A stretch of 64,000 nt of DNA from a virus (IMGVR_UViG_3300026097_000015:1-64000), one strand, 5' to 3'. Positions 1 to 64,000 are shown, numbered from the stretch's first letter. Notes: generated by a model from the letters alone, not told the origin. Made by a program: numbers and translations.

Positions 1-111
1 GAGTATGTGCCCAAGAAGGACACAGTCGAGTACACCGTATTCGTTCGCTTCGGTATTCAGTGGGAGGAAGAGGATGCAGTAGCATATGCAGACGCAGCTG
101 CTGACAGCTAA
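1..111 (+). CDS. Major capsid protein, C-terminal fragment (5' part outside window)
   Basis: Frame 1 reads EYVPKKDTVEYTVFVRFGIQWEEEDAVAYADAAADS*, an HK97-fold capsid-like C-terminus. It is followed by a terminator and head-tail genes. Confidence 0.8.
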   Translation, partial: EYVPKKDTVEYTVFVRFGIQWEEEDAVAYADAAADS

Positions 112-129
112 TCCCTGATCACATGTACT

Positions 130-169
130 AGAGGGGCAGGGCACATTCGCCCTGTCCCTCTTTACATTT
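130..169 (+). terminator. Intrinsic terminator after the capsid gene
   Basis: AGAGGGGCAGGGC-acattc-GCCCTGTCCCTCT stem followed by TTACATTT. Confidence 0.75.
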
Positions 170-170
170 C

Positions 171-179
171 TGGTATAAT
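171..179 (+). promoter_or_regulatory. Extended -10 promoter element (TGnTATAAT)
   Basis: TGGTATAAT upstream of an AAGGAG RBS and ATG 198; the same motif recurs before many genes. Confidence 0.65.
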
Positions 180-197
180 TTAATAAGAAGGAGTGTC

Positions 198-593
198 ATG
201 ACAGAGACAAACAAAAGCAAAAAAACAAGCACGGGTAAGACTAATGCCAAAGAAACAAAGTCAGATGATAGCCTAATCACTGCTGCTTCAAAAAGAAAAA
301 CACCAAAAACAGAAAAAGACGTTTTGGGCCACACAGAGTCTGGAGCAATCGGAACAGCCAAGCAAGAGATAAAGCCTAAAAAGGTAGCTTCAAGTACAGG
401 AAAAGCTTCAGCAAAAAAGAAAGCTCCAACAGTAGCAGTTTACTCTGAAAAGAATGTAAGCTGGTCAGGGGTTGGAAAAGTATATAGAGGTTATAATATC
501 GTAACCCAGGAACAGGCAGACAAATGGTTAACTCGTAATCATTGTCGTCTAGCTACTCCAGAAGAAGTAGCACAGGAGTTTGGAGAAGGTTAA
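198..593 (+). CDS. Hypothetical Lys-rich virion-module protein
   Basis: ORF with RBS, low-complexity K/T/S N-terminus and compact C-terminal domain; lies between capsid and adaptor genes. Confidence 0.75.
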   Translation: MTETNKSKKTSTGKTNAKETKSDDSLITAASKRKTPKTEKDVLGHTESGAIGTAKQEIKPKKVASSTGKASAKKKAPTVAVYSEKNVSWSGVGKVYRGYNIVTQEQADKWLTRNHCRLATPEEVAQEFGEG

Positions 594-597
594 TTAA

Positions 598-1476
598 ATG
601 CAAAAATTAAGAGTGGCACCCTATGACTTGTCTGTAACCTTGGAGGTATCATCTCCAAATACAGAGTATGACTATACTATTACAGACTTGTCAGACAAAT
701 CTGTGCTATCTCTTAGCGTAAACTCTAATACAGACTCTCAGGTAGAAATACCTCTGTCTGCAGAGTTTGATACAAATTATTTAATCGAAATCGACGGAGA
801 AGAAGCTGAGGTTGAGGTAGTAAGACCATACGTAGACCCCAACAGCATGGCGACCTCTTCCTCGGATATATCTGCCTACACTAAGAACGAAGAGCTTGCA
901 AGAGCGGTGATTGATTCCATAATCACCGAAGGATTTTATTATAAGAAACACGTATTGCAGACCTCGGGTCTTGGTGCAGATTTTTTACCACTATGGTCAA
1001 ATGCCAAGAAAATTTTGAGGGTATACGAAAACAATGTTTTAATCTATGACTCAGTAGACCCAGATAGCTATGATAGAGCTTTCGAGATAACAGCAGATAA
1101 AACAGCTATTACAGAAACATCGCCAGGACTAAGAAACAGAAGAGAAGGTGCTGCCGTACAGCTACCCTCAGCTGGCTCTGACTGGCTAGACATAAAATAC
1201 ACCTTTACAGGATTTCCCAAAACCTATGACTATATTATAGTTTTCGAAGAAGGCTATCGCAATGTACCTTCAGATATTCAAAGAGCGACAGAGCTTTTGG
1301 TAGAAGACATCGCATGCGGTAAGCTTGATTATTTCAAGAGATATGTAACTCAATACGATAACGATCAGTTTAAGATTAAGTTTGATGGTAAAACATTTGA
1401 GGGTACGGGAAACATTGTTGTAGATAAAATATTGTCTAAATATGCAAGGGGTATAAGAACTCTAGGAGTCTTATAA
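598..1476 (+). CDS. Putative head-to-tail adaptor
   Basis: Position; C-terminal GYRNVPSDIQRATELL and TGNIVVDKILSKY motifs typical of adaptors. Confidence 0.65.
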   Translation: MQKLRVAPYDLSVTLEVSSPNTEYDYTITDLSDKSVLSLSVNSNTDSQVEIPLSAEFDTNYLIEIDGEEAEVEVVRPYVDPNSMATSSSDISAYTKNEELARAVIDSIITEGFYYKKHVLQTSGLGADFLPLWSNAKKILRVYENNVLIYDSVDPDSYDRAFEITADKTAITETSPGLRNRREGAAVQLPSAGSDWLDIKYTFTGFPKTYDYIIVFEEGYRNVPSDIQRATELLVEDIACGKLDYFKRYVTQYDNDQFKIKFDGKTFEGTGNIVVDKILSKYARGIRTLGVL

Positions 1477-1922
1477 TGGACTGTAATACTAATGACTACC
1501 TATTCCCCATGGTCATTGATATTTATTATCCTATAACTGACGTAGGTCCATACGGTAACTCTAATCGTCAATGGATTTTTGACAAGAGTGTCCCCTGCCA
1601 CATTCTTCCCGCAGGGTCTAACTCAAAAGAAGAGATAAGGCCAGATATTTTAATAACTCAGGATACCTTGCTGACAGGTAGAGTAAAAAGCGATATCAGG
1701 ATCTCTAGCAGGAATGAGCCAAACGCAATTACAAATATTTTGCTCACCAACTTAAGAGATGCCGAATGCAATGAACTTTATGTTGAGACCTCTGGGCCTA
1801 GGACAGGAAAGTCCACAATATTTGAGGCAGCCACTCAACAACCTTACCTGGGAGCATTTGGCGGAATTGAATTTTACAAAGTAGTTTTGAGAAGATCAGA
1901 GAATCAGGCAACGGACGTATAA
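1476..1922 (+). CDS. Putative head closure (stopper) protein
   Basis: Synteny, size and beta-rich sequence; TAATG coupling to the adaptor. Confidence 0.55.
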   Translation: MDCNTNDYLFPMVIDIYYPITDVGPYGNSNRQWIFDKSVPCHILPAGSNSKEEIRPDILITQDTLLTGRVKSDIRISSRNEPNAITNILLTNLRDAECNELYVETSGPRTGKSTIFEAATQQPYLGAFGGIEFYKVVLRRSENQATDV

Positions 1923-1923
1923 G

Positions 1924-2601
1924 ATGCTAAGGGTACAGTTTGATGATGGACAGTTTGCAAGAGAGATGAATAATATCGTAAAGTATGCCACAGGCTTCTT
2001 GGAGGGTGCTCAAGCAGGAAAAACTCAGCTATTTCATTTGATAGCAAACGAAACTATTGAGCTTGTGAAGCAGTACATTGACTCCTCAGCCAGAACAAAC
2101 CCAGCAGCATTGCATCACGTTTATGAATGGTATCAAACGGGAAGTCCAGATGCCAGACTTTTTGATATAGATTACACAGTTAGTAATCTTGGCCTATCTT
2201 TTAGGTCTACGTTCTCTCAATCTATTAGCATAAAGAACGGATCGAATGTTCCCTTTTTCGATAAAGCTAGGCTAATGGAAGAAGGAACCCCTGTAGTAAT
2301 TAGGCCTAAGAATTCTCAAGTCCTTGTCTTTAACGACGAGGGGCAGGAGGTCTTCACCAAGAAGCCAGTAACAATAGAAAAACCTGGAGGAAATACTGAT
2401 GGAGAGTTTGAAAGAGCTTTCGACTTATTCTTCGCATCATACTTTTCTCAAGCTTATTTAAGGTCAAGCGGAATCATGGACTTTATTCAATCTCCAGTGG
2501 CTTTTAAAAATAACATGCGAGCAGGCAAGCGAGGTGGAAAGGCCAAAGGGTATCAGACAGGGTATAGATGGATAGCTAGTGGAGGAATGAATAAAAATTG
2601 A
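1924..2601 (+). CDS. Putative neck/tail completion protein
   Basis: Synteny; EEGTPVVIRPKNSQVLVF...V.KPG motif resembling HK97 gp10-like proteins. Confidence 0.5.
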   Translation: MLRVQFDDGQFAREMNNIVKYATGFLEGAQAGKTQLFHLIANETIELVKQYIDSSARTNPAALHHVYEWYQTGSPDARLFDIDYTVSNLGLSFRSTFSQSISIKNGSNVPFFDKARLMEEGTPVVIRPKNSQVLVFNDEGQEVFTKKPVTIEKPGGNTDGEFERAFDLFFASYFSQAYLRSSGIMDFIQSPVAFKNNMRAGKRGGKAKGYQTGYRWIASGGMNKN

Positions 2602-3146
2602 CAGTAATTAATACACCAATACTTTGGATTAACGAGTATCTTAAAGAAAAGATAAGTGAAGACGTATTTGGTTCTACAAATGCAGTTCCCTTCTTGCCAA
2701 CTGGGCCTTCGATCATTAATGCTATAACTGAGCAGTTTGTCAGCAATGAAGAGGAAGTGATTGCCGTCTACGATAGAATGTTTCGTAAAAGAAAAAGAGC
2801 ATTTCCTCACATAAAATGTGAACAAGTTTTGTATTATTTCTATGCAAACGGCAGCAACGACAAGCTTAATATGATTAAGATTCAAGAAGCAGTAATGCGA
2901 ACAATGGATAACGAAGATGAAACTGCCGAAGACCTAAACAAATGGGCAGCTCAAAAGGGTTCTATAACCTTTAATGACTATGTCAATGGAGTCCCTCAGA
3001 CAGTCACAGTGACCCCTGATTTCTACTTTCACGGATTTAAAATTTATCATTTAGAAGAAGCTAGGGATATCATTGATTTTGGAACCGCAAGAACTTTTGC
3101 GGCAAACAAAATAATTATTGACTATGATTATCATAGAATAGATTAA
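2598..3146 (+). CDS. Putative tail terminator
   Basis: Immediately precedes the major tail gene; TTGA overlap with the upstream ORF. Confidence 0.5.
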   Translation: MTVINTPILWINEYLKEKISEDVFGSTNAVPFLPTGPSIINAITEQFVSNEEEVIAVYDRMFRKRKRAFPHIKCEQVLYYFYANGSNDKLNMIKIQEAVMRTMDNEDETAEDLNKWAAQKGSITFNDYVNGVPQTVTVTPDFYFHGFKIYHLEEARDIIDFGTARTFAANKIIIDYDYHRID

Positions 3147-3227
3147 TTGTAAAAAATACAAAAACTAATGATATAATTGCATTGAGGAAACACGCCTACT
3201 TACTATATAGAAAAAAGAGGTGAAAAA

Positions 3228-3863
3228 ATGGCATATACACGTGGTTCGAGTGCTAACATTATTGTTGGTGCAGCAGCACTATTTGCATATGAGCCTGTCG
3301 CAGGAGCTTCCGAGCTTACAGACAGCGACCTGCCCGACTACGTTGACGGAACATCATTCAAGGACACCTTGGATGACGACGCAGACTTCCGCAATGTTGG
3401 TTACACCATGAATGGTTTGGAAGTTGTTTTCCAGCCAGACTTTGGTGAGGTACAGGTAGATCAGCTTCTTGACGTTGCAAAGCTTTACAAGCAGGGCATG
3501 CAGGTAAACCTAAACACTGGTTTTGCTGAGTCAACCCTGGAGAACCTATTGTTCTCTATTGCTGGCAAGGACGAGGACTTGGAAACAGTATCAGGTAACC
3601 CATCACTTAACCTGTCCGCAGGTGACATCGGTGAGGTTCCAGTCGAGCGTGGCCTAGTTGCAGTTGGCCCAGGCTCAGGAGATGCTACACTTTCAGAAAA
3701 CTTGGAGCGTATTTATGTTGCGTTCCGTGCACTCTCAATTGAGAATGTTACAGTTTCTGCAAAGCGTGACGAGCCTACAATGTACGAAGTTTCATTCCGT
3801 TTGCTTCCAAACGATACAGCTTCATACGGTAAAATTGTAGACCGTACAATCACAGCTAGCTAA
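3228..3863 (+). CDS. Major tail (tube) protein
   Basis: NIIVGAAALF, VGYTMNGLEV, VQVDQLLD and ESTLENL motifs of siphovirus tail tubes; own TGATATAAT (3169), strong RBS and downstream terminator. Confidence 0.85.
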   Translation: MAYTRGSSANIIVGAAALFAYEPVAGASELTDSDLPDYVDGTSFKDTLDDDADFRNVGYTMNGLEVVFQPDFGEVQVDQLLDVAKLYKQGMQVNLNTGFAESTLENLLFSIAGKDEDLETVSGNPSLNLSAGDIGEVPVERGLVAVGPGSGDATLSENLERIYVAFRALSIENVTVSAKRDEPTMYEVSFRLLPNDTASYGKIVDRTITAS

Positions 3864-3881
3864 TTTTTAGTTAACAGTCTT

Positions 3882-3909
3882 AAACCGCCCCCCAAGTGGG
3901 GCGGTTTTT
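3882..3909 (+). terminator. Intrinsic terminator after the major tail gene
   Basis: AAACCGCCCC-ccaagt-GGGGCGGTTTTT. Confidence 0.85.
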
Positions 3910-3923
3910 GCTATAATGGGGTA

Positions 3924-4601
3924 ATGGCTACCAAGATCTACGATTCTGACTTTATCAATCTAGTCGACGGTACCGAATTGTATATTACACCATTAAAAAT
4001 TAAATTCTTAAGAGAGTTTATGGAAGAGTTTAATGCTGTAAAAGAATCTAAAGATGACGGCGAGGCTATCGGCTATTTAACGAGGTGTGCAAAAATATGC
4101 ATGAAGCAGTATTACCCCAAAATACAAACTATAGAAGAGCTAGAAGACTCAATAGATATGCCAACAATTTATAAAATATTAGATGTTGCTGCTGGAATTA
4201 AAATAAATGAAAACTCAGACGAAAAGGTAAAAGATCAGGCAACCGACAGCGGCTCTTCCTGGGAAGATTTGGATTTAGCCAGGCTAGAGTCTGAAGTGTT
4301 TTTACTCGGTATCTGGAAAGACTATGAGGAATTAGAAACATCCTTGTCTATGCCAGAGCTAATAGCCACTCTTGGATCAAAAAGAGAATTAGACTACGAA
4401 GAAAAAAAGTTTTTAGCAGCTATTCAGGGGGTAGATTTAGACAAAGAATCTGGAAAACAAGACGATTGGGAGAAAATGAAGGCGAGAGTCTTTAGTGGCG
4501 GAGCTACAGATAACCCTAATGACATCATGTCTTACCAGGGAAACAAGGCAGCAAAAGCGGGCTTTGGCATAGGCATGGGACTAGATTACGAACAAGTGTA
4601 G
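3924..4601 (+). CDS. Tail assembly chaperone, long form
   Basis: Between tail tube and tape measure; N-terminal ~100 aa are paralogous to 4666..4986. Confidence 0.7.
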   Translation: MATKIYDSDFINLVDGTELYITPLKIKFLREFMEEFNAVKESKDDGEAIGYLTRCAKICMKQYYPKIQTIEELEDSIDMPTIYKILDVAAGIKINENSDEKVKDQATDSGSSWEDLDLARLESEVFLLGIWKDYEELETSLSMPELIATLGSKRELDYEEKKFLAAIQGVDLDKESGKQDDWEKMKARVFSGGATDNPNDIMSYQGNKAAKAGFGIGMGLDYEQV

Positions 4602-4665
4602 TAAAATACGGACCCTTTGTGATATAATTGTATAGGTCTAGTTCGGACCACAAGAGAGGAAAATA

Positions 4666-4986
4666 ATGGCGACAACAGTCAACGAAAAGAAAACAGTCAC
4701 ACTTATTGATGGCACTAAGGTTGAGGTTCGTCCACTAAAAATATCCCTTCTTCGTGAATTCATGAAGAGGTTTGAGGGCATTGCTGCGGTGGCGGAAGAT
4801 AACGATAAGTCAATGAATCTGCTTATGGAGTGTGTACAAATCGCTATGCGTCAGTACAAGCCTGAGCTTGCAGATGACAAGGAAGGCCTAGAAGAAAACC
4901 TAGACCTTCCAACTGTTTACAAGATTGTCGAGGAAGCATCTGGAATTAATATGAGCCAGACTCCTGTCGGCAACCTTGGCAAATAA
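4666..4986 (+). CDS. Tail assembly chaperone, short form
   Basis: Directly upstream of the tape measure; shares DGT...PLKI..LREFM..F and D.PT.YKI...A.GI with the previous ORF. Confidence 0.75.
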   Translation: MATTVNEKKTVTLIDGTKVEVRPLKISLLREFMKRFEGIAAVAEDNDKSMNLLMECVQIAMRQYKPELADDKEGLEENLDLPTVYKIVEEASGINMSQTPVGNLGK

Positions 4987-5005
4987 CTCAAAGAGGTGCT
5001 AGCGA

Positions 5006-8000
5006 ATGGCTGATATTCAGTCAAACATTAATATAAATGTAGACACTACGAATGCTACAGCGGCAATTCGTAATCTACAGGCTCAGATATCAGCATTCCA
5101 TCAGCAAATGCAGAAGTCGGGGTCTGCGGCAAATGCCGCAACCTCGGCTAACATGCAGCGTAACTTAATAAACTCTGTCAACGCTACCAAAAAATTCTCT
5201 GCCTCTATGGCAACGGTAAGCACACAAACAGAATCTTTTACAAATTCCTTAGAAAAAAACAAGCTGTCCATGGGGCAGTACTTCAGATATGCAGGGGCAT
5301 CTACCAGATCCTTCGGACGCCTATTTAAGAGCGAGTTCAATACAATCAGCCAAGTTGCTGAGTCTCGTGTAAGAACTTTACAAACTCAATATGTCAAGAT
5401 GGGCCGTGACGCCAGCGGTGCCATGAAGGCACTTAAGGTCAGGCCCCTGTCCCTTGATATGCAAAACCTGTCTACTCAGACAATGGTGGCTGCACAAAAA
5501 CAACAAATTTTTAATCAACTGTTAAGGCAAGGATCTACAAACCTTCTAAACTTCGGTAAAAATACTCAGTGGGCTGGTCGACAGCTAATGGTCGGATTCA
5601 CCATCCCCTTGGGCATTATGGGAATGACTGCTGTAAAGGAATTCCAGAAAATTGAAGAACAGGTTATTAAGCTAAAGCGTGTCTATGGGGACATGTTTAC
5701 CACAAACGCAGAGACTGACAGGGCGGTAGAGCAAGTTAGAATGCTTGCTGAAGAATTTACCAAGTATGGTATTGCCGTAGAGTCGACAATTGGCCTAGCG
5801 GCTAGCGTAGCCCAAATGGGTAACGTTGGTGCAGACATGGTTAATCAGGTTACAGAAGCCACAAAGCTTGCAGTTCTTGGAGGCATGGAACAAGAGAAGG
5901 CTCTTGACACAACCATCTCACTAACGAATGCTTTTGGAATTGCTACTGAAGACCTTACCGATAAAATTAACTTCCTGAACGCAGCAGAAAACCAAACAAT
6001 TCTTGCAATTGATGACTTTACTGAGGCCGTCCCTAAAGCTGGTGCTGTAGTCGCACAGCTCGGGGGAAGCGTAGAAGATCTTGCATTCTTTCTAACTGCT
6101 ATGAGGGAAGGTGGTGTTAATGCGTCGCAAGCGGCTAACGCCTTAAAGTCATCCCTAGCACGACTAGTTAACCCAACAGAAAAGGCTCAAGAAGACCTCA
6201 GGGCCTTGGGGATTGACGTTCTTTCAATTGTAGAAGGTAACGTCGGAGACCTTAAGGGAACTATTATGGACCTTGGGGTTGCCCTAGACGAACTGCAACC
6301 ACTTCAGCGTTCTCGGGCATTGGAAGAGCTTTTTGGTAAATTCCAGTTTGCAAGAATGTCTACACTGTTCAACAATATTGCCAGAGAAGGCTCTCAGGCT
6401 CAAGAGATCTTAAAACTAACAGGCAATACTGCGGCAGAGTTACAAATACTTGCTGATAGAGAGTTGTCTAGAGTAGAGGAATCTCCAGCTACGAAACTGC
6501 AAAAGCAGGTAGAAAAGCTGCAAGCCGCACTAGCTCCAATTGGGGCCGAGTTTATTAAGCTGGTTACTCCTATTGTAGAGTTTTTCACTAATTTACTTAA
6601 AAAGTTTAATGAAATGGACGACGGAGCAAAGTCTTTCGTAACTGGATTAATCACGGTCCTTGGGCTAATAGCCCCAGTAGCTATCATGACTTTCGGTCTA
6701 GTTGCCAACGGTATTGCAAACTTGATGAAAGCTTTTAACGCCTATCGGTCATTCCTACAAATTCTTAGTGGATCAAACAGAAGTGTGGTTACTAGCACTC
6801 AGTATATGACTCAAGAGCAGCTAGAGGCCGCATCTGTAGCCACAAATCTGGGTCAAGCCCATCAGCATTTGGCACAACAGTTTACGGTAGAAGCAAGTGC
6901 TTTAGAAAAGCTAAGAGCAGTATATCAAGCAGCGACACTAGAGATGCAAAGATATAATGCAGCCAGTGCCGTTGTTCCCGCACGAGCAGTAAGGCCACCA
7001 ATAGCAAGAGCTACGGGTTCTAGGAGAGCTTCTTCTCCAGGAGGGCCCTTAGGATTTAATAAGGGAACCTTAAATGTACCAGGCCCGAGGGGTGCAGGAG
7101 ACATTGTTCCAGCCGTACTCTCTCCAGGAGAGGCGGTTATTCCAGCAAGGCAATCTCAAAAATATTCAGGCTTTATTGAAGATATTATGAATGATCAGGT
7201 TCCAGGCATGATGTTCGGAGGATTTGCCAGCATGTTTGGGATGAGGGGAATGCTAGGCAGATCTAGAGTTGCCACAAGAATGAGCAGTGACGCTTTTAGA
7301 GGGTCTCTAAGGTCTGGAGATTTAAACTATAAGAGCGGATTTGCCACGGGAACTGGTGCAGACTTCACAGATCGCATGGGTAGGCCGATGAGAGAGCATC
7401 AGCTAATGCGTAGGCAGGCTGAGAAAAAACTTTATGGAACCCCCTTAGGAAGTAATGATCCTTCAATGCGTCCGACCTATGGATCGGTTGCGACTACTCC
7501 ATTACAAAGAATTTTAAACCTAATCTTTGGCGGAAGAAAAGGTCGTCAGTTTAATCAGGTCACCAACCCTATGGCATCAAATCTGGATCAGTATGGTGAC
7601 ATTTCCTTAATCGGTAAGAGAGGTATGAATCAGAGAGCCTCTACCTTTGTAGGCGATACGCTTCTAAAATATTCAAAGAATCCAGCATGGCTAAAGGGCA
7701 CGTCTCCAATGAAGGGGGCTACATCTAGTCAGCTAGGCACCGCAGGCTTTGATTCATTCAGCAAACCATTTGGAACAAACAGGACAGCTGACGGAGGAAC
7801 AAGCGTCAATTCCGCACCCTCTTACATTGAAGCTCAAACTATGGGTGGCTTTAACTATAGGGAAATAGATAAAATTGTTACCAGAGACCCAGCACTAAGA
7901 AAACAGCTTAAGGCTGAGCTAGGTGCAGCAGGTCTCGGAGGCGTCAGGGTTGGAGGCCCAGGATTTGTATCTAATCTATTAACAAAGCTGGGCGTTCCTG

Positions 8001-11000
8001 GATTTAAGAACGGTATATTTAGTGTGCCAGGTCCGATGGGGGCGGGGGACGTTGTCCCTTCAATGCTTTCTCCAGGAGAAGCAGTAATTCCCGCAGATAA
8101 GGCTAAGAAATATCGTGGCTTCATAAAGGCAATGATTTCTGACAATATCCCTGGATTTGAAGGAGGTATCGCAGACTTTGCCTCTGTTGACGGTAATTCC
8201 TCAGTCATGCCTTCTGGAAGAGCCATTCAGTCTACCAACCCAAGACAAGCATCTCAGTTATCCTCAGTAATTAATAAGCTATTAGAAGGTTTTAAGATGC
8301 TGGGATTCTCCGTTGAGCAGGCAGAACAAGAAATTCTTGAAATGGCTACTGCAGCAGAAAAAAACGGAAAAGTAACTGCCAAGAATTTTGAAGCACAGTC
8401 CAAAGGTTCAGGAGCAGATATTGCCTCCAACAATACGATAGCAGCTAGACGAAATGCTGGCAGGACTCCTTACGTAAAGGGTAATGAAGGGGCCGCTTCC
8501 CTTCACATGGGTGCACCGCAAGAGCTTACAGATATTGATAGACAAGAGCTTATAAAAGATCTTGAGTCCAAGGGGTATGGGGATGACGCAGCAACTAGAA
8601 AACTTAGAAGCAATCCAAGAGCTAAAGTAACAAGTGATGCAACTGTAATTGCTCCTGCAATTATGAATAAGTCTGGCAAGGTGACTGGAAAAGAAGCATC
8701 TAACATCATTTCCAGTGCCCCAGGAATGGCCACAGCAGACATAGCCGCAGCTAGTGGACTTGATTCAAGCGACGAAGTGCTTAGGCAAGCAGAGCAAAAC
8801 ATGCAAATGTATCTTTCAGAAATGGGAGATGAAATATTAACAGATACTCAGGTTTCAGATGCTCTTCGTAGAGCAATCGTAGACGCAGCAGATAGCGTGA
8901 AGGGCGAGTCTGGCAAAAAAGTTAAACAACAGCTTGATAATAAACGAATTATTGTCGGGGGAAGAGGAACAACTAAAGATAAGTTAGCAAGGGTTGGTCT
9001 TCCTCAGGGATACAATTTTACTACATCAAGCGGAAAGAACGTTACTGGCCCTGAACAGGGAGCGGGTACATACCTTAGTAGAAACACAAAGACAAGATTC
9101 CACGAGCAGGCAGAAGGCCTAACTGTTCAAACTGCTAAGAATAAACCTTCGATGGCAATGCGTTCAGCCGCAAAGCCTACCAGAAGAGCTAGCAGTCCAG
9201 CTAAAGACGCAAGCGGTGATGCAAAAGAATATTCAAATACTTTTAATAATGATGTAGAAAACAAGAGTAAAGATCCATACCAGCTTGCTAGAGACAATCG
9301 TAATAGCCCCCACCCTCAAGCAAAGAAGGATGGAGCAGATGACGCAAGAGCCTATAACAATTCTTATAGAAGAGCTTCGGGGTCTGCAGGAGGACCCCCT
9401 CCAGTGCCAAAGCCTCGAAGGGCAACCGCTCCAGCAGGACCAGTAAGCCCTAATGGAGTTCCTATAGCTCCAGGATATACTAGCCCTGTCGTACAACCAG
9501 CTAATGCTGCGACAGCAGCAGATAAATCTGGAAAAGGCTTTTTCTCTAAGTTTGGTGAAAAGGCTCGTGATGCTGGCAGCTCATTGGGTCGTAAAGCCAT
9601 AAGCACCCTAGAGAATAGCAGCGTTGGAAGAAAAATTGGTAGTCAGATGGCTGCGGCAGCAGGAAATACTCTGACAGACAGTCAAGGCAATATAATCTAT
9701 GACGCAAACACTGGAGAACAGTTTGATACTCAAGGTAACGTCGTAGCAACAGGGGGCACACCGCCTGCTCCAGGACAAAGCGGAGAAGTTTCTCAAGACG
9801 TAGCTATTGGGCCAGATGGAAACCCAATGGTAGACAAAAAAGGAAGACCGCTTTCCCAGAAAGATGCTACCAAACAGGCTCGCAAACTGGCTAGCAGGCA
9901 AAAGAGAGGCATGGTAGCAGGACGTCTGGGCGGAGCAATGGGATCAGCTTCAATGATGCTGGGAATGTCCTCAATGATGCCAGGAATGGGGGACAACCCT
10001 GTAATGAAAGCAATTCAAGGATTTATGCCTGCTCTCTTTGGGCTGTCAGCAGTTATACCCCTTCTGGCAGCCATGCCCTTACCAATTACAGCAGTTATCG
10101 CAGCTCTTGGAGCCCTAGCGTTTGGTCTTTACAAGTATAATGCAGATCTTAAAGAGTCAAGGGAAGCTGGCGTAGAATTAGGCAATGCACTTACAATAAC
10201 TTCCGATAAGCTAATCGAAATGTCTAAGGCAACTGGTACTGTTAGTGCCACTGAGGCAAGAAAAAGAGCACAAGAAGACCAGGTAAGCGGAACCTCTGCT
10301 AGCCAGAGACAGTTCGGAATGAACTTCATGGAATCAGATGCTGGTAAGTCTATACTCTCTGAGATAGAGACTATCGCTACCAGTGGTCTGGGTCTCGAAG
10401 AAGCATCAGAGTCTATAGGCAGACAACTTTCTATGGCAGTTTATCAAGGAATCCTGTCTCCAGAAGAAGCAAATAGCGTTATCGCTGCACTCGGTGCAGA
10501 AATGGATGATTATCAATTTTCTGCAGACATACAGGGGCAACTGATATCTCTGATTGGCCCCAACGGAAAAGACATAACTGAAGAGCCTTTGGATGTTGCT
10601 TTGGCAATTCAGGAATCTGGGGCCGATCAAGTAGAAAGCTTCGCCTCCATGGTAGAAACCAGGCTTTCTCAAGACTTTGATCTATTTGATAGTTTGATTG
10701 ACGATGCGGACGTGTCTAAAAAGTTTGAAGAGCTTTCTCCTGAAGTTCAGGCAGAAGTAAAGTTTAGAGCAGATCTAGAGCAGCAATACGGAGATGGCGG
10801 CTTCGGCAGAATATTTGCGGGTTTCCAAGGATTCTTGATGGACAATGCCATTTTTGGCGGAGATTTACTAAGGTCCAGTGAGGGTGTTTACACACAGGCT
10901 AAAAAGTTTGTAGAAGAAGCATCTGTACTGACTGATCCAGTTAAATTACAGTCTGCGGCTGTCCAGGTAGGAATAGGTCAGGTCTCTGAAAATCAGCAAG

Positions 11001-14000
11001 TATTGGATGCCCTACAAGCTCAGTTTGCTCAAAAAGAAAAAGCTCTAGAGGCTGACATTGATGCAGAAGAAAATGCAGAAAAAAGAAAGTCTTTAGAGGC
11101 AGAGCTTACTGATCTTCAAGCAGAAAGAAAATCTGCGGTAAGTGAGCTAAATAGTGCGAATGCAAGCACTTTGGGTCAAATAGTTGAAATGAGAGATCTT
11201 TACAAAGATACTGATGCTTTTGCAAAAGCAATCTCGACATCCGTTCTTGCTGGTTTCGAGGATGATGACCCGCTAAAAATTCTTGCGGAAGAAACCGTAA
11301 AACAGCTGGAAAACCTAGAAGACTCTGACTTTAAGACTAATATACAGCTAGGCTTTGCAAGCGGAGAGCTGAGTATGTCAAATGTTCAGTCTTTGTTAAA
11401 TGCAATTGAAACCGATCCTTCAGTAAGGATGGACTTTGCAGTCATCGTAAACGATCAGGGATTCGCCGAAGCATCTCAGCTAATGACTTTGTTGGGGATG
11501 GCAGGCTTAGAAGGAGAGGAGCTAACTGCGGCAATTAGAATATTTTCTTTCTTTGATGACCCTGAAGAGTTTAGTAAAAATATTGCAGCATTAACCGAGT
11601 TAGCACAGCTAGAAACTGAGTATGGCGTAAAGATTGATTTAGAAGACGAAAACTTTGAGAAAAAGCTCAAGGCTGGAACAGATGCCATAGATGCTTTAGA
11701 AGATAAGCCAGATGTCATTAAAAAAACAGATCTAGAAATTATGAATCTGCCCATGTTCGAGGGACTTCTCGCTAACTGGGAATCAATGCTAGGCAGTAGC
11801 GATACAGTTACAAAAACAGCTATCCTAGAGTATATTCTAATGTCTAAAGGAATTGATAACGACCTGATAGAAAGATACCGACAAGAGGTTCTGGGAGGGG
11901 TCCCCTTCGCCATGGTTGGCCTAACGGACCAGCAGGCTATGGACAGAGCTACCGCATTTTATCAAAAGCAAGGAAATAAAACTGAATATGAGGAAGATGA
12001 TCCAGAGGACGATGGGCTAGGAGACGATACTGGGCCAGTAGCCTCTGCTTTAGATTCTATTGTTTCTAAGCTTCGTGACGTAAGAGACGAAACGATTAAA
12101 GCTACTAAAGGCTGGACCTCGTCCATAGAGCAACTACAAAAATTGTTTGGCGGAAACAAGACTATTAGAATTTTTGACGGATTACAGCAATCACTCCGCA
12201 GCCTTGGAGCTGGAGAAAACCTAATTGAACTAATTGTTGGGATGGACCCAGACGAGTTTGAAAGACGTAAGGATCAACTATTTACCATCAAAGGCGGACA
12301 AATAGTCGGTCTTAAAGATGCAGCTATCAGCATCGGAGATGCCTTAAACTCCATAAAGGTAGGAGAGTTCCAGAACTCTCAGGAACAAATTATAGCAGAT
12401 ACCGCTAATCAAGAAATTGCACTGCAAAAGCTCACAGACGCAGGACTATCTCTTTCAGAGGCATATGAGATTGTCGCAGACAAAGCCCTTGCCGCAGCCC
12501 TGGCCACTGGGCAGATAACTGGAGAAGAGTTTGATGAGCTTATAGAAAAAATTGACGCAGCTTCAGAGGCAGCTGAAAGATTCGATGCAATTAAAAAGGT
12601 CTCATTAGATATTGAGTCAAGAAACGAAGAGATTAGAATACAAAGTTTTATATCTGGAGAATTTGATCCTTCTGTGGCGGAAGATGCTTTGCAGATTGCT
12701 GCTATCATAAGTGATGAGGGCCTAAAGGGTATGATAGCTGCAGGGGAGCAGGGTGCAGAAATTTTTGCTGAAAGACTGCAACAAATAACCACTTCCAAAT
12801 CTTTCCTAGAAAAAGTTTTCTCTCAAGGGTTCAGCAATGCTATGGAGGCATTTAATGTAAAAGAGCAGCAAGTAAGGCTGACCGTTGCCGCTGAGCTAGA
12901 GGCAGGAACTTTTGCTAACTCTATATATGCCGAGGCAGAAGACCTAGAGTCAGTTTTTGGGGTAGATCAGCTATCGGACTTGCTTGGAATTTCAAAAGAC
13001 ACTGTTCTAGACGCCTTGTCTTTGGTAGATCCAGAAGCTATCGTAAAGGCTTCTCAAGCCCAGATAGAAGCGATAAATTTTGCAATAGATGATCTTGATG
13101 CAGAGCTTCAGCTAATACAAGAAGAAGAAGAAAAGATTAATGAGGAATACGATAAAAGAGTAGAAGCTCTAGAGAAAGTATCTGAAATTAACGATAGGAT
13201 TAAAAGGTCTCAAGAGTCCCAGTTAGGAATTGCCAGTGCCCTATCTCGTGGGGACATTGCCGCCGCTGCCAAAGCGGCACAAGAGGCAAGGGCAGAGGAA
13301 GCTAAGGCAAGGATTGAACAAGAAAAGAGTGCTCTAGAGAAAAAGAGAGAGGCAGAGCTAAGCGAGCTAAGAACTAAGGATGGCCTAACTCGTGAGCAAA
13401 TTGAAACAAGAATAAAAGATCTTAAAAGGGAAATATTTAACATTGAAGAGGACACTCTAGAGCCTGCACGACTTGCCCTTAGCCTTTCTGAAATGCTGCT
13501 AGATAAAGAAATACAGAGCCTTACAGTTTTGGGTAAAACTAAAGAGGCCTGGACTGCAATTAAAAATGAGGTAGACCTTGCAAAGATAGCTAGCGATGAG
13601 TTCGTTGCCTCAATGATGGCAGCTCTGGGAAGCTATCAAGATTTGATTCGTGCATACAACGGAGAGACACAGCCAACACCTTCCAGAGGTTCAGGCTCAG
13701 CTCCCGTGGCAGAAGAAGAGGAAGAAACTAAAAGGATAAATTCTTCTTACACAGTCGTAGCTGAGGCACAGCGGGCTGGAAACTCTAATGCTGAGGTCTT
13801 GGACAGAGATACTGCTGCTGCCGCCGCCTACGAAGCTGTTCACGGATCAGGAGTATCTGGTGGCGATACAACAATTAAGGCTTCAAGCACCTTAGAATTT
13901 GCGGATAAGGTTCAGGCCAAAGTTCTAGAAAACAGAAATGCAGTCAGAAGTGGAACTCTTTCGGATTCTCAAAGATCGAAACTAATGAATGAAAACATAG

Positions 14001-14440
14001 ATCTAATGCAAAGCTCAGGTTTAAAGTTTGCAGTGGGAGGAATAGTCCCTAGATTTGGCATGGGCGGAAAGGTTTCATACAAGGCTGGAGGCGGCGTATT
14101 GCCTTCACAGGCCTCGGGAGCGGGCAGAGTGGGATATTTCCCTATGGGTGGTATGATACCTTACAAGGCCAGCGGAGGGCTGTTCCAGAGCATAAACACA
14201 GACACTGTCCCCGCAATGCTAACCCCTGGAGAGTTTGTAGTAAGAAGGTATGCTGTTGACAAATATGGTGTAGATAAGCTAAAATCTATCAATAATGGAA
14301 CATACAGCGGTGAATCAGTGTATAATTATAATCTAAGCGTTAATGTCAAGTCTGATGCCAATCCAGACGACATAGCTAGAACAGTTATGACTAAGATTAA
14401 GCAGGTAGACTCACAAAGGATGAGGGGCAATAGGTTTTAA
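5006..14440 (+). CDS. Tape measure protein (3144 aa) with inserted cargo domains
   Basis: TP901-like tape-measure core in the N-terminal ~600 aa, hydrophobic segments, coiled coils, D.VPA.L.PGE.V motifs and position after the chaperones. Confidence 0.92.
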   Translation: MADIQSNININVDTTNATAAIRNLQAQISAFHQQMQKSGSAANAATSANMQRNLINSVNATKKFSASMATVSTQTESFTNSLEKNKLSMGQYFRYAGASTRSFGRLFKSEFNTISQVAESRVRTLQTQYVKMGRDASGAMKALKVRPLSLDMQNLSTQTMVAAQKQQIFNQLLRQGSTNLLNFGKNTQWAGRQLMVGFTIPLGIMGMTAVKEFQKIEEQVIKLKRVYGDMFTTNAETDRAVEQVRMLAEEFTKYGIAVESTIGLAASVAQMGNVGADMVNQVTEATKLAVLGGMEQEKALDTTISLTNAFGIATEDLTDKINFLNAAENQTILAIDDFTEAVPKAGAVVAQLGGSVEDLAFFLTAMREGGVNASQAANALKSSLARLVNPTEKAQEDLRALGIDVLSIVEGNVGDLKGTIMDLGVALDELQPLQRSRALEELFGKFQFARMSTLFNNIAREGSQAQEILKLTGNTAAELQILADRELSRVEESPATKLQKQVEKLQAALAPIGAEFIKLVTPIVEFFTNLLKKFNEMDDGAKSFVTGLITVLGLIAPVAIMTFGLVANGIANLMKAFNAYRSFLQILSGSNRSVVTSTQYMTQEQLEAASVATNLGQAHQHLAQQFTVEASALEKLRAVYQAATLEMQRYNAASAVVPARAVRPPIARATGSRRASSPGGPLGFNKGTLNVPGPRGAGDIVPAVLSPGEAVIPARQSQKYSGFIEDIMNDQVPGMMFGGFASMFGMRGMLGRSRVATRMSSDAFRGSLRSGDLNYKSGFATGTGADFTDRMGRPMREHQLMRRQAEKKLYGTPLGSNDPSMRPTYGSVATTPLQRILNLIFGGRKGRQFNQVTNPMASNLDQYGDISLIGKRGMNQRASTFVGDTLLKYSKNPAWLKGTSPMKGATSSQLGTAGFDSFSKPFGTNRTADGGTSVNSAPSYIEAQTMGGFNYREIDKIVTRDPALRKQLKAELGAAGLGGVRVGGPGFVSNLLTKLGVPGFKNGIFSVPGPMGAGDVVPSMLSPGEAVIPADKAKKYRGFIKAMISDNIPGFEGGIADFASVDGNSSVMPSGRAIQSTNPRQASQLSSVINKLLEGFKMLGFSVEQAEQEILEMATAAEKNGKVTAKNFEAQSKGSGADIASNNTIAARRNAGRTPYVKGNEGAASLHMGAPQELTDIDRQELIKDLESKGYGDDAATRKLRSNPRAKVTSDATVIAPAIMNKSGKVTGKEASNIISSAPGMATADIAAASGLDSSDEVLRQAEQNMQMYLSEMGDEILTDTQVSDALRRAIVDAADSVKGESGKKVKQQLDNKRIIVGGRGTTKDKLARVGLPQGYNFTTSSGKNVTGPEQGAGTYLSRNTKTRFHEQAEGLTVQTAKNKPSMAMRSAAKPTRRASSPAKDASGDAKEYSNTFNNDVENKSKDPYQLARDNRNSPHPQAKKDGADDARAYNNSYRRASGSAGGPPPVPKPRRATAPAGPVSPNGVPIAPGYTSPVVQPANAATAADKSGKGFFSKFGEKARDAGSSLGRKAISTLENSSVGRKIGSQMAAAAGNTLTDSQGNIIYDANTGEQFDTQGNVVATGGTPPAPGQSGEVSQDVAIGPDGNPMVDKKGRPLSQKDATKQARKLASRQKRGMVAGRLGGAMGSASMMLGMSSMMPGMGDNPVMKAIQGFMPALFGLSAVIPLLAAMPLPITAVIAALGALAFGLYKYNADLKESREAGVELGNALTITSDKLIEMSKATGTVSATEARKRAQEDQVSGTSASQRQFGMNFMESDAGKSILSEIETIATSGLGLEEASESIGRQLSMAVYQGILSPEEANSVIAALGAEMDDYQFSADIQGQLISLIGPNGKDITEEPLDVALAIQESGADQVESFASMVETRLSQDFDLFDSLIDDADVSKKFEELSPEVQAEVKFRADLEQQYGDGGFGRIFAGFQGFLMDNAIFGGDLLRSSEGVYTQAKKFVEEASVLTDPVKLQSAAVQVGIGQVSENQQVLDALQAQFAQKEKALEADIDAEENAEKRKSLEAELTDLQAERKSAVSELNSANASTLGQIVEMRDLYKDTDAFAKAISTSVLAGFEDDDPLKILAEETVKQLENLEDSDFKTNIQLGFASGELSMSNVQSLLNAIETDPSVRMDFAVIVNDQGFAEASQLMTLLGMAGLEGEELTAAIRIFSFFDDPEEFSKNIAALTELAQLETEYGVKIDLEDENFEKKLKAGTDAIDALEDKPDVIKKTDLEIMNLPMFEGLLANWESMLGSSDTVTKTAILEYILMSKGIDNDLIERYRQEVLGGVPFAMVGLTDQQAMDRATAFYQKQGNKTEYEEDDPEDDGLGDDTGPVASALDSIVSKLRDVRDETIKATKGWTSSIEQLQKLFGGNKTIRIFDGLQQSLRSLGAGENLIELIVGMDPDEFERRKDQLFTIKGGQIVGLKDAAISIGDALNSIKVGEFQNSQEQIIADTANQEIALQKLTDAGLSLSEAYEIVADKALAAALATGQITGEEFDELIEKIDAASEAAERFDAIKKVSLDIESRNEEIRIQSFISGEFDPSVAEDALQIAAIISDEGLKGMIAAGEQGAEIFAERLQQITTSKSFLEKVFSQGFSNAMEAFNVKEQQVRLTVAAELEAGTFANSIYAEAEDLESVFGVDQLSDLLGISKDTVLDALSLVDPEAIVKASQAQIEAINFAIDDLDAELQLIQEEEEKINEEYDKRVEALEKVSEINDRIKRSQESQLGIASALSRGDIAAAAKAAQEARAEEAKARIEQEKSALEKKREAELSELRTKDGLTREQIETRIKDLKREIFNIEEDTLEPARLALSLSEMLLDKEIQSLTVLGKTKEAWTAIKNEVDLAKIASDEFVASMMAALGSYQDLIRAYNGETQPTPSRGSGSAPVAEEEEETKRINSSYTVVAEAQRAGNSNAEVLDRDTAAAAAYEAVHGSGVSGGDTTIKASSTLEFADKVQAKVLENRNAVRSGTLSDSQRSKLMNENIDLMQSSGLKFAVGGIVPRFGMGGKVSYKAGGGVLPSQASGAGRVGYFPMGGMIPYKASGGLFQSINTDTVPAMLTPGEFVVRRYAVDKYGVDKLKSINNGTYSGESVYNYNLSVNVKSDANPDDIARTVMTKIKQVDSQRMRGNRF

Positions 14441-15124
14441 ATGACAAACTCTACATACATTTCAGGTAGAAGAAAAAATGCAAGACCACAGGGGATGCTA
14501 TGGGCAGAAAATCCTGGGTATCTTGACAACGGGGTTTATGTGCCGAATGGATTTGAAGTAGGAACAGATCCTGCGGGAAAAGATGAGTCTCTCCTTAATC
14601 AATTCATAATACTATCTGATGACAATCGCTCTTCTATTGATTTTGCAACAGAAAGAATTGAAAAACGTGAACGTATGGTTAACGGAAGAATGAGGTCGTA
14701 TCACATTGCAGACAAAATGACTATTGCCCTTTCTTGGGACATGTTGCCATCAAGATCATTCTCCAATAACCCACTTTTTGATAGTAGTGGAAACCCGACT
14801 AGCTTGATTGATGACGTAAACGGTGCAACAGACATAGCCTATTCGGGTTCTCCAAAATACAAAGATCAGCAGTACACCTCTGATGGTGGTGCAGGAGGGG
14901 TAGAGATACTTGACTGGTATAATCAGCATCAGGGATCTTTTTGGGTATACCTAGCGTACGATAACTATGCTAATTTCGGAAAAGACGAAGCATCTTATCA
15001 AAATCTAGCCATCTATAATGAAGTTATTGAAATGTTTTTTTCTGACTTCTCCTACTCTGTACAAAGGAGAGGTGGCAGTAATTTCGACTTCTGGAATATA
15101 TCTGTTACCATGGAAGAGGTATAG
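14441..15124 (+). CDS. Minor tail protein (distal-tail-like)
   Basis: First gene after the tape measure; RERMVNGRMRSY...LSWDMLP and C-terminal ISVTMEEV. Confidence 0.7.
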   Translation: MTNSTYISGRRKNARPQGMLWAENPGYLDNGVYVPNGFEVGTDPAGKDESLLNQFIILSDDNRSSIDFATERIEKRERMVNGRMRSYHIADKMTIALSWDMLPSRSFSNNPLFDSSGNPTSLIDDVNGATDIAYSGSPKYKDQQYTSDGGAGGVEILDWYNQHQGSFWVYLAYDNYANFGKDEASYQNLAIYNEVIEMFFSDFSYSVQRRGGSNFDFWNISVTMEEV

Positions 15125-18100
15125 TGTTTCAAAATCAAGAGCTACAAAACCATCTAGAAGAATCTTCTGTTATAAAAACTAGATCAGCCGTTATTGCTGA
15201 ATGGAATCTAAATTCTTCTGATAATATTTTGCAGGTAGGAAACTATAGATATCGACCAACAGAATCTGAGTCGCTATACAATAGTTTGCCAAGCTCTTTT
15301 GACATAAATGATGCTGGTAACTTTTATACTAATGCTACCTACTCTGACGTATTGATTGACGGAGGCCTAGAGTCTGAAACAGAAACTCCAATAACTTTTT
15401 TATCAAGAAAAGAAAAAGAGAATATTCTCTATTCTCTAGAGGATTGCTTCAACAGAAATCGGCCCAGGTCTGGTATAAACAAGCTACGCTATTTTGAAGG
15501 AAAATTCACACATCATACTAATCTAGATATGGCCTCTAGGCCCAGGTATTACATGCCGCACAAAGATGATACTTTTAAGTACTGGACCTCCTATAGACAA
15601 GAGGACGGAGAAGAGCGTGGAATAGCCAATACACTGTTGAATGATCAACACTTCATAGATGACGCAGCTCCTTATGTTGTATACAAAGACCCTATCTTGG
15701 CAAATAGAATAGTTTTAAAAATGCAAACAAACGTAGGGACAGTTGATCTAGGTCCATTTGCAAGCAACGTGGGTCCAAAACAAGACCCACTTTTCGGAAC
15801 AAGTAACAAAACAACTCCCGTGACTTGGTCGGTACAAACATTAAAAAACAACAACTGGTCAAGCATTGCTAGCTTTAATTCTTCATCTACCCGCTCAGAC
15901 GGTACAGCTATCGTAAAAGAGGATGGATACCTAGAGCTTTTTTACGGACTAATAATACCAGAAAGATACCAAAGCTTTTACTTTCAAGACACGGTCTCTT
16001 CAGTTGCTATGCTGCCTAACTCTAACACGCAAGGGTATGCTTATTTGCTAACCAGTTCAGCATCAGACAAGGGGACATTCTACGTATGGCATAATGAACA
16101 GTACGAGACTTTTGTTCCTAGCTATGGATGGCAAGTGCTTGAAGACCAGACTAGTGATCAAATAGTCTACGTAACAGAGCTGGTCAACCCCCAGCCTTTC
16201 TTAGACGGTTCAACGGGTCAAAGCGTATATCGAGAAATTGATGAGATAGAGGGGATCAGGCTCGCTGTTCGAACAATGAACAAAGTAGACGCAACTTTCG
16301 ACCTGATAGAGATGTCTCCTAGAATTTCAGCAGATCTTTCTGGCAGGACGACAGCCTTTTCAGTGACTAAGCCCGCATCAGATTTGGGCATAAGCGGGCT
16401 ACCAGTAGGTCAGCTCCTAGCCTCGACAGGCTCTTTATCTATTTTTGATTATGACCAGGCATTTAATAAGAATAATTCAGAAAGCATAATTTCTAAATAC
16501 ATAACTCAAAACCTAAAAGTAAGTTTTTATGAGGCAATCATTAGTTCAAACGAAGAAGAGTATTACGTTCCAATAAAAACAATGTACGCCGAAGGCTTGC
16601 CAGAATACAATAATCGTGATAGGTCAGTAGAGATACAACTAAGAGATTTATTTTATTATTTTGAATCGTTGACAGCTCCACAAATTCTTGCACAAAATGC
16701 ATCCGTGTCTTACGCAACTTCTCTACTGCTAGACTCTATCGGATTTTCAAATTATGTATTTAAAAGATTGCCAGAAGAGGACGAGGATATTATCCCGTAT
16801 TTCTTTATTCCGCCTGACACAACTGTTGCAGAAATTTTGAGTCAAATAGCGGTGTCAACACAAACAGCCATGTTTTTTGACGAATACAACAATTTCGTAA
16901 TGATGAGCAAAAACTATATTATGCCTGCAGAGGGTTCCAGGCCTGTAGACATGGTTCTTAAAGGGTCTAAAGATTCAGAAGACACGGGCGTGGTAAAGAA
17001 CTCAGGCACAAAGACTAAGCTGTCAAATATTATAGATGTTTCCTCTCAAGACAATAAGCTATACAATGACGGACGGATTAACTACACTAGTAGATACCTA
17101 CAAAGATCTGTGGGAACAATAAAGCAAGCAAGCCTTATCGACAGAGAAAGACTTTGGATATATAAACCAGTTCTACTGTGGGAGGTCGCCCCAACAGAAA
17201 GGGTGAGGTCAGTTAATAACGAGGTTTCTAATCAATCTAGCTATGTCCTAGGTGCCATAGCCTTAAACTCAAATCTTTCAAAAGAGGTTCCAGTAGTTGT
17301 AAACAATCAGGTAATAAACAATGTAATAGATCTTGGTGAGGGCGTTTATTGGGTTACCAGGTACAGTGGATACTTCCATGCCAATGGCGAAGTAATTAGA
17401 TACGATGCGGTTGAGTACAATGTATCTGGAACTGGCAATGTGTGGATTAACAGTATTCAAGAGTACCAAAACTATTTTTCTAAGCTGCCTTTCAATGGCA
17501 AAATATATCCGACAGGATTAGTCAGGATATACTCAGAACCAAACTTTGAAACAATAAGCGGTGTCACTCAACTTAGAAACGGTCCAGTCGCAAAACACGG
17601 TAGGGGGCAGTTCGGAACAGAAATTGTTGATCATTTTGCGGGACTGAGTCCGTATTGGTACGACAACGACAACGTTAGAGGCTGTGATATGCAGTCGGAG
17701 TATCTATTCAATCTTTCAGGATTAGACGTAAACACTCTTAATCTAGAAACAACTGGATCGGCGGGGGTCTCCAACGAGCTTGCTAAAAAAACTACGAGAA
17801 ACAGTATTATAAAAAACTTTTTAAGTACATCCTATAAGTCAGAAAACTCAATAAATGATTTGTATTCTACTCAGACAGGGACTGTTCAGTCCTCTGCCTT
17901 AATTATGAATGGTCCATCGTTTTCAACAACAGATTCCCCAGTTGATTTTATTTCTTATGTATACAAACCTTTAAACAATAAATTTAGACATTTTGGAACC
18001 AGGATGAGGATAGTAGGAAAGATAGAAAACAACGAGGTGCGTGGTCAAACAGGTATCGGAAGTATTCCTTACTATGTTTCTGAAACTACAAATCCAAGTC

Positions 18101-19419
18101 AAAACAACAATATCGGAGGATCTTCGGGTGGGCTTGCCTTCATGGTTAATCCAAATACCAATATCGGATATTACTTTGAAATAGCAGCCTTAACGGCTAA
18201 CAGTGTAGACGACTATGCGTCATCCGAAAATATTCACAATGTGGTCTTTTATAAAACAAACAGAAATGGAGATAGCGGTCAAGCCGTTCCTATAAAGCTA
18301 TTTGGTGGTATGGCCAATATCATTGTAGACGATGGAAGATTTGTCGGACAGAACAGGATGGCCGCAGAAGAGAGCCCCACAGTCTACGACCTGGCGGTAG
18401 AGTATGAGGATATTGGAACAACTAGAAGATTTTACTTGTACATTAATAACAAAATCGTTGCAACTGTAGACGACGAGTCCCCTCTTCCAGTATTTAATAA
18501 CATGGGTCTTTTTGTTAGAGGTTCCTCTAGAATTATGTTTGAAAACATTTATGCATTAACGAATAACTATTCACAAAATACGGTGTTTGGATTGGACACT
18601 CCAGTATCGTCTATTTTTGATGATGACGAGGTAGATGTCAATGAGTCTTTTCGTAAATATGCAATGAGTGGTATCATCCAATCCACCTATCTATCAGGAA
18701 TAGACCCATCTCAACCTCCAAAGTACAATATATATTTTGAAGAATTTGGAACAATTATGAGAGAGGCTGACTATTTCAATATTCGTTATGATAAGGCTTA
18801 CCCAGCACTGTACGCCCAGCTGTCTCCAACCTTTAATAAAATAAAGGGATATACCGTTTCTGGATTTACTGCAAGTTCGTATGGGGCAGAGTTTTTAATC
18901 TTTAACTCAACTGACACAGCAATTAATTTAGATGAAACTTCTGGAAACTATCTCAGAATTCAAGGAGTAACTTTTACTCAGCAGGCGACCAACGAACTCA
19001 CAGTAGATAACTATTATGAAAGTGTCGGAGACCTTTCTAATCCTGAAATAAGAGGAGACTCTCTAGTGGTCTCTCCATTAAAGGTAAGAGAAGACTATAA
19101 GCAAATAAAGTTCAACAGAACTATCAACGGAAGAAAAGAGTTCGTTCTCGACGCACCTTACATTCAGTCTCAGGACGATGCAAGAGATCTCATGTCCTGG
19201 GTAATATCAAAAGTAAGTGTCCCTAGAAAATCAGTTGGCATAGAGATATTTTCAAACCCAATGCTTCAGCTGGGGGACGTAGTCTCTGTGGACTATCAGT
19301 CAGATCCTGGCATAGATGATATCTTGTCAGCACAGAGTAGGTTTGTAGTATATAATATAGAGTATACAAGAGATGCAAGCGGTCCGTCTATGACTATATA
19401 TCTAAGTGAGGTGGTTTGA
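15124..19419 (+). CDS. Large minor tail / baseplate hub protein
   Basis: 1431 aa beta-rich protein with C-terminal NPMLQLGDVV hub-like motif; synteny. Confidence 0.75.
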   Translation: MFQNQELQNHLEESSVIKTRSAVIAEWNLNSSDNILQVGNYRYRPTESESLYNSLPSSFDINDAGNFYTNATYSDVLIDGGLESETETPITFLSRKEKENILYSLEDCFNRNRPRSGINKLRYFEGKFTHHTNLDMASRPRYYMPHKDDTFKYWTSYRQEDGEERGIANTLLNDQHFIDDAAPYVVYKDPILANRIVLKMQTNVGTVDLGPFASNVGPKQDPLFGTSNKTTPVTWSVQTLKNNNWSSIASFNSSSTRSDGTAIVKEDGYLELFYGLIIPERYQSFYFQDTVSSVAMLPNSNTQGYAYLLTSSASDKGTFYVWHNEQYETFVPSYGWQVLEDQTSDQIVYVTELVNPQPFLDGSTGQSVYREIDEIEGIRLAVRTMNKVDATFDLIEMSPRISADLSGRTTAFSVTKPASDLGISGLPVGQLLASTGSLSIFDYDQAFNKNNSESIISKYITQNLKVSFYEAIISSNEEEYYVPIKTMYAEGLPEYNNRDRSVEIQLRDLFYYFESLTAPQILAQNASVSYATSLLLDSIGFSNYVFKRLPEEDEDIIPYFFIPPDTTVAEILSQIAVSTQTAMFFDEYNNFVMMSKNYIMPAEGSRPVDMVLKGSKDSEDTGVVKNSGTKTKLSNIIDVSSQDNKLYNDGRINYTSRYLQRSVGTIKQASLIDRERLWIYKPVLLWEVAPTERVRSVNNEVSNQSSYVLGAIALNSNLSKEVPVVVNNQVINNVIDLGEGVYWVTRYSGYFHANGEVIRYDAVEYNVSGTGNVWINSIQEYQNYFSKLPFNGKIYPTGLVRIYSEPNFETISGVTQLRNGPVAKHGRGQFGTEIVDHFAGLSPYWYDNDNVRGCDMQSEYLFNLSGLDVNTLNLETTGSAGVSNELAKKTTRNSIIKNFLSTSYKSENSINDLYSTQTGTVQSSALIMNGPSFSTTDSPVDFISYVYKPLNNKFRHFGTRMRIVGKIENNEVRGQTGIGSIPYYVSETTNPSQNNNIGGSSGGLAFMVNPNTNIGYYFEIAALTANSVDDYASSENIHNVVFYKTNRNGDSGQAVPIKLFGGMANIIVDDGRFVGQNRMAAEESPTVYDLAVEYEDIGTTRRFYLYINNKIVATVDDESPLPVFNNMGLFVRGSSRIMFENIYALTNNYSQNTVFGLDTPVSSIFDDDEVDVNESFRKYAMSGIIQSTYLSGIDPSQPPKYNIYFEEFGTIMREADYFNIRYDKAYPALYAQLSPTFNKIKGYTVSGFTASSYGAEFLIFNSTDTAINLDETSGNYLRIQGVTFTQQATNELTVDNYYESVGDLSNPEIRGDSLVVSPLKVREDYKQIKFNRTINGRKEFVLDAPYIQSQDDARDLMSWVISKVSVPRKSVGIEIFSNPMLQLGDVVSVDYQSDPGIDDILSAQSRFVVYNIEYTRDASGPSMTIYLSEVV

Positions 19420-19916
19420 TGGTTAGTGCTGTCCCCAACTCTCCTGAGCCAGTGTCCTCAAATTCAGGTTGGAACCAAGTAAAAATAGCTGATCCAGATA
19501 TAATTTTGTTTGAAGATGAGTCTGTACCCATTGAGGTTATGACTAACCTAATTTTTGAGCAGGTGGGCGGTCAAGAGATAATTAACATCTCTCGCAATGA
19601 CTTAATTAATGGTCAAAGTGTTATCTATAGACCGATTAAAAATTTAGAAGATATATATATAAGGTATAACTCTAAGAATATTGTCTCTGTGCAGGACTCC
19701 TCAGACGAAATATTTAACAGCTTTTCTATAAAGTTTGTAAACCACGTACCAGAAGAGGGTAACGGTCCAGCAGGAAGGTATGTGTACATAGATTCTGTAA
19801 CAGGAGACCTAGCTGTTGAGGTAGTTGCGATCGAAAGAAATGAACAGGTTGAGATTCAAGTAGCCAACACAGTAACAAGCTTTGATGATACAATATATAT
19901 AGAGGGTTCTTCATGA
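19416..19916 (+). CDS. Minor tail protein (ATG start at 19419 likely)
   Basis: Coupled ORF in the tail module with a GAGGT RBS. Confidence 0.65.
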   Translation: MMVSAVPNSPEPVSSNSGWNQVKIADPDIILFEDESVPIEVMTNLIFEQVGGQEIINISRNDLINGQSVIYRPIKNLEDIYIRYNSKNIVSVQDSSDEIFNSFSIKFVNHVPEEGNGPAGRYVYIDSVTGDLAVEVVAIERNEQVEIQVANTVTSFDDTIYIEGSS

Positions 19917-21046
19917 TAACAAATACTGGAAAAAACATTCTTGCTAAATACTTAATAGGTCAGGCTCCAGCCTATGCTTCTTATATTGCTGTGGGTTGTG
20001 GAGCACAGCCGTTGAACTCAGACGCAACTTTGGGGGATTACTCAGAGAAAAACTCTTTAGATTTTGAAATGTTTAGGGTGCCGATAACTTCTCGTGGATA
20101 CGTAAATGAAGATGGAATAGACAAAATAGTCTTTACTGCAGAGTTGCCTACAGAAGAACGATACGAAATATCAGAAGTCGGAGTCTACTCCGCAGCTGCA
20201 AACCCTTCAGCAGGTGCCAGGGATAGCAGAAATATATATGCGTTTACGCAAACCGAAAACTGGGAGTATCACTCAGAATCAGAAGCTACTGCCATTCCAG
20301 TAGTCTACGAACCTTTGGACGGAGAGGCAAACAATAATGTCATTAATCAACCTTACGACGTATTTCAGACAAACGCAGATAATAGAATTTTTGCCAATCC
20401 TCAAAGAGTTGAAAGATATGAGAGATGCAGGTTTTTAAATAACATTATCTCTATTGTTGGAGACATGTCAACTATTTCAGAAAATCAGGACGGTAGCCTC
20501 TCTCTGGACTCAGGAAATCACATTCACCTCAATGGCGTGTCAGCCAGCCTAGACCAGAATGCACCTACAGATGAGCTTAGGTTCGCATTTTCTGTTGCCA
20601 ATAAAGATGGCTCATCCTCAGACATTCCCAGTAATATTAAATTAATTGTAGAGTTTGCAGACTCAGATCCTTTCGGAACTGGAGAGTTTGCCAGATTAGA
20701 AGCCAGTCTGGATCATACCCCAGGGGACCCAGAGTTAGACTTTAGTACTAACCGATACTTTGTCGTAACTAGACAGCTTCAAGAGCTTGTGAAAAGCACA
20801 GGATTTTCTTGGAGTCAGATGAATATTGCAAAGGTATATGTTTGTGTTTCGGATAGCCTGGGAAACCCATCTGATCAATTTTATTTAAACATGGACGCAC
20901 TGCGTTTAGAAAATGTGACGATACAGAACCCACTGTACGGCATGACTGGTTACAGCGTTATTCGTGCAGCTAATGCAGAAACTTTGATTAAGGTCGCCAA
21001 CACTACAAACTTTGTAGAGTTCAGGTTTGCCATAGGTGTGCAGTAA
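19913..21046 (+). CDS. Minor tail protein
   Basis: MITNTGKNILAKYL...YIAVGCG N-terminus and ISEVGVY motif typical of tail fibre/baseplate proteins. Confidence 0.7.
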   Translation: MITNTGKNILAKYLIGQAPAYASYIAVGCGAQPLNSDATLGDYSEKNSLDFEMFRVPITSRGYVNEDGIDKIVFTAELPTEERYEISEVGVYSAAANPSAGARDSRNIYAFTQTENWEYHSESEATAIPVVYEPLDGEANNNVINQPYDVFQTNADNRIFANPQRVERYERCRFLNNIISIVGDMSTISENQDGSLSLDSGNHIHLNGVSASLDQNAPTDELRFAFSVANKDGSSSDIPSNIKLIVEFADSDPFGTGEFARLEASLDHTPGDPELDFSTNRYFVVTRQLQELVKSTGFSWSQMNIAKVYVCVSDSLGNPSDQFYLNMDALRLENVTIQNPLYGMTGYSVIRAANAETLIKVANTTNFVEFRFAIGVQ

Positions 21047-21546
21047 TGGCTGACTCAGTTATCCGCAAGGCTATTTACAGGCAGGACGCTCTGCCAGAAA
21101 TTAACGTAGACTTGGAGGGATATCTTATTAGATATCGAATTATATCGGAAGATAGAAACAGAACCTCTCACTGGTCCCCATTGTTTCTGGTCAAGCCTAA
21201 TTACAATTATGTCTCAGGCCTTACCTCAATAGGCAAGTCTGCAGATCACGTGAATGTCATCTGGGATCCAGTGCAAATTTACAAGGATAATAACCTAATT
21301 CGTAATGCAACGGAGTACGACATTTGGCTAAGGTGGGATAAAGAAGACGGTGGCGACTGGATATATTCCGAGAGGGTGGAAGGCACATCATCTATTTTTA
21401 TTATACCCAACACATATTTTATAAATGGTGTAGACCAGGGGGCCAAGCCAAATTCTTTAACAGTAGAAATATTTTTAAAAGGTACTCCAATTACAAGAGA
21501 TAAAGATTTATTAAAAGTGTATACTATTGGACCTGAGACAGTTTAA
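21046..21546 (+). CDS. Minor tail protein (Fn3/Ig-like)
   Basis: YRIISEDRNRTSHWS and V.W...Y.I pattern; coupled to the upstream gene. Confidence 0.55.
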   Translation: MADSVIRKAIYRQDALPEINVDLEGYLIRYRIISEDRNRTSHWSPLFLVKPNYNYVSGLTSIGKSADHVNVIWDPVQIYKDNNLIRNATEYDIWLRWDKEDGGDWIYSERVEGTSSIFIIPNTYFINGVDQGAKPNSLTVEIFLKGTPITRDKDLLKVYTIGPETV

Positions 21547-21565
21547 GTGATATAATAGGAGAGTT

Positions 21566-22009
21566 ATGGCAAAATTACCACTACCCGAAAGAGGACAGCC
21601 CTTAGACCTGTCCTATATTTATCAGATGGCATCTGTGATCAACGAGCTATCTTCCCAAATATCTCCATCGAACTACAAGTATGTAACGCTAGACACCCCA
21701 TCATCTGGTAAGCAAAGCGTAAAGGCCTCAGAGGCAAGGATAATTGGCGGATATGTCTCAGTAGCCGCAAACAGCACCGTTAACGCAGGTAACGAAAGGG
21801 CATTCTCTTACGACTTTCCATCAGATTTTAAATACGCCCCTATAGCTACAGCCACCCCAATTAATATTGGAAACACTCAAGCTGGAAAAGACGTATCCGT
21901 TGTTCTTAAAAGCGTCACAACCTCAAGGGTAGAAGGTGTTGTTAAATTTAACACTAGTGGTGACGTTTCTATTGCCCTTAACTTAATGATAATAGGTATC
22001 CCAAACTAG
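21566..22009 (+). CDS. Putative tail tip / fibre-associated protein
   Basis: C-terminal F..DFKYAPIATATP...IIG gp53/H-type-lectin-like fold pattern; own TGATATAAT and GGAG RBS. Confidence 0.55.
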   Translation: MAKLPLPERGQPLDLSYIYQMASVINELSSQISPSNYKYVTLDTPSSGKQSVKASEARIIGGYVSVAANSTVNAGNERAFSYDFPSDFKYAPIATATPINIGNTQAGKDVSVVLKSVTTSRVEGVVKFNTSGDVSIALNLMIIGIPN

Positions 22010-22017
22010 GAGATTCC

Positions 22018-22560
22018 TTGACCAAGAAAAACGGTTATCGAACTAGAGAAGAGTACAACAACTCTCCGATAATACCTGGCAACAAAAAGGTATGGTTTTT
22101 AAATGGAGATCTGGTCAGGGTGCATCATTTAAACAGATCAAACGGAATTATGTCAGTCTACAATATTATAAAAGATCAAATTGAAAGTTGTTTAATATCT
22201 GATTTTAAAAATAATAGACAAAGAGCATACACTGTAGGAGAGACAGCAGATCTCGTAAATAGGCACAAGAAATATATGCCAAGCTTAATGTTGCGTGGTG
22301 TAATCCCTGAGCCAACGGGAAGCCAAAAAGGTGGTGAGCGAGGCTGGCAAGTCAGAAGTTACTATTCAGAGTCACAGGTTAAAGAGATTCGTGATATACT
22401 TGCAACCTATCATATGGGAAGACCTAGAAAAGACAAGCTCATTACAAATGATATAACTCCTACGACACAAGAGTTGCAAAGACGGATGGGTGATGGTATA
22501 CTGACATATACGAGAACAGAAGACGGCAGGTATATACCTGTGTGGAGTGAAAGCATTTAG
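22018..22560 (+). CDS. MerR-like HTH DNA-binding protein
   Basis: YTVGETADLVNRH...GVIPEP...RSYYSESQV pattern. Confidence 0.6.
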   Translation: MTKKNGYRTREEYNNSPIIPGNKKVWFLNGDLVRVHHLNRSNGIMSVYNIIKDQIESCLISDFKNNRQRAYTVGETADLVNRHKKYMPSLMLRGVIPEPTGSQKGGERGWQVRSYYSESQVKEIRDILATYHMGRPRKDKLITNDITPTTQELQRRMGDGILTYTRTEDGRYIPVWSESI

Positions 22561-22580
22561 CTTTCAAAGAAGGGTATGAG

Positions 22581-22787
22581 ATGAAAAATTCAGAGACAAA
22601 AGTCAGTGTGACCCTCGGGTATACACTAAACCTTGGCAACTTTCAGTCACTACGTGTTGACCTAGGGGTTGAAGACGACAAAAGAGAAGATGAAAAGGTT
22701 GAAGAGGCCTTTGAGCGTGTCTATGCTTTTGTAGAGACAAAGCTCGCTGAAAAAGTCAAAGAAGCATCTGCTGAGATTGATTCCTAA
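22581..22787 (+). CDS. Conserved phage hypothetical protein
   Basis: GYTLNLGNFQSLRVDLG motif, common in phage replication modules. Confidence 0.7.
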   Translation: MKNSETKVSVTLGYTLNLGNFQSLRVDLGVEDDKREDEKVEEAFERVYAFVETKLAEKVKEASAEIDS

Positions 22788-23095
22788 TGGCAGAACGCAA
22801 AGACCGAATGGCTTTGCTTAGTAGATACTCAAAACTGCATACTTTGCACTACGAGGAAAAGCCAAGACTTAATTTAAATGTGGAGCAGTGGGCTGCTGAT
22901 GCTCTGATAGAATCCTACGGAATGTCTCACTGCTATGATATGATGCAGCACTACTTTGATGCAGCAAGGTCCCCCTCATGGAAGTATTTTGCAAACTATG
23001 CACATGAAGTAGACAATTCTATTAGAAGAGAAAAACAAGATCAAGAAGAGAGGGCTGCTCGTCGGGAGATGGCAGCAAGGTGGTTAAATGAGTGA
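22787..23095 (+). CDS. Hypothetical protein upstream of the helicase
   Basis: Translationally coupled on both sides. Confidence 0.7.
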   Translation: MAERKDRMALLSRYSKLHTLHYEEKPRLNLNVEQWAADALIESYGMSHCYDMMQHYFDAARSPSWKYFANYAHEVDNSIRREKQDQEERAARREMAARWLNE

Positions 23096-24308
23096 TGTAG
23101 AGGCAAAGGTCATATCTGCGGTTTTAGAAGACAAACAAATACATGTATTGTTACAGGCAAACGTTGAAAGCTTGTTGCACACCCACGCAGACGTCTGGCA
23201 GTTTATTAGAAACTACTCGGAGCAGAATGCTGCATTGCCTCCAAAAGATTTAGTAATAGAAAACTTTAGAGACTTTCACATGGTAGATGGGGTCGGTGCC
23301 ACTAAGCATCACCTACAAGAGCTTCAAAGTCAGTACTTAAACAACAGCCTTAAAGAAATTATTACAAATGCAGCTTCGGATATCCAGGGCGGTAAAGGTG
23401 CAGGAGCGTTGGAGTTTTTAATCAACAAAACTTCAGAGCTAAAGAAGAACACATCCGTAATTAAAGATATTGATGTTACAGATATACACTCTGCAGTTGC
23501 ATACTACGAAAAGCTCAAAGAGGATCAGGCCTTAGGGTCTGTTGGCATTAAGACGGGGCTTCCAGGTTTTGATAACTATCTACCATCAGGCATTACAAAA
23601 GGACAGCTCGGAGTATTTCTTGCTTACCCTGGTATTGGAAAGTCATGGCTGTCATTATATTTTGCCGTACAGGCCTGGAAGCAGGGAAAGACTCCCATGG
23701 TCGTAAGTCTTGAGATGTCGGAAACAGAAGTTCGTAATCGTGCCTTTACAATTATGGGAGAAGGATTGTGGTCACATCGTAAGCTAAGTGCAGGTGCCGT
23801 CGAAATTGATGATTTAAAACGCTGGCACTCCAAAAATGTAGATGGCAAACCAGAGTTTCATATTATATCTAATGATTCAGGGGGAGAGATTACCCCATCT
23901 GTTTTGCGTGGAAAGATTGATCAGTATAAGCCTGATTTTGTTATTGTGGATTATTTACAGCTAATGTCTCCAAATCAAAAGTCAGAAAACGAAACTGTCA
24001 GAATGAAAAATCTTTCACGTGAGTTAAAGCTTATGGCTATTTCAGAGGAGGTGCCAATTATGGCAATTTCTTCAGCCACACCCGATGATGTAACAAAGCT
24101 AGATACCGTTCCCACTTTGGGCCAGACTGCTTGGTCAAGACAGATTGCTTATGACGCTGACTGGGTTATGGCACTAGGTAGAGGTCCAAACTCCGATGTT
24201 ATTGAATGCGTATTCCGTAAGAATCGTAATGGGTTTATGGGGGAATTTATGATACAAGTAGACTTTGACAAAGGATATTACAGATATAAGGATCTTGAAG
24301 ATAATTAG
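23088..24308 (+). CDS. dnaB: DnaB-like replicative helicase
   Basis: Walker A AYPGIGKS, SLEMS, VIVDYLQLM, SRELKLMA, DADWV and KNRNG motifs. Confidence 0.93.
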   Translation: MSDVEAKVISAVLEDKQIHVLLQANVESLLHTHADVWQFIRNYSEQNAALPPKDLVIENFRDFHMVDGVGATKHHLQELQSQYLNNSLKEIITNAASDIQGGKGAGALEFLINKTSELKKNTSVIKDIDVTDIHSAVAYYEKLKEDQALGSVGIKTGLPGFDNYLPSGITKGQLGVFLAYPGIGKSWLSLYFAVQAWKQGKTPMVVSLEMSETEVRNRAFTIMGEGLWSHRKLSAGAVEIDDLKRWHSKNVDGKPEFHIISNDSGGEITPSVLRGKIDQYKPDFVIVDYLQLMSPNQKSENETVRMKNLSRELKLMAISEEVPIMAISSATPDDVTKLDTVPTLGQTAWSRQIAYDADWVMALGRGPNSDVIECVFRKNRNGFMGEFMIQVDFDKGYYRYKDLEDN

Positions 24309-24323
24309 TTGTATAATAGTATC

Positions 24324-24650
24324 ATGTCTAGTTTGCATCACAAGCCCATAAAAAGGTTTGGCTTTCAGGGAAAGATATATGATGATTCTGCCATAGCGAG
24401 ACTGCGGCAAGAATACAGGAGAATAGTTCTCCTAGAAATGACTTTGTCTGGATATGTTCCAAGACTTGACATAGCAGAAGACTTTACATTAGAATATGAT
24501 TACGAAACACAATACTTTAACTTTAAATTATCGATACATGGAATATACGTAGGAAAGAAGCAGAGCGAATGGATAACAGGGGTAGACGGAGCAGTTCCAA
24601 TATATACTCAGAAGAGCAAATTAAAAGAGTACTCGCAGGATCGGGCATAA
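24324..24650 (+). CDS. Hypothetical protein (probable leaderless ATG start at 24324)
   Basis: TATAAT at 24312 lies 6 nt before the ATG; 3' end overlaps the primase ORF. Confidence 0.6.
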   Translation: MSSLHHKPIKRFGFQGKIYDDSAIARLRQEYRRIVLLEMTLSGYVPRLDIAEDFTLEYDYETQYFNFKLSIHGIYVGKKQSEWITGVDGAVPIYTQKSKLKEYSQDRA

Positions 24651-25513
24651 ACGTTGAAACTGACCTGGACTCAGACTTCTTAATCTTTTGTCCGTTTCAT
24701 CCAAATAACAGAACTCCTGCTGGAGAAATAAATAAAGAGACAGGCACATTCTTCTGCTTCTCTTGTCATTATGTATCAGATCTCCTTGGCGTCGTTATGG
24801 AAACAACTGGCAGGACTTACTTTGAGTCTGCCAGGTTCATAAAAAGTAAAGAGTCTGAGGTAGACCTGTCTAAAATTGTTTCTAAAAAGTTAGAGGTCAA
24901 ACAAGAGTACAAGCCTTTTGACGAAGCGCTTATTATAAATTTAAATCAACAAGCATTGAACTCCGATAGAGCCAAGAGCTACTATGATGGTAGGCTAATT
25001 ACGGAAAGCTCCATAAAAAAGTTTTATCTAGGCTATTCTGAAAAACAGGACATGGTAACTATTCCAGTATCAGCTCCAGACGGAATGCCTGTGGGGTTTG
25101 TGGGTAGATCAGTAGAGGGTAAAGTTTTTAAAAATACTCCTGGGCTACCCAAAAGCAAAGTATTATTCAACTTACACAGAGTTAAAGCTTCTGATGTTGT
25201 GTATGTAGTAGAGTCCTCATTTGATGCTATCAGGCTGGACCAGGTTGGTCTGCCAGCGGTAGCGACTCTCGGAGCAAATGTATCAAAAACACAGATAGAG
25301 TTACTAAAAAGATTCTTCAATAACATTATCGTTATTGCAGATAACGATGATGCAGGGGGAAATATGAAAGACAAGATTCTAGACAATCTTGGCGGACGTA
25401 CTTCTGTTTTGCATCTAGATAAACAATATAAAGATATTGGCGATATGTCAGACGAAGGAATAAAAAACTTAGAATATACCTTTGACAAATCAATACAAGC
25501 CATGCTAAAATAA
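24569..25513 (+). CDS. dnaG: DNA primase (Zn finger + TOPRIM)
   Basis: CPFH...CFSC zinc finger, GFVGR, VVESSFDAI and IADNDDAG TOPRIM motifs. Confidence 0.92.
   Translation: MDNRGRRSSSNIYSEEQIKRVLAGSGINVETDLDSDFLIFCPFHPNNRTPAGEINKETGTFFCFSCHYVSDLLGVVMETTGRTYFESARFIKSKESEVDLSKIVSKKLEVKQEYKPFDEALIINLNQQALNSDRAKSYYDGRLITESSIKKFYLGYSEKQDMVTIPVSAPDGMPVGFVGRSVEGKVFKNTPGLPKSKVLFNLHRVKASDVVYVVESSFDAIRLDQVGLPAVATLGANVSKTQIELLKRFFNNIIVIADNDDAGGNMKDKILDNLGGRTSVLHLDKQYKDIGDMSDEGIKNLEYTFDKSIQAMLK
25482..25511 (+). promoter_or_regulatory. Sigma70/SigA-type promoter inside the primase 3' end, facing ssb-dnaE
   Basis: TTGACA-18 nt-TAAAAT with extended TG. Confidence 0.6.
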
Positions 25514-25539
25514 AACACCTAGAATAAAGGAGAGAGACT

Positions 25540-26193
25540 ATGAGCGTTATTAAGGGACTCAAAGATATTAATGCCCTGCTCGACAAACCAAAGTATGAAA
25601 ATACTTCTAAAGTAAGATGGCTCAAGCTTGCAGATGGACAATCAATTAAGATTCGTTTTATTGAAGAGCTCGACGACGAGTCACCACACTACGATGACAG
25701 CAGAGGCCTAGCCCTTGTTGTTAAAGAACACACTAACCCAAAGGACTACCGTCGCAAGGCTGTGGACACCATGGAGACCGAAGGCCGTGACTGGGCCGAG
25801 GAAATGCACCGCAAGGATCCTAAGGCAGGCTGGAGAGCACGTCTAAGGTTTTACTGCAACGTCCTAGTTGACGATGGCATCGAAGACCCCTATGTGGCAA
25901 TTTGGTCAATTGGTGTGGGTAAGCAGTCACCATTCAACACTGTTCGTGAGTATGCTCTAGAAACAGGCAGCATTTCAAACATGACCTGGAAGCTAAAGCG
26001 AAACGGTATGGGTACAGAAACCAGCTATACCCTAATTCCAGGTGGTCCTGATGCTGAGCCGTTCGACTGGGGCAGCTACGAGCCATTTCCTCTAGAGTCA
26101 GCACTAAGCAAAGTGCCATATGCAGAGCAAGAAGCCTTTTATCTAGGCTTCGACTCACCCACCTCATCCGTCACTTCTAATATCGACTGGTAA
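25540..26193 (+). CDS. Single-stranded DNA-binding protein (phage type)
   Basis: LKLADGQSIKIRF, KRNGMGTETSYTL motifs, terminal DW; between primase and polymerase. Confidence 0.75.
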   Translation: MSVIKGLKDINALLDKPKYENTSKVRWLKLADGQSIKIRFIEELDDESPHYDDSRGLALVVKEHTNPKDYRRKAVDTMETEGRDWAEEMHRKDPKAGWRARLRFYCNVLVDDGIEDPYVAIWSIGVGKQSPFNTVREYALETGSISNMTWKLKRNGMGTETSYTLIPGGPDAEPFDWGSYEPFPLESALSKVPYAEQEAFYLGFDSPTSSVTSNIDW

Positions 26194-26201
26194 GGAAAAC
26201 T

Positions 26202-29200
26202 TTGCAATACGCTGGACTACATGTACACACGCACTTCAGTCTTTTTGACGGAATCGCTACTCCTCAAGAATACGTTGATCGTGCAAGCGAGGTTGGAATG
26301 ACCTCTCTTGCAATTACTGATCACGGTTCTTTGTCGGGGCACAGGGAGTTCTATCGTGCTGCAAAGGAAAAGGGCATAAAGCCAATCCTTGGTGTGGAGG
26401 GTTATATAACCGAAGACAGGTTTGACAGGAGAGATTCATCAGAAAGAACCACTCCCCTTGACCTTGTTTACAACCATATAATCCTCCTCGCCAAGAACAG
26501 GGTTGGCCTAGATAACTTAAACAAGCTTAATGAAATAGCTTGGACAGAAGGATTCTTTAAAAAGCCAAGAATGGACAAAGAAGTTCTGGCAAAGTATAAA
26601 GAGGGTCTAATCATTCTTTCAGGATGCCTGAGTGGCTCTGTAGCTAAGGCTGTAGAGCAAGGAGAGCTAGCAGCGGCTAAAGAAGAAATAAAATGGTATA
26701 AAGGTGTTTTTGGAAAAGACTATTACATTGAAGTAATGCCACACAACCCTGCAGAAATTAATCAACAACTGCTAGAGCTTGCTGATGAGTTTGAGGTTCA
26801 GGCTGTTGCTACACCAGACTGTCACCACGCACACACGGGGCAGAAAGAAATTCAAGAACTTAAGCTTATCCTTAATACCTATAGCAATAAGATCAAGAAA
26901 GATTCTACTTACGCAAAGTCAACAAAGTATGAAAACCTCAAAGACAGACTAAACTATCTATACGGTGAGCGTGATATTACTTTTGACAATTTTGACATAC
27001 ACCTGTTATCTCCAGAAGAGATGCAGGCTGGCATGGTCAAGCAGGGTATTGAGAGAGAAGACATTTACCAAAACTCTCTAAAGATTGCAGAAGGCGTAGA
27101 AGACTACAAAATTGTAGACAATATGAACCTTCTGCCAGCTCAATATCAGCAACCAGATAAAGAGGTCAGAGAACTAGCCCTAGAGGGCCTAGAAAAGCTA
27201 GGGTTGGAAAATAATCAAGACTATCTCGATAGGCTTGACGAAGAACTAGAGGTTATCTCTGACAAGAAATTTAGCCCATACTTCTTGGTTGTTCGTAATA
27301 TGATTAATTGGGCAAAGAAAAATGACATCAAGGTAGGGCCAGGTCGTGGGTCATCGGCAGGATCTTTGCTCTGCTATTCATTGGGCATAACAGACATAGA
27401 CCCAATTAAGCATGGATTACTTTTCTTCCGCTTCATTAATCCAGATCGTAATGACTTCCCAGATATTGATACTGACATTCAAGACACTAGGCGTGAAGAC
27501 GTAAAAGATTATTTAGTAAGGCAGTATGGGCACGTAGCCTCTATTGCAACATTCCTAGAGTTTAAGGATAAAGGTGTTATTCGTGACCTTGCTAGAGTGT
27601 TGCACATACCTCTAACAGATGTAAACAAGGTAAGCAAGTTGTTTGATACCTGGGACGAGTACTGCACGTCCAGATCAACAGCTTGGTTCAGAGAGAAGTA
27701 CCCAGAGATTGAACAGTACGGCGAGCAGCTTCGTGGTAGGATTCGTGGTACTGGTATTCACGCTGCAGGAGTTGTGACAAGCAAGGAGCCAATCTTTAGG
27801 CACGCACCCCTAGAGACAAGAACTTCTCCAGGCAGCAAAGAGCGTATCGCTGTTGTGGGGGTAGATATGCAAGAGGCAGAGCGTATTGGGCTAATTAAGA
27901 TTGACGCTCTAGGACTAAAGACTTTAAGTGTAATTGATGACACTCTTAAGATAATTAAAGATAGATCAGGTAAAGGCATAGACTTGCTTACGGTAGACAT
28001 GTCAGATGCCAATGTGTACAAGATGTTATCTGACGGATACACCAAGGGAGTTTTTCAGTGTGAGGCTACCCCTTATACTAACTTACTAGTAAAGATGGGT
28101 GTAAAAAACTTTGATGAGCTAGCGGCTTCTAACGCTCTTGTTCGTCCAGGTGCTATGAATACTATCGGAAAAGACTACATTCTTCGTAAACATGGTAAGC
28201 AAGATATTGCATACCACCACACGACCATGAAGCAGTTTACTCAAGACACTTATGGCTGTATCCTTTATCAGGAACAGGTTATGCAAGCCTGTACCGAACT
28301 AGGCGGCATGACAATGGTAGAGGCTGATAAGGTTCGTAAGATTATCGGAAAGAAAAAGGATGCAAAAGAGTTTGACGTTTTTAAAGATAAGTTTATTGCT
28401 GGTGCCTCAGAGTATCTCAGTCCTAATGTGGCTGCTGATCTATGGCATGATTTTGAAGCCCACGCAGGGTATTCGTTCAATAAGTCTCACGCTGTTGCGT
28501 ACTCTACGCTATCGTACTGGACGGCATGGCTAAAGTATTACTACCCAATTGAGTTTATGTACTCCATTCTTAAAAATGAGAAAGATAAGGATGCTCGTAC
28601 AGAGTATCTTATTGAGGCTAAGAGAATGAATATTCCCATCAGACTTCCTCACATTAACGATTCGGATGCTGACTTTAAGATTGAGGGGAAGGGCATCAGG
28701 TTCGGACTGACAGCCATTAAGTACATCTCTGACAACATTGCAGAAAAGCTTCTGGCAGGAAGACCATTTAACTCTTACGCTCAGCTACAAGAGTTTGTGT
28801 CTGCTAAGGGTTCAGGAATTAATAGCCGTTCTCTCCAAGCTCTAAAAGCTATTGGGGCTGCAACTTTTGAGGACAATCCTCGTAATGACGAAGAGATCAG
28901 AGAAAATCTGTACGACTACCTAAACCTGCCTGAGTTTAACATTCAGATACCACAGCACTATCATGCCTTTATAGATGAGGTCTCAGACTTCGAGGAAAAG
29001 GGATCGTTTGTGTTGCTGGGTATGGTCAAGGGCATCAAGCGAGGTAAGGGATGGTCTAGGGTAGAAGTTCTTGATAAGACTGGCTCTATTGGTATCTTTG
29101 ACGAAGAGCAGACTACGATTGAGTCGGGAAAGACCTACCTAATGCTGGCAAGCGATAACAGGATCGTAAAAGCTATTCCAGCGGATACAATGACAAGCTC

Positions 29201-29480
29201 TGATGATGCACTAATTAAAATATTGAATTATCGCATGCTTCCCTATGGCGAAGATGAGATGTTTGTGGTATCCTTTAAACCCAGAATGACGAAGGCGGGT
29301 AAGAAGATGGCGTCAATGACGCTTGCTGATGCTACAAGAGCATTGCATCCAATTACGGTATTCCCAACAAGCTTTGCGAAAGCTTATATGAAAATTCAAG
29401 AGGGAAGCGTTTATAAGTTTTCCCTAGGCAAGACAAAAGACGGCACAGTAATAATGGAGGATGTATTTGATGTCAACTAG
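26202..29480 (+). CDS. dnaE: DNA polymerase III alpha subunit (family C)
   Basis: PHP domain HVHTHFS/TDHG, GPGRGSSAGS, PDIDTD, HAAG and YSFNKSHA motifs. Confidence 0.96.
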   Translation: MQYAGLHVHTHFSLFDGIATPQEYVDRASEVGMTSLAITDHGSLSGHREFYRAAKEKGIKPILGVEGYITEDRFDRRDSSERTTPLDLVYNHIILLAKNRVGLDNLNKLNEIAWTEGFFKKPRMDKEVLAKYKEGLIILSGCLSGSVAKAVEQGELAAAKEEIKWYKGVFGKDYYIEVMPHNPAEINQQLLELADEFEVQAVATPDCHHAHTGQKEIQELKLILNTYSNKIKKDSTYAKSTKYENLKDRLNYLYGERDITFDNFDIHLLSPEEMQAGMVKQGIEREDIYQNSLKIAEGVEDYKIVDNMNLLPAQYQQPDKEVRELALEGLEKLGLENNQDYLDRLDEELEVISDKKFSPYFLVVRNMINWAKKNDIKVGPGRGSSAGSLLCYSLGITDIDPIKHGLLFFRFINPDRNDFPDIDTDIQDTRREDVKDYLVRQYGHVASIATFLEFKDKGVIRDLARVLHIPLTDVNKVSKLFDTWDEYCTSRSTAWFREKYPEIEQYGEQLRGRIRGTGIHAAGVVTSKEPIFRHAPLETRTSPGSKERIAVVGVDMQEAERIGLIKIDALGLKTLSVIDDTLKIIKDRSGKGIDLLTVDMSDANVYKMLSDGYTKGVFQCEATPYTNLLVKMGVKNFDELAASNALVRPGAMNTIGKDYILRKHGKQDIAYHHTTMKQFTQDTYGCILYQEQVMQACTELGGMTMVEADKVRKIIGKKKDAKEFDVFKDKFIAGASEYLSPNVAADLWHDFEAHAGYSFNKSHAVAYSTLSYWTAWLKYYYPIEFMYSILKNEKDKDARTEYLIEAKRMNIPIRLPHINDSDADFKIEGKGIRFGLTAIKYISDNIAEKLLAGRPFNSYAQLQEFVSAKGSGINSRSLQALKAIGAATFEDNPRNDEEIRENLYDYLNLPEFNIQIPQHYHAFIDEVSDFEEKGSFVLLGMVKGIKRGKGWSRVEVLDKTGSIGIFDEEQTTIESGKTYLMLASDNRIVKAIPADTMTSSDDALIKILNYRMLPYGEDEMFVVSFKPRMTKAGKKMASMTLADATRALHPITVFPTSFAKAYMKIQEGSVYKFSLGKTKDGTVIMEDVFDVN

Positions 29481-30486
29481 TATAGAAGAAGCAATGTCAC
29501 AGCTTGATCCTAAACTTAGGAAGCGTGTACAAAATGGAGTGGGCATTGAAACCGAGTTTCAGCCTACACCTAGCCCTGGCTTAAACAAGGCTTTGGGAGG
29601 AGGATTGCCCTACGGTAGGCAAATTCTTTTATGGGGCAGTAAGTCTAGTGCGAAGTCATCTATGTGTCTTCAAATGGTTGGCGAAGCACAAAAGAACGGC
29701 AAGCTATGTGCGTGGATTGATGCAGAGATGTCTTATGATGAGTCGTGGGCCAAGAGGCTAGGGGTAGATACAGAAAACTTAATCTATTCTGAGGCTAGGA
29801 GCATTAACGATATGACAGACGTGGCAGTAGGCCTGTTGAACGCAGGTGTCGATATGATTATTATAGATAGTATTAGCTCTTTACTCCCAGCTGTATATTT
29901 TGAAAAAGACTCTTCTGAGCTTAAACAGCTTGATCAGACTAAGCAAATAGGGTCAGAGTCAAAAGATTTAAAACATGCCTGGCTAATGATTAACTATGCA
30001 AACAATAGAGATAAGCCAGCACTCGTTGTTGCAATTTCTCAATCAAGAAATAACATTAATGCCATGTACACTAGCCAGCAGCCAACAGGAGGCTTGACAA
30101 CTCAGTATATGTCATCTACAATTATTAAGTTGTTCTCATCCACATCTGATTCTCAAGCGATCAAGGCAAAGGTGAAGATGGGGGACAAGCTAATTGAGCA
30201 AAAGGTTGGACGAAAAGTTCGCTGGGAAGTGACTAACTCAAAGACTTCTGCTCCTGGGGATAGTGGTGAGTATGATTTTTACTTTAAGGGAGACCTTATT
30301 GGAATTGACGTTATTGCAGACTTGGTGGATACCGCAGAGATGAATGGCCTTGTAGAGCGTACGGGCGCCTGGTATTTATTAGAGGACGGTTCTAAGATTC
30401 AGGGTAGAACTGCCTTTATCGAAAAGGTAAAGGAAGATGAAGAGCTACGCAACAAGATTATAGAAGGACTCAATGGCACGCTATAA
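29470..30486 (+). CDS. recA: RecA-like recombinase
   Basis: LGGGLPYGR, P-loop GSKSSAKSS, WIDAE, IIDSIS and GAWY motifs; start set at ATG 29470 after GGAGG. Confidence 0.9.
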   Translation: MSTSIEEAMSQLDPKLRKRVQNGVGIETEFQPTPSPGLNKALGGGLPYGRQILLWGSKSSAKSSMCLQMVGEAQKNGKLCAWIDAEMSYDESWAKRLGVDTENLIYSEARSINDMTDVAVGLLNAGVDMIIIDSISSLLPAVYFEKDSSELKQLDQTKQIGSESKDLKHAWLMINYANNRDKPALVVAISQSRNNINAMYTSQQPTGGLTTQYMSSTIIKLFSSTSDSQAIKAKVKMGDKLIEQKVGRKVRWEVTNSKTSAPGDSGEYDFYFKGDLIGIDVIADLVDTAEMNGLVERTGAWYLLEDGSKIQGRTAFIEKVKEDEELRNKIIEGLNGTL

Positions 30487-30655
30487 TCTGTACTCTGGTA
30501 AATTTATTTGTCAGTCTTGCAACAAAGAGACTCAGACTGCAAGGTTTTACTCAGAGACCAAGGTTCTTACATGGATGTGTAAGGATGGTCATCTTTCAGA
30601 AGTTGACTTATCAACTAATAAAAAGAAAAAGAAAGATTATGAGCGAGAGAAGTGA
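30473..30655 (+). CDS. Small zinc-ribbon protein
   Basis: CQSC...C.DGH; GAGGA-like RBS. Confidence 0.6.
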   Translation: MARYNLYSGKFICQSCNKETQTARFYSETKVLTWMCKDGHLSEVDLSTNKKKKKDYEREK

Positions 30656-30935
30656 AAGCAAAAGAATCAATGCTAAGCAACACAAGAACTCAGGAAGAAA
30701 TACAAAAAAGGGAGACGCAACTTGGCACAACTTCGTAGTAGATTTTAAAGAGTATCCTAAAGGCATCACAGTCAATCAAGACGTGTGGGCAAAGGCAGTA
30801 ACGGATGCGATGAAGTCAAACGCAGATCCAGCATTAATCTTAATTCTGGGAGAAGGAAACAAGAAAACAAGGCTAGCGGTGCTAGAGCTTAGCTTGCTAG
30901 AACAAATGATAGAAGAATTAGAGGAAAACAAATGA
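30639..30935 (+). CDS. PD-(D/E)XK Holliday-junction-resolvase-like nuclease
   Basis: NSGR...KGD....VVDFKE motif; ATG 30639 preferred over 30585. Confidence 0.65.
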   Translation: MSERSESKRINAKQHKNSGRNTKKGDATWHNFVVDFKEYPKGITVNQDVWAKAVTDAMKSNADPALILILGEGNKKTRLAVLELSLLEQMIEELEENK

Positions 30936-31663
30936 AGGTATTATTTTTAGATATAGAGACAACGCCTATGCAGGCGTATACCTGGGGACTATGGGATCAA
31001 AACATAGGCATTAACCAGATCATCAAGTCAACGGAAATGATGTGCTTTGGTGCTAGGTGGCTAGGCCAGAAAAAGGTACACTTTAAGTCAGTGCACCATC
31101 ACGGCAAAGAAGAGATGCTAAATCACCTATACGATATGATGGATGAAGCGGACATTCTTGTAGGGTGGAACTCAGCAGCCTTTGATCATAAGCACATCAG
31201 CAGAGAATTTCTGGAGGCTGGTTTTACACCACCCTCACCCACTAAAGACCTAGACTTAATGTCTGTCGTAAAGTCAAACTTTAAGTTTCCTAGTAACAAG
31301 TTAGACTATGTTGCTCAGAGACTGGGAGTAGGAGCCAAGGTTCAGCACTCAGGATTTCAGCTATGGATTGATTGCATGGACGGCAAGTCAAAAGCTTGGG
31401 CAGAAATGAAGAAGTATCAGATACAGGATGTAGACCTCCTGGTGGACCTGTATGACATTTTGCTACCCTGGGCGGATGGTCCTAACCTTCCAGCCTACAA
31501 CATGCTAGAGCAGGCTTGTGTGGCCTGTGGATCCCATAATTTGGAAGAGCGTGGAGTATCTGTAGGGACTACTGGATCTTATCCACGGTACCTATGCTTA
31601 GACTGTGGCAAATGGTCCAGAAGCACTAAGTCAAACTCTACTACCGACATGACTAACGCATAA
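30932..31663 (+). CDS. RNase H-like 3'-5' exonuclease with C-terminal Zn ribbon
   Basis: FLDIET, GWNSAAFD, KLDYV, Y.IQDV and CxxC...CxxC motifs. Confidence 0.85.
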   Translation: MKVLFLDIETTPMQAYTWGLWDQNIGINQIIKSTEMMCFGARWLGQKKVHFKSVHHHGKEEMLNHLYDMMDEADILVGWNSAAFDHKHISREFLEAGFTPPSPTKDLDLMSVVKSNFKFPSNKLDYVAQRLGVGAKVQHSGFQLWIDCMDGKSKAWAEMKKYQIQDVDLLVDLYDILLPWADGPNLPAYNMLEQACVACGSHNLEERGVSVGTTGSYPRYLCLDCGKWSRSTKSNSTTDMTNA

Positions 31664-31682
31664 GGATTCGTGATATAATATT

Positions 31683-32003
31683 ATGGTGGAACAAGAAGTA
31701 CCTAAAGAAACAAATACAATTGAAAAAGTAAATGGACTTTCTGAGATAGCTGAGTTCATGGATGACGAGGAGCTTACCGCTGCTCTTACCATGGTTGCAA
31801 AGCTTATCCTTAAGCCAGATATTCCTCTTAATGTTGCGACTGTTGAGATAGTCAGGCTGCAAGCAATTGCGGCAAAGATGTCCTTCAAAGCAACATGGGC
31901 TGCTAATGTAGAAAAAGGCGATAGGGCTAAAAAGAACATTTATTATACAGCTGCTAGCTCTATCAATGATCTAGTTGCTGCACTAAAATATATCACAAGA
32001 TAA
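31683..32003 (+). CDS. Hypothetical helical protein
   Basis: ORF preceded by TGATATAAT at 31671. Confidence 0.7.
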   Translation: MVEQEVPKETNTIEKVNGLSEIAEFMDDEELTAALTMVAKLILKPDIPLNVATVEIVRLQAIAAKMSFKATWAANVEKGDRAKKNIYYTAASSINDLVAALKYITR

Positions 32004-32007
32004 GGCT

Positions 32008-32805
32008 ATGGCAAAAAATTTACTAAACGAAGTCATGATGAAATCTGCTAAGAGTGTTTCAAAATCATTCTTAGACAAGCAGGAACTCATAGACAAAATC
32101 CAGTATGGATACATCGCAAAGCGTGGTCCAAGACATCAGCAAAAGAAAACTTTTGCACCGTCAACCATTGCCTTTAGTCACGGAGAATGTCCACGATATT
32201 GGTACCTTGCGTTTGAGGGTGGCACTTTTACAGATAATGCTGATGCATATGGCGGTGCGAACATGACTAATGGCACTAAGTCTCACGAGCGTATCCAGCA
32301 AGCTATGGATGACGCAGGAATACTAAAAGACGCAGAGTTTAAAGTTACTTCAGATGATCCACCTATCTTTGGGTATGGAGATGTGATCCTTGATTGGGGT
32401 GGCGAAGACCTGCTTGGCGAGATTAAGACTATGCCGATGGAAGGTTTTGAATATCGTAAACAAAGCGGCAAGCCAAAACCTGGTCACCTAATTCAGTTGC
32501 TTATTTACATGCGTATTCTTAATAAGCAGCGAGCAGTTTTAATTTACGAAAACAAGAACAATCATGATTTGTTAATCATTCCTGTAGAGGCCAATGATTA
32601 TCATAAACAGTGGGTAGCTCAGGCTTTTGATTGGATGAAAACAGTCCGTCAGGCTTGGGAAGAGAAGACGTTGCCTACCAAGAATTACAGGTCTAATTCT
32701 AGAATCTGTAAGACTTGTCCCCTCAGAGCAGTCTGCGATGAAGCGGGTAAAGGTGACATTCAGATCAATTCCCTGGAGCCACTGGATGAAGCAAAAGCAC
32801 TGTGA
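32008..32805 (+). CDS. Cas4-like PD-(D/E)XK exonuclease
   Basis: CPR...GT..H...GD...EIKT...QL..Y and C-terminal CxxCP...C Fe-S cysteines. Confidence 0.85.
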   Translation: MAKNLLNEVMMKSAKSVSKSFLDKQELIDKIQYGYIAKRGPRHQQKKTFAPSTIAFSHGECPRYWYLAFEGGTFTDNADAYGGANMTNGTKSHERIQQAMDDAGILKDAEFKVTSDDPPIFGYGDVILDWGGEDLLGEIKTMPMEGFEYRKQSGKPKPGHLIQLLIYMRILNKQRAVLIYENKNNHDLLIIPVEANDYHKQWVAQAFDWMKTVRQAWEEKTLPTKNYRSNSRICKTCPLRAVCDEAGKGDIQINSLEPLDEAKAL

Positions 32806-33088
32806 ATGGTGTGACAAACCATTTGAAACTAAAATATCTTATCAGATATACTGCTCTCCCGAATGTCGTGAGTTAGCAACTAAGGAAAAGATAGCTGAAA
32901 GATATAACCGCAAAAGGCGTAATAGCCCTAAGCACAAGAATCGTAAATGCAAATCTTGTAAAGCCTCTCTTTCTGTTTACAATGATGGGGAGCTTTGCTC
33001 TCTCTGTATCGTAAATCCTCCAGAAGTATCTAAAACTTTGCGTCAGATAAAAGGACTAGCCAATGGTAAAGATCAGCTCGATAATTGA
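32786..33088 (+). CDS. Cys-rich zinc-finger protein
   Basis: CEWC..YCSPEC..CKSC..CSLC; ATG 32786 after GGAG preferred over 32738. Confidence 0.7.
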   Translation: MKQKHCEWCDKPFETKISYQIYCSPECRELATKEKIAERYNRKRRNSPKHKNRKCKSCKASLSVYNDGELCSLCIVNPPEVSKTLRQIKGLANGKDQLDN

Positions 33089-33647
33089 GGCCACAAGGCC
33101 ACAAAGATTTTGTGCGATAGATGCAAGCACAAACAGTATTGCATTTGCTATATTCAACGGCAAAGAGGTGGAAAAGCACGGCAAGATACTTTTTAAAGGC
33201 AATAACACTTACGACAAGGTAACAGACGCCGCTCGTAAAACATTGGGGGTCATGAAGATCTTTGAAATAAAGCATATAGTGATTGAACACACAGTTTTTA
33301 TGAATAGTCCAAAGACTGCAGCTGACCTAGCCCTGGTACAGGGGGCAGTCCTTGGTGCAGCAGGTAGCGAGGGGGCTAAGATAGAGGGGTCAGTCAGCCC
33401 AATTACTTGGCAGACCTTTATTGGCAACGGCAAGACAGACAAATACGATAAGCAAAAGATTGTGGATGAAAACCCCGACAAATCAAAATCATGGTACAAA
33501 ACCAGAGAGCGTCAACTAAGGAAACAAAAGACTATTAACTTTGTTAATACTTATTATGATAAAAACATTAGCGATGACGATGTGGCTGATGCGGTTGCAA
33601 TCGGACATTACGCAATTCACAACTGGGACAAGATAAGGAAAGGTTGA
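33063..33647 (+). CDS. ruvC: RuvC-like Holliday junction resolvase
   Basis: AIDAST, IVIE and DDVADAVAIG catalytic motifs. Confidence 0.85.
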   Translation: MVKISSIIEATRPQRFCAIDASTNSIAFAIFNGKEVEKHGKILFKGNNTYDKVTDAARKTLGVMKIFEIKHIVIEHTVFMNSPKTAADLALVQGAVLGAAGSEGAKIEGSVSPITWQTFIGNGKTDKYDKQKIVDENPDKSKSWYKTRERQLRKQKTINFVNTYYDKNISDDDVADAVAIGHYAIHNWDKIRKG

Positions 33648-33672
33648 CAGGAAGAGCAATGGGTGCTAAACT
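33644..33672 (+). promoter_or_regulatory. Sigma70/SigA-type promoter
   Basis: TTGACA-17 nt-TAAACT with extended TG. Confidence 0.6.
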
Positions 33673-33814
33673 GTATAAATCAGAAAGTTGGCTAAGGAAG
33701 AGGTATCTTTTGGATAAGAAAACACCACAAGAGATAGCCAAAGAAGCTGGAGCCAGCGTTGAAACTATTTACACATATTTGGCAAAGTTTGGATTAAGGA
33801 AGTCAAGGCGTTGA
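33659..33814 (+). CDS. Small HTH DNA-binding protein (not in the ORF track)
   Basis: MGAKLYKSESWLRKRYLLDKKTPQEIAKEAGASVETIYTYLAKFGLRKSRR*, a classic HTH. Confidence 0.75.
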   Translation: MGAKLYKSESWLRKRYLLDKKTPQEIAKEAGASVETIYTYLAKFGLRKSRR

Positions 33815-33993
33815 GAATAATTAAGCACTTTTGGAAAGTTGGAAAGAACACATTTAAACAACTTACTTGTAAGCACGAGCTTACAGATTCCGCATCTTGC
33901 CCAGTAACTGGGATGACGTATGTTAGATGCACAAATTGTTGGAAAAGAGTAGACGTTCATTTTACGGAATACACCAATGACAACACAGAATGA
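33811..33993 (+). CDS. Small Cys-containing hypothetical protein
   Basis: CKH..CP..CTNC; coupled to both neighbours. Confidence 0.55.
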   Translation: MRIIKHFWKVGKNTFKQLTCKHELTDSASCPVTGMTYVRCTNCWKRVDVHFTEYTNDNTE

Positions 33994-34243
33994 TATAGTA
34001 AAAGTATGCTCTGATATTAGCATAATGCTTCAAGAGAAAAACATAGCTTACGGAGACTCTGCCTTGGATCCAGTTCGCATATTCTCCAAAGCAAGCTCTA
34101 TTGAACAATTGCTTGTCAGAATTGATGATAAGCTTTCTAGATTTGCCAGAGGTTCAGATTACCCAGGAGACAACGACATAGATGACTTAATAGGCTACCT
34201 AGTCCTATTAAAGATTGCAAAGGAGAGACATGGCACGACGTAA
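33977..34243 (+). CDS. DUF1599 / nucleotide-modification-associated (MazG-like fold) protein
   Basis: KNIAYGDS, RIDDKLSR and DLIGYLVL motifs. Confidence 0.7.
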   Translation: MTTQNDIVKVCSDISIMLQEKNIAYGDSALDPVRIFSKASSIEQLLVRIDDKLSRFARGSDYPGDNDIDDLIGYLVLLKIAKERHGTT

Positions 34244-34529
34244 GAAGGTTGTACTTCCAGAGACTAAGTTTAAAAGGGAATATGAGTATAAATTTCCTGA
34301 CTTTAACGACACTTTGTTACCAGGGGATATTTTTAAGGTTCGTGGGGAGTATGGAACAAAGTTTAAGTTTGCTAGTGTAGTTACAAATGACGAGACTGGT
34401 GATCAGTGGATTGACTGCTACGAAGTTTACAGGGGCACAAAAGGATTGCAGGCTGGCGTGCAAAGGTCGTTTAAGTTTGATAGAATTAAACGTATACCTA
34501 GAAAGCGTGTAAAGAAAAATGTCAACTGA
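34230..34529 (+). CDS. Hypothetical protein (SH3-like)
   Basis: PGDIFKVRGEYG..F.F...WIDC; ATG 34230 after AAGGAG. Confidence 0.65.
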   Translation: MARRKKVVLPETKFKREYEYKFPDFNDTLLPGDIFKVRGEYGTKFKFASVVTNDETGDQWIDCYEVYRGTKGLQAGVQRSFKFDRIKRIPRKRVKKNVN

Positions 34530-35061
34530 GGAAGATGTAGTAAAACACTTAGATCAAGTCAATACTGTTGTTGGAGAATATCTAAAGGGCAACGACGCCA
34601 CGACAATCTCTAAAGAGCTCTCTATGCCCCGCAAGAAGGTCGTTTCTTTAATTGATGAGTGGAAGTCAATGGCTTCAGATAATGCAGCAATTCGAGCCAG
34701 GGCCAAAGAGGCTTTGGTTGCCGCAGACACCCATTACAGCAGGCTTATACAAAAGGCATATGAAGTTATTGATGATGCGACTACCCAGGGCAACTTAAAC
34801 GCCAAAAGTGGTGCAATTAAAATTGTTATGGATCTAGAGTCAAGAAGAATAGAGATGCTGCAAAAAGCTGGACTTTTAGAAAACAAAGAGCTTGCCGAAG
34901 AGATGGTAGAAATAGAGGAAAGGCAGCAGGTCTTGATTGGTATTCTAAAAGATGTTGCATCGGAGCACCCAGAAATTCGTGATCAAATTATGCGCAGGCT
35001 TTCAGCCGCTACCAAAAGCGGAGAAGCAGTTACTATTGTTCAAAGCTCGGAGAACGACTAA
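34519..35061 (+). CDS. HTH protein, probable terminase small subunit
   Basis: N-terminal HTH, helical body; coupled to the large terminase. Confidence 0.6.
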   Translation: MSTEEDVVKHLDQVNTVVGEYLKGNDATTISKELSMPRKKVVSLIDEWKSMASDNAAIRARAKEALVAADTHYSRLIQKAYEVIDDATTQGNLNAKSGAIKIVMDLESRRIEMLQKAGLLENKELAEEMVEIEERQQVLIGILKDVASEHPEIRDQIMRRLSAATKSGEAVTIVQSSEND

Positions 35062-36845
35062 TGTTTGATGACTTTTTAGAGGCCTTGCAAGATAATCCAT
35101 TTGAGGAAGAGCCTGTAGATGTTGTTACTTTTGTAGAGTCCGAGGATTATCTGGGACAGCCTCAGCTATCTGAAATACAATATGACATTGTTCGGGCAAT
35201 GAGCCAAATCTATAAAAAAGAAGACCTGGAGTTGCTGCAGGGCGATGAGGGGACTCAGTACTACAAGAAGTATACAAAAAATGAAGTAATCCTTCAGCTA
35301 GGTAAGGGTAGCGGTAAGGACTTTGTAGCCACCGTAGCTGTAGCCTTTATCGTATACAAGTTGCTATGCCTCAAAGATCCATCAAGATATTATGGCAAGC
35401 CATCTGGAGATGCTATTGATATTCTTAACGTAGCCATCAACGCACAGCAGGCAAAGAACGTTTTCTTTAAAGGTTTTAAAAGCAAGATTGAAAGATCTCC
35501 ATGGTTCGCAGGCAAGTATTATGCAAAAATGGATAGCATCGAGTTTGATAAAGCCATTACTGTTTATTCAGGGCACTCAGAAAGAGAGTCTCACGAGGGT
35601 CTAAACCTTCTTGTAGCAGTTTTGGATGAGATATCTGGCTTTTCTACTGAGGTAGGTACAGGCAATGATCAAGGCAAAACAGCTGACAACATCTATAGGG
35701 CGTTCCGTGGAACAGTGGACTCTCGTTTCCCAGATTTAGGAAAAGTTATCATGCTATCATTTCCAAGGTATCAGGGAGACTTTATCTCTGCAAAGTATGA
35801 AGACGCTATCCTTGAAAAAGAAGTAGTTACTAAGACTCATAAATTTGTTTTAAATCCAGACCTTCCAGAAGATATGGAAGGCAATAGCATGCAGATAGAG
35901 TGGGAAGAGGATCACATTATTTCCTACAGATATCCTGGGGTCTATGCCCTTAAAAGACCTACCTGGGAAGTCAATCCCACAAGGAATATAGAAGATTTTA
36001 AGGTTGCTTTTTATACAGACTTGGGCGATGCAATGATGCGTTTCTTGTGTATACCTACTTATTCTTCTGATGCATTTTTCAAGCAAAGAGATAAAGTGCA
36101 AAACTCAATGACTGTTCGTAATCCACTAGATAGCTTTAGAAGGTTTGATGAGTCATTCAAGCCAGATCCAGACAAAAAATACTTTGTTCATGCTGACCTT
36201 GCACAGAAGCACGATAAGTGTGCTGTCGCAATTGCTCACGTAGATAAGTGGGTAAACATTCAAGTAATCAAAGACTATGAGCAGGTGGCCCCTGTAGTTG
36301 TGGTAGATGCCGTTGCTTGGTGGGAGCCAAAAACAGAGGGGCCAGTTGATTTATCAGAAGTAAAGCAATGGATTCAAAACCTCCGTAGGCTTGGGTTTGA
36401 TATTGGGTTGGTTAGCTTTGACCGCTGGCAGTCATTTGATATTCAGAATGAGCTTAAGGCTGTAGGTATGAAAACAGCGACGGTGTCTGTCGCAAAGAAG
36501 CATTACGAGGATATGGCAATGTTAATGTATGAAGAAAGATTGGCTATGCCAATGATTGACTTGCTATTCGAGGAGCTTACTGAGCTTAAGATTATGAAAA
36601 ATAATAGGGTTGACCACCCTCGCAAAAAATCTAAGGACCTGGCAGACGCAGTTTGTGGAGCTGTTTATAATGCTATATCTCATTCAGTTAGAGACACTAA
36701 CTTAGAAATTGACGTACATACTTTTAATTCTAGAGGAAAAAATCAAGATTCTGATGCATATTCTTCAGAAGGTATGATAGACTATAAACCTAAAAAAATA
36801 CCAGATGATGTGCGTGACTACCTAGAACGCTTCAACATGTTGTAG
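35061..36845 (+). CDS. terL: Terminase large subunit
   Basis: Walker A GKGSGKD, Walker B VLDE, nuclease HADLA...D and DHP..KSKDLADA. Confidence 0.92.
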   Translation: MFDDFLEALQDNPFEEEPVDVVTFVESEDYLGQPQLSEIQYDIVRAMSQIYKKEDLELLQGDEGTQYYKKYTKNEVILQLGKGSGKDFVATVAVAFIVYKLLCLKDPSRYYGKPSGDAIDILNVAINAQQAKNVFFKGFKSKIERSPWFAGKYYAKMDSIEFDKAITVYSGHSERESHEGLNLLVAVLDEISGFSTEVGTGNDQGKTADNIYRAFRGTVDSRFPDLGKVIMLSFPRYQGDFISAKYEDAILEKEVVTKTHKFVLNPDLPEDMEGNSMQIEWEEDHIISYRYPGVYALKRPTWEVNPTRNIEDFKVAFYTDLGDAMMRFLCIPTYSSDAFFKQRDKVQNSMTVRNPLDSFRRFDESFKPDPDKKYFVHADLAQKHDKCAVAIAHVDKWVNIQVIKDYEQVAPVVVVDAVAWWEPKTEGPVDLSEVKQWIQNLRRLGFDIGLVSFDRWQSFDIQNELKAVGMKTATVSVAKKHYEDMAMLMYEERLAMPMIDLLFEELTELKIMKNNRVDHPRKKSKDLADAVCGAVYNAISHSVRDTNLEIDVHTFNSRGKNQDSDAYSSEGMIDYKPKKIPDDVRDYLERFNML

Positions 36846-36857
36846 TTAGGACTAAAA

Positions 36858-37266
36858 TTGAGTATAGACATAATCTATTTCTCAAATCACACTGGGAATA
36901 CACACAGATTTGTAGAAAAATTTAGAGAGGCAACAGGTGTTAACGTTACAAGAATTGATATTCGTACTAGTGCTGGTTCCGATTCCGTTCGTGCTAGCAG
37001 TGAGTATATTCTTTTTGTTCCAACTTATGGCGGGGGTAGTGAGAAGTCTGCAATCCCCAGACAGGTTCGATATTTTTTAAACGTTCCTGAAAATAGGGAT
37101 AAACTCCGTGGTGTTGTAGGCTTTGGCAACACCAACTTCGGAGCACATTACTGCAAAGCAGCAGAACTAATATCTGCAAAAACAGGAGTTCCGATTATTG
37201 ATCGTATAGAAATTTTTGGGGCACCTGGAGACATAGAACGATTACAAGGAAGACTAGAGGCCCTAT

Positions 37267-37277
<11 letters not shown>
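36858..37277 (+). CDS. nrdI: Class Ib RNR flavodoxin NrdI
   Basis: [19 protein letters not shown] and GNTNFG..YC motifs. Confidence 0.95.
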
Positions 37278-40361
<3,084 letters not shown>

Positions 40362-40363
40362 CA

Positions 40364-40392
40364 TTGACATCTGAATTAATAAGTTGTACAAT
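40364..40392 (+). promoter_or_regulatory. Promoter of the tRNA cluster
   Basis: TTGACA-17 nt-TACAAT, 10 nt before tRNA-Asn. Confidence 0.75.
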
Positions 40393-40402
40393 GGTATAGT
40401 AG

Positions 40403-40474
40403 TCCCCCTTAGCTCAGCGGCAGAGCAGAGAGCTGTTAACTCTAAGGTCCGTGGTTCGAATCCACGAGGGGGAG
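40403..40474 (+). tRNA. tRNA-Asn (GTT)
   Basis: Acceptor TCCCCCT/AGGGGGA, anticodon loop CTGTTAA, T-loop TTCGAAT; CCA not encoded. Confidence 0.93.
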
Positions 40475-40547
40475 CGGAGACTAAAATCTCCTCTGTACAC
40501 ACTAGCATGACTCATAAGAACCATTCACATAGTCACTGTACAGGTTT

Positions 40548-40618
40548 GCGACTATTGCATAAGGGTAGTGCGTAACCTTGCCAAGGTTAATGTGCGAGTT
40601 CGAGTCTCGCTAGTCGCT
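40548..40618 (+). tRNA. tRNA-Gly (GCC)
   Basis: Acceptor GCGACTA/TAGTCGC, TAACC-TTGCCAA-GGTTA anticodon arm, TTCGAGT T-loop. Confidence 0.93.
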
Positions 40619-40622
40619 CAAA

Positions 40623-40696
40623 GGTCTCGTAGCTCAGTTGGTTAGAGTGCCGCCCTGTCACGGCGGAGGTCGCCAGTTCAAGTCTGGTCGGGATCG
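40623..40696 (+). tRNA. tRNA-Asp (GTC)
   Basis: Acceptor GGTCTCG/CGGGATC, CCGCC-CTGTCAC-GGCGG anticodon arm. Confidence 0.94.
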
Positions 40697-40700
40697 CAGT

Positions 40701-40772
40701 GCCCTCTTAGCTCAGTGGTAGAGCAACGCACTTGTAATGCGTAGGCCATCGGTTCAAATCCGATAGAGGGCT
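40701..40772 (+). tRNA. tRNA-Thr (TGT)
   Basis: Acceptor GCCCTCT/AGAGGGC, ACGCA-CTTGTAA-TGCGT anticodon arm. Confidence 0.94.
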
Positions 40773-40798
40773 CTGATATAATAGTCTTAAGGAGAAAA

Positions 40799-41638
40799 AT
40801 GAGAAGAAGACTTGATTGGAAGCCAAATTTTGATGAGCGTTCCAAGGGATTTGGAGTAGGGAGCCTTGTCTCCCAACAGCCAGTAGACATTACTAAGCCA
40901 ACAATTTGGCAACATGGCACGGTTTTAGATCAAGGTGCCGAGGGTGCCTGCGTGGGTTTTGCATGGACTGGTGCTACAATTGCTAAACCTATGCCCCCAG
41001 AAACACAGCCAGAGTTTGCACAAGGTAATTCATTCGCAATTAATCTTTACAAAGAGGCACAAAAGATAGACCCATGGCCAGGGGAAAACTATAGCGGAAC
41101 ATCTGTTCTTGCAGGTGCAAAGATTGCTAAAGAAAAAGGAATCATTGATGAATATCGATGGTGTTTTAGTATAGAAGAGTTAAGAGACGCAGTGATTAAT
41201 GTCGGCCCAGTCGTAATTGGGGTCAATTGGTACAAAGATATGTATTCCACTGATAACAACGGAATCGTTAAGGTTGCAGGAGATCACGTAGGTGGTCATG
41301 CAATTATGGTTACTGGCTTTATTCCAGATTATAATGTAAATAACTTGTCTACACCAGTTTTTGAGTGGGTAAATTCCTGGGGACCTGGATATGGCAAGGG
41401 TGGTAGGGGATACATAACCTACAAGGATATGGAAAGACTAATAGAAGAACGTGCAGAGATGTGCGTTCCTATTAAAAAGAATACTCCAGTATTGTTTGGA
41501 ACAAACCCAGAGCCAAAAAAGGAACCAAAAAAAGAAAAACAGGATACAAAGCCAATCCAGGTAAATCCTAGCCAGATCAATCACTTGATTGCTGGTTTGA
41601 TTAGAATCATTCAAAACATATTCAAAGGTAAGAGTTAA
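40799..41638 (+). CDS. Papain-like (C1) cysteine peptidase
   Basis: DQGAEGACVGFA (Gln/Cys), GGHAI (His) and NSWG..YG..G (Asn) motifs. Confidence 0.88.
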   Translation: MRRRLDWKPNFDERSKGFGVGSLVSQQPVDITKPTIWQHGTVLDQGAEGACVGFAWTGATIAKPMPPETQPEFAQGNSFAINLYKEAQKIDPWPGENYSGTSVLAGAKIAKEKGIIDEYRWCFSIEELRDAVINVGPVVIGVNWYKDMYSTDNNGIVKVAGDHVGGHAIMVTGFIPDYNVNNLSTPVFEWVNSWGPGYGKGGRGYITYKDMERLIEERAEMCVPIKKNTPVLFGTNPEPKKEPKKEKQDTKPIQVNPSQINHLIAGLIRIIQNIFKGKS

Positions 41639-42615
41639 TGTCAATTATTTATCCAATAAAGGGTAGTCTTAACCGAAGCTTTAAGATTACGTCCCCTTTC
41701 GGACCAAGAGTTCATCCCATTTCAGGAAAACGCAGTAATCATAACGGCGTTGATCTAATCAGAAAAGACGGGAAACCTAACGAGCCTATCCTTGCACCAG
41801 AGGCTGGAAAAATTTTAACTGCACGTAAGTCAAACCACCCTACAGGCGGGTACGGATACTACGTAAAGATGCAGGGTAAGAGTGGGGTTGTTCATCTTAT
41901 GGCACATCTGGTAAAAGGTAGCCTACGGATAAAGAGCGGAGATGTAGTAGAGCAGGGAGATGTCCTCGGATTGATGGGAACTACTGGCAATTCTACTGGA
42001 GTTCACTTGCATTGGGAAGTAAGGATAAACGGTAAGTTCGTAGACCCAATTAAATGGATTCAAAATAATGGAGAGCCAGACCTTCCTAACGATTTTGCTG
42101 CCTGGACCAAAAAGCAGGGAGACAAGTCGGCATCTGTTCATATCAAAAATGCACCCAAAGGCTCTAAGGTTGTGGTCAAACATAATGAGGTTACCGTATT
42201 TCTTAAAACTGTTAGACTTAAAAAGCATTCTGGTTTGGGGACAAGCATTGATCTTCAACAAGGCAAGAACGTTATAGAAATTTTTGTAGATGGTTTTAGA
42301 GTAAAAAGAACTGCTTACACACGAAAATCAAATTCAGGGGGTACTATCATACCACCTAAAGATGACAAAGGCTCCAAGGATGTAGTCTGGGAGCCTGCAA
42401 CACCTGAATACAGGCACGATAAGATGGAAAGAGAGGGGCAGCTTCCTAAGGTTAGGAATAGGTCCGATAAAACTCATATCGTTAAGTCAGGAGAAAACTT
42501 AACATCTATTGCAAAACAATACAATTCTACTGTGCCTAAAATAAAAAAGCATAACAATATAAAGAATGCCAATTTAATTAGAATTGGTCAAATCATCAAG
42601 ATACCACAGGAGTAA
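41638..42615 (+). CDS. Endolysin: M23 peptidase + LysM
   Basis: HNGVD and STGVHLHWEV M23 motifs; C-terminal HIVKSGENLTSIA...NLIRIGQIIKIP LysM. Confidence 0.9.
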   Translation: MSIIYPIKGSLNRSFKITSPFGPRVHPISGKRSNHNGVDLIRKDGKPNEPILAPEAGKILTARKSNHPTGGYGYYVKMQGKSGVVHLMAHLVKGSLRIKSGDVVEQGDVLGLMGTTGNSTGVHLHWEVRINGKFVDPIKWIQNNGEPDLPNDFAAWTKKQGDKSASVHIKNAPKGSKVVVKHNEVTVFLKTVRLKKHSGLGTSIDLQQGKNVIEIFVDGFRVKRTAYTRKSNSGGTIIPPKDDKGSKDVVWEPATPEYRHDKMEREGQLPKVRNRSDKTHIVKSGENLTSIAKQYNSTVPKIKKHNNIKNANLIRIGQIIKIPQE

Positions 42616-42618
42616 ACG

Positions 42619-42972
42619 ATGGCTAGAAAAAGAAAAAATGAACTACAGAAATGGCTAGGCAAATTAAAGGTAGACATAAAGAAACCTTTTGACTGGCTTT
42701 TCTTTATGGGTGGCGAGAAGATCCCCGAGGATAGCCCAGGCCCTTCCTGGAAGTTCCGCAGAAAGCTAATCTTTGGTGCGTACAGACTAAGTGTAGCTAT
42801 GATTATCTTTGGAGCTGTAACATTTTTCTACGATACTAATGTATCAAACAACTTAGTAACTGGTGGAATTGCCATACTGACAATTATTATTGGTGCATAC
42901 ACCGCAACTGCCACATGGCAGGACATTAAGATGTATAATAGTAATAAAGATTCATATGAAAATATGGAATAA
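42619..42972 (+). CDS. Two-TM membrane protein in the lysis cassette
   Basis: SWKFRRKLIF followed by two hydrophobic helices. Confidence 0.7.
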   Translation: MARKRKNELQKWLGKLKVDIKKPFDWLFFMGGEKIPEDSPGPSWKFRRKLIFGAYRLSVAMIIFGAVTFFYDTNVSNNLVTGGIAILTIIIGAYTATATWQDIKMYNSNKDSYENME

Positions 42973-42991
42973 ATAAAATAAGGAGACATAT

Positions 42992-43237
42992 ATGTTATCA
43001 AGTCCGAAATGGTGGGGTCTGGCACTAGAGCGTGCAATCCGTACCCTGGCACAAACAGCAATTGCTACCATTACAGCAGGAACAGCTGTAGGAGCTCTAC
43101 AGGTAGATTGGGTTAATGTTGCTAGCGTAGCTGGTTTAGCAGGTATCCTTTCTATCCTTACTTCAATTGCATTCCCCTCAAAGGAAATGAAAGAAGTCAA
43201 GATTGAAGCAGCAAAGCTGGAGGCTGAAAAGAAGTAA
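42992..43237 (+). CDS. Holin (r1t family)
   Basis: ERAIRTLAQTA...VDW....A.L..ILSILTSIA. Confidence 0.88.
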   Translation: MLSSPKWWGLALERAIRTLAQTAIATITAGTAVGALQVDWVNVASVAGLAGILSILTSIAFPSKEMKEVKIEAAKLEAEKK

Positions 43238-43416
43238 TGCCCACTTATGAATATAAGTGTTCTACCTGCGATACCCCGTACAACAAAGTACGGGGTATTT
43301 CAGAAGCAGAGCCAGAGTACTACTGTGAGACTTGCAATAAACAACTTTTGCGTGTATACTCGAAACCTGTTGTTAGTTTTTCAGGCAGCGGATTTTACAG
43401 CACAGATAAAAAATAG
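43237..43416 (+). CDS. FmdB-family zinc-ribbon protein (not in the ORF track)
   Basis: MPTYEYKCSTC...CETC...RVYS...FSGSGFYSTDKK*. Confidence 0.85.
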   Translation: MPTYEYKCSTCDTPYNKVRGISEAEPEYYCETCNKQLLRVYSKPVVSFSGSGFYSTDKK

Positions 43417-43424
43417 GAGATACC

Positions 43425-43682
43425 TTGGCAAGACCTTTAGCAGGTAATAAACCAGAAGTAGAGGAGTGGACCCCCAATGCTCTCGATAGATGTGACTATG
43501 AGTGTCCAGCTCAGGCCATGGTTAAGGCTACAGGAATGTATGGAGAGCTAATGTTTTGCCATCATCATTACAATCAAATCTCTAACAGCAACTCTAAAAG
43601 CAATAAGCTTAAAGCATTTGCATTTGATGTGCAAGATAAGAGTAGCGTTCTAGAAGTTAATCGGCTGAAAGAAGATTCATGA
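43425..43682 (+). CDS. Small actinobacterial-type Zn-binding protein
   Basis: DRCD..C.AQA.V.....GELMFCHHH motif. Confidence 0.7.
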   Translation: MARPLAGNKPEVEEWTPNALDRCDYECPAQAMVKATGMYGELMFCHHHYNQISNSNSKSNKLKAFAFDVQDKSSVLEVNRLKEDS

Positions 43683-44020
43683 TGAGCGAAAAAGATCCCA
43701 AAGAAGAGTGGTTCGAGAACATGATTCTTGAAGGTGTAGTTGAGTTTTCGGGTATTGACGAAGAAACTGGAGAGATGCTGTATAACTTTTCTCCAGACGT
43801 AATAGAGAAGCATCCAGATGTTTTTGAAAGGATGGTAGCTGAAATTCAAAAAGAAATATACGTGCTTTGGGAGAAGGGCTTTTTATCCATGAACATAGCG
43901 GATGAAAATCCTTTGGTACAAATTACCCCCAAGGCTTTAGACGCAGATGCAATTAAGATAGAGCTTACACGTGATGAGCAAAGAAGTCTAGAGCTCATAA
44001 TGATGTACATGTCTACCTAA
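43679..44020 (+). CDS. Hypothetical protein
   Basis: Acidic ORF coupled to the upstream gene. Confidence 0.7.
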   Translation: MMSEKDPKEEWFENMILEGVVEFSGIDEETGEMLYNFSPDVIEKHPDVFERMVAEIQKEIYVLWEKGFLSMNIADENPLVQITPKALDADAIKIELTRDEQRSLELIMMYMST

Positions 44021-44046
44021 TGATATAATTGTAGGAGGAGGGCTTT

Positions 44047-44484
44047 ATGGACTTTTTTGCAGGATCTTTAATAACTTTGTTAGTCTCTGCCGTTGTGTAC
44101 AGGCTAATAGTTAAAGAACGTAAAAGTCTAAGCTTCTTCGCACCTAAGTATACCCAAAGTTATAATTATATACTTTTAAAACCCATTCTTGGAGATCACC
44201 CTGTCTATGACGTGATTAATGAAAAAATGCGGACACAGGCAACAGATCATTTTGATTCAAAGCATATCAGGATGGTAATTATGGACGATTACGCTTACTG
44301 GATTAGGAACAATGTTTTGGTGTGTGCGGAGCTGAATGAAGAAGGCTTTGATGAAAAAACTACAAAAGAGGTTGACATAATGGGTATGGATAAGGTAGAA
44401 TTGAACAAGATGATTACGGTTGTCGATAAGCTGACGGAGGGAAACAAACATGATGGTGGGAGTCCAGGGGACAAAAAGTTTTGA
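44047..44484 (+). CDS. Hypothetical protein with N-terminal TM helix
   Basis: TGATATAAT at 44021 and AGGAGG RBS; hydrophobic N-terminus. Confidence 0.75.
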   Translation: MDFFAGSLITLLVSAVVYRLIVKERKSLSFFAPKYTQSYNYILLKPILGDHPVYDVINEKMRTQATDHFDSKHIRMVIMDDYAYWIRNNVLVCAELNEEGFDEKTTKEVDIMGMDKVELNKMITVVDKLTEGNKHDGGSPGDKKF

Positions 44485-44800
44485 TGACTATCAAATAGTC
44501 TTAAGAGCAATGCACACCGCCTTATCTGACAAACCAGAAAGCGATTCAGAGTTTTTTGTGTATTCTGCAGGTCCAGCAAACATTAATCAAATGGTAAAAG
44601 AATTTGTTAATGTTACGGAGAGAAGTATGAAGGGGTATGGCATTAAATCCAAGTATACTCTAGTTCCCCCTAGCTGGATAGAAGAAAACATAGTAGATTT
44701 TTCTTATATTGTATACCTTTCTAAGCCTGGCGAGAGAACGTCTAGCTTGGTAGAGGTTGCAGAAGAAAATAACATAGACGTGGGTATATACAGATACTAG
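44450..44800 (+). CDS. Hypothetical protein, possibly SLOG/YspA-like
   Basis: VGVQGTKSFDDY N-terminal motif; GGAGG RBS. Confidence 0.55.
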   Translation: MMVGVQGTKSFDDYQIVLRAMHTALSDKPESDSEFFVYSAGPANINQMVKEFVNVTERSMKGYGIKSKYTLVPPSWIEENIVDFSYIVYLSKPGERTSSLVEVAEENNIDVGIYRY

Positions 44801-44809
44801 GAGTTAAAG

Positions 44810-45019
44810 ATGCTAATTAAATCTTTAAACAGCATGGAAAAAATAGTTAGTCAAAACAAAGCCCTAGGCTGGGATGGATGGAGTGTTACAGACAGCAAGC
44901 CCTCCCCAACAGCTTGGAGATCTAAAGACGGAGTATACGTTAATGGTCAGTGGTTCCTCCAGAGAAGGTACGAAATCACTCCTGATGGATGGCATATCCC
45001 TCGAAAATTTGTGAGGTAG
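44810..45019 (+). CDS. Hypothetical Trp-rich protein
   Basis: GGAG RBS; WDGW and GW.IP. Confidence 0.7.
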   Translation: MLIKSLNSMEKIVSQNKALGWDGWSVTDSKPSPTAWRSKDGVYVNGQWFLQRRYEITPDGWHIPRKFVR

Positions 45020-45023
45020 CACA

Positions 45024-45311
45024 TTGGAAAACGAAGACTGGAAGAGGTCTGCGTCTTGCTTAAACTACGAAACAAATCTATTTTTTGATGAATATGAAGA
45101 AAATGAAAACCTTAGACCTGCCATCGATAAGATATGTTCGGACTGTCCCGTAGCAAGGCAATGCTTTGCTGTAGGGGTTTCCCAAAAAGAGTGGGGAGTT
45201 TGGGGAGGAATATTTCTTGAAAATGGCAAAATTAACAGAGAGTTTAATAGGCACAAAGCAAAGCAAGACTGGGCAAAAACATGGCAGTATTTAACAATTG
45301 ATAAGAAGTAG
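45024..45311 (+). CDS. whiB: WhiB-family Fe-S transcription factor
   Basis: W...ASC...FF....C..CPV...C...E.GVWGG. Confidence 0.92.
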   Translation: MENEDWKRSASCLNYETNLFFDEYEENENLRPAIDKICSDCPVARQCFAVGVSQKEWGVWGGIFLENGKINREFNRHKAKQDWAKTWQYLTIDKK

Positions 45312-45412
45312 GGTATGAACGAGATATTTTTTCAGATAGCGGTTCTAGCAGGTGTTTGGAGTAACGTCACCTTGGGAGTAATTGCTTTGCGTGATAGGAG
45401 AAAAAAGAAATA

Positions 45413-45655
45413 ATGTACAATCTTGAAATGAAAAAAGCAGTCCATTCTTTGGACACGTACAAGCCAAAAAACTTTGGAGTTGTCATTGTAGATAATGATC
45501 AGTTCCTTACCGTAAAAGCACCTGAGAAAAACTTTAATCAGTTGCTTGACGAAGACAAGCGTCGTGCGGTAGAATATATGGTAAGGGTAAAGTCTGCCCT
45601 GGAAGATCTAGGAGCAATAGTTTTGCTCGTAAGGGAAGGTGGCGAAGATGTCTGA
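45413..45655 (+). CDS. Hypothetical protein
   Basis: ORF track; coupled neighbours. Confidence 0.65.
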   Translation: MYNLEMKKAVHSLDTYKPKNFGVVIVDNDQFLTVKAPEKNFNQLLDEDKRRAVEYMVRVKSALEDLGAIVLLVREGGEDV

Positions 45656-45812
45656 TAGCTTTGAGATTACAGAAGATCAGCGAAAAGTTGCTAACGCATT
45701 GATAACCGAGGGTATGAGGATTGAGCGTGAAAGAATTCTTAACGTTATTAATGCCAACAAAACAAAAACAATATCAATTAGCAAGCTAAACAAACTTATT
45801 TCGGAGAACTAA
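45648..45812 (+). CDS. Small EG..ERERI-family protein (not in the ORF track)
   Basis: MSDSFEITEDQRKVANALITEGMRIERERILNVI...; fills the gap between ORFs. Confidence 0.6.
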   Translation: MSDSFEITEDQRKVANALITEGMRIERERILNVINANKTKTISISKLNKLISEN

Positions 45813-46214
45813 TTGTCATTTTTAGAAATACTAGTAGCTGCCCTAATCGTAATTGCATTTGGGGGCATAGTATCCTATACCGTACATTTAAAGTATAAAA
45901 ATGTAAAGCTTGCAAGCGGCATGGTCCAAGCCGTTGTGGACAAAAACACTATTAAGAAACAGCTGGAAGATCTAGTATCTAATAAAACTGTTAAAGATAT
46001 AGAAGAGACAGATGGGTTCTTAAAGTTTTTGTCAGAGTCAAGAGACTCTGCCTTTGAATATATTGAAGACGTACAGAAAACACTCTATTTGTTTAAAGAT
46101 AATATGGAGCCTATTGTAGAAGCGTATAGAGACTCTGGTACTGCCCCAGAGCATATGAGGCAGGTCGTAAAGGCTTATGATGAGGTTGTAAGCCTGTTGC
46201 CAGCAGACGAATAA
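45813..46214 (+). CDS. Hypothetical membrane-anchored protein
   Basis: N-terminal TM helix; FLKFLSESRDSAFEYIEDVQ. Confidence 0.7.
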   Translation: MSFLEILVAALIVIAFGGIVSYTVHLKYKNVKLASGMVQAVVDKNTIKKQLEDLVSNKTVKDIEETDGFLKFLSESRDSAFEYIEDVQKTLYLFKDNMEPIVEAYRDSGTAPEHMRQVVKAYDEVVSLLPADE

Positions 46215-46280
46215 TCTGCTATAATATATTTGCTCGCCTAAATAGGGGGCATGAAACTCGCTTAACACAAGGAGGAAAAT

Positions 46281-46688
46281 ATGATGATGTCTATTGTAGA
46301 CCCATTCGAAACATTTGGTCGGGAATTCGACAGAATGTTTCCAAGTAAAGTAACAGCAACAGCTAAGCCTAGCTACCCACCATACAATCTAATTGAGTGG
46401 AGTCCAGAGCAGTTTACCCTGGAATTTGCGGTAGCTGGATTTGATCAAGAACAAATTGATATCTCTGTAGAAAAGGGTATCCTAATCGTCAAAGGCGAAC
46501 AGGAAGAAGAGGCAGGGGAAATCAACTATCTACATAAGGGTATTGCAGCTCGAAAGTTCGTAAGGAAGTTTGAGCTACCTGAATATGTGGAGGTATCAGA
46601 GGCTAGTCTCACTAACGGAATTTTGTCTATTGAATTAGTTAAAGAAATTCCAGAGGAAGAGAAGCCGAAGAAAATTACAATTAAATAA
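46281..46688 (+). CDS. Small heat-shock protein (Hsp20/IbpA-like)
   Basis: YPPYN, AVAGF, YLHKGIAARKF, NGILSI and PEEEKPKKI. Confidence 0.93.
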   Translation: MMMSIVDPFETFGREFDRMFPSKVTATAKPSYPPYNLIEWSPEQFTLEFAVAGFDQEQIDISVEKGILIVKGEQEEEAGEINYLHKGIAARKFVRKFELPEYVEVSEASLTNGILSIELVKEIPEEEKPKKITIK

Positions 46689-46702
46689 GTTATAATATAG
46701 TT

Positions 46703-46793
46703 AGGTCCCCACACGGACTTTAGGATGGAATTAGTTACTCTTTCTATATACGGCCATCGTGCGGTATTTCGTTGTGTGGGGATCTTTCTTTTT
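46703..46793 (+). ncRNA. Candidate small structured RNA
   Basis: Starts 6 nt after TATAAT (46691); 13-bp closing stem AGGTCCCCACACG/TGTGTGGGGATCT, inner GATGG/CCATC stem, then TTCTTTTT. Confidence 0.6.
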
Positions 46794-46809
46794 ATGATAG
46801 AATAGTATT

Positions 46810-48084
46810 ATGCCATATTCAATAGGAGAGCGTGGAAGCTACGGATGTAGTGGATACCCAGTAATCAAAGATGATGACAACACCGTGATGGGATGTCACC
46901 CAACAATGGCTGAAGCTCGGAATCAAATTACAGCAATCAACATGAGCGAATCTGAGCAAGGCAAGAAAAGAATTCCGTCAGGAGTAGAAGGTTTTGAATC
47001 TGCATCTGCGGAGCCATCAGTGCTTGATAGACAAGCCTACGAGGAAAAAGAAGTTCTCACGTCAGGCGGAGGGGTAGGAATTAAGAATCCACAAGCCTGG
47101 CCAGGAACAGAAATAGAATACAGAAAGCCAAATCTAGTGCATAAAAATCATATAAAAGAAGGTGACTTCGTAATGGGAATGACCGTAGAGGGAATTGCTC
47201 ACGGTCGTGTAGAGCATATCATGTGGGAAGGTGGAGTTTTGGGTGAGCCAGGAACAGAATACGCCTTAGAATCAATGCCTCCAGAAAACCCAGCTATGTC
47301 CGTAAGGGTCTATGAGTATGACGAAGACGGATCTTGGGAGGCAACCCCATACAGTATTGGAATGATGTTCCAGGATGCACAGATACTAGATAGCTTAGAT
47401 AATCATGAAATGCCAGAAAGTATGCAAGATGATATGATCGAAATGTCTAAGGCAGAAACTTACTCTCCTAACGATGGCATGAAGGCCGCAGCTAGAAGAG
47501 CACTAAAGTGGAAAGAAGAAGGAAAGGCCACTGGGGCAGGGACACCCGTCGGATGGGGTAGGGCCACAGATATCGTAGCAGGGAGATCCATGTCACTTAG
47601 TGTTGTGAAAAGGATGTTTTCGTTTTTTTCTAGACACGAGAAGGCTTCTAAAGGTGCAGAAGGATTCCGTTCAGGGGAAGAAGGATACCCATCTAATGGT
47701 AGAATTATGTGGGACGCATGGGGAGGGGACGCAGGATTTTCTTGGTCCCGTGCAATAGTAAACAGAGAAAAGGATAAGGCATTGTTCGGAGATATATTTA
47801 AAGGGCCTATTGGAAAAATGCCCAGTAGAAATTACGCAGACTGGTTTATGAAAGCAGAAGAGCCAAAGGTTGGAGACATGGTCTCATGGAATAGTTCTGG
47901 GGGTAGAGCTAAGGGAAAGATTACCAGAATCCTTCGCAGTGGATCTTACAGCCCTCCAGGGACCGATGTAACCATTACAGCTAGTGAGGAAGAGCCAGCA
48001 GCAGTTATTAGATTGTACAATGGGGATGAGCCTACTGATCAAATGGTAGGGCACAAGCTTAAGACGCTTCGCCGTCTTCCATAA
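46810..48084 (+). CDS. Multidomain protein, probably virion-associated or maturation-processed
   Basis: Two related Tudor/SH3-like domains flanking an AARRAL...RMFSFFSRH...WDAWGGDAG domain. Confidence 0.75.
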   Translation: MPYSIGERGSYGCSGYPVIKDDDNTVMGCHPTMAEARNQITAINMSESEQGKKRIPSGVEGFESASAEPSVLDRQAYEEKEVLTSGGGVGIKNPQAWPGTEIEYRKPNLVHKNHIKEGDFVMGMTVEGIAHGRVEHIMWEGGVLGEPGTEYALESMPPENPAMSVRVYEYDEDGSWEATPYSIGMMFQDAQILDSLDNHEMPESMQDDMIEMSKAETYSPNDGMKAAARRALKWKEEGKATGAGTPVGWGRATDIVAGRSMSLSVVKRMFSFFSRHEKASKGAEGFRSGEEGYPSNGRIMWDAWGGDAGFSWSRAIVNREKDKALFGDIFKGPIGKMPSRNYADWFMKAEEPKVGDMVSWNSSGGRAKGKITRILRSGSYSPPGTDVTITASEEEPAAVIRLYNGDEPTDQMVGHKLKTLRRLP

Positions 48085-48220
48085 TAAGAGCTACAATCTC
48101 TTCAGTATACTTTTCATAGTCTATTTCTAAGATAAAGTTTTCTTTATCTATTTTATGTAGCTTAGACTCTTGACCTATAGCAAACAGTATTTCTCGAATG
48201 CTGTCTTTTAATTCTTTCAA
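48059..48220 (-). CDS. Small hypothetical protein (not in the ORF track)
   Basis: TTG start overlapping the HNH stop; LKELKDSIREILFAIG...EIDYEKYTEEI*. Confidence 0.5.
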   Translation of the reverse strand: MKELKDSIREILFAIGQESKLHKIDKENFILEIDYEKYTEEIVALIMEDGEAS

Positions 48221-48495
48221 GCTGCTTCTTGTTCCCTTTGATATGTTCTAATTTTATGACAATTGGCACAAACGACGTCGCACTTTGCAACCTCGGCCCA
48301 TGCCATCTGCTCTCCGTAATTTCTTAATACCCTGTAGACACCATCAAGCTTTTTGAATTCTGGCTTGTGATCAAACTCTAAAACATAATGAGGAAATTTA
48401 TTTCTGCAGTCTTTGCAGCCAGATTTTTCTTTATAGAAATGTAGGTCACGCAACACCGCAGCCATGGCTTTACGATGTTTCGCTGTTTTGACCAT
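48217..48495 (-). CDS. HNH endonuclease
   Basis: CKDC...LEFDH...KCDVVCANCHKIRT. Confidence 0.85.
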   Translation of the reverse strand: MVKTAKHRKAMAAVLRDLHFYKEKSGCKDCRNKFPHYVLEFDHKPEFKKLDGVYRVLRNYGEQMAWAEVAKCDVVCANCHKIRTYQREQEAA

Positions 48496-49124
48496 TATTC
48501 TGCAATAACCTCTTCAGGCTTAACTGCTTTAGCAAACACAACACGGCTTGCCATTTTACTAGATGCAATGATAGCCAGAGGAGCTGCTACTCCAAGGATG
48601 GTTCCAGCCCACATGCGTGGCTCTGTCCATGCCCAGTTCCAATAATCAAAGGTGTGAAACGCATTTGCAACAACTGCTAGGCCACCGAAGGCAATCATTC
48701 CTACTAAAGATCCCATAGTTTTTTCGGGCATACCATTTTCAGAAACTCTTGAGGCAAGAACGAGGTATGCCACCAAGAAAAGAAGATACATTAATTCAAT
48801 AAAGAAAAAGAATAGCCCTGCCATCCAGTCTTGAGAAAGCCCTACAAAGACAGCAACAGATGTGATGCCATTAAAAGATACAATGGCAGAAGCTACGAAG
48901 GCTAGGGCAATTCCTATTAGCCATGACCAAAGAACTATCTTCTGGTCTACCTGAATCTTAGGAGCTCTCTTTAGCTCTTGAGCCTCATACTTTTCTCTGT
49001 TGCTCTTCTCAAGCCTTAGCTTAGACTCCTGCTTCTCAACTTCATTGTTTTTAGAAGCATTCTGCTTTTGCCTCTGCTCAATTATTCTCTGTCTGTTAGG
49101 GCTAAGCCCTCCTGGATTACTCAT
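48495..49124 (-). CDS. Four-TM membrane protein (DUF2637-like)
   Basis: Charged N-terminus, then four hydrophobic helices with SF..I and NAFH motifs. Confidence 0.7.
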   Translation of the reverse strand: MSNPGGLSPNRQRIIEQRQKQNASKNNEVEKQESKLRLEKSNREKYEAQELKRAPKIQVDQKIVLWSWLIGIALAFVASAIVSFNGITSVAVFVGLSQDWMAGLFFFFIELMYLLFLVAYLVLASRVSENGMPEKTMGSLVGMIAFGGLAVVANAFHTFDYWNWAWTEPRMWAGTILGVAAPLAIIASSKMASRVVFAKAVKPEEVIAE

Positions 49125-49151
49125 ATTAAATAATTATACCATAATTAGGGG

Positions 49152-49412
49152 TTAAGAAGCTGCTTCGTAATGCTCTGCATCTAGCTCTTCTTTTAAAATT
49201 GATATGATCTCTTTGATTGTTCTGCGAATAACCGTCTTGTCAGTTCTACCATCACCAATTTTCCAGGGAATAGAATTAAGTTTATTTTCTAAAAGCTTAA
49301 CTATTCTTTCTTTTTCTCGTATAGATCCTTCATTCAGAATGTCGTTTATATCAATTACTTGTTCGTCAATATCTGAGTTACTATGTAGGTCAAGAATATC
49401 GTAGTCTTTCAT
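49152..49412 (-). CDS. Hypothetical protein (EG..EKERI family)
   Basis: GGGAG RBS; NEGSIREKERIVKLL. Confidence 0.65.
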   Translation of the reverse strand: MKDYDILDLHSNSDIDEQVIDINDILNEGSIREKERIVKLLENKLNSIPWKIGDGRTDKTVIRRTIKEIISILKEELDAEHYEAAS

Positions 49413-49524
49413 AACTACTCCCTTCGTATTGAATTATATTAGAACAATTATACGCCATAATTGATATCAATGTATAAAAAAGAGCTAGACATATAATGCC
49501 TAGCCCTTTAATAATAAAACTATT

Positions 49525-50244
49525 TTAACAGTCTTCGTAAAGCAAATCAATTGTTTCTGGAAATGCTTGCCTAGTTAGATTAAGAACAGCCTCAGCATAT
49601 TCTCTAATTTCGCTTTGTGCATCATGAGGCATTCTTTGGTCCAGAAATGTAAGGACACCTTGCAGAGACACTGTCCACCTGTATCTTACGTACATGCCAT
49701 ACGCAGGTAAGAACAGCCTGGCAATTTCTGGTGCTACACCTTGCTCCATAGCACTTTGATACGCCTCTTCTCCAAGCCTTACGACCTCTTCTAGTCTGTC
49801 TGTAAGCCTCTGGCCAGCACTAGAATCTAATGGTGCTCCAGAACCCTGCTTACTATTTTCAGGCTTAGAACGCCACTCAGAGGCTTGTGGGATGTAGAAC
49901 TCTTCATCTTCTGTAATGTAACGCCTAGATGATTCGTTCCATCCATTTTGATCATCAATGTGGGACGAGGCTACAGCATACTTCCACCATTGCCTAGCTA
50001 CAAAAAGCGGAGCATAAACTTCAAAAGTAAGTGCAGCATGTCTAAAAGGACTAGTATGCTTTTCACGTAGCAAGAACTTCAACAGCTTTGCATCTTTTTC
50101 ATCAAATTCATTCTTTTCTTTATCGTAAGATACCCTAGCAGCATTCACTACGGCCAAGTCATCGCCTAGCATGTCTACTAGTCTTACGTAGCCCTTGTCT
50201 AAGACCTTGATTGGCTCTGGACTTTCCCTAATATAAACTGTCAT
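49525..50244 (-). CDS. thyX: Flavin-dependent thymidylate synthase
   Basis: VNAARVSY, HTSPF, NESSRRY, E.AR..LP and AQSEIR. Confidence 0.93.
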   Translation of the reverse strand: MTVYIRESPEPIKVLDKGYVRLVDMLGDDLAVVNAARVSYDKEKNEFDEKDAKLLKFLLREKHTSPFRHAALTFEVYAPLFVARQWWKYAVASSHIDDQNGWNESSRRYITEDEEFYIPQASEWRSKPENSKQGSGAPLDSSAGQRLTDRLEEVVRLGEEAYQSAMEQGVAPEIARLFLPAYGMYVRYRWTVSLQGVLTFLDQRMPHDAQSEIREYAEAVLNLTRQAFPETIDLLYEDC

Positions 50245-50435
50245 TTGTGTTTGTCCCTATTCCCTGCACCTCTATTTAAGCCATAGATATATCCTGCCTG
50301 CCAGACTTTTAGGTCATGCTCTCCAGGAGGGGATTGCAGTCCAGACATCCAGTCTTCCATATCCTGCTTTGCTTTTCGAATGGTTGCAGCAGTCTCTTTG
50401 TTGTATTTTCTTTGTTGCATTCTACGATTACTCAA
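50241..50435 (-). CDS. Small hypothetical protein, paralog of 52646..52828
   Basis: KET....AKQD...WM...WQAGYI.G..RG. Confidence 0.65.
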   Translation of the reverse strand: MSNRRMQQRKYNKETAATIRKAKQDMEDWMSGLQSPPGEHDLKVWQAGYIYGLNRGAGNRDKHK

Positions 50436-50709
50436 CGTCCAACACCGCCAATATGTCCTTGTACGGGATTAGAACATAGTCTTCGTAATCTACCCCAGAA
50501 AACTTGGAGTACGTCACCTTGTCTCCTGGTTTGAGATCTATCTCTAGCTTGCTACCATTAGGAAACACCAAGCCAGGACCAACAGCCTCCACAATCGCCT
50601 CTGACGGCTTTTCGTCATTCATACCAGTTAGCACTAGGCCAGAGCTTGAAAGCTGCTCCTCATCCTTAACAGGTTTTAGCAAAACCTTGTCTTCAAATGG
50701 CTTAATCAT
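50428..50709 (-). CDS. groES: GroES-like co-chaperonin
   Basis: IKPFEDKVL, SGLVL, AVGPG, GDKV.YSKFSG and DILAV. Confidence 0.92.
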   Translation of the reverse strand: MIKPFEDKVLLKPVKDEEQLSSSGLVLTGMNDEKPSEAIVEAVGPGLVFPNGSKLEIDLKPGDKVTYSKFSGVDYEDYVLIPYKDILAVLDVE

Positions 50710-50733
50710 TTTTACCCACCTTATATTGTTTAT

Positions 50734-50955
50734 TTAATTAGCTAGACCATCTAGCCTATCTGGCTGGAATCCAGACCAGGAATCGTTATCTGTAATGACA
50801 ACAGGAGCAGCCATAAAACCTAAATTAAGAATCTTATCTAATGCATCTGGATTCTTTGATATATCTATCGTATCGTACTCCAGGCCAGCTTTATCTAAAT
50901 GTCTTTTTGTAGCGTCGCACTGGACGCAGGCAGGCTTTGTGTATACCGTTATCAT
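50734..50955 (-). CDS. nrdH: Glutaredoxin-like NrdH
   Basis: VYTKPACVQC...APVV...WSGFQPD. Confidence 0.95.
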   Translation of the reverse strand: MITVYTKPACVQCDATKRHLDKAGLEYDTIDISKNPDALDKILNLGFMAAPVVITDNDSWSGFQPDRLDGLAN

Positions 50956-50985
50956 TTATCTCCTTGTTAAAATATATTAGGGTCA

Positions 50986-51014
50986 ATTATACCGTTTATT
51001 GCCTCGGTTGTCAA
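50986..51014 (-). promoter_or_regulatory. Consensus promoter for nrdH-groES-thyX
   Basis: Minus strand TTGACA-17 nt-TATAAT. Confidence 0.8.
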
Positions 51015-51016
51015 AA

Positions 51017-51730
51017 CTATATACGCCAACCCATACCAATTAGCTCTAGCAACAGGTCTGTCTTGTCGTAGCTACCAGCTTTTACACTCTTGAACAGTGC
51101 TACCCTATCGGAGCCACCTATAACTACATCAGGGGTCTCCATGTACTTCAGCTTCCAGCCTTTTCTTTTAAGCTTATGATCAACATAATAAGACATCCAC
51201 AAATCTTCTATTTTTAACGCACCTGCGGGGTAGTTGTAAACAAGATCATCCTCAAGAAAAAGCTTTGCATCAACCATAGAAATACCAGTTCCACAATACT
51301 TAATTTTGTATTTATTGGACCAGACTCTTTCACGATCTCTATAGTAATTTTTACCGTATAGTCTCCAGGCAAATCCAGATTTATACGTTTTGGGCTCCCA
51401 TTGAGACAAAACCTTTTCTACGTAGGTTTCGGGGAAGCTAATGTCATCATCAATAAATAAAATAGCCTTATATTTATGTTTAGCAAGATAACGCCCTATA
51501 AATAATCTTCGAAAAGCAAAGTAATCATTGCCATCATGGCTCACCCAGATGTTTAACTGACCATTAAAAGATCTAGCCGTTTCTTCAACCTTATTTTTAT
51601 ACTTGTCATTTGAGTTTGAGATATATACATCAAAATTCTGATAAGTTTGTCTAGAAAGCTTATTCAGGGTATTCCTAAGAGCTGGTATTCTTTGCCAGGT
51701 AAGTAAAACCACTGCCACATCTTTCCCCAT
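51017..51730 (-). CDS. Glycosyltransferase (GT-A/GT2-like)
   Basis: VVLLTWQR...L..QT, FIDDD (DxD) and IEDLW. Confidence 0.82.
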   Translation of the reverse strand: MGKDVAVVLLTWQRIPALRNTLNKLSRQTYQNFDVYISNSNDKYKNKVEETARSFNGQLNIWVSHDGNDYFAFRRLFIGRYLAKHKYKAILFIDDDISFPETYVEKVLSQWEPKTYKSGFAWRLYGKNYYRDRERVWSNKYKIKYCGTGISMVDAKLFLEDDLVYNYPAGALKIEDLWMSYYVDHKLKRKGWKLKYMETPDVVIGGSDRVALFKSVKAGSYDKTDLLLELIGMGWRI

Positions 51731-51882
51731 CAAAACAGATCTTCCTCTATATCTTCATTAAACTGTATTACCGATATCCTGTATTCACAGGCTGTGCATT
51801 TTTCTATAAAGTTTGTAATGTCTTTGCCAGCTATCTTTGTAACAAGATCAAAGACTAGCTCAGATTTGCAAACAGGACACAT
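51730..51882 (-). CDS. Small zinc-ribbon protein (not in the ORF track)
   Basis: MCPVC...CTAC; ATG 6 nt after TGCTATAAT. Confidence 0.55.
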   Translation of the reverse strand: MCPVCKSELVFDLVTKIAGKDITNFIEKCTACEYRISVIQFNEDIEEDLF

Positions 51883-51903
51883 CCTTTAATTATAGCATTA
51901 ACC

Positions 51904-52638
51904 TTAAGCTATGCGTTTGACATCTTTAACATTACCTTCAAAGTTTTCGTAAAGATCATTGACGCCAGATATCTTGGCCAGCTTTTTACGAGTATTCTTA
52001 ATATATCTTGCCCTAGCTGCCGAACGCTCAGGTATTTGGACAGTTAAATTATTCTCATGGATATAGGAAATGCCAAGAACTGTCTTACAATTGCGTGTAG
52101 TTAAATCATTTAGTTTATTAAACTCTCGTAATCTTGTCCAGTACTCCCAGTCTCCCCCAAACCTCACTTGCTCAAAATATCCTATGCCATCAAACACCTC
52201 TTTTTTAAAAAGTGCATGAGCCATTGTGGTTATGTCTGTAATCTCTTTGCTGTCCGAGAGCCTGGTCCTGGTAAAGGTATCTCCCACACCCACAACGTTT
52301 TTATCTAAATACTTTATTAAGGTTGCATAGCGATGTTCGAAAGAAACATCATCAGCATCGTGTGTTGTGAAGTAGCTCCAACGTTCTTTGCTGCCAATTA
52401 AAAGCCCCATGTTCCTGGAGTAATACGCTCCTTGATTTTTTTTATTAGAATAAACAGAAACCCTTGAGTCTTTTTTCGCATAACTCTTTGCTATCTTGAC
52501 GGTCTTGTCCGCAGAGCAATCATCAATAACTATAAGCTTAAGATGCCTATAGGTTTGATTTAAGATACTTTCAATAGCCCGTCCAATAGTTTCCTCAGAG
52601 TTATATGCTGGCATCACAACAAGGATTGTTTTCTTCAT
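51904..52638 (-). CDS. Glycosyltransferase family 2
   Basis: VVMPAYN, IDDCS.D, G.YYSRN.G and HDADD. Confidence 0.9.
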   Translation of the reverse strand: MKKTILVVMPAYNSEETIGRAIESILNQTYRHLKLIVIDDCSADKTVKIAKSYAKKDSRVSVYSNKKNQGAYYSRNMGLLIGSKERWSYFTTHDADDVSFEHRYATLIKYLDKNVVGVGDTFTRTRLSDSKEITDITTMAHALFKKEVFDGIGYFEQVRFGGDWEYWTRLREFNKLNDLTTRNCKTVLGISYIHENNLTVQIPERSAARARYIKNTRKKLAKISGVNDLYENFEGNVKDVKRIA

Positions 52639-52645
52639 TAAATAA

Positions 52646-52828
52646 TTAGACTTCTTCTACTTCTGTTACTACCTTAGACTCGGAGATACCACGCTGAACC
52701 CCAGCGATGTATCCTTCTTGCCAGGCCTTGATAGCTTGCTCGTTAGTGTCACGAGATGCCTGTGCCATCCAAGATTGGAGATCTTGTTGAGCGTGCTCCA
52801 TTACTCTCTGTGTTTCTTTGTCATGCAT
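52646..52828 (-). CDS. Small hypothetical protein, paralog of 50241..50435
   Basis: KET....AQQD...WM...WQEGYI.G..RG. Confidence 0.65.
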   Translation of the reverse strand: MHDKETQRVMEHAQQDLQSWMAQASRDTNEQAIKAWQEGYIAGVQRGISESKVVTEVEEV

Positions 52829-52842
52829 TTTCTCATACCCTT

Positions 52843-53511
52843 CTAGTATCTTACGTATACTACATTACTATCTTCTATGTTAGCAAACTCTTGTATAGAA
52901 CGCAACTCTGTGTTTTTCTCAACATTGGCGGTATGCACCATCAGACCTCCGCCAACATAAACTCCAATGTGAAAATAGCTAGAGGCACCAAGCTTTTGAA
53001 AACCTACTAAGTCTCCTGCAATAGGAGTCTTAACCCTTGTACCATTAACAACTTGAGAAGTTGCAGAGTGCTCCACTTCAATTCCCTGTCCCTGCAGATA
53101 CCACTTAGTAAGTCCAGAGCAATCCCAAATCTCAGGCGTGGCCCCAAATCCATAGGGAGCAACGCCTACCTGGGCTATTAGTTTTGAAATCTCTCTATCT
53201 CTAATTTCCTGTTTAGATATAAACAGATTACTTTCTGCCCATTCATTCATCCTGATAGTATTCTGCTTTTCTGCCTCCAAGCGAATTTCCGCTTCTCTAA
53301 CCTTACGCTCGCCTTCTTTTTCTAGAATAATCTTGTCTAGATCATCTAGCTGAGTCCTAATTTCGGGGGATGTAGGCTCAACAAATTCTTTAACATAAAC
53401 AATGTTTAAGTTATTAGAGTTACCCTGGATTGCATCTGCATTAACAGATGACCCAGTAAGCACAAATATGCTGAGCACAGCGGTAAAGTTAAGTATATTT
53501 TCTTTAATCAT
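52843..53511 (-). CDS. Secreted NlpC/P60 peptidase
   Basis: Signal peptide, coiled coil, then PY.FG....WDCSGL, GDLV and HIGVYVG.G.MVH. Confidence 0.88.
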   Translation of the reverse strand: MIKENILNFTAVLSIFVLTGSSVNADAIQGNSNNLNIVYVKEFVEPTSPEIRTQLDDLDKIILEKEGERKVREAEIRLEAEKQNTIRMNEWAESNLFISKQEIRDREISKLIAQVGVAPYGFGATPEIWDCSGLTKWYLQGQGIEVEHSATSQVVNGTRVKTPIAGDLVGFQKLGASSYFHIGVYVGGGLMVHTANVEKNTELRSIQEFANIEDSNVVYVRY

Positions 53512-53668
53512 AATAAATTATTTCTGAGTAAACCTGTGTCCAGATTGGTGAAGATGAAAGGCTATCCTGGCATCTAGTTCCTGAAAGTTAATCCCTCGAA
53601 GAACTTCTCCACAAATACAGGTAACTGACAATGAAAATCTCCTTAGACTTTATATTTTTTATATTGTA

Positions 53669-53872
53669 CTACAGCTCACGAAGGTCGTCAAGCAAATTAT
53701 CGTGAGTATTTTCATCAGTGATCTTATTAATAAGGCTTTCTAGAAATGACTCTCTTCTAAACTGTGCCATAATTTCTTTGCCAGTTACTTTATATTCAAG
53801 CTTGCCGTTTTCATCGTCATAAGATAAGGTGTAGACCCTGTCCTCAAAAATAGGATATTCTTCATTAAACAT
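53669..53872 (-). CDS. Hypothetical protein
   Basis: ATG 8 nt after a minus-strand TATAAT (53881-53886). Confidence 0.6.
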   Translation of the reverse strand: MFNEEYPIFEDRVYTLSYDDENGKLEYKVTGKEIMAQFRRESFLESLINKITDENTHDNLLDDLREL

Positions 53873-53898
53873 AGACTACTATTATACATCAAAAACGT

Positions 53899-53927
53899 TT
53901 GACAATGTGTACAAAATAACATATAAT
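53899..53927 (+). promoter_or_regulatory. Consensus promoter at a divergence point
   Basis: TTGACA-17 nt-TATAAT, ATG 6 nt later; back-to-back with a leftward TATAAT. Confidence 0.8.
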
Positions 53928-53933
53928 ATTATT

Positions 53934-54077
53934 ATGCATTCAACAGACGATATGGAATCTGCCTATTACGAAGGCGTACAGGCAGAAAGAGAACGTATCC
54001 TAGAGCTAATTGAGCTATGGCTTGGAGACGACGGCCTAGAGTTTGATGACATTCACCCAGAGATATTGAACGGTTAG
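53934..54077 (+). CDS. Small EG..ERERI-family protein (not in the ORF track)
   Basis: MHSTDDMESAYYEGVQAERERILELIE...*. Confidence 0.6.
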   Translation: MHSTDDMESAYYEGVQAERERILELIELWLGDDGLEFDDIHPEILNG

Positions 54078-54082
54078 AAGAT

Positions 54083-54250
54083 ATGGAAAAAGATACTAGC
54101 TACCTGGACGAACAGTTGGCAGAAATAAATAAAATTTTAGACGAAGTAGATAAAGAGCTACAGTTTGTCAGCAGGGGTATCGAAGAAGTAGAGATGAGTA
54201 CCAAACTACTTAGCGTAGAGATTGATTACAATTTAGACTTTTTAGAATAA
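54083..54250 (+). CDS. Small acidic coiled-coil protein (not in the ORF track)
   Basis: MEKDTSYLDEQLAEINKILDEVDKEL...*. Confidence 0.5.
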   Translation: MEKDTSYLDEQLAEINKILDEVDKELQFVSRGIEEVEMSTKLLSVEIDYNLDFLE

Positions 54251-54307
54251 AGACTTGCAATTAGGCTTTGACTTCGATATACTGTATAAAGGTATAGAGA
54301 GGCGTAG

Positions 54308-54553
54308 ATGCAGGTGGATTTATTCAACTATTACGGATTAGACTGGCTGTCCATGCTATTTGGATTTTATGGTATGTGGCTGTTAGGCAAAAAGCGTAAA
54401 GTTAGTTTTATTTTTACGGGTATCGGAATGGCTCTAGCACTTACTGTTGCTGTGATGGCAAGTCAGTATGGCTTTATGGTTGCCAACTCCATTATGATCG
54501 GACTCTCTACAAGAAACTATATACTTTGGTATAAAGAAGACAAGGTTAACTAG
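54308..54553 (+). CDS. PnuC-like three-TM membrane protein
   Basis: DWL....G..G.WLLG.K.K..F and RNY..W pattern. Confidence 0.6.
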   Translation: MQVDLFNYYGLDWLSMLFGFYGMWLLGKKRKVSFIFTGIGMALALTVAVMASQYGFMVANSIMIGLSTRNYILWYKEDKVN

Positions 54554-54654
54554 AAGAGGAGCGTAATGTTTCCAGAAATGCAAGCATTGTTAGGAACCGC
54601 CTGGGCATATTGGTTGTCCTTTGGGGCACTACTTATTTGGTGGGGAGCGTATAA

Positions 54655-54903
54655 ATGGCTAAGGAAATAGATTTTGACGAGTGGCTACAGACTGGCTACG
54701 ACCAAGGCTGGATAGGCCCACCAGTTTGTGAAACTCATGATGGTCTGCCGATGTCTATAGCAGAGGATTATGCGTTTGAAGAGGGTGAAGACCCTTGCAT
54801 TCATATCCTGAGGCTATACGAAGACAAAATAGATAAGCAACAAGTAGAAGATGGCCACTCGCCTTCACAGTGGAGGGCATCCAACATGGGGCTTAAAAAA
54901 TGA
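54655..54903 (+). CDS. Hypothetical protein
   Basis: FDEWL..G...GW.GPPVC.THDGLP...EGEDPC.HI.R motif. Confidence 0.75.
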   Translation: MAKEIDFDEWLQTGYDQGWIGPPVCETHDGLPMSIAEDYAFEEGEDPCIHILRLYEDKIDKQQVEDGHSPSQWRASNMGLKK

Positions 54904-55115
54904 CATTCTTAATGGCCAACAAAGATACATACATAACAAGTATGAAGGACGATGACCACGATCTCTTGATTGAAGAGGGTGGCTTCCTATTTCATATTAC
55001 ATCAGATAGGCAAACAAAATATTTAGAGCCTAGAGAGGTAGCTTTGTACTCTCCTGAGAATAACCTGGGGGTAAGCTACGGTTACGAGGGGGACTGGGAT
55101 GAGTTTAATCTATAA
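54900..55115 (+). CDS. Hypothetical protein
   Basis: ORF track; ATGA coupling. Confidence 0.55.
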   Translation: MTFLMANKDTYITSMKDDDHDLLIEEGGFLFHITSDRQTKYLEPREVALYSPENNLGVSYGYEGDWDEFNL

Positions 55116-55186
55116 GATAGAAAGAACTCTATGTCCTAAATGTCATAGGCTCATGATAGCCTATGTTGACAGAGAAAATGTAGAAT

Positions 55187-55405
55187 ATGAATGCATATAC
55201 AAGGAGTGCAAAGATGAATGAACAGCCAATAAACATACATAGATATATTAATTTAGGGTTTAGGTGGTTGCATTATATCCACTATACCCCCAAGTCTTAC
55301 AGCACGTCTCACTGGGGATGGATGACAACGACGTTCAAAGATCCATCAATTGATTTTTATTTTGGTAAGCATGTGTTTGTGTTTACCCTAAGGAAGAAAG
55401 ATTAG
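55187..55405 (+). CDS. Hypothetical protein (true start may be ATG 55215 region)
   Basis: ORF track; AAGGAG RBS precedes the internal ATG. Confidence 0.5.
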   Translation: MNAYTRSAKMNEQPINIHRYINLGFRWLHYIHYTPKSYSTSHWGWMTTTFKDPSIDFYFGKHVFVFTLRKKD

Positions 55406-55459
55406 TAACTTATAGGTTACATCTGTTAATGTAACGTATAGGTGACATAAAGGACGATA

Positions 55460-55828
55460 ATGCCATTACATGTAGACATTAAGATTAATGAACGCCTAAT
55501 CAACACAATATATATTGGTCGTATGCGTGGGGGAACAAGGCCAGACGATGTCAATGACTACCTTGTTGTTGAAGGGGATAAGCCACTAAGCCTAGAAGAC
55601 TGGCATAAGAATGGATTCTCATACACTCATCGGTATGGTGATGGAGCAGAGACATGCGTTCTTAAAGGTTTGCAAGCTTTGGGGTACGATAGTGCTGTCC
55701 CAGCGGCCACTGTCCAGGAACACGAACCTACCGACAAAACAGCAGGGGGATTTTTAAATATCTGCACATGTGGAGAACCTGTAGATGATTACAGAGAACA
55801 TCTAGCTGAAAAAATTGGGGAGGTCTAG
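55460..55828 (+). CDS. Hypothetical protein
   Basis: AAGGA RBS; HRYGDGA motif and C-terminal CTCG...H. Confidence 0.7.
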   Translation: MPLHVDIKINERLINTIYIGRMRGGTRPDDVNDYLVVEGDKPLSLEDWHKNGFSYTHRYGDGAETCVLKGLQALGYDSAVPAATVQEHEPTDKTAGGFLNICTCGEPVDDYREHLAEKIGEV

Positions 55829-55829
55829 G

Positions 55830-56009
55830 ATGAGCATTGAACAAAAATTATATTGGACCAAGGGGTACGAAGCTGGTGTTAAAGATACAGAAGAAAGAAC
55901 TATAAAACTGTTAGAGGATGAACTTGAACATGATTGGGATGATATTACAGTCACAAGAGATGCAATCATCAGGTCACTAATCGCACTAATCAAAGGAGGG
56001 CAGAAGTGA
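55830..56009 (+). CDS. Small G..D/ERI-family protein
   Basis: MSIEQKLYWTKGYEAGVKDTEERTIKLLE...LIALIKG; ATG 55830 after GGAGG. Confidence 0.65.
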   Translation: MSIEQKLYWTKGYEAGVKDTEERTIKLLEDELEHDWDDITVTRDAIIRSLIALIKGGQK

Positions 56010-56344
56010 GCTTTGCAAGATTCAGTAATTCAGATATTTATATGTTTGAGCATGTAGGTGGCTTTATTGAGTGCTGTGGTTGTTGGTTTGTAGATTGGGA
56101 TACAGAAATTTATCCTCAGCTAAAAACACCACGGGAAGCTTTGACACATCTAGACTCTCACGAAAAAGCAGGGCATGACATAGGGAATGCTCGTAATAGA
56201 ATTATAGACACGTATGATGATTTAGATATTAAAATAGATCCTTACGTGACACCACCAGAAGTTATAGAAAGAGTTAGGCAAAAAATGAGGGCATCTCAAG
56301 AACATCCTCCACAACATTTTAGAGATAGGAGCAACGGTGAATGA
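56006..56344 (+). CDS. Hypothetical protein
   Basis: MSFARFS.SDIY...CCGC...HL..H...GH; GGAGG RBS. Confidence 0.72.
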   Translation: MSFARFSNSDIYMFEHVGGFIECCGCWFVDWDTEIYPQLKTPREALTHLDSHEKAGHDIGNARNRIIDTYDDLDIKIDPYVTPPEVIERVRQKMRASQEHPPQHFRDRSNGE

Positions 56345-56489
56345 AAAAGAAAAGTCAATCAAAATACTAGAATCGTATTTTAAATTAATTAAAGAGTCTG
56401 AAGATAAGTCTGAAAATCCTGAATGGGATAGAGGATTCCAGGCAGCAATAGCATTAATAAAGTCGGAATATAATTGGAAGGATTCGTAA
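56337..56489 (+). CDS. Small hypothetical protein (not in the ORF track)
   Basis: GTG start after AGGAG; EKEKSIKILE...EWDRGFQAAIALIK*. Confidence 0.55.
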   Translation: MNEKEKSIKILESYFKLIKESEDKSENPEWDRGFQAAIALIKSEYNWKDS

Positions 56490-56552
56490 TGGAGATATTG
56501 GCAGTATTGTCTTTAGTTGCCATGCTTTGGATAGCAGTTTGGTTTACAACTA

Positions 56553-57266
56553 ATGACAGATGATCTTTCAAACGTAGTAGCAGAAGAAGACTTTCAAACT
56601 TGGAGGATTTTTCCTAAGTATCGTAATCTTTTTAATAAGATGGAGATTGCGTTACAACAAGGCTTGAAGGCAGGACCTGCAGCGGTCAACCCTTTGCATG
56701 ATGGCTACTATATTTCAAGACCTATTTATAATTTATACGGGATGGGCATAGGTGCCAAAAGGTTTTGGTACAGTGATGACATGTACAACCAATTACTTAA
56801 CAATGATGTAGTTCCGCCTGGGCACTTCTGGTGTGAGTGGGTTGAAGGAGATCACCTGAGTATAGACTTTCATCGTGACCCCAAGACTAAGATATTCTAC
56901 ACACGCAGTGTCTGGCAGGGTAAGCATTACACAAGCGATAACCTAACACAGTTCTCGTCATGGACTAGATTAGATAGTGATATTCATCCTTACGACATTA
57001 AACTTAAACTACCCTGGAATGATGAAAAGATTACAGCAATAAACTTAGAGTACAAAGGTAAATACGTAATAGAGGCACACCTTAGATTAGGTAATGACCC
57101 TTGGGATGACCTAGAGACTGGAACAGTAGTTACACCAGTATGGGATGATGCAGAAATAGATCCATCCAAAGAGTTTCGGGGTAACCTTCATCAAGACATG
57201 GAAGCTTACAGTGCAAGTGGACACATATCAAATGTAAGAAAAGGATACTACATAGATAGACCTTAA
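56553..57266 (+). CDS. ATP-grasp-like protein
   Basis: YISRPIYNLYGMGIGA, FWCEWVEGDHLSIDF and INLEY...IEAHLR motifs. Confidence 0.6.
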   Translation: MTDDLSNVVAEEDFQTWRIFPKYRNLFNKMEIALQQGLKAGPAAVNPLHDGYYISRPIYNLYGMGIGAKRFWYSDDMYNQLLNNDVVPPGHFWCEWVEGDHLSIDFHRDPKTKIFYTRSVWQGKHYTSDNLTQFSSWTRLDSDIHPYDIKLKLPWNDEKITAINLEYKGKYVIEAHLRLGNDPWDDLETGTVVTPVWDDAEIDPSKEFRGNLHQDMEAYSASGHISNVRKGYYIDRP

Positions 57267-57274
57267 TTAAACAA

Positions 57275-57348
57275 GGGGTGGTAGCTCAGCTGGTTAGAGC
57301 AAACGACTCATAATCGTTCGGTCATGGGTTCAAGTTCCATCCACCCCA
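57275..57348 (+). tRNA. tRNA with CAT anticodon (elongator Met or Ile2)
   Basis: Acceptor GGGGTGG/CCACCCC, AACGA-CTCATAA-TCGTT arm, TTCAAGT T-loop; paired 1:72 argues against an initiator. Confidence 0.92.
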
Positions 57349-57381
57349 CTAAAACTGTAAAAGTGATACAATAGATAACTA

Positions 57382-57936
57382 ATGTATGAAATATCAATGC
57401 CAAGGTTTGAGGCAATCGTAATAAAAGATCTCATTTCAACAGCAACAAACATTTTAGAGTATGGTTCTGGCGGTACAACTTATTACGCTTATCAAAATAA
57501 TAAAACAGTAACTACAGTTGAAACAGACAAAAACTATTTAAATAATCTTTTAGATACATGCAATCATTCAGATCTGATTAAGCCTATCCATGTAGACGTG
57601 GGGGAAACGACTGACTGGGGGTACTCTTTGGGATTGCCAGAAGGCTTCAACACAATCAGGCAATACATAAGAGTACCATGGGACATAGATGATTTTAATC
57701 TTGTCATTGTTGACGGTAGGTTTAGGGCAGCAACATTTATGTATAGCTGGAACATGGCCAAGCCAGGGACTACCTTCTTCTGGGACGACTTCGTAAACAG
57801 AAACCACTACAAAGAAGTGCTACAGCATATTAACCCTGATGCATATGTTGGCAGGGCAGCTATATTCGTAAAAGAAGATAATTACTTTAAGTTCAGCGAC
57901 GAAATGATTCATAAATACGTTAGTGATCAGCGTTAA
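57382..57936 (+). CDS. Class I SAM-dependent methyltransferase-like protein
   Basis: ILEYGSGGTT, VETD, VIVDGRFR and FWDD. Confidence 0.82.
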   Translation: MYEISMPRFEAIVIKDLISTATNILEYGSGGTTYYAYQNNKTVTTVETDKNYLNNLLDTCNHSDLIKPIHVDVGETTDWGYSLGLPEGFNTIRQYIRVPWDIDDFNLVIVDGRFRAATFMYSWNMAKPGTTFFWDDFVNRNHYKEVLQHINPDAYVGRAAIFVKEDNYFKFSDEMIHKYVSDQR

Positions 57937-57987
57937 AGCGAAGCGATAAAGTTCGGCGGTAAATAGAGTGCAATACAATCGAAACGA

Positions 57988-58016
57988 TTGACAAACTCTA
58001 ATATCAGATGTATAAT
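57988..58016 (+). promoter_or_regulatory. Consensus promoter
   Basis: TTGACA-17 nt-TATAAT. Confidence 0.8.
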
Positions 58017-58114
58017 ATATTCAGCATAGGCAATAGCTGAGCTAGAGGCCCTAGGGGAGTTTCGGACGAAGCTCTTCTAGGGTTCTCGTTATTTAGATTT
58101 AGAAACGGTATAAA

Positions 58115-58309
58115 ATGGAAACAGCAATAACCACAGATGTAGACACAACAGTCTTCTATACAAAAGAAGATGTACAAGGATGGACTGTAGTAAAGAAATG
58201 TACAGAATGTAAGTTTGCAGTTTTCACTGGCAAGTCACAAGATGTAGATAAGTCTACTAAAACTATCAATGATATATTTGATAAAGGTCACAACTGCATA
58301 ATTTTTTGA
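58115..58309 (+). CDS. Small Zn-binding hypothetical protein
   Basis: CTEC...HNC; last rightward ORF before the non-coding region. Confidence 0.55.
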   Translation: METAITTDVDTTVFYTKEDVQGWTVVKKCTECKFAVFTGKSQDVDKSTKTINDIFDKGHNCIIF

Positions 58310-58583
58310 GGGTCTACAACATAAGCATAGACAAATTCATACTCAATTGATGTATAGCAAGAATACCTATAAGAACACCAACTAATCTAAACCAAAAAAG
58401 AAATACGGGATTGGCCCTAATCTTTTCTTCTAGGTTTATATAGGAATATAGAAAACCTAAGATCAAACCTAATAGTGCAAATTCTGTCATATTCTAGTGT
58501 AACACACATAAATCTTTTGAAGGCTACGCCTTTATACCAAGATGATTTGTTACCCTCGCAGAATTGATTCTATGGCTTCTGAG

Positions 58584-59450
58584 AGCTATTTTATAGCCAT
58601 CGTAATGAAATAATATCTTACTGATTATAAAGCTATGTGGAGGGAAGTGGAGTTATGTGGAGATATATGGATAATGGAACACATAGTTATAAAACCGTAA
58701 TCAAAATTTTATATCTCCATAGCCCCATATCCTATATAATGCTAAAACAGTCTGGGATTTCAAAAGCTTCATCGTAATGTCTTTTTGGGAGATAGTGTTT
58801 ATATATAGGGGGATAATTACCAAGATAGGTAAATTTTATACCCTCAAAAAATATAAATAAATCTAATAAAATAAACAAAAATAAATAAAAATAGATCAAA
58901 ATGTTTTAAAAATAAAGAAAATGTTTTATTCTCTTATAGGGGGTATTAACGTATAATGGTTAACCAATATATGATATACATACCTAGTGTAAGTACTATA
59001 CCTTCCAGCATTTTATACCCTCCTTCGTAATAAATAATAAATTAATTAATAATGCCTACGGCATCTGTTATAAAATTTGGGGTATACCAACAGATAACCC
59101 ATTAAGTGTTAATATACCTATACATATAATACATATACTAGATTAAGATCATATACCCTGGATGTTACATACATGTTAAATAGTTTTATTATAGATATAC
59201 TAAAACAACCAGCGATTTCAAAAGGTCCATCGTAATACTTTTTAAACTAAATAGTTTTTAATATAGGTCATGCTCGATGCATAAAAAAAAGAAGCTGGAT
59301 AGCTAGTTCATAGCCACATCGCAATGACGTTAGCTAGCTTGCACCTATCCAACTTCTATACATAATTATATCCTATATAGCCCAGGATGTCAAGTTGATC
59401 ATCGTAATACCCTCAAAACAACCCACGATTTTATATGATCCATCGTAAAG
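58584..59450. repeat. Dispersed same-orientation repeats GATTTY-N11-CGTAA in an AT-rich non-coding region
   Basis: Copies at 58756, 59009, 59214, 59386 and 59427 with identical spacing, variants at 58584 and 59301, and another copy at 62935. Confidence 0.8.
59283..59358 (-). ncRNA. Candidate ~75-nt small RNA
   Basis: Minus-strand TTGACA-17-TATAAT (59393-59365); 13-bp closing stem AGAAGTTGGATAG/CTATCCAGCTTCT, inner stem, then a T8 tract. Confidence 0.65.
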
Positions 59451-59503
59451 GTTTTTATATATGGGATATGGTAACATTTTGATAACTTTGGGTCGATCAC
59501 AGA

Positions 59504-59528
59504 ATACCCCCTTTTGTCAAGGGGGTAT
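59504..59528 (-). terminator. Hairpin ending the leftward operon
   Basis: ATACCCCCTT-ttgtc-AAGGGGGTAT, just after the stop at 59537. Confidence 0.6.
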
Positions 59529-59536
59529 AAACTTTA

Positions 59537-59845
59537 CTAGTCTGTGTCAGTGATATCTAGATACTTGTTGTGAAGATTGAGAATACCTGATAACTCGTTA
59601 TCTGTTAGAGAGTCTAATGTCATTTTCTCTAGGGCAATAAAAAAGCATAGGCTAGTGTATAGGTTGTTCTCATAGAGAAATGTCCTATACACATCTGGCG
59701 TATAAACAACTTCCTCGTCACCCCAAAACTGTTCTTCAAGGTCAAGTGTAAATCTGTTTAGAGTGTCTGCTATATCGTATAACTCGGACATTTCTTCTTC
59801 GGTGTATTTTGTCATATCTAAAACCCTATCATATCCTATGGACAT
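59537..59845 (-). CDS. Acidic hypothetical protein
   Basis: ORF track; leftward cluster. Confidence 0.65.
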   Translation of the reverse strand: MSIGYDRVLDMTKYTEEEMSELYDIADTLNRFTLDLEEQFWGDEEVVYTPDVYRTFLYENNLYTSLCFFIALEKMTLDSLTDNELSGILNLHNKYLDITDTD

Positions 59846-60130
59846 TTATTCCATACTCCTAGCTAGTAGGTCATCAAGCACATCATACCCTTCATCCTCT
59901 AGACCTAATGCAGCCAACAGCAGGTCAAAGGTTTCATCAATAAAGGTATTTGCTTCTTTGTTTCCTGAAACAATCTTTTCACTTAGTAAATATGCAAGGG
60001 GTAGCCCTAAGTCATTGTATTCAATAAAGTCTGAAAAATCAGCGTCTGCCCGATAATTCATCCATAGGTCTGCTAGGATGCCGCACTTGTCATTGAAAGT
60101 CGTCTGTCCTGTATTGTCTGAACCGCTCAT
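59846..60130 (-). CDS. Acidic hypothetical protein
   Basis: F..KC.ILADLW..YR....DFIEYNDLGLPLAY motif. Confidence 0.75.
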   Translation of the reverse strand: MSGSDNTGQTTFNDKCGILADLWMNYRADADFSDFIEYNDLGLPLAYLLSEKIVSGNKEANTFIDETFDLLLAALGLEDEGYDVLDDLLARSME

Positions 60131-60335
60131 CTATATCATCACTCAATTCTTCTCTTGCTGTTTCTTGGTTTGTCTTTGCGTAGTAGGCACTATCCGCTAT
60201 TTCCTGTAACCTGTTGTAGTTTATAGTTGGCTTATGCCTAGCTATATAAACTCCTACTTGGTCTAGGTCTAATCGCAAATCAGAAAGCATATCAGCCATT
60301 TTGCCTGCTACCTGTTCTTCTCTGCTTTTTCTCAT
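60090..60335 (-). CDS. Hypothetical protein
   Basis: GGAGG RBS; SDLRLDLDQVG.Y. Confidence 0.72.
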   Translation of the reverse strand: MRKSREEQVAGKMADMLSDLRLDLDQVGVYIARHKPTINYNRLQEIADSAYYAKTNQETAREELSDDIDERFRQYRTDDFQ

Positions 60336-60413
60336 ATACCTCCGTATTCTATTATCTCATAAAAAGGTGATGGGGGCAAGGGGAAAGTAGGAATACCCTC
60401 AACCCCACCAACT

Positions 60414-60845
60414 CTAATAGACCATTCTGGGGTCTAAATCTTCAATGTACTTGGGAAGCGTCTCTAGGAATTCTAGTATCCTAAGTGACAAACGGTCTTT
60501 ATAATTTGCCATGAACGTATCTAAATCAATAAAGCCATCTAGTCCAAAGTCAAGCCAACCGTCCATGCTTATTTGTTCTAACATACTGTGGTTCTTGGGG
60601 TCCTGTGTTTTCTTTGCCCAGTCAACTAGGCCAATTGCCTCAGCTTCCTTTGTAAGAAGAGTAATTGTATAATCAGTATCCATTATAGGAAGAGGTGACT
60701 GTTGCCATACACGTGCATTAATCATCCACAGGTCCTGGTCCCAGAATGTATCCTCACCATACCATTGCTCAGGACACCATACATTAAGGTCCCAGTCAAT
60801 CTTTGTTTTAGTTTTGTTCTTGTTACGAATCATTGTTGCTGTCAT
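60414..60845 (-). CDS. Hypothetical protein
   Basis: Start reassigned to ATG 60845 (GGAGG RBS, ATGA coupling). Confidence 0.7.
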   Translation of the reverse strand: MTATMIRNKNKTKTKIDWDLNVWCPEQWYGEDTFWDQDLWMINARVWQQSPLPIMDTDYTITLLTKEAEAIGLVDWAKKTQDPKNHSMLEQISMDGWLDFGLDGFIDLDTFMANYKDRLSLRILEFLETLPKYIEDLDPRMVY

Positions 60846-61033
60846 TTCTTTCCCTCCAAGGTAGGCTCTTCTTCTTCTGGTAGCCAGAAAACTTCTTCTG
60901 TCCATCCCCACTTCACTATGCCATCTATATATACAGCATCATATGCTTTGGCCTTAGCTTCTTCGGGGGAGTCTGCTTCAACCTCAGTCATCCCCCACTC
61001 AATACGTTTTACATATACTTCATATGTACTCAT
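60842..61033 (-). CDS. Small DpnD/PcfM-like hypothetical protein
   Basis: YEV.V.......VEADSPEEA..KA; AAGGAG RBS. Confidence 0.68.
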   Translation of the reverse strand: MSTYEVYVKRIEWGMTEVEADSPEEAKAKAYDAVYIDGIVKWGWTEEVFWLPEEEEPTLEGKK

Positions 61034-61184
61034 GATGTCTCCTTTGCATATTCAAGCAACAACCTGATGTGATGCACTATTTGTTCTGGGGATAGGTCTT
61101 CTCTCTCAATGTATTCGTATACACGGTCAAGCACCTCTCCATCTGTCGTTTCGCTATTCATTGTAAAAATATCTGCGTAATTCA

Positions 61185-61631
61185 TTATGCATTCTCCTCT
61201 GCATATAGTTTTGCTTCAGGGTCTTCTGGTGATACAGGTCGCAACCCATACCCCTCACAATCTGAACAGTCAGGGTCACCTTCGTCATTGCTTTCATCAA
61301 AGCAGTGGCACTCAATGTCTAATGACAATACCACAACCTCGCTAGAATCTTTCCACGGTATCTCACAGACATAGTAACCTAGTCTATCTACAATACCAAT
61401 ACCTGGAACCAATAGCAAGGACATCTCTCCCTGAACCATTGTCCAAACATAGTGGTTGTCTTTAGATAAGACATAGTCTAATTCTTCACCATAGGTTTCA
61501 AACATTAGTTCATTGCCTGTAACAAGGTGGTTCTCTTGTGGCTTGAACCGCTCTTCCCATTCGCTCTGAGTCATCTCATATGCATCTAGATTGATGACAT
61601 CGTCCATATCCCAATTGCCATTGTCATTCAT
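61185..61631 (-). CDS. Acidic hypothetical protein with a C-terminal CxxCxGxG motif
   Basis: MFETYGEE...VWT...G...V.RLGYY..E.PW; AGAAAGTAGG leader. Confidence 0.75.
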   Translation of the reverse strand: MNDNGNWDMDDVINLDAYEMTQSEWEERFKPQENHLVTGNELMFETYGEELDYVLSKDNHYVWTMVQGEMSLLLVPGIGIVDRLGYYVCEIPWKDSSEVVVLSLDIECHCFDESNDEGDPDCSDCEGYGLRPVSPEDPEAKLYAEENA

Positions 61632-61747
61632 TATTTACCTACTTTCTTCTTTACATACTTCACAATGATAGTTATCTGTTTGGGGGTAGTAGTCTAACAC
61701 TCTATCCTCCATACAGCAATCACAAACATCTAATATCATACCCACTC

Positions 61748-62278
61748 CTAGTGATGAAAGTCTACAGGAACAATGTACCAGTTGTCAACACCAGCCTCAA
61801 TGCTTTCACGAACAACTGAGGGGTAAGTTATCTCATTGATGATATCAAAGAAAAAACTGTGATAGTTCCAGCTAGCTCCTGCTATGTTTGCTAATTTAGT
61901 TAGGGGGTATAAAGCAATACTAGAATGGTAATCAGGATACAATCCTTCTTTATTATTCTCTATATTATCTAATATCTGAGGTAAGTCTATCTCCCTAGAT
62001 TGGTCTAATGCTCGTCCCAGCTCTGCTAAGTGATACTCATGAGCCTTGATTAGATACTCATGAAACTTGGGGTCGTCTTGATGTGCTACATCACCAACAT
62101 ACTTACTGTCGTAAGGCTTATCACTACTACTCCAGCGTCCACCACCTGTAACAAACCAGTCATACCATGTATTGATGATTTCACTGTCGCCCATTTGCAT
62201 ATTGAGAAATGCTTCAACATCTCCATGTGCCTCCTCTGCACTGTCAGCCTGTGTGGCTACATATTGAATTACGTGCAT
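61748..62278 (-). CDS. Hypothetical protein
   Basis: MHV...WYDWFV.GGGRW...VPVDFH; AGAAAGTAGG leader. Confidence 0.78.
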   Translation of the reverse strand: MHVIQYVATQADSAEEAHGDVEAFLNMQMGDSEIINTWYDWFVTGGGRWSSSDKPYDSKYVGDVAHQDDPKFHEYLIKAHEYHLAELGRALDQSREIDLPQILDNIENNKEGLYPDYHSSIALYPLTKLANIAGASWNYHSFFFDIINEITYPSVVRESIEAGVDNWYIVPVDFHH

Positions 62279-62318
62279 AGATTTCCTACTTTCTATTTGT
62301 TGTCAGCCTACCAGTTAT

Positions 62319-62663
62319 TTATACGTTTGTCAAGCTGTTTGCGTATTCTTCTACAAAATGCTCAAAGTCAAAAACGATACTGTGATATGTAACAGTATTA
62401 TTAGTGAAGTCAGCTGACAAGGTGTCATAGCTTTCTTCTCCAGCCTGATAGCTGGTTAGTCCAAAACCTGTTTCACTAGTCCACTCATTACCAATCAGCT
62501 GCGAGACTACGATACGGATTGCATAGGGAACATCTCCCCAACGTGGCTCTGCTTTTTGCAGGGCATATGCAAAGTCTCTAACCTTACTATCCCCACCCCA
62601 GTGTGAGTATAGCCATACGCTACCTTTTTCATCTTTCAATTCAAAATTAGTTCTTGCTCCCAT
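62319..62663 (-). CDS. Hypothetical protein
   Basis: MGAR.N......LYSHWGG...A.PRW.D..YA.RI. Confidence 0.78.
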   Translation of the reverse strand: MGARTNFELKDEKGSVWLYSHWGGDSKVRDFAYALQKAEPRWGDVPYAIRIVVSQLIGNEWTSETGFGLTSYQAGEESYDTLSADFTNNTVTYHSIVFDFEHFVEEYANSLTNV

Positions 62664-62675
62664 GATTCCTACTTT

Positions 62676-62858
62676 CTATTTGTCTTCTACATATCCTAGT
62701 GCAACTCCACAGGAATTGCAAGTCTCAGGGGTATAAAGTTCAACAGCTCCATACCATCCATTATAGTAATCAGAGTCCTTCGCACAAAAATCTGAACAAT
62801 AGTATTCATAGTCTAATACGTCACCCTGTTTATCTTCAATCAATGCTATATGAGCCAT
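62676..62858 (-). CDS. Small Cys-rich protein
   Basis: YCSDFC...CNSCG; AGAGG RBS. Confidence 0.65.
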   Translation of the reverse strand: MAHIALIEDKQGDVLDYEYYCSDFCAKDSDYYNGWYGAVELYTPETCNSCGVALGYVEDK

Positions 62859-63012
62859 ACCTCTACCTTTCTCTGATACTCAGAGCCTATCACATGGTAT
62901 GGACATTTACAAGTAGAAGTCCAGGATTTTCCAGGATTTTTCTTAATGCTTCGTAAATGTTTATTTATCTTTATATATATATGAATAAATTTGGGGTCGA
63001 TCCCAGAAAAAG

Positions 63013-63040
63013 AAAAAGGAGGCCGAAGCCTCCCCTTTCC
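63013..63040 (-). terminator. Intrinsic terminator (leftward)
   Basis: GGAGGC-cgaa-GCCTCC (UUCG loop on the minus strand) followed on the minus strand by TTTTCTTTTT. Confidence 0.7.
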
Positions 63041-63209
63041 CATCAACCAACCTTATTTATCCTTATACTTCTCATACTGCCTTTTACGCAATTCGTTTTG
63101 AATTTTGATATCCCTGAATGTTTCAGATGCCTTGGCAAATTGAGATGCCCCAATCGCAAACATTATCAAAGGTGCAAATATAAATAGCAATATAATTAGA
63201 AACTCCATA

Positions 63210-63431
63210 TTACGCCTCTACCCTATCCAAAATCTCAACTTCTAGGGTAGGTCTAATATCACTAACCATATAGTCAAGAATGTCATCAACAGCTTTGTCT
63301 AGGAAGTATTCTTCCAACATAGACCTAGTTAGTTCATGACCATTAGCTAATACAGTTTTGATATGCTCATCATCATCTATGTAGTATTCTAATGCTAGGT
63401 TTACCTTTGCTACCCTTTCGGTTCTAAACAT
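63210..63431 (-). CDS. Hypothetical protein
   Basis: Start reassigned to ATG 63431 (MFRTERV), overlapping the upstream stop by 8 nt. Confidence 0.55.
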   Translation of the reverse strand: MFRTERVAKVNLALEYYIDDDEHIKTVLANGHELTRSMLEEYFLDKAVDDILDYMVSDIRPTLEVEILDRVEA

Positions 63432-63774
63432 CTCCAAAAGATTCCTCCCTAATGTTGCTTGCGGTTTTGGTATCGCCATCAAGGATAGCTGATACATAGT
63501 CATATCTATTGTTTTCGTGCATATTTACAATATCATCCCATTGGTCAGCTGTCAAGTTATCAGGCTCAAATTGTCTGACATCCCCTTGACCATAGTCACC
63601 ATCAGCGGTAACCCAAGCATTGCTTTTGATAGCAACTTCTAGCAAATGTTCGTGAGCGTCTATGATACCCTCCAGATAATTCTCGTGAGAAGCGTCTGTT
63701 GTGTTATCAAGCTCATTCTTGAAATCTCTTAGTCTGTTGTTTATATATTGAATCATTTGTGTGCCTCTTTCCAT
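63424..63774 (-). CDS. Acidic hypothetical protein
   Basis: ORF track; YLEGII.A.EHLL and WVTADGDYG. Confidence 0.65.
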   Translation of the reverse strand: MERGTQMIQYINNRLRDFKNELDNTTDASHENYLEGIIDAHEHLLEVAIKSNAWVTADGDYGQGDVRQFEPDNLTADQWDDIVNMHENNRYDYVSAILDGDTKTASNIREESFGDV

Positions 63775-64000
63775 ACATCTGTCTTTTGGACTGCCTCTTC
63801 TCCAAATACCTCTGATAGCTCTCTCAGGGCATCTTGGAATCCGTGGAAGTATCCTCTGTCATATAGTTCTTCTAGTATTTCAAGCTTAGTCATCTTGCGT
63901 TCACTCCATATTTCTGTGTAAGCGTTGTCTTTATTTGTTCCATCCTACCAGTTAGCACGGACACTGAATGCATACTTAGGTCTTTGATACAACTTACATC

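Follow-up and report, generated by a model that had tools for sequence, protein, structure and literature searches.

A predicted ADP-ribosyltransferase-fold cassette of probable SopF/DUF3626 type in an exchangeable slot of a siphophage tape measure protein

The tape measure gene and its repeats

The window analyzed here is a 64,000-nucleotide stretch of a viral genome (IMGVR_UViG_3300026097_000015), in which a single open frame on the plus strand (P0001, 5006..14440) encodes a protein of 3,144 aa. This product is a true tape measure protein (TMP) of the TP901 family: it exceeds the cut-offs of PF10145 (E = 3.5e-27, 96 bits against 33.2 in Pfam) and TIGR01760 (E = 3.5e-26, 92 bits against 28.8), PHROG TMP families match it with a best E value of 3e-89, it carries hydrophobic segments, and its gene sits in the tail module, with two chaperone-like paralogs upstream and genes for distal and minor tail proteins downstream. 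The phage is uncultured and probably actinobacterial, and its tail is of the siphovirus type.

All of the features described below lie on the plus strand. The PhageMin_Tail/TP901 core (5762..6337, aa 253-444), recognized by Pfam and NCBIfam, falls inside a conserved N-terminal part of ~680 aa and is followed by a first hydrophobic segment (6623..6724, aa 540-573; maximum of 2.41 in a 19-aa Kyte-Doolittle window). Hydropathy places a second such segment at 10010..10135 (aa 1669-1710), just past which PF06791 (TMP_2) gives a weak match under the Pfam cut-off. The second segment is preceded by a basic, low-complexity, variable region (8171..9925, aa 1056-1640) with a pI of 9.6 and three RRA[ST] motifs, which matches no Pfam family and has no similarity to L053, the TMP of a close relative that carries a kinase-like insert.

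Two near-copies of ~55 aa and a third core copy near the C terminus had been reported by an earlier, sequence-only reading of this DNA, and peptide alignment recovers all three. R1 (7052..7222, aa 683-739) and R2 (8000..8168, aa 999-1055), each 57 aa long, are 54% identical with 74% positives (E = 4e-20), and the R3 core (14198..14242, aa 3065-3079) aligns with R1 at E = 1e-3, ~78 aa before the end of the protein. The final R copy stands 78 to 79 aa from the TMP end in most of 120 relatives. At the DNA level R1 and R2 are ~65% identical, with a longest shared run of ~11 nt and mismatches mainly at third codon positions, which indicates conservation of the peptide and no recent DNA duplication. 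Searched alone, R has no match in NCBIfam. Tape measures of the ordinary kind have R-like motifs too, among them Douge gp16 of a mycobacteriophage and those of prophages of many phyla.

Fold and family of the domain between the repeats

R1 and R2 border domain D (7223..7999, aa 740-998), which corresponds to the basic insert of ~260 aa seen in the earlier reading: it has 259 aa, a pI of 10.6, and 36 Lys and Arg residues against 17 Asp and Glu. The AlphaFold2 model of D (m0ca221d31cca) has an ADP-ribosyltransferase (ART) fold with core pLDDT values of 90 to 98, the modeled core being a split beta-sheet. Against the PDB, Foldseek ranked SopF first (7dn8/7dn9; E = 3.5e-6), followed by DarT (1.2e-4), Tpt1, and CteC, with a probability of 1.00 for both SopF and DarT. 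A VIA search (all-against-48k) also placed SopF best (Z = 11.8, 191 aligned residues, rmsd of 3.7), then DarT (Z = 10.5, 10.2, 9.1, and 8.6), Tpt1 (6.9), and OspC3/CopC (6.2), with classical toxins and PARPs after them; Z scores from 11.8 to 5.6 span six distinct ART families, and almost all of the ~30 top-ranked entries are ARTs. SopF is the nearest solved structure by both methods, and the ART-like fold suspected from the sequence is thereby borne out. A viral structure library (BFVD) returned a Nodularia phage DUF3626 protein, a "minor capsid protein," and phage proteins of the polyvalent type, with E values between 1e-13 and 1e-7, so virion-associated phage proteins have this fold more than once. 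Look-alikes in the ESM Atlas were uninformative (best score of 0.76). SopF was missed when PDB chains were searched with a sequence profile, which picked up nothing but R-like motifs of TMPs, Douge gp16 included.

Every motif previously picked out in the insert (YKSGFATGTG, R..AE..LYG, RPTYG, YGDI.L, R.STF.GD, and YIEAQ..GG) occurs in D in the order claimed, and nearly all of them coincide with invariant or near-invariant columns of the D family. R802, E806, G864, D884, and E942 are invariant in all 163 distinct D copies, and at least 158 of these retain Y775, Y825, Y863, and R758, despite overall identities that descend to ~24 to 30%. E942 (codon at 7829..7831), in Y-I-E-A-Q, is the predicted catalytic Glu, given its invariance, its position at the start of a beta strand in the AlphaFold2 model, and its pairing with the [YH]-I-E-A-Q Glu of DUF3626 in the profile alignment; R758 ends beta-1, and Y825 and Y863 lie on or adjoin strands.

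A probable relationship to DUF3626 emerges from profile-profile comparison. A bona fide DUF3626 profile, whose single starting member came from a search of 400 genomes of one class, aligned with the D profile in hhalign over 200 to 267 columns with a score of 39.3 and P values of 1.8e-4 (local) and 3.4e-5 (global), at a probability of only 48.7%; controls with a kinase cassette, a reversed profile, and 12 column shuffles scored 9 to 19 (P = 0.1 to 0.98). DUF3626 proteins carry, in order, a beta-1 of the SRLTINF type, EYxNCF, GRxxxEE, SRPLY, YGKS, D, and [YH]IEAQ, and D matches this succession with SRVAxRM, RYxSxF, RxxxE, RPTYG, YGD, D884, and YIEAQ, which gives the motif pairs SRVAxRM with SRLTINF, RYxSxF with EYxNCF, RxxxE, RPxY, YG[DK], D, and [YH]IEAQ. 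Hhalign left RPxY unpaired because its spacing differs between the two families.

Single-model and pairwise searches were empty. The Pfam DUF3626 HMM (PF12294, gathering threshold of 27 bits) matched neither D nor the whole TMP at E ≤ 1; scans of D alone with Pfam, PHROG, NCBIfam, and PADLOC returned nothing; BLASTP of D against a single DUF3626 sequence fell short of significance (E = 5.6); a six-frame DUF3626 search of the phage genome found no match at E ≤ 10, and the control search was equally empty; and five bacterial genomes with R-motif loci had no DUF3626. The DUF3626 assignment of the sequence-only reading stands on fold, profile-profile alignment, and motif order, while the curated Pfam model does not recognize the domain. 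On balance, D probably belongs, as a divergent member, to the SopF/DUF3626 branch within the ART superfamily and is held as an exchangeable cassette in the TMP.

SopF, a Salmonella type III secretion effector, belongs to DUF3626 and is an ART whose triad is I-Y-E (PMC6682159; PMC10333799); its DUF3626 region spans residues 178 to 338 (PMC6682159). D and SopF (PF12294; 7DN8/7DN9) have the same ordered motifs, including the catalytic-Glu strand. The D residues that would correspond to the triad were mapped from the profile alignment and strand positions. D lacks the N-terminal ~120 residues of SopF, the VIA alignment covering only 120 to 374 of the SopF chain; it is embedded in a phage structural protein; its RPxY is displaced by indels; and its beta-1 has V/T followed by a conserved Arg where DUF3626 has I-N.

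Exchange of the slot among relatives

The expectation that the insert would prove swappable was upheld when the TMPs of relatives were aligned. The window TMP and L053 are collinear over aa 1-743 and 997-1054: homology stops at aa 743 and restarts at aa 997 with 71% identity, and D is replaced in L053 by an insert, X1, with a kinase-like fold (CotH at Z = 11.1, MavQ, CtkA, and HipA). Another relative holds a HAD phosphatase in the slot, and the inserts downstream of R1 form at least 11 clusters. The first 743 aa of the TMP are 55 to 63% identical to those of relatives, whatever their insert. In our reading, the first ~680 aa and the last ~1,500 aa make up a constant ruler and channel scaffold, and the stretch following R1 is a slot filled by D, by a protein-kinase-like domain, or by other modules according to lineage. 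D is the commonest occupant among the loci compared, not a rare cargo, and some relatives have 2 to 4 copies of it.

Insert classes are interleaved on a tree of the N-terminal backbone (a quick IQ-TREE run), whose supported branches force at least six changes each for D and X1. As judged from these sequences, different cassettes occupy one fixed site in a collinear scaffold, incongruently with its phylogeny, as in a polymorphic platform. Polymorphic toxins such as Rhs, CdiA, and MuF likewise have a constant delivery scaffold on which enzymatic cassettes recombine next to a border motif that is conserved, the cassette type being incongruent with scaffold phylogeny. The TMP cassette differs from them in being internal and bounded on both sides, in that the scaffold runs on for ~2,000 aa beyond the slot, and in that an immunity gene is neither expected nor seen. 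With different modules in the same slot of its relatives, the TMP looks like a platform for swappable enzyme delivery.

These relatives come from IMG/VR and were reached only with an alignment query, a single-sequence query having found nothing. The region matched no INPHARED phage by blastn or tblastn. A search of genome contigs turned up the R motif but never D and so yielded no prophage or host assignment; the MAG labels of those contigs are inconsistent and were set aside for the host.

Proposed function and delivery of the cassette

The fold alone cannot separate a transferase from a hydrolase, and an invariant Glu on an ART fold is common to NADase toxins, effectors of which are in the literature. 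D could accordingly be an NAD+ glycohydrolase, or a module binding NAD+ or ADP-ribose, that would deplete or sense NAD+ or its derivatives locally on entry and, for example, blunt NAD-dependent abortive-infection defences. The nearest structures (SopF, DarT, Tpt1, and CteC) are all transferases, however, and with 3 to 6 enzyme molecules a virion would hardly drain NAD+ in bulk; we regard this reading as rather improbable. A nucleic-acid ADP-ribosyltransferase like DarT, which would mark DNA of the host or of the incoming phage where it enters, would be a special case of the preferred reading of D as a SopF/DUF3626-type ART. DarT, the toxin of the DarTG toxin-antitoxin system, shares the fold with D over ~170 to 183 residues, ~1 to 3 Z units below SopF (8.6 to 10.5); both proteins are basic, D strikingly so; and the N-terminal part of the TMP abuts DNA in the tail (PMC13033339). 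Yet DarT (DUF4433) HMMs of Pfam and PADLOC do not match D, its motifs follow DUF3626, and its closest structural match, SopF, modifies a membrane protein. Reversal enzymes are also missing from the 101.5-kb phage genome, in which we found neither an ADP-ribosylglycohydrolase nor a DarG-like Macro domain, the control for the Macro search being positive in 8 of 14 genomes. We judge DNA modification of this kind unlikely.

Invariance also bears on whether D is an enzyme at all. TMPs evolve through unit duplication and loss, R-like motifs are not confined to slot-bearing TMPs, and D is multiplied in some relatives; the domain might thus be a catalytically irrelevant spacer or docking module of an overlong ruler, the repeats leftovers of unit duplication, and the polymorphism neutral module shuffling of the sort common in phage tail genes. 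Such a role keeps some probability because most of the slots contain D. Against it, the strands that make up the NAD+ site of ARTs bear charged and aromatic residues that are invariant in 163 copies with identities of 24 to 50%, the alternative inserts also have enzyme folds (kinase and HAD phosphatase), and the R peptide is conserved despite synonymous divergence. We give it little credence.

For D as an ART of the SopF/DUF3626 branch, we propose the following route. At infection the TMP would be expelled from the tail, and its segments at aa 540-573 and 1669-1710 would insert into the cytoplasmic membrane; a TMP that has two membrane regions is believed to leave the tail and build the trans-envelope channel (PMC13033339). 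The strongly basic loop between them, with R1, D, and R2, would then face the cytoplasm, a topology hinted at by the basic character of D and its flanks (pI 10.6 and 9.6) and their position between the two hydrophobic segments. A folded 28-kDa D in three copies is too big for the tail lumen, so D would have to be stored unfolded and to refold after delivery; it could instead be trimmed off during assembly. Once refolded, D may, with NAD+ as substrate, ADP-ribosylate a protein or the DNA of the host close to where the phage DNA enters and ahead of phage gene expression. D is presumably aimed at a bacterium, and ARF activation is therefore implausible. SopF is itself delivered by an injection device, and D is an enzyme fold that we propose to be carried likewise into another cell.

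Phages are known to inject enzymes packaged in the head, among them T4 Alt, MuF-fused toxins, and polyvalent proteins, and tape measures are known to carry lytic domains (Rpf-like, M23, and transglycosylase). NAD and ADP-ribose enzymes are scarce in siphoviruses according to surveys. The lytic inserts act on the cell wall, whereas the slot inserts described here have enzyme folds of cytoplasmic type (ART, kinase, and HAD phosphatase). T4 Alt, MuF-fused VIP2-like toxins, and the ART domains of polyvalent proteins enter with the DNA (PMC9503650; PMC7302621); they embody the same idea of a particle-carried ART, but they are head or portal associated and mostly from myoviruses, whereas D resembles SopF and occupies a slot that lies inside a siphovirus-type tape measure between repeats. 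Tape measures and DUF3626/SopF both go unmentioned in a 2022 survey of viral NAD and ADP-ribose systems (PMC9503650). Sle1 proteins, TMP-related effectors of the reconfigurable contractile injection systems of Actinobacteria, have diverse exchangeable domains and a membrane-bound destination (PMC13277306), but they are cargo of a contractile nanoparticle with a C-terminal variable domain, as opposed to a phage ruler with an internal slot flanked by R.

A broader reading, which we put forward tentatively and hold to be somewhat doubtful, is that many uncultured siphophages, a large group of probably actinobacterial origin, have giant TMPs that truly work as polymorphic effector injectors. R would mark the cassette border as a functional signal, serving in processing, refolding, or docking and also guiding cassette exchange, and the SopF-like ART, the CotH/HipA-like kinase, the HAD phosphatase, and several unknowns would be enzymes freed at the cytoplasmic face of the DNA entry pore, disabling host defence or taking over the host before phage gene expression. 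Were this so, the tail ruler would be a second delivery route for pretranscriptional host manipulation, here in siphoviruses; hundreds of metagenomic TMPs of 2 to 3.7 kaa would gain a function; and the SopF/DUF3626 family, with one characterized animal-pathogen effector so far, would extend to conflict between phage and bacterium. The slot would also be a natural scaffold showing where a tape measure tolerates foreign domains.

The tape measure gene and the repeats it carries

The single 9435-nt ORF at 5006-14440 on the plus strand encodes a tape measure protein (TMP) of 3144 aa, which is identified as such by profile searches (PF10145, E 3.5e-27; TIGR01760, E 3.5e-26) and by PHROG TMP families that match its first ~650 aa (best E 3e-89). 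Upstream of it lie two chaperone-like paralogs and an Ig-domain tail protein, and downstream a 1431-aa minor tail protein. The paralogs (3924-4601 and 4666-4986, plus strand) have phrog_10504 in common (E 1.5e-24 and 8e-18), and the first has an additional C-terminal part matching phrog_10474; by appearance these are two paralogous tail-assembly-chaperone genes, not a single frameshifted G/GT pair.

Within the TMP, domain D (aa 740-998; 7223-7999) is bordered by the 57-aa repeats R1 (aa 683-739; 7052-7222) and R2 (aa 999-1055; 8000-8168). Alignment of R1 with R2 (54% identity, E 4e-20), together with a shorter third copy at aa 3065-3087 (E 1e-3), confirms the near-copies and third core copy described in an earlier, sequence-only reading of this DNA. 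Because only ~65% of the R1 and R2 DNA is shared and third codon positions account for most of the differences, the repeat peptide is under selection and a recent duplication is excluded. R1 always occurs at ~aa 665-700 of homologous TMPs, followed by variable sequence, and the last repeat copy lies ~78 aa from the C-terminus, a distance that is fixed in most relatives. The repeat has no family model or assignment. Two internal motifs match it in the TMP of mycobacteriophage Douge, gp16 (PDB 8ZDO chain S, residues 962-1006 and ~1410-1470), of which only the last 42 residues are resolved (PMC13033339), and so do sequences in TMPs of prophages and contigs from Paraburkholderia, Trinickia, Xanthobacter, Glycomyces, and others. 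The sole claim that we make for the repeat is that it marks the cassette borders; it may act as a border signal, be a site of processing, or serve in docking or refolding. As a side observation, its motif (G.G..D..PA.LS.GE.V...A...KY), which has no resolved structure, is common in ordinary TMPs of actinophages and of prophages of Burkholderiaceae, Xanthobacter, and Glycomyces (L088-L096).

Exchange of domains behind the first repeat

The R1-D-R2 region has more than 1000 homologs, all within TMPs of 2 to 3.7 kaa, and D on its own was found only in such TMPs or fragments of them. Across 67 IMG/VR loci, the 300 aa that follow R1 form no fewer than 11 unrelated clusters, the largest of which are D (28 loci) and a kinase-like insert, X1 (16 loci), followed by clusters of 8, 5, 3, and 2 and by singletons. 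The TMP of the related locus L053 is collinear with the window TMP over aa 1-743 (63% identity), again from R2 (997-1054, 71%), and a third time from 1614 onward, and it carries X1 between R1 and R2 where the window TMP has D. X1 (~296 aa; L040:10178-11068, L053:2906-3796, and 14 other IMG/VR loci) has zero Pfam matches and bears the motifs VFVKPV, AE, D.D....N, and ADVG. Its predicted model (pLDDT 82.5, pTM 0.83) matches CotH (Z 11.1), MavQ (9.4), CtkA (9.1), PI4KII (9.0), Fam20C (8.8), and HipA (8.5), and nearly all of its best 50 Foldseek matches are protein or lipid kinases and kinase-like enzymes; on this modeling, X1 is confidently predicted to be an atypical protein-kinase-like domain. 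Downstream of a kinase-like cassette, the inter-repeat region of the TMP of L048 (L048:6828-9725) also holds a HAD-superfamily acid phosphatase domain (its aa 623-746; PF03767, E 1.3e-15).

On a quick-search backbone tree of the N-terminal 660 aa of the TMPs, the insert classes are interleaved, and supported branches force at least six changes each for D and X1. The window TMP falls in a five-member clade with 100% support that comprises three D carriers and two X1 carriers. The proposal that the repeats delimit a swappable slot is thus upheld by the alternation of D, X1, and the phosphatase between them, by the number of clusters, and by their interleaving; slot polymorphism in these TMPs is supported. 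D is not confined to this position and is sometimes duplicated: P0021, P0110, P0073, P0076, and P0003 carry a second copy in a second slot near the C-terminus, between the penultimate and last repeats, and P0145, a 1213-aa protein that is probably a fragment, carries four D-like domains in tandem. A further related TMP, P0115, has five repeat copies and zero D.

Domain D as a predicted ADP-ribosyltransferase

D had no match in Pfam (E <= 1), PHROG, NCBIfam, or PADLOC. It is basic (pI 10.6), as the sequence-only reading had described it, and all of the motifs picked out there are present and coincide with conserved columns of the family. The DUF3626 assignment offered with them fared unevenly: a search of all frames with the DUF3626 HMM matched neither D nor any frame of the genome, so by the Pfam criterion D is outside DUF3626, but a D profile aligns with a genuine DUF3626 profile, built from L097 (PF12294, E 5.8e-9) and 14 homologs, all PF12294. 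In hhalign, the 25-sequence D profile scored 39.3 against it over 200-267 columns (P 1.8e-4 local, 3.4e-5 global; probability only 49%), versus 9-19 (P 0.1-0.98) for a kinase cassette, a reversed profile, and 12 column shuffles. Paired motifs are SRVAxRM with SRLTINF, RYxSxF with EYxNCF, RxxxE, YG[DK], D, and [YH]IEAQ; RPxY is common to both but displaced by indels.

The suggested structural check returned an ADP-ribosyltransferase (ART) fold. An AlphaFold2 model of R1-D-R2 (47 homologs) has a mean pLDDT of 84.9, with 90-98 in the D core, and its top Foldseek match in the PDB is SopF (7dn8/7dn9, E 3.5e-6), followed by DarT, Tpt1, and CteC. VIA-align, a comparison independent of Foldseek, gave Z 11.8 for SopF (191 residues, rmsd 3.7), 10.5/10.2/9.1/8.6 for DarT, 6.9 for Tpt1, ~6 for OspC3/CopC, and 5.6 for CteC, with Scabin, pertussis, LT, pierisin, and PARPs at lower ranks; practically the entire list consists of ARTs. 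SopF is the characterized DUF3626 protein, with the domain at residues 178-338 (PMC6682159), and is an ART with an I-Y-E triad (PMC10333799). Across 163 distinct D copies, R802, E806, G864, D884, and E942 are invariant, and Y775, Y825, Y863, and R758 are retained in at least 158, while overall identity falls to ~24-30%. We read D as a divergent SopF/DUF3626-like ART whose predicted active site is strongly constrained, a reading supported for both its fold and its family relationship. BFVD matches (E 1e-13 to 1e-7) include a Nodularia-phage DUF3626 protein, a "minor capsid protein," large polyvalent-type Bacillus-phage proteins, and a mycobacteriophage protein; the D-type fold is therefore already in use in phage virion-associated proteins, which in those cases are not TMPs.

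Proposed delivery and likely host

TMP-embedded lysins are already known. So are virion-delivered ARTs, namely T4 Alt, MuF-VIP2 fusions, and polyvalent proteins (PMC9503650, PMC7302621), and a 2026 report describes domain-swappable, TMP-related CIS effectors of Actinobacteria (PMC13277306). Our literature search returned no paper connecting a TMP with any ART or with DUF3626/SopF.

TMPs fill the tail lumen and are the first to exit when infection begins; by means of membrane segments, they are believed to make up a trans-envelope conduit (PMC13033339). In the window TMP, the stretch between the hydrophobic segments at aa 540-573 and 1669-1710, which contains R1-D-R2, carries a net positive charge and by the positive-inside rule is predicted to lie on the cytoplasmic side, where NAD+ would be available. 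We infer that D is an enzyme delivered into the host; with few molecules per virion, this would be sensible only if D were a catalyst. Two difficulties weigh on delivery: D must pass through the tail lumen unfolded, and it could instead be trimmed during assembly. SopF targets a membrane proteolipid and DarT single-stranded DNA; the charge of D would be compatible with nucleic acid or with an acidic membrane as its surroundings. Four RRA[ST] motifs on the plus strand resemble basophilic kinase or processing sites, one directly upstream of R1 (7022-7033, aa 673) and three beyond R2 in the basic, low-complexity region (9182-9193, 9368-9379, and 9416-9427; aa 1393, 1455, and 1471), which is of note because sister TMPs contain a kinase-like cassette.

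The source contig is a 101,544-bp IMG/VR record, ~93% complete, with 41% GC, and a genome-wide search found no macrodomain or ARH genes in it. Since its WhiB-like gene (45039-45212, plus strand; PF02467, E 3.5e-13) belongs to a family that matched only Corynebacterium among the control genomes, an actinobacterial host is suggested for this 101.5-kb phage. Two related TMPs, P0025 (aa 2530-2569) and P0032 (aa 2738-2787), carry CW_7 or LysM repeats, which bind peptidoglycan, close to the C-terminus, in agreement with a monoderm (Gram-positive type) host envelope.
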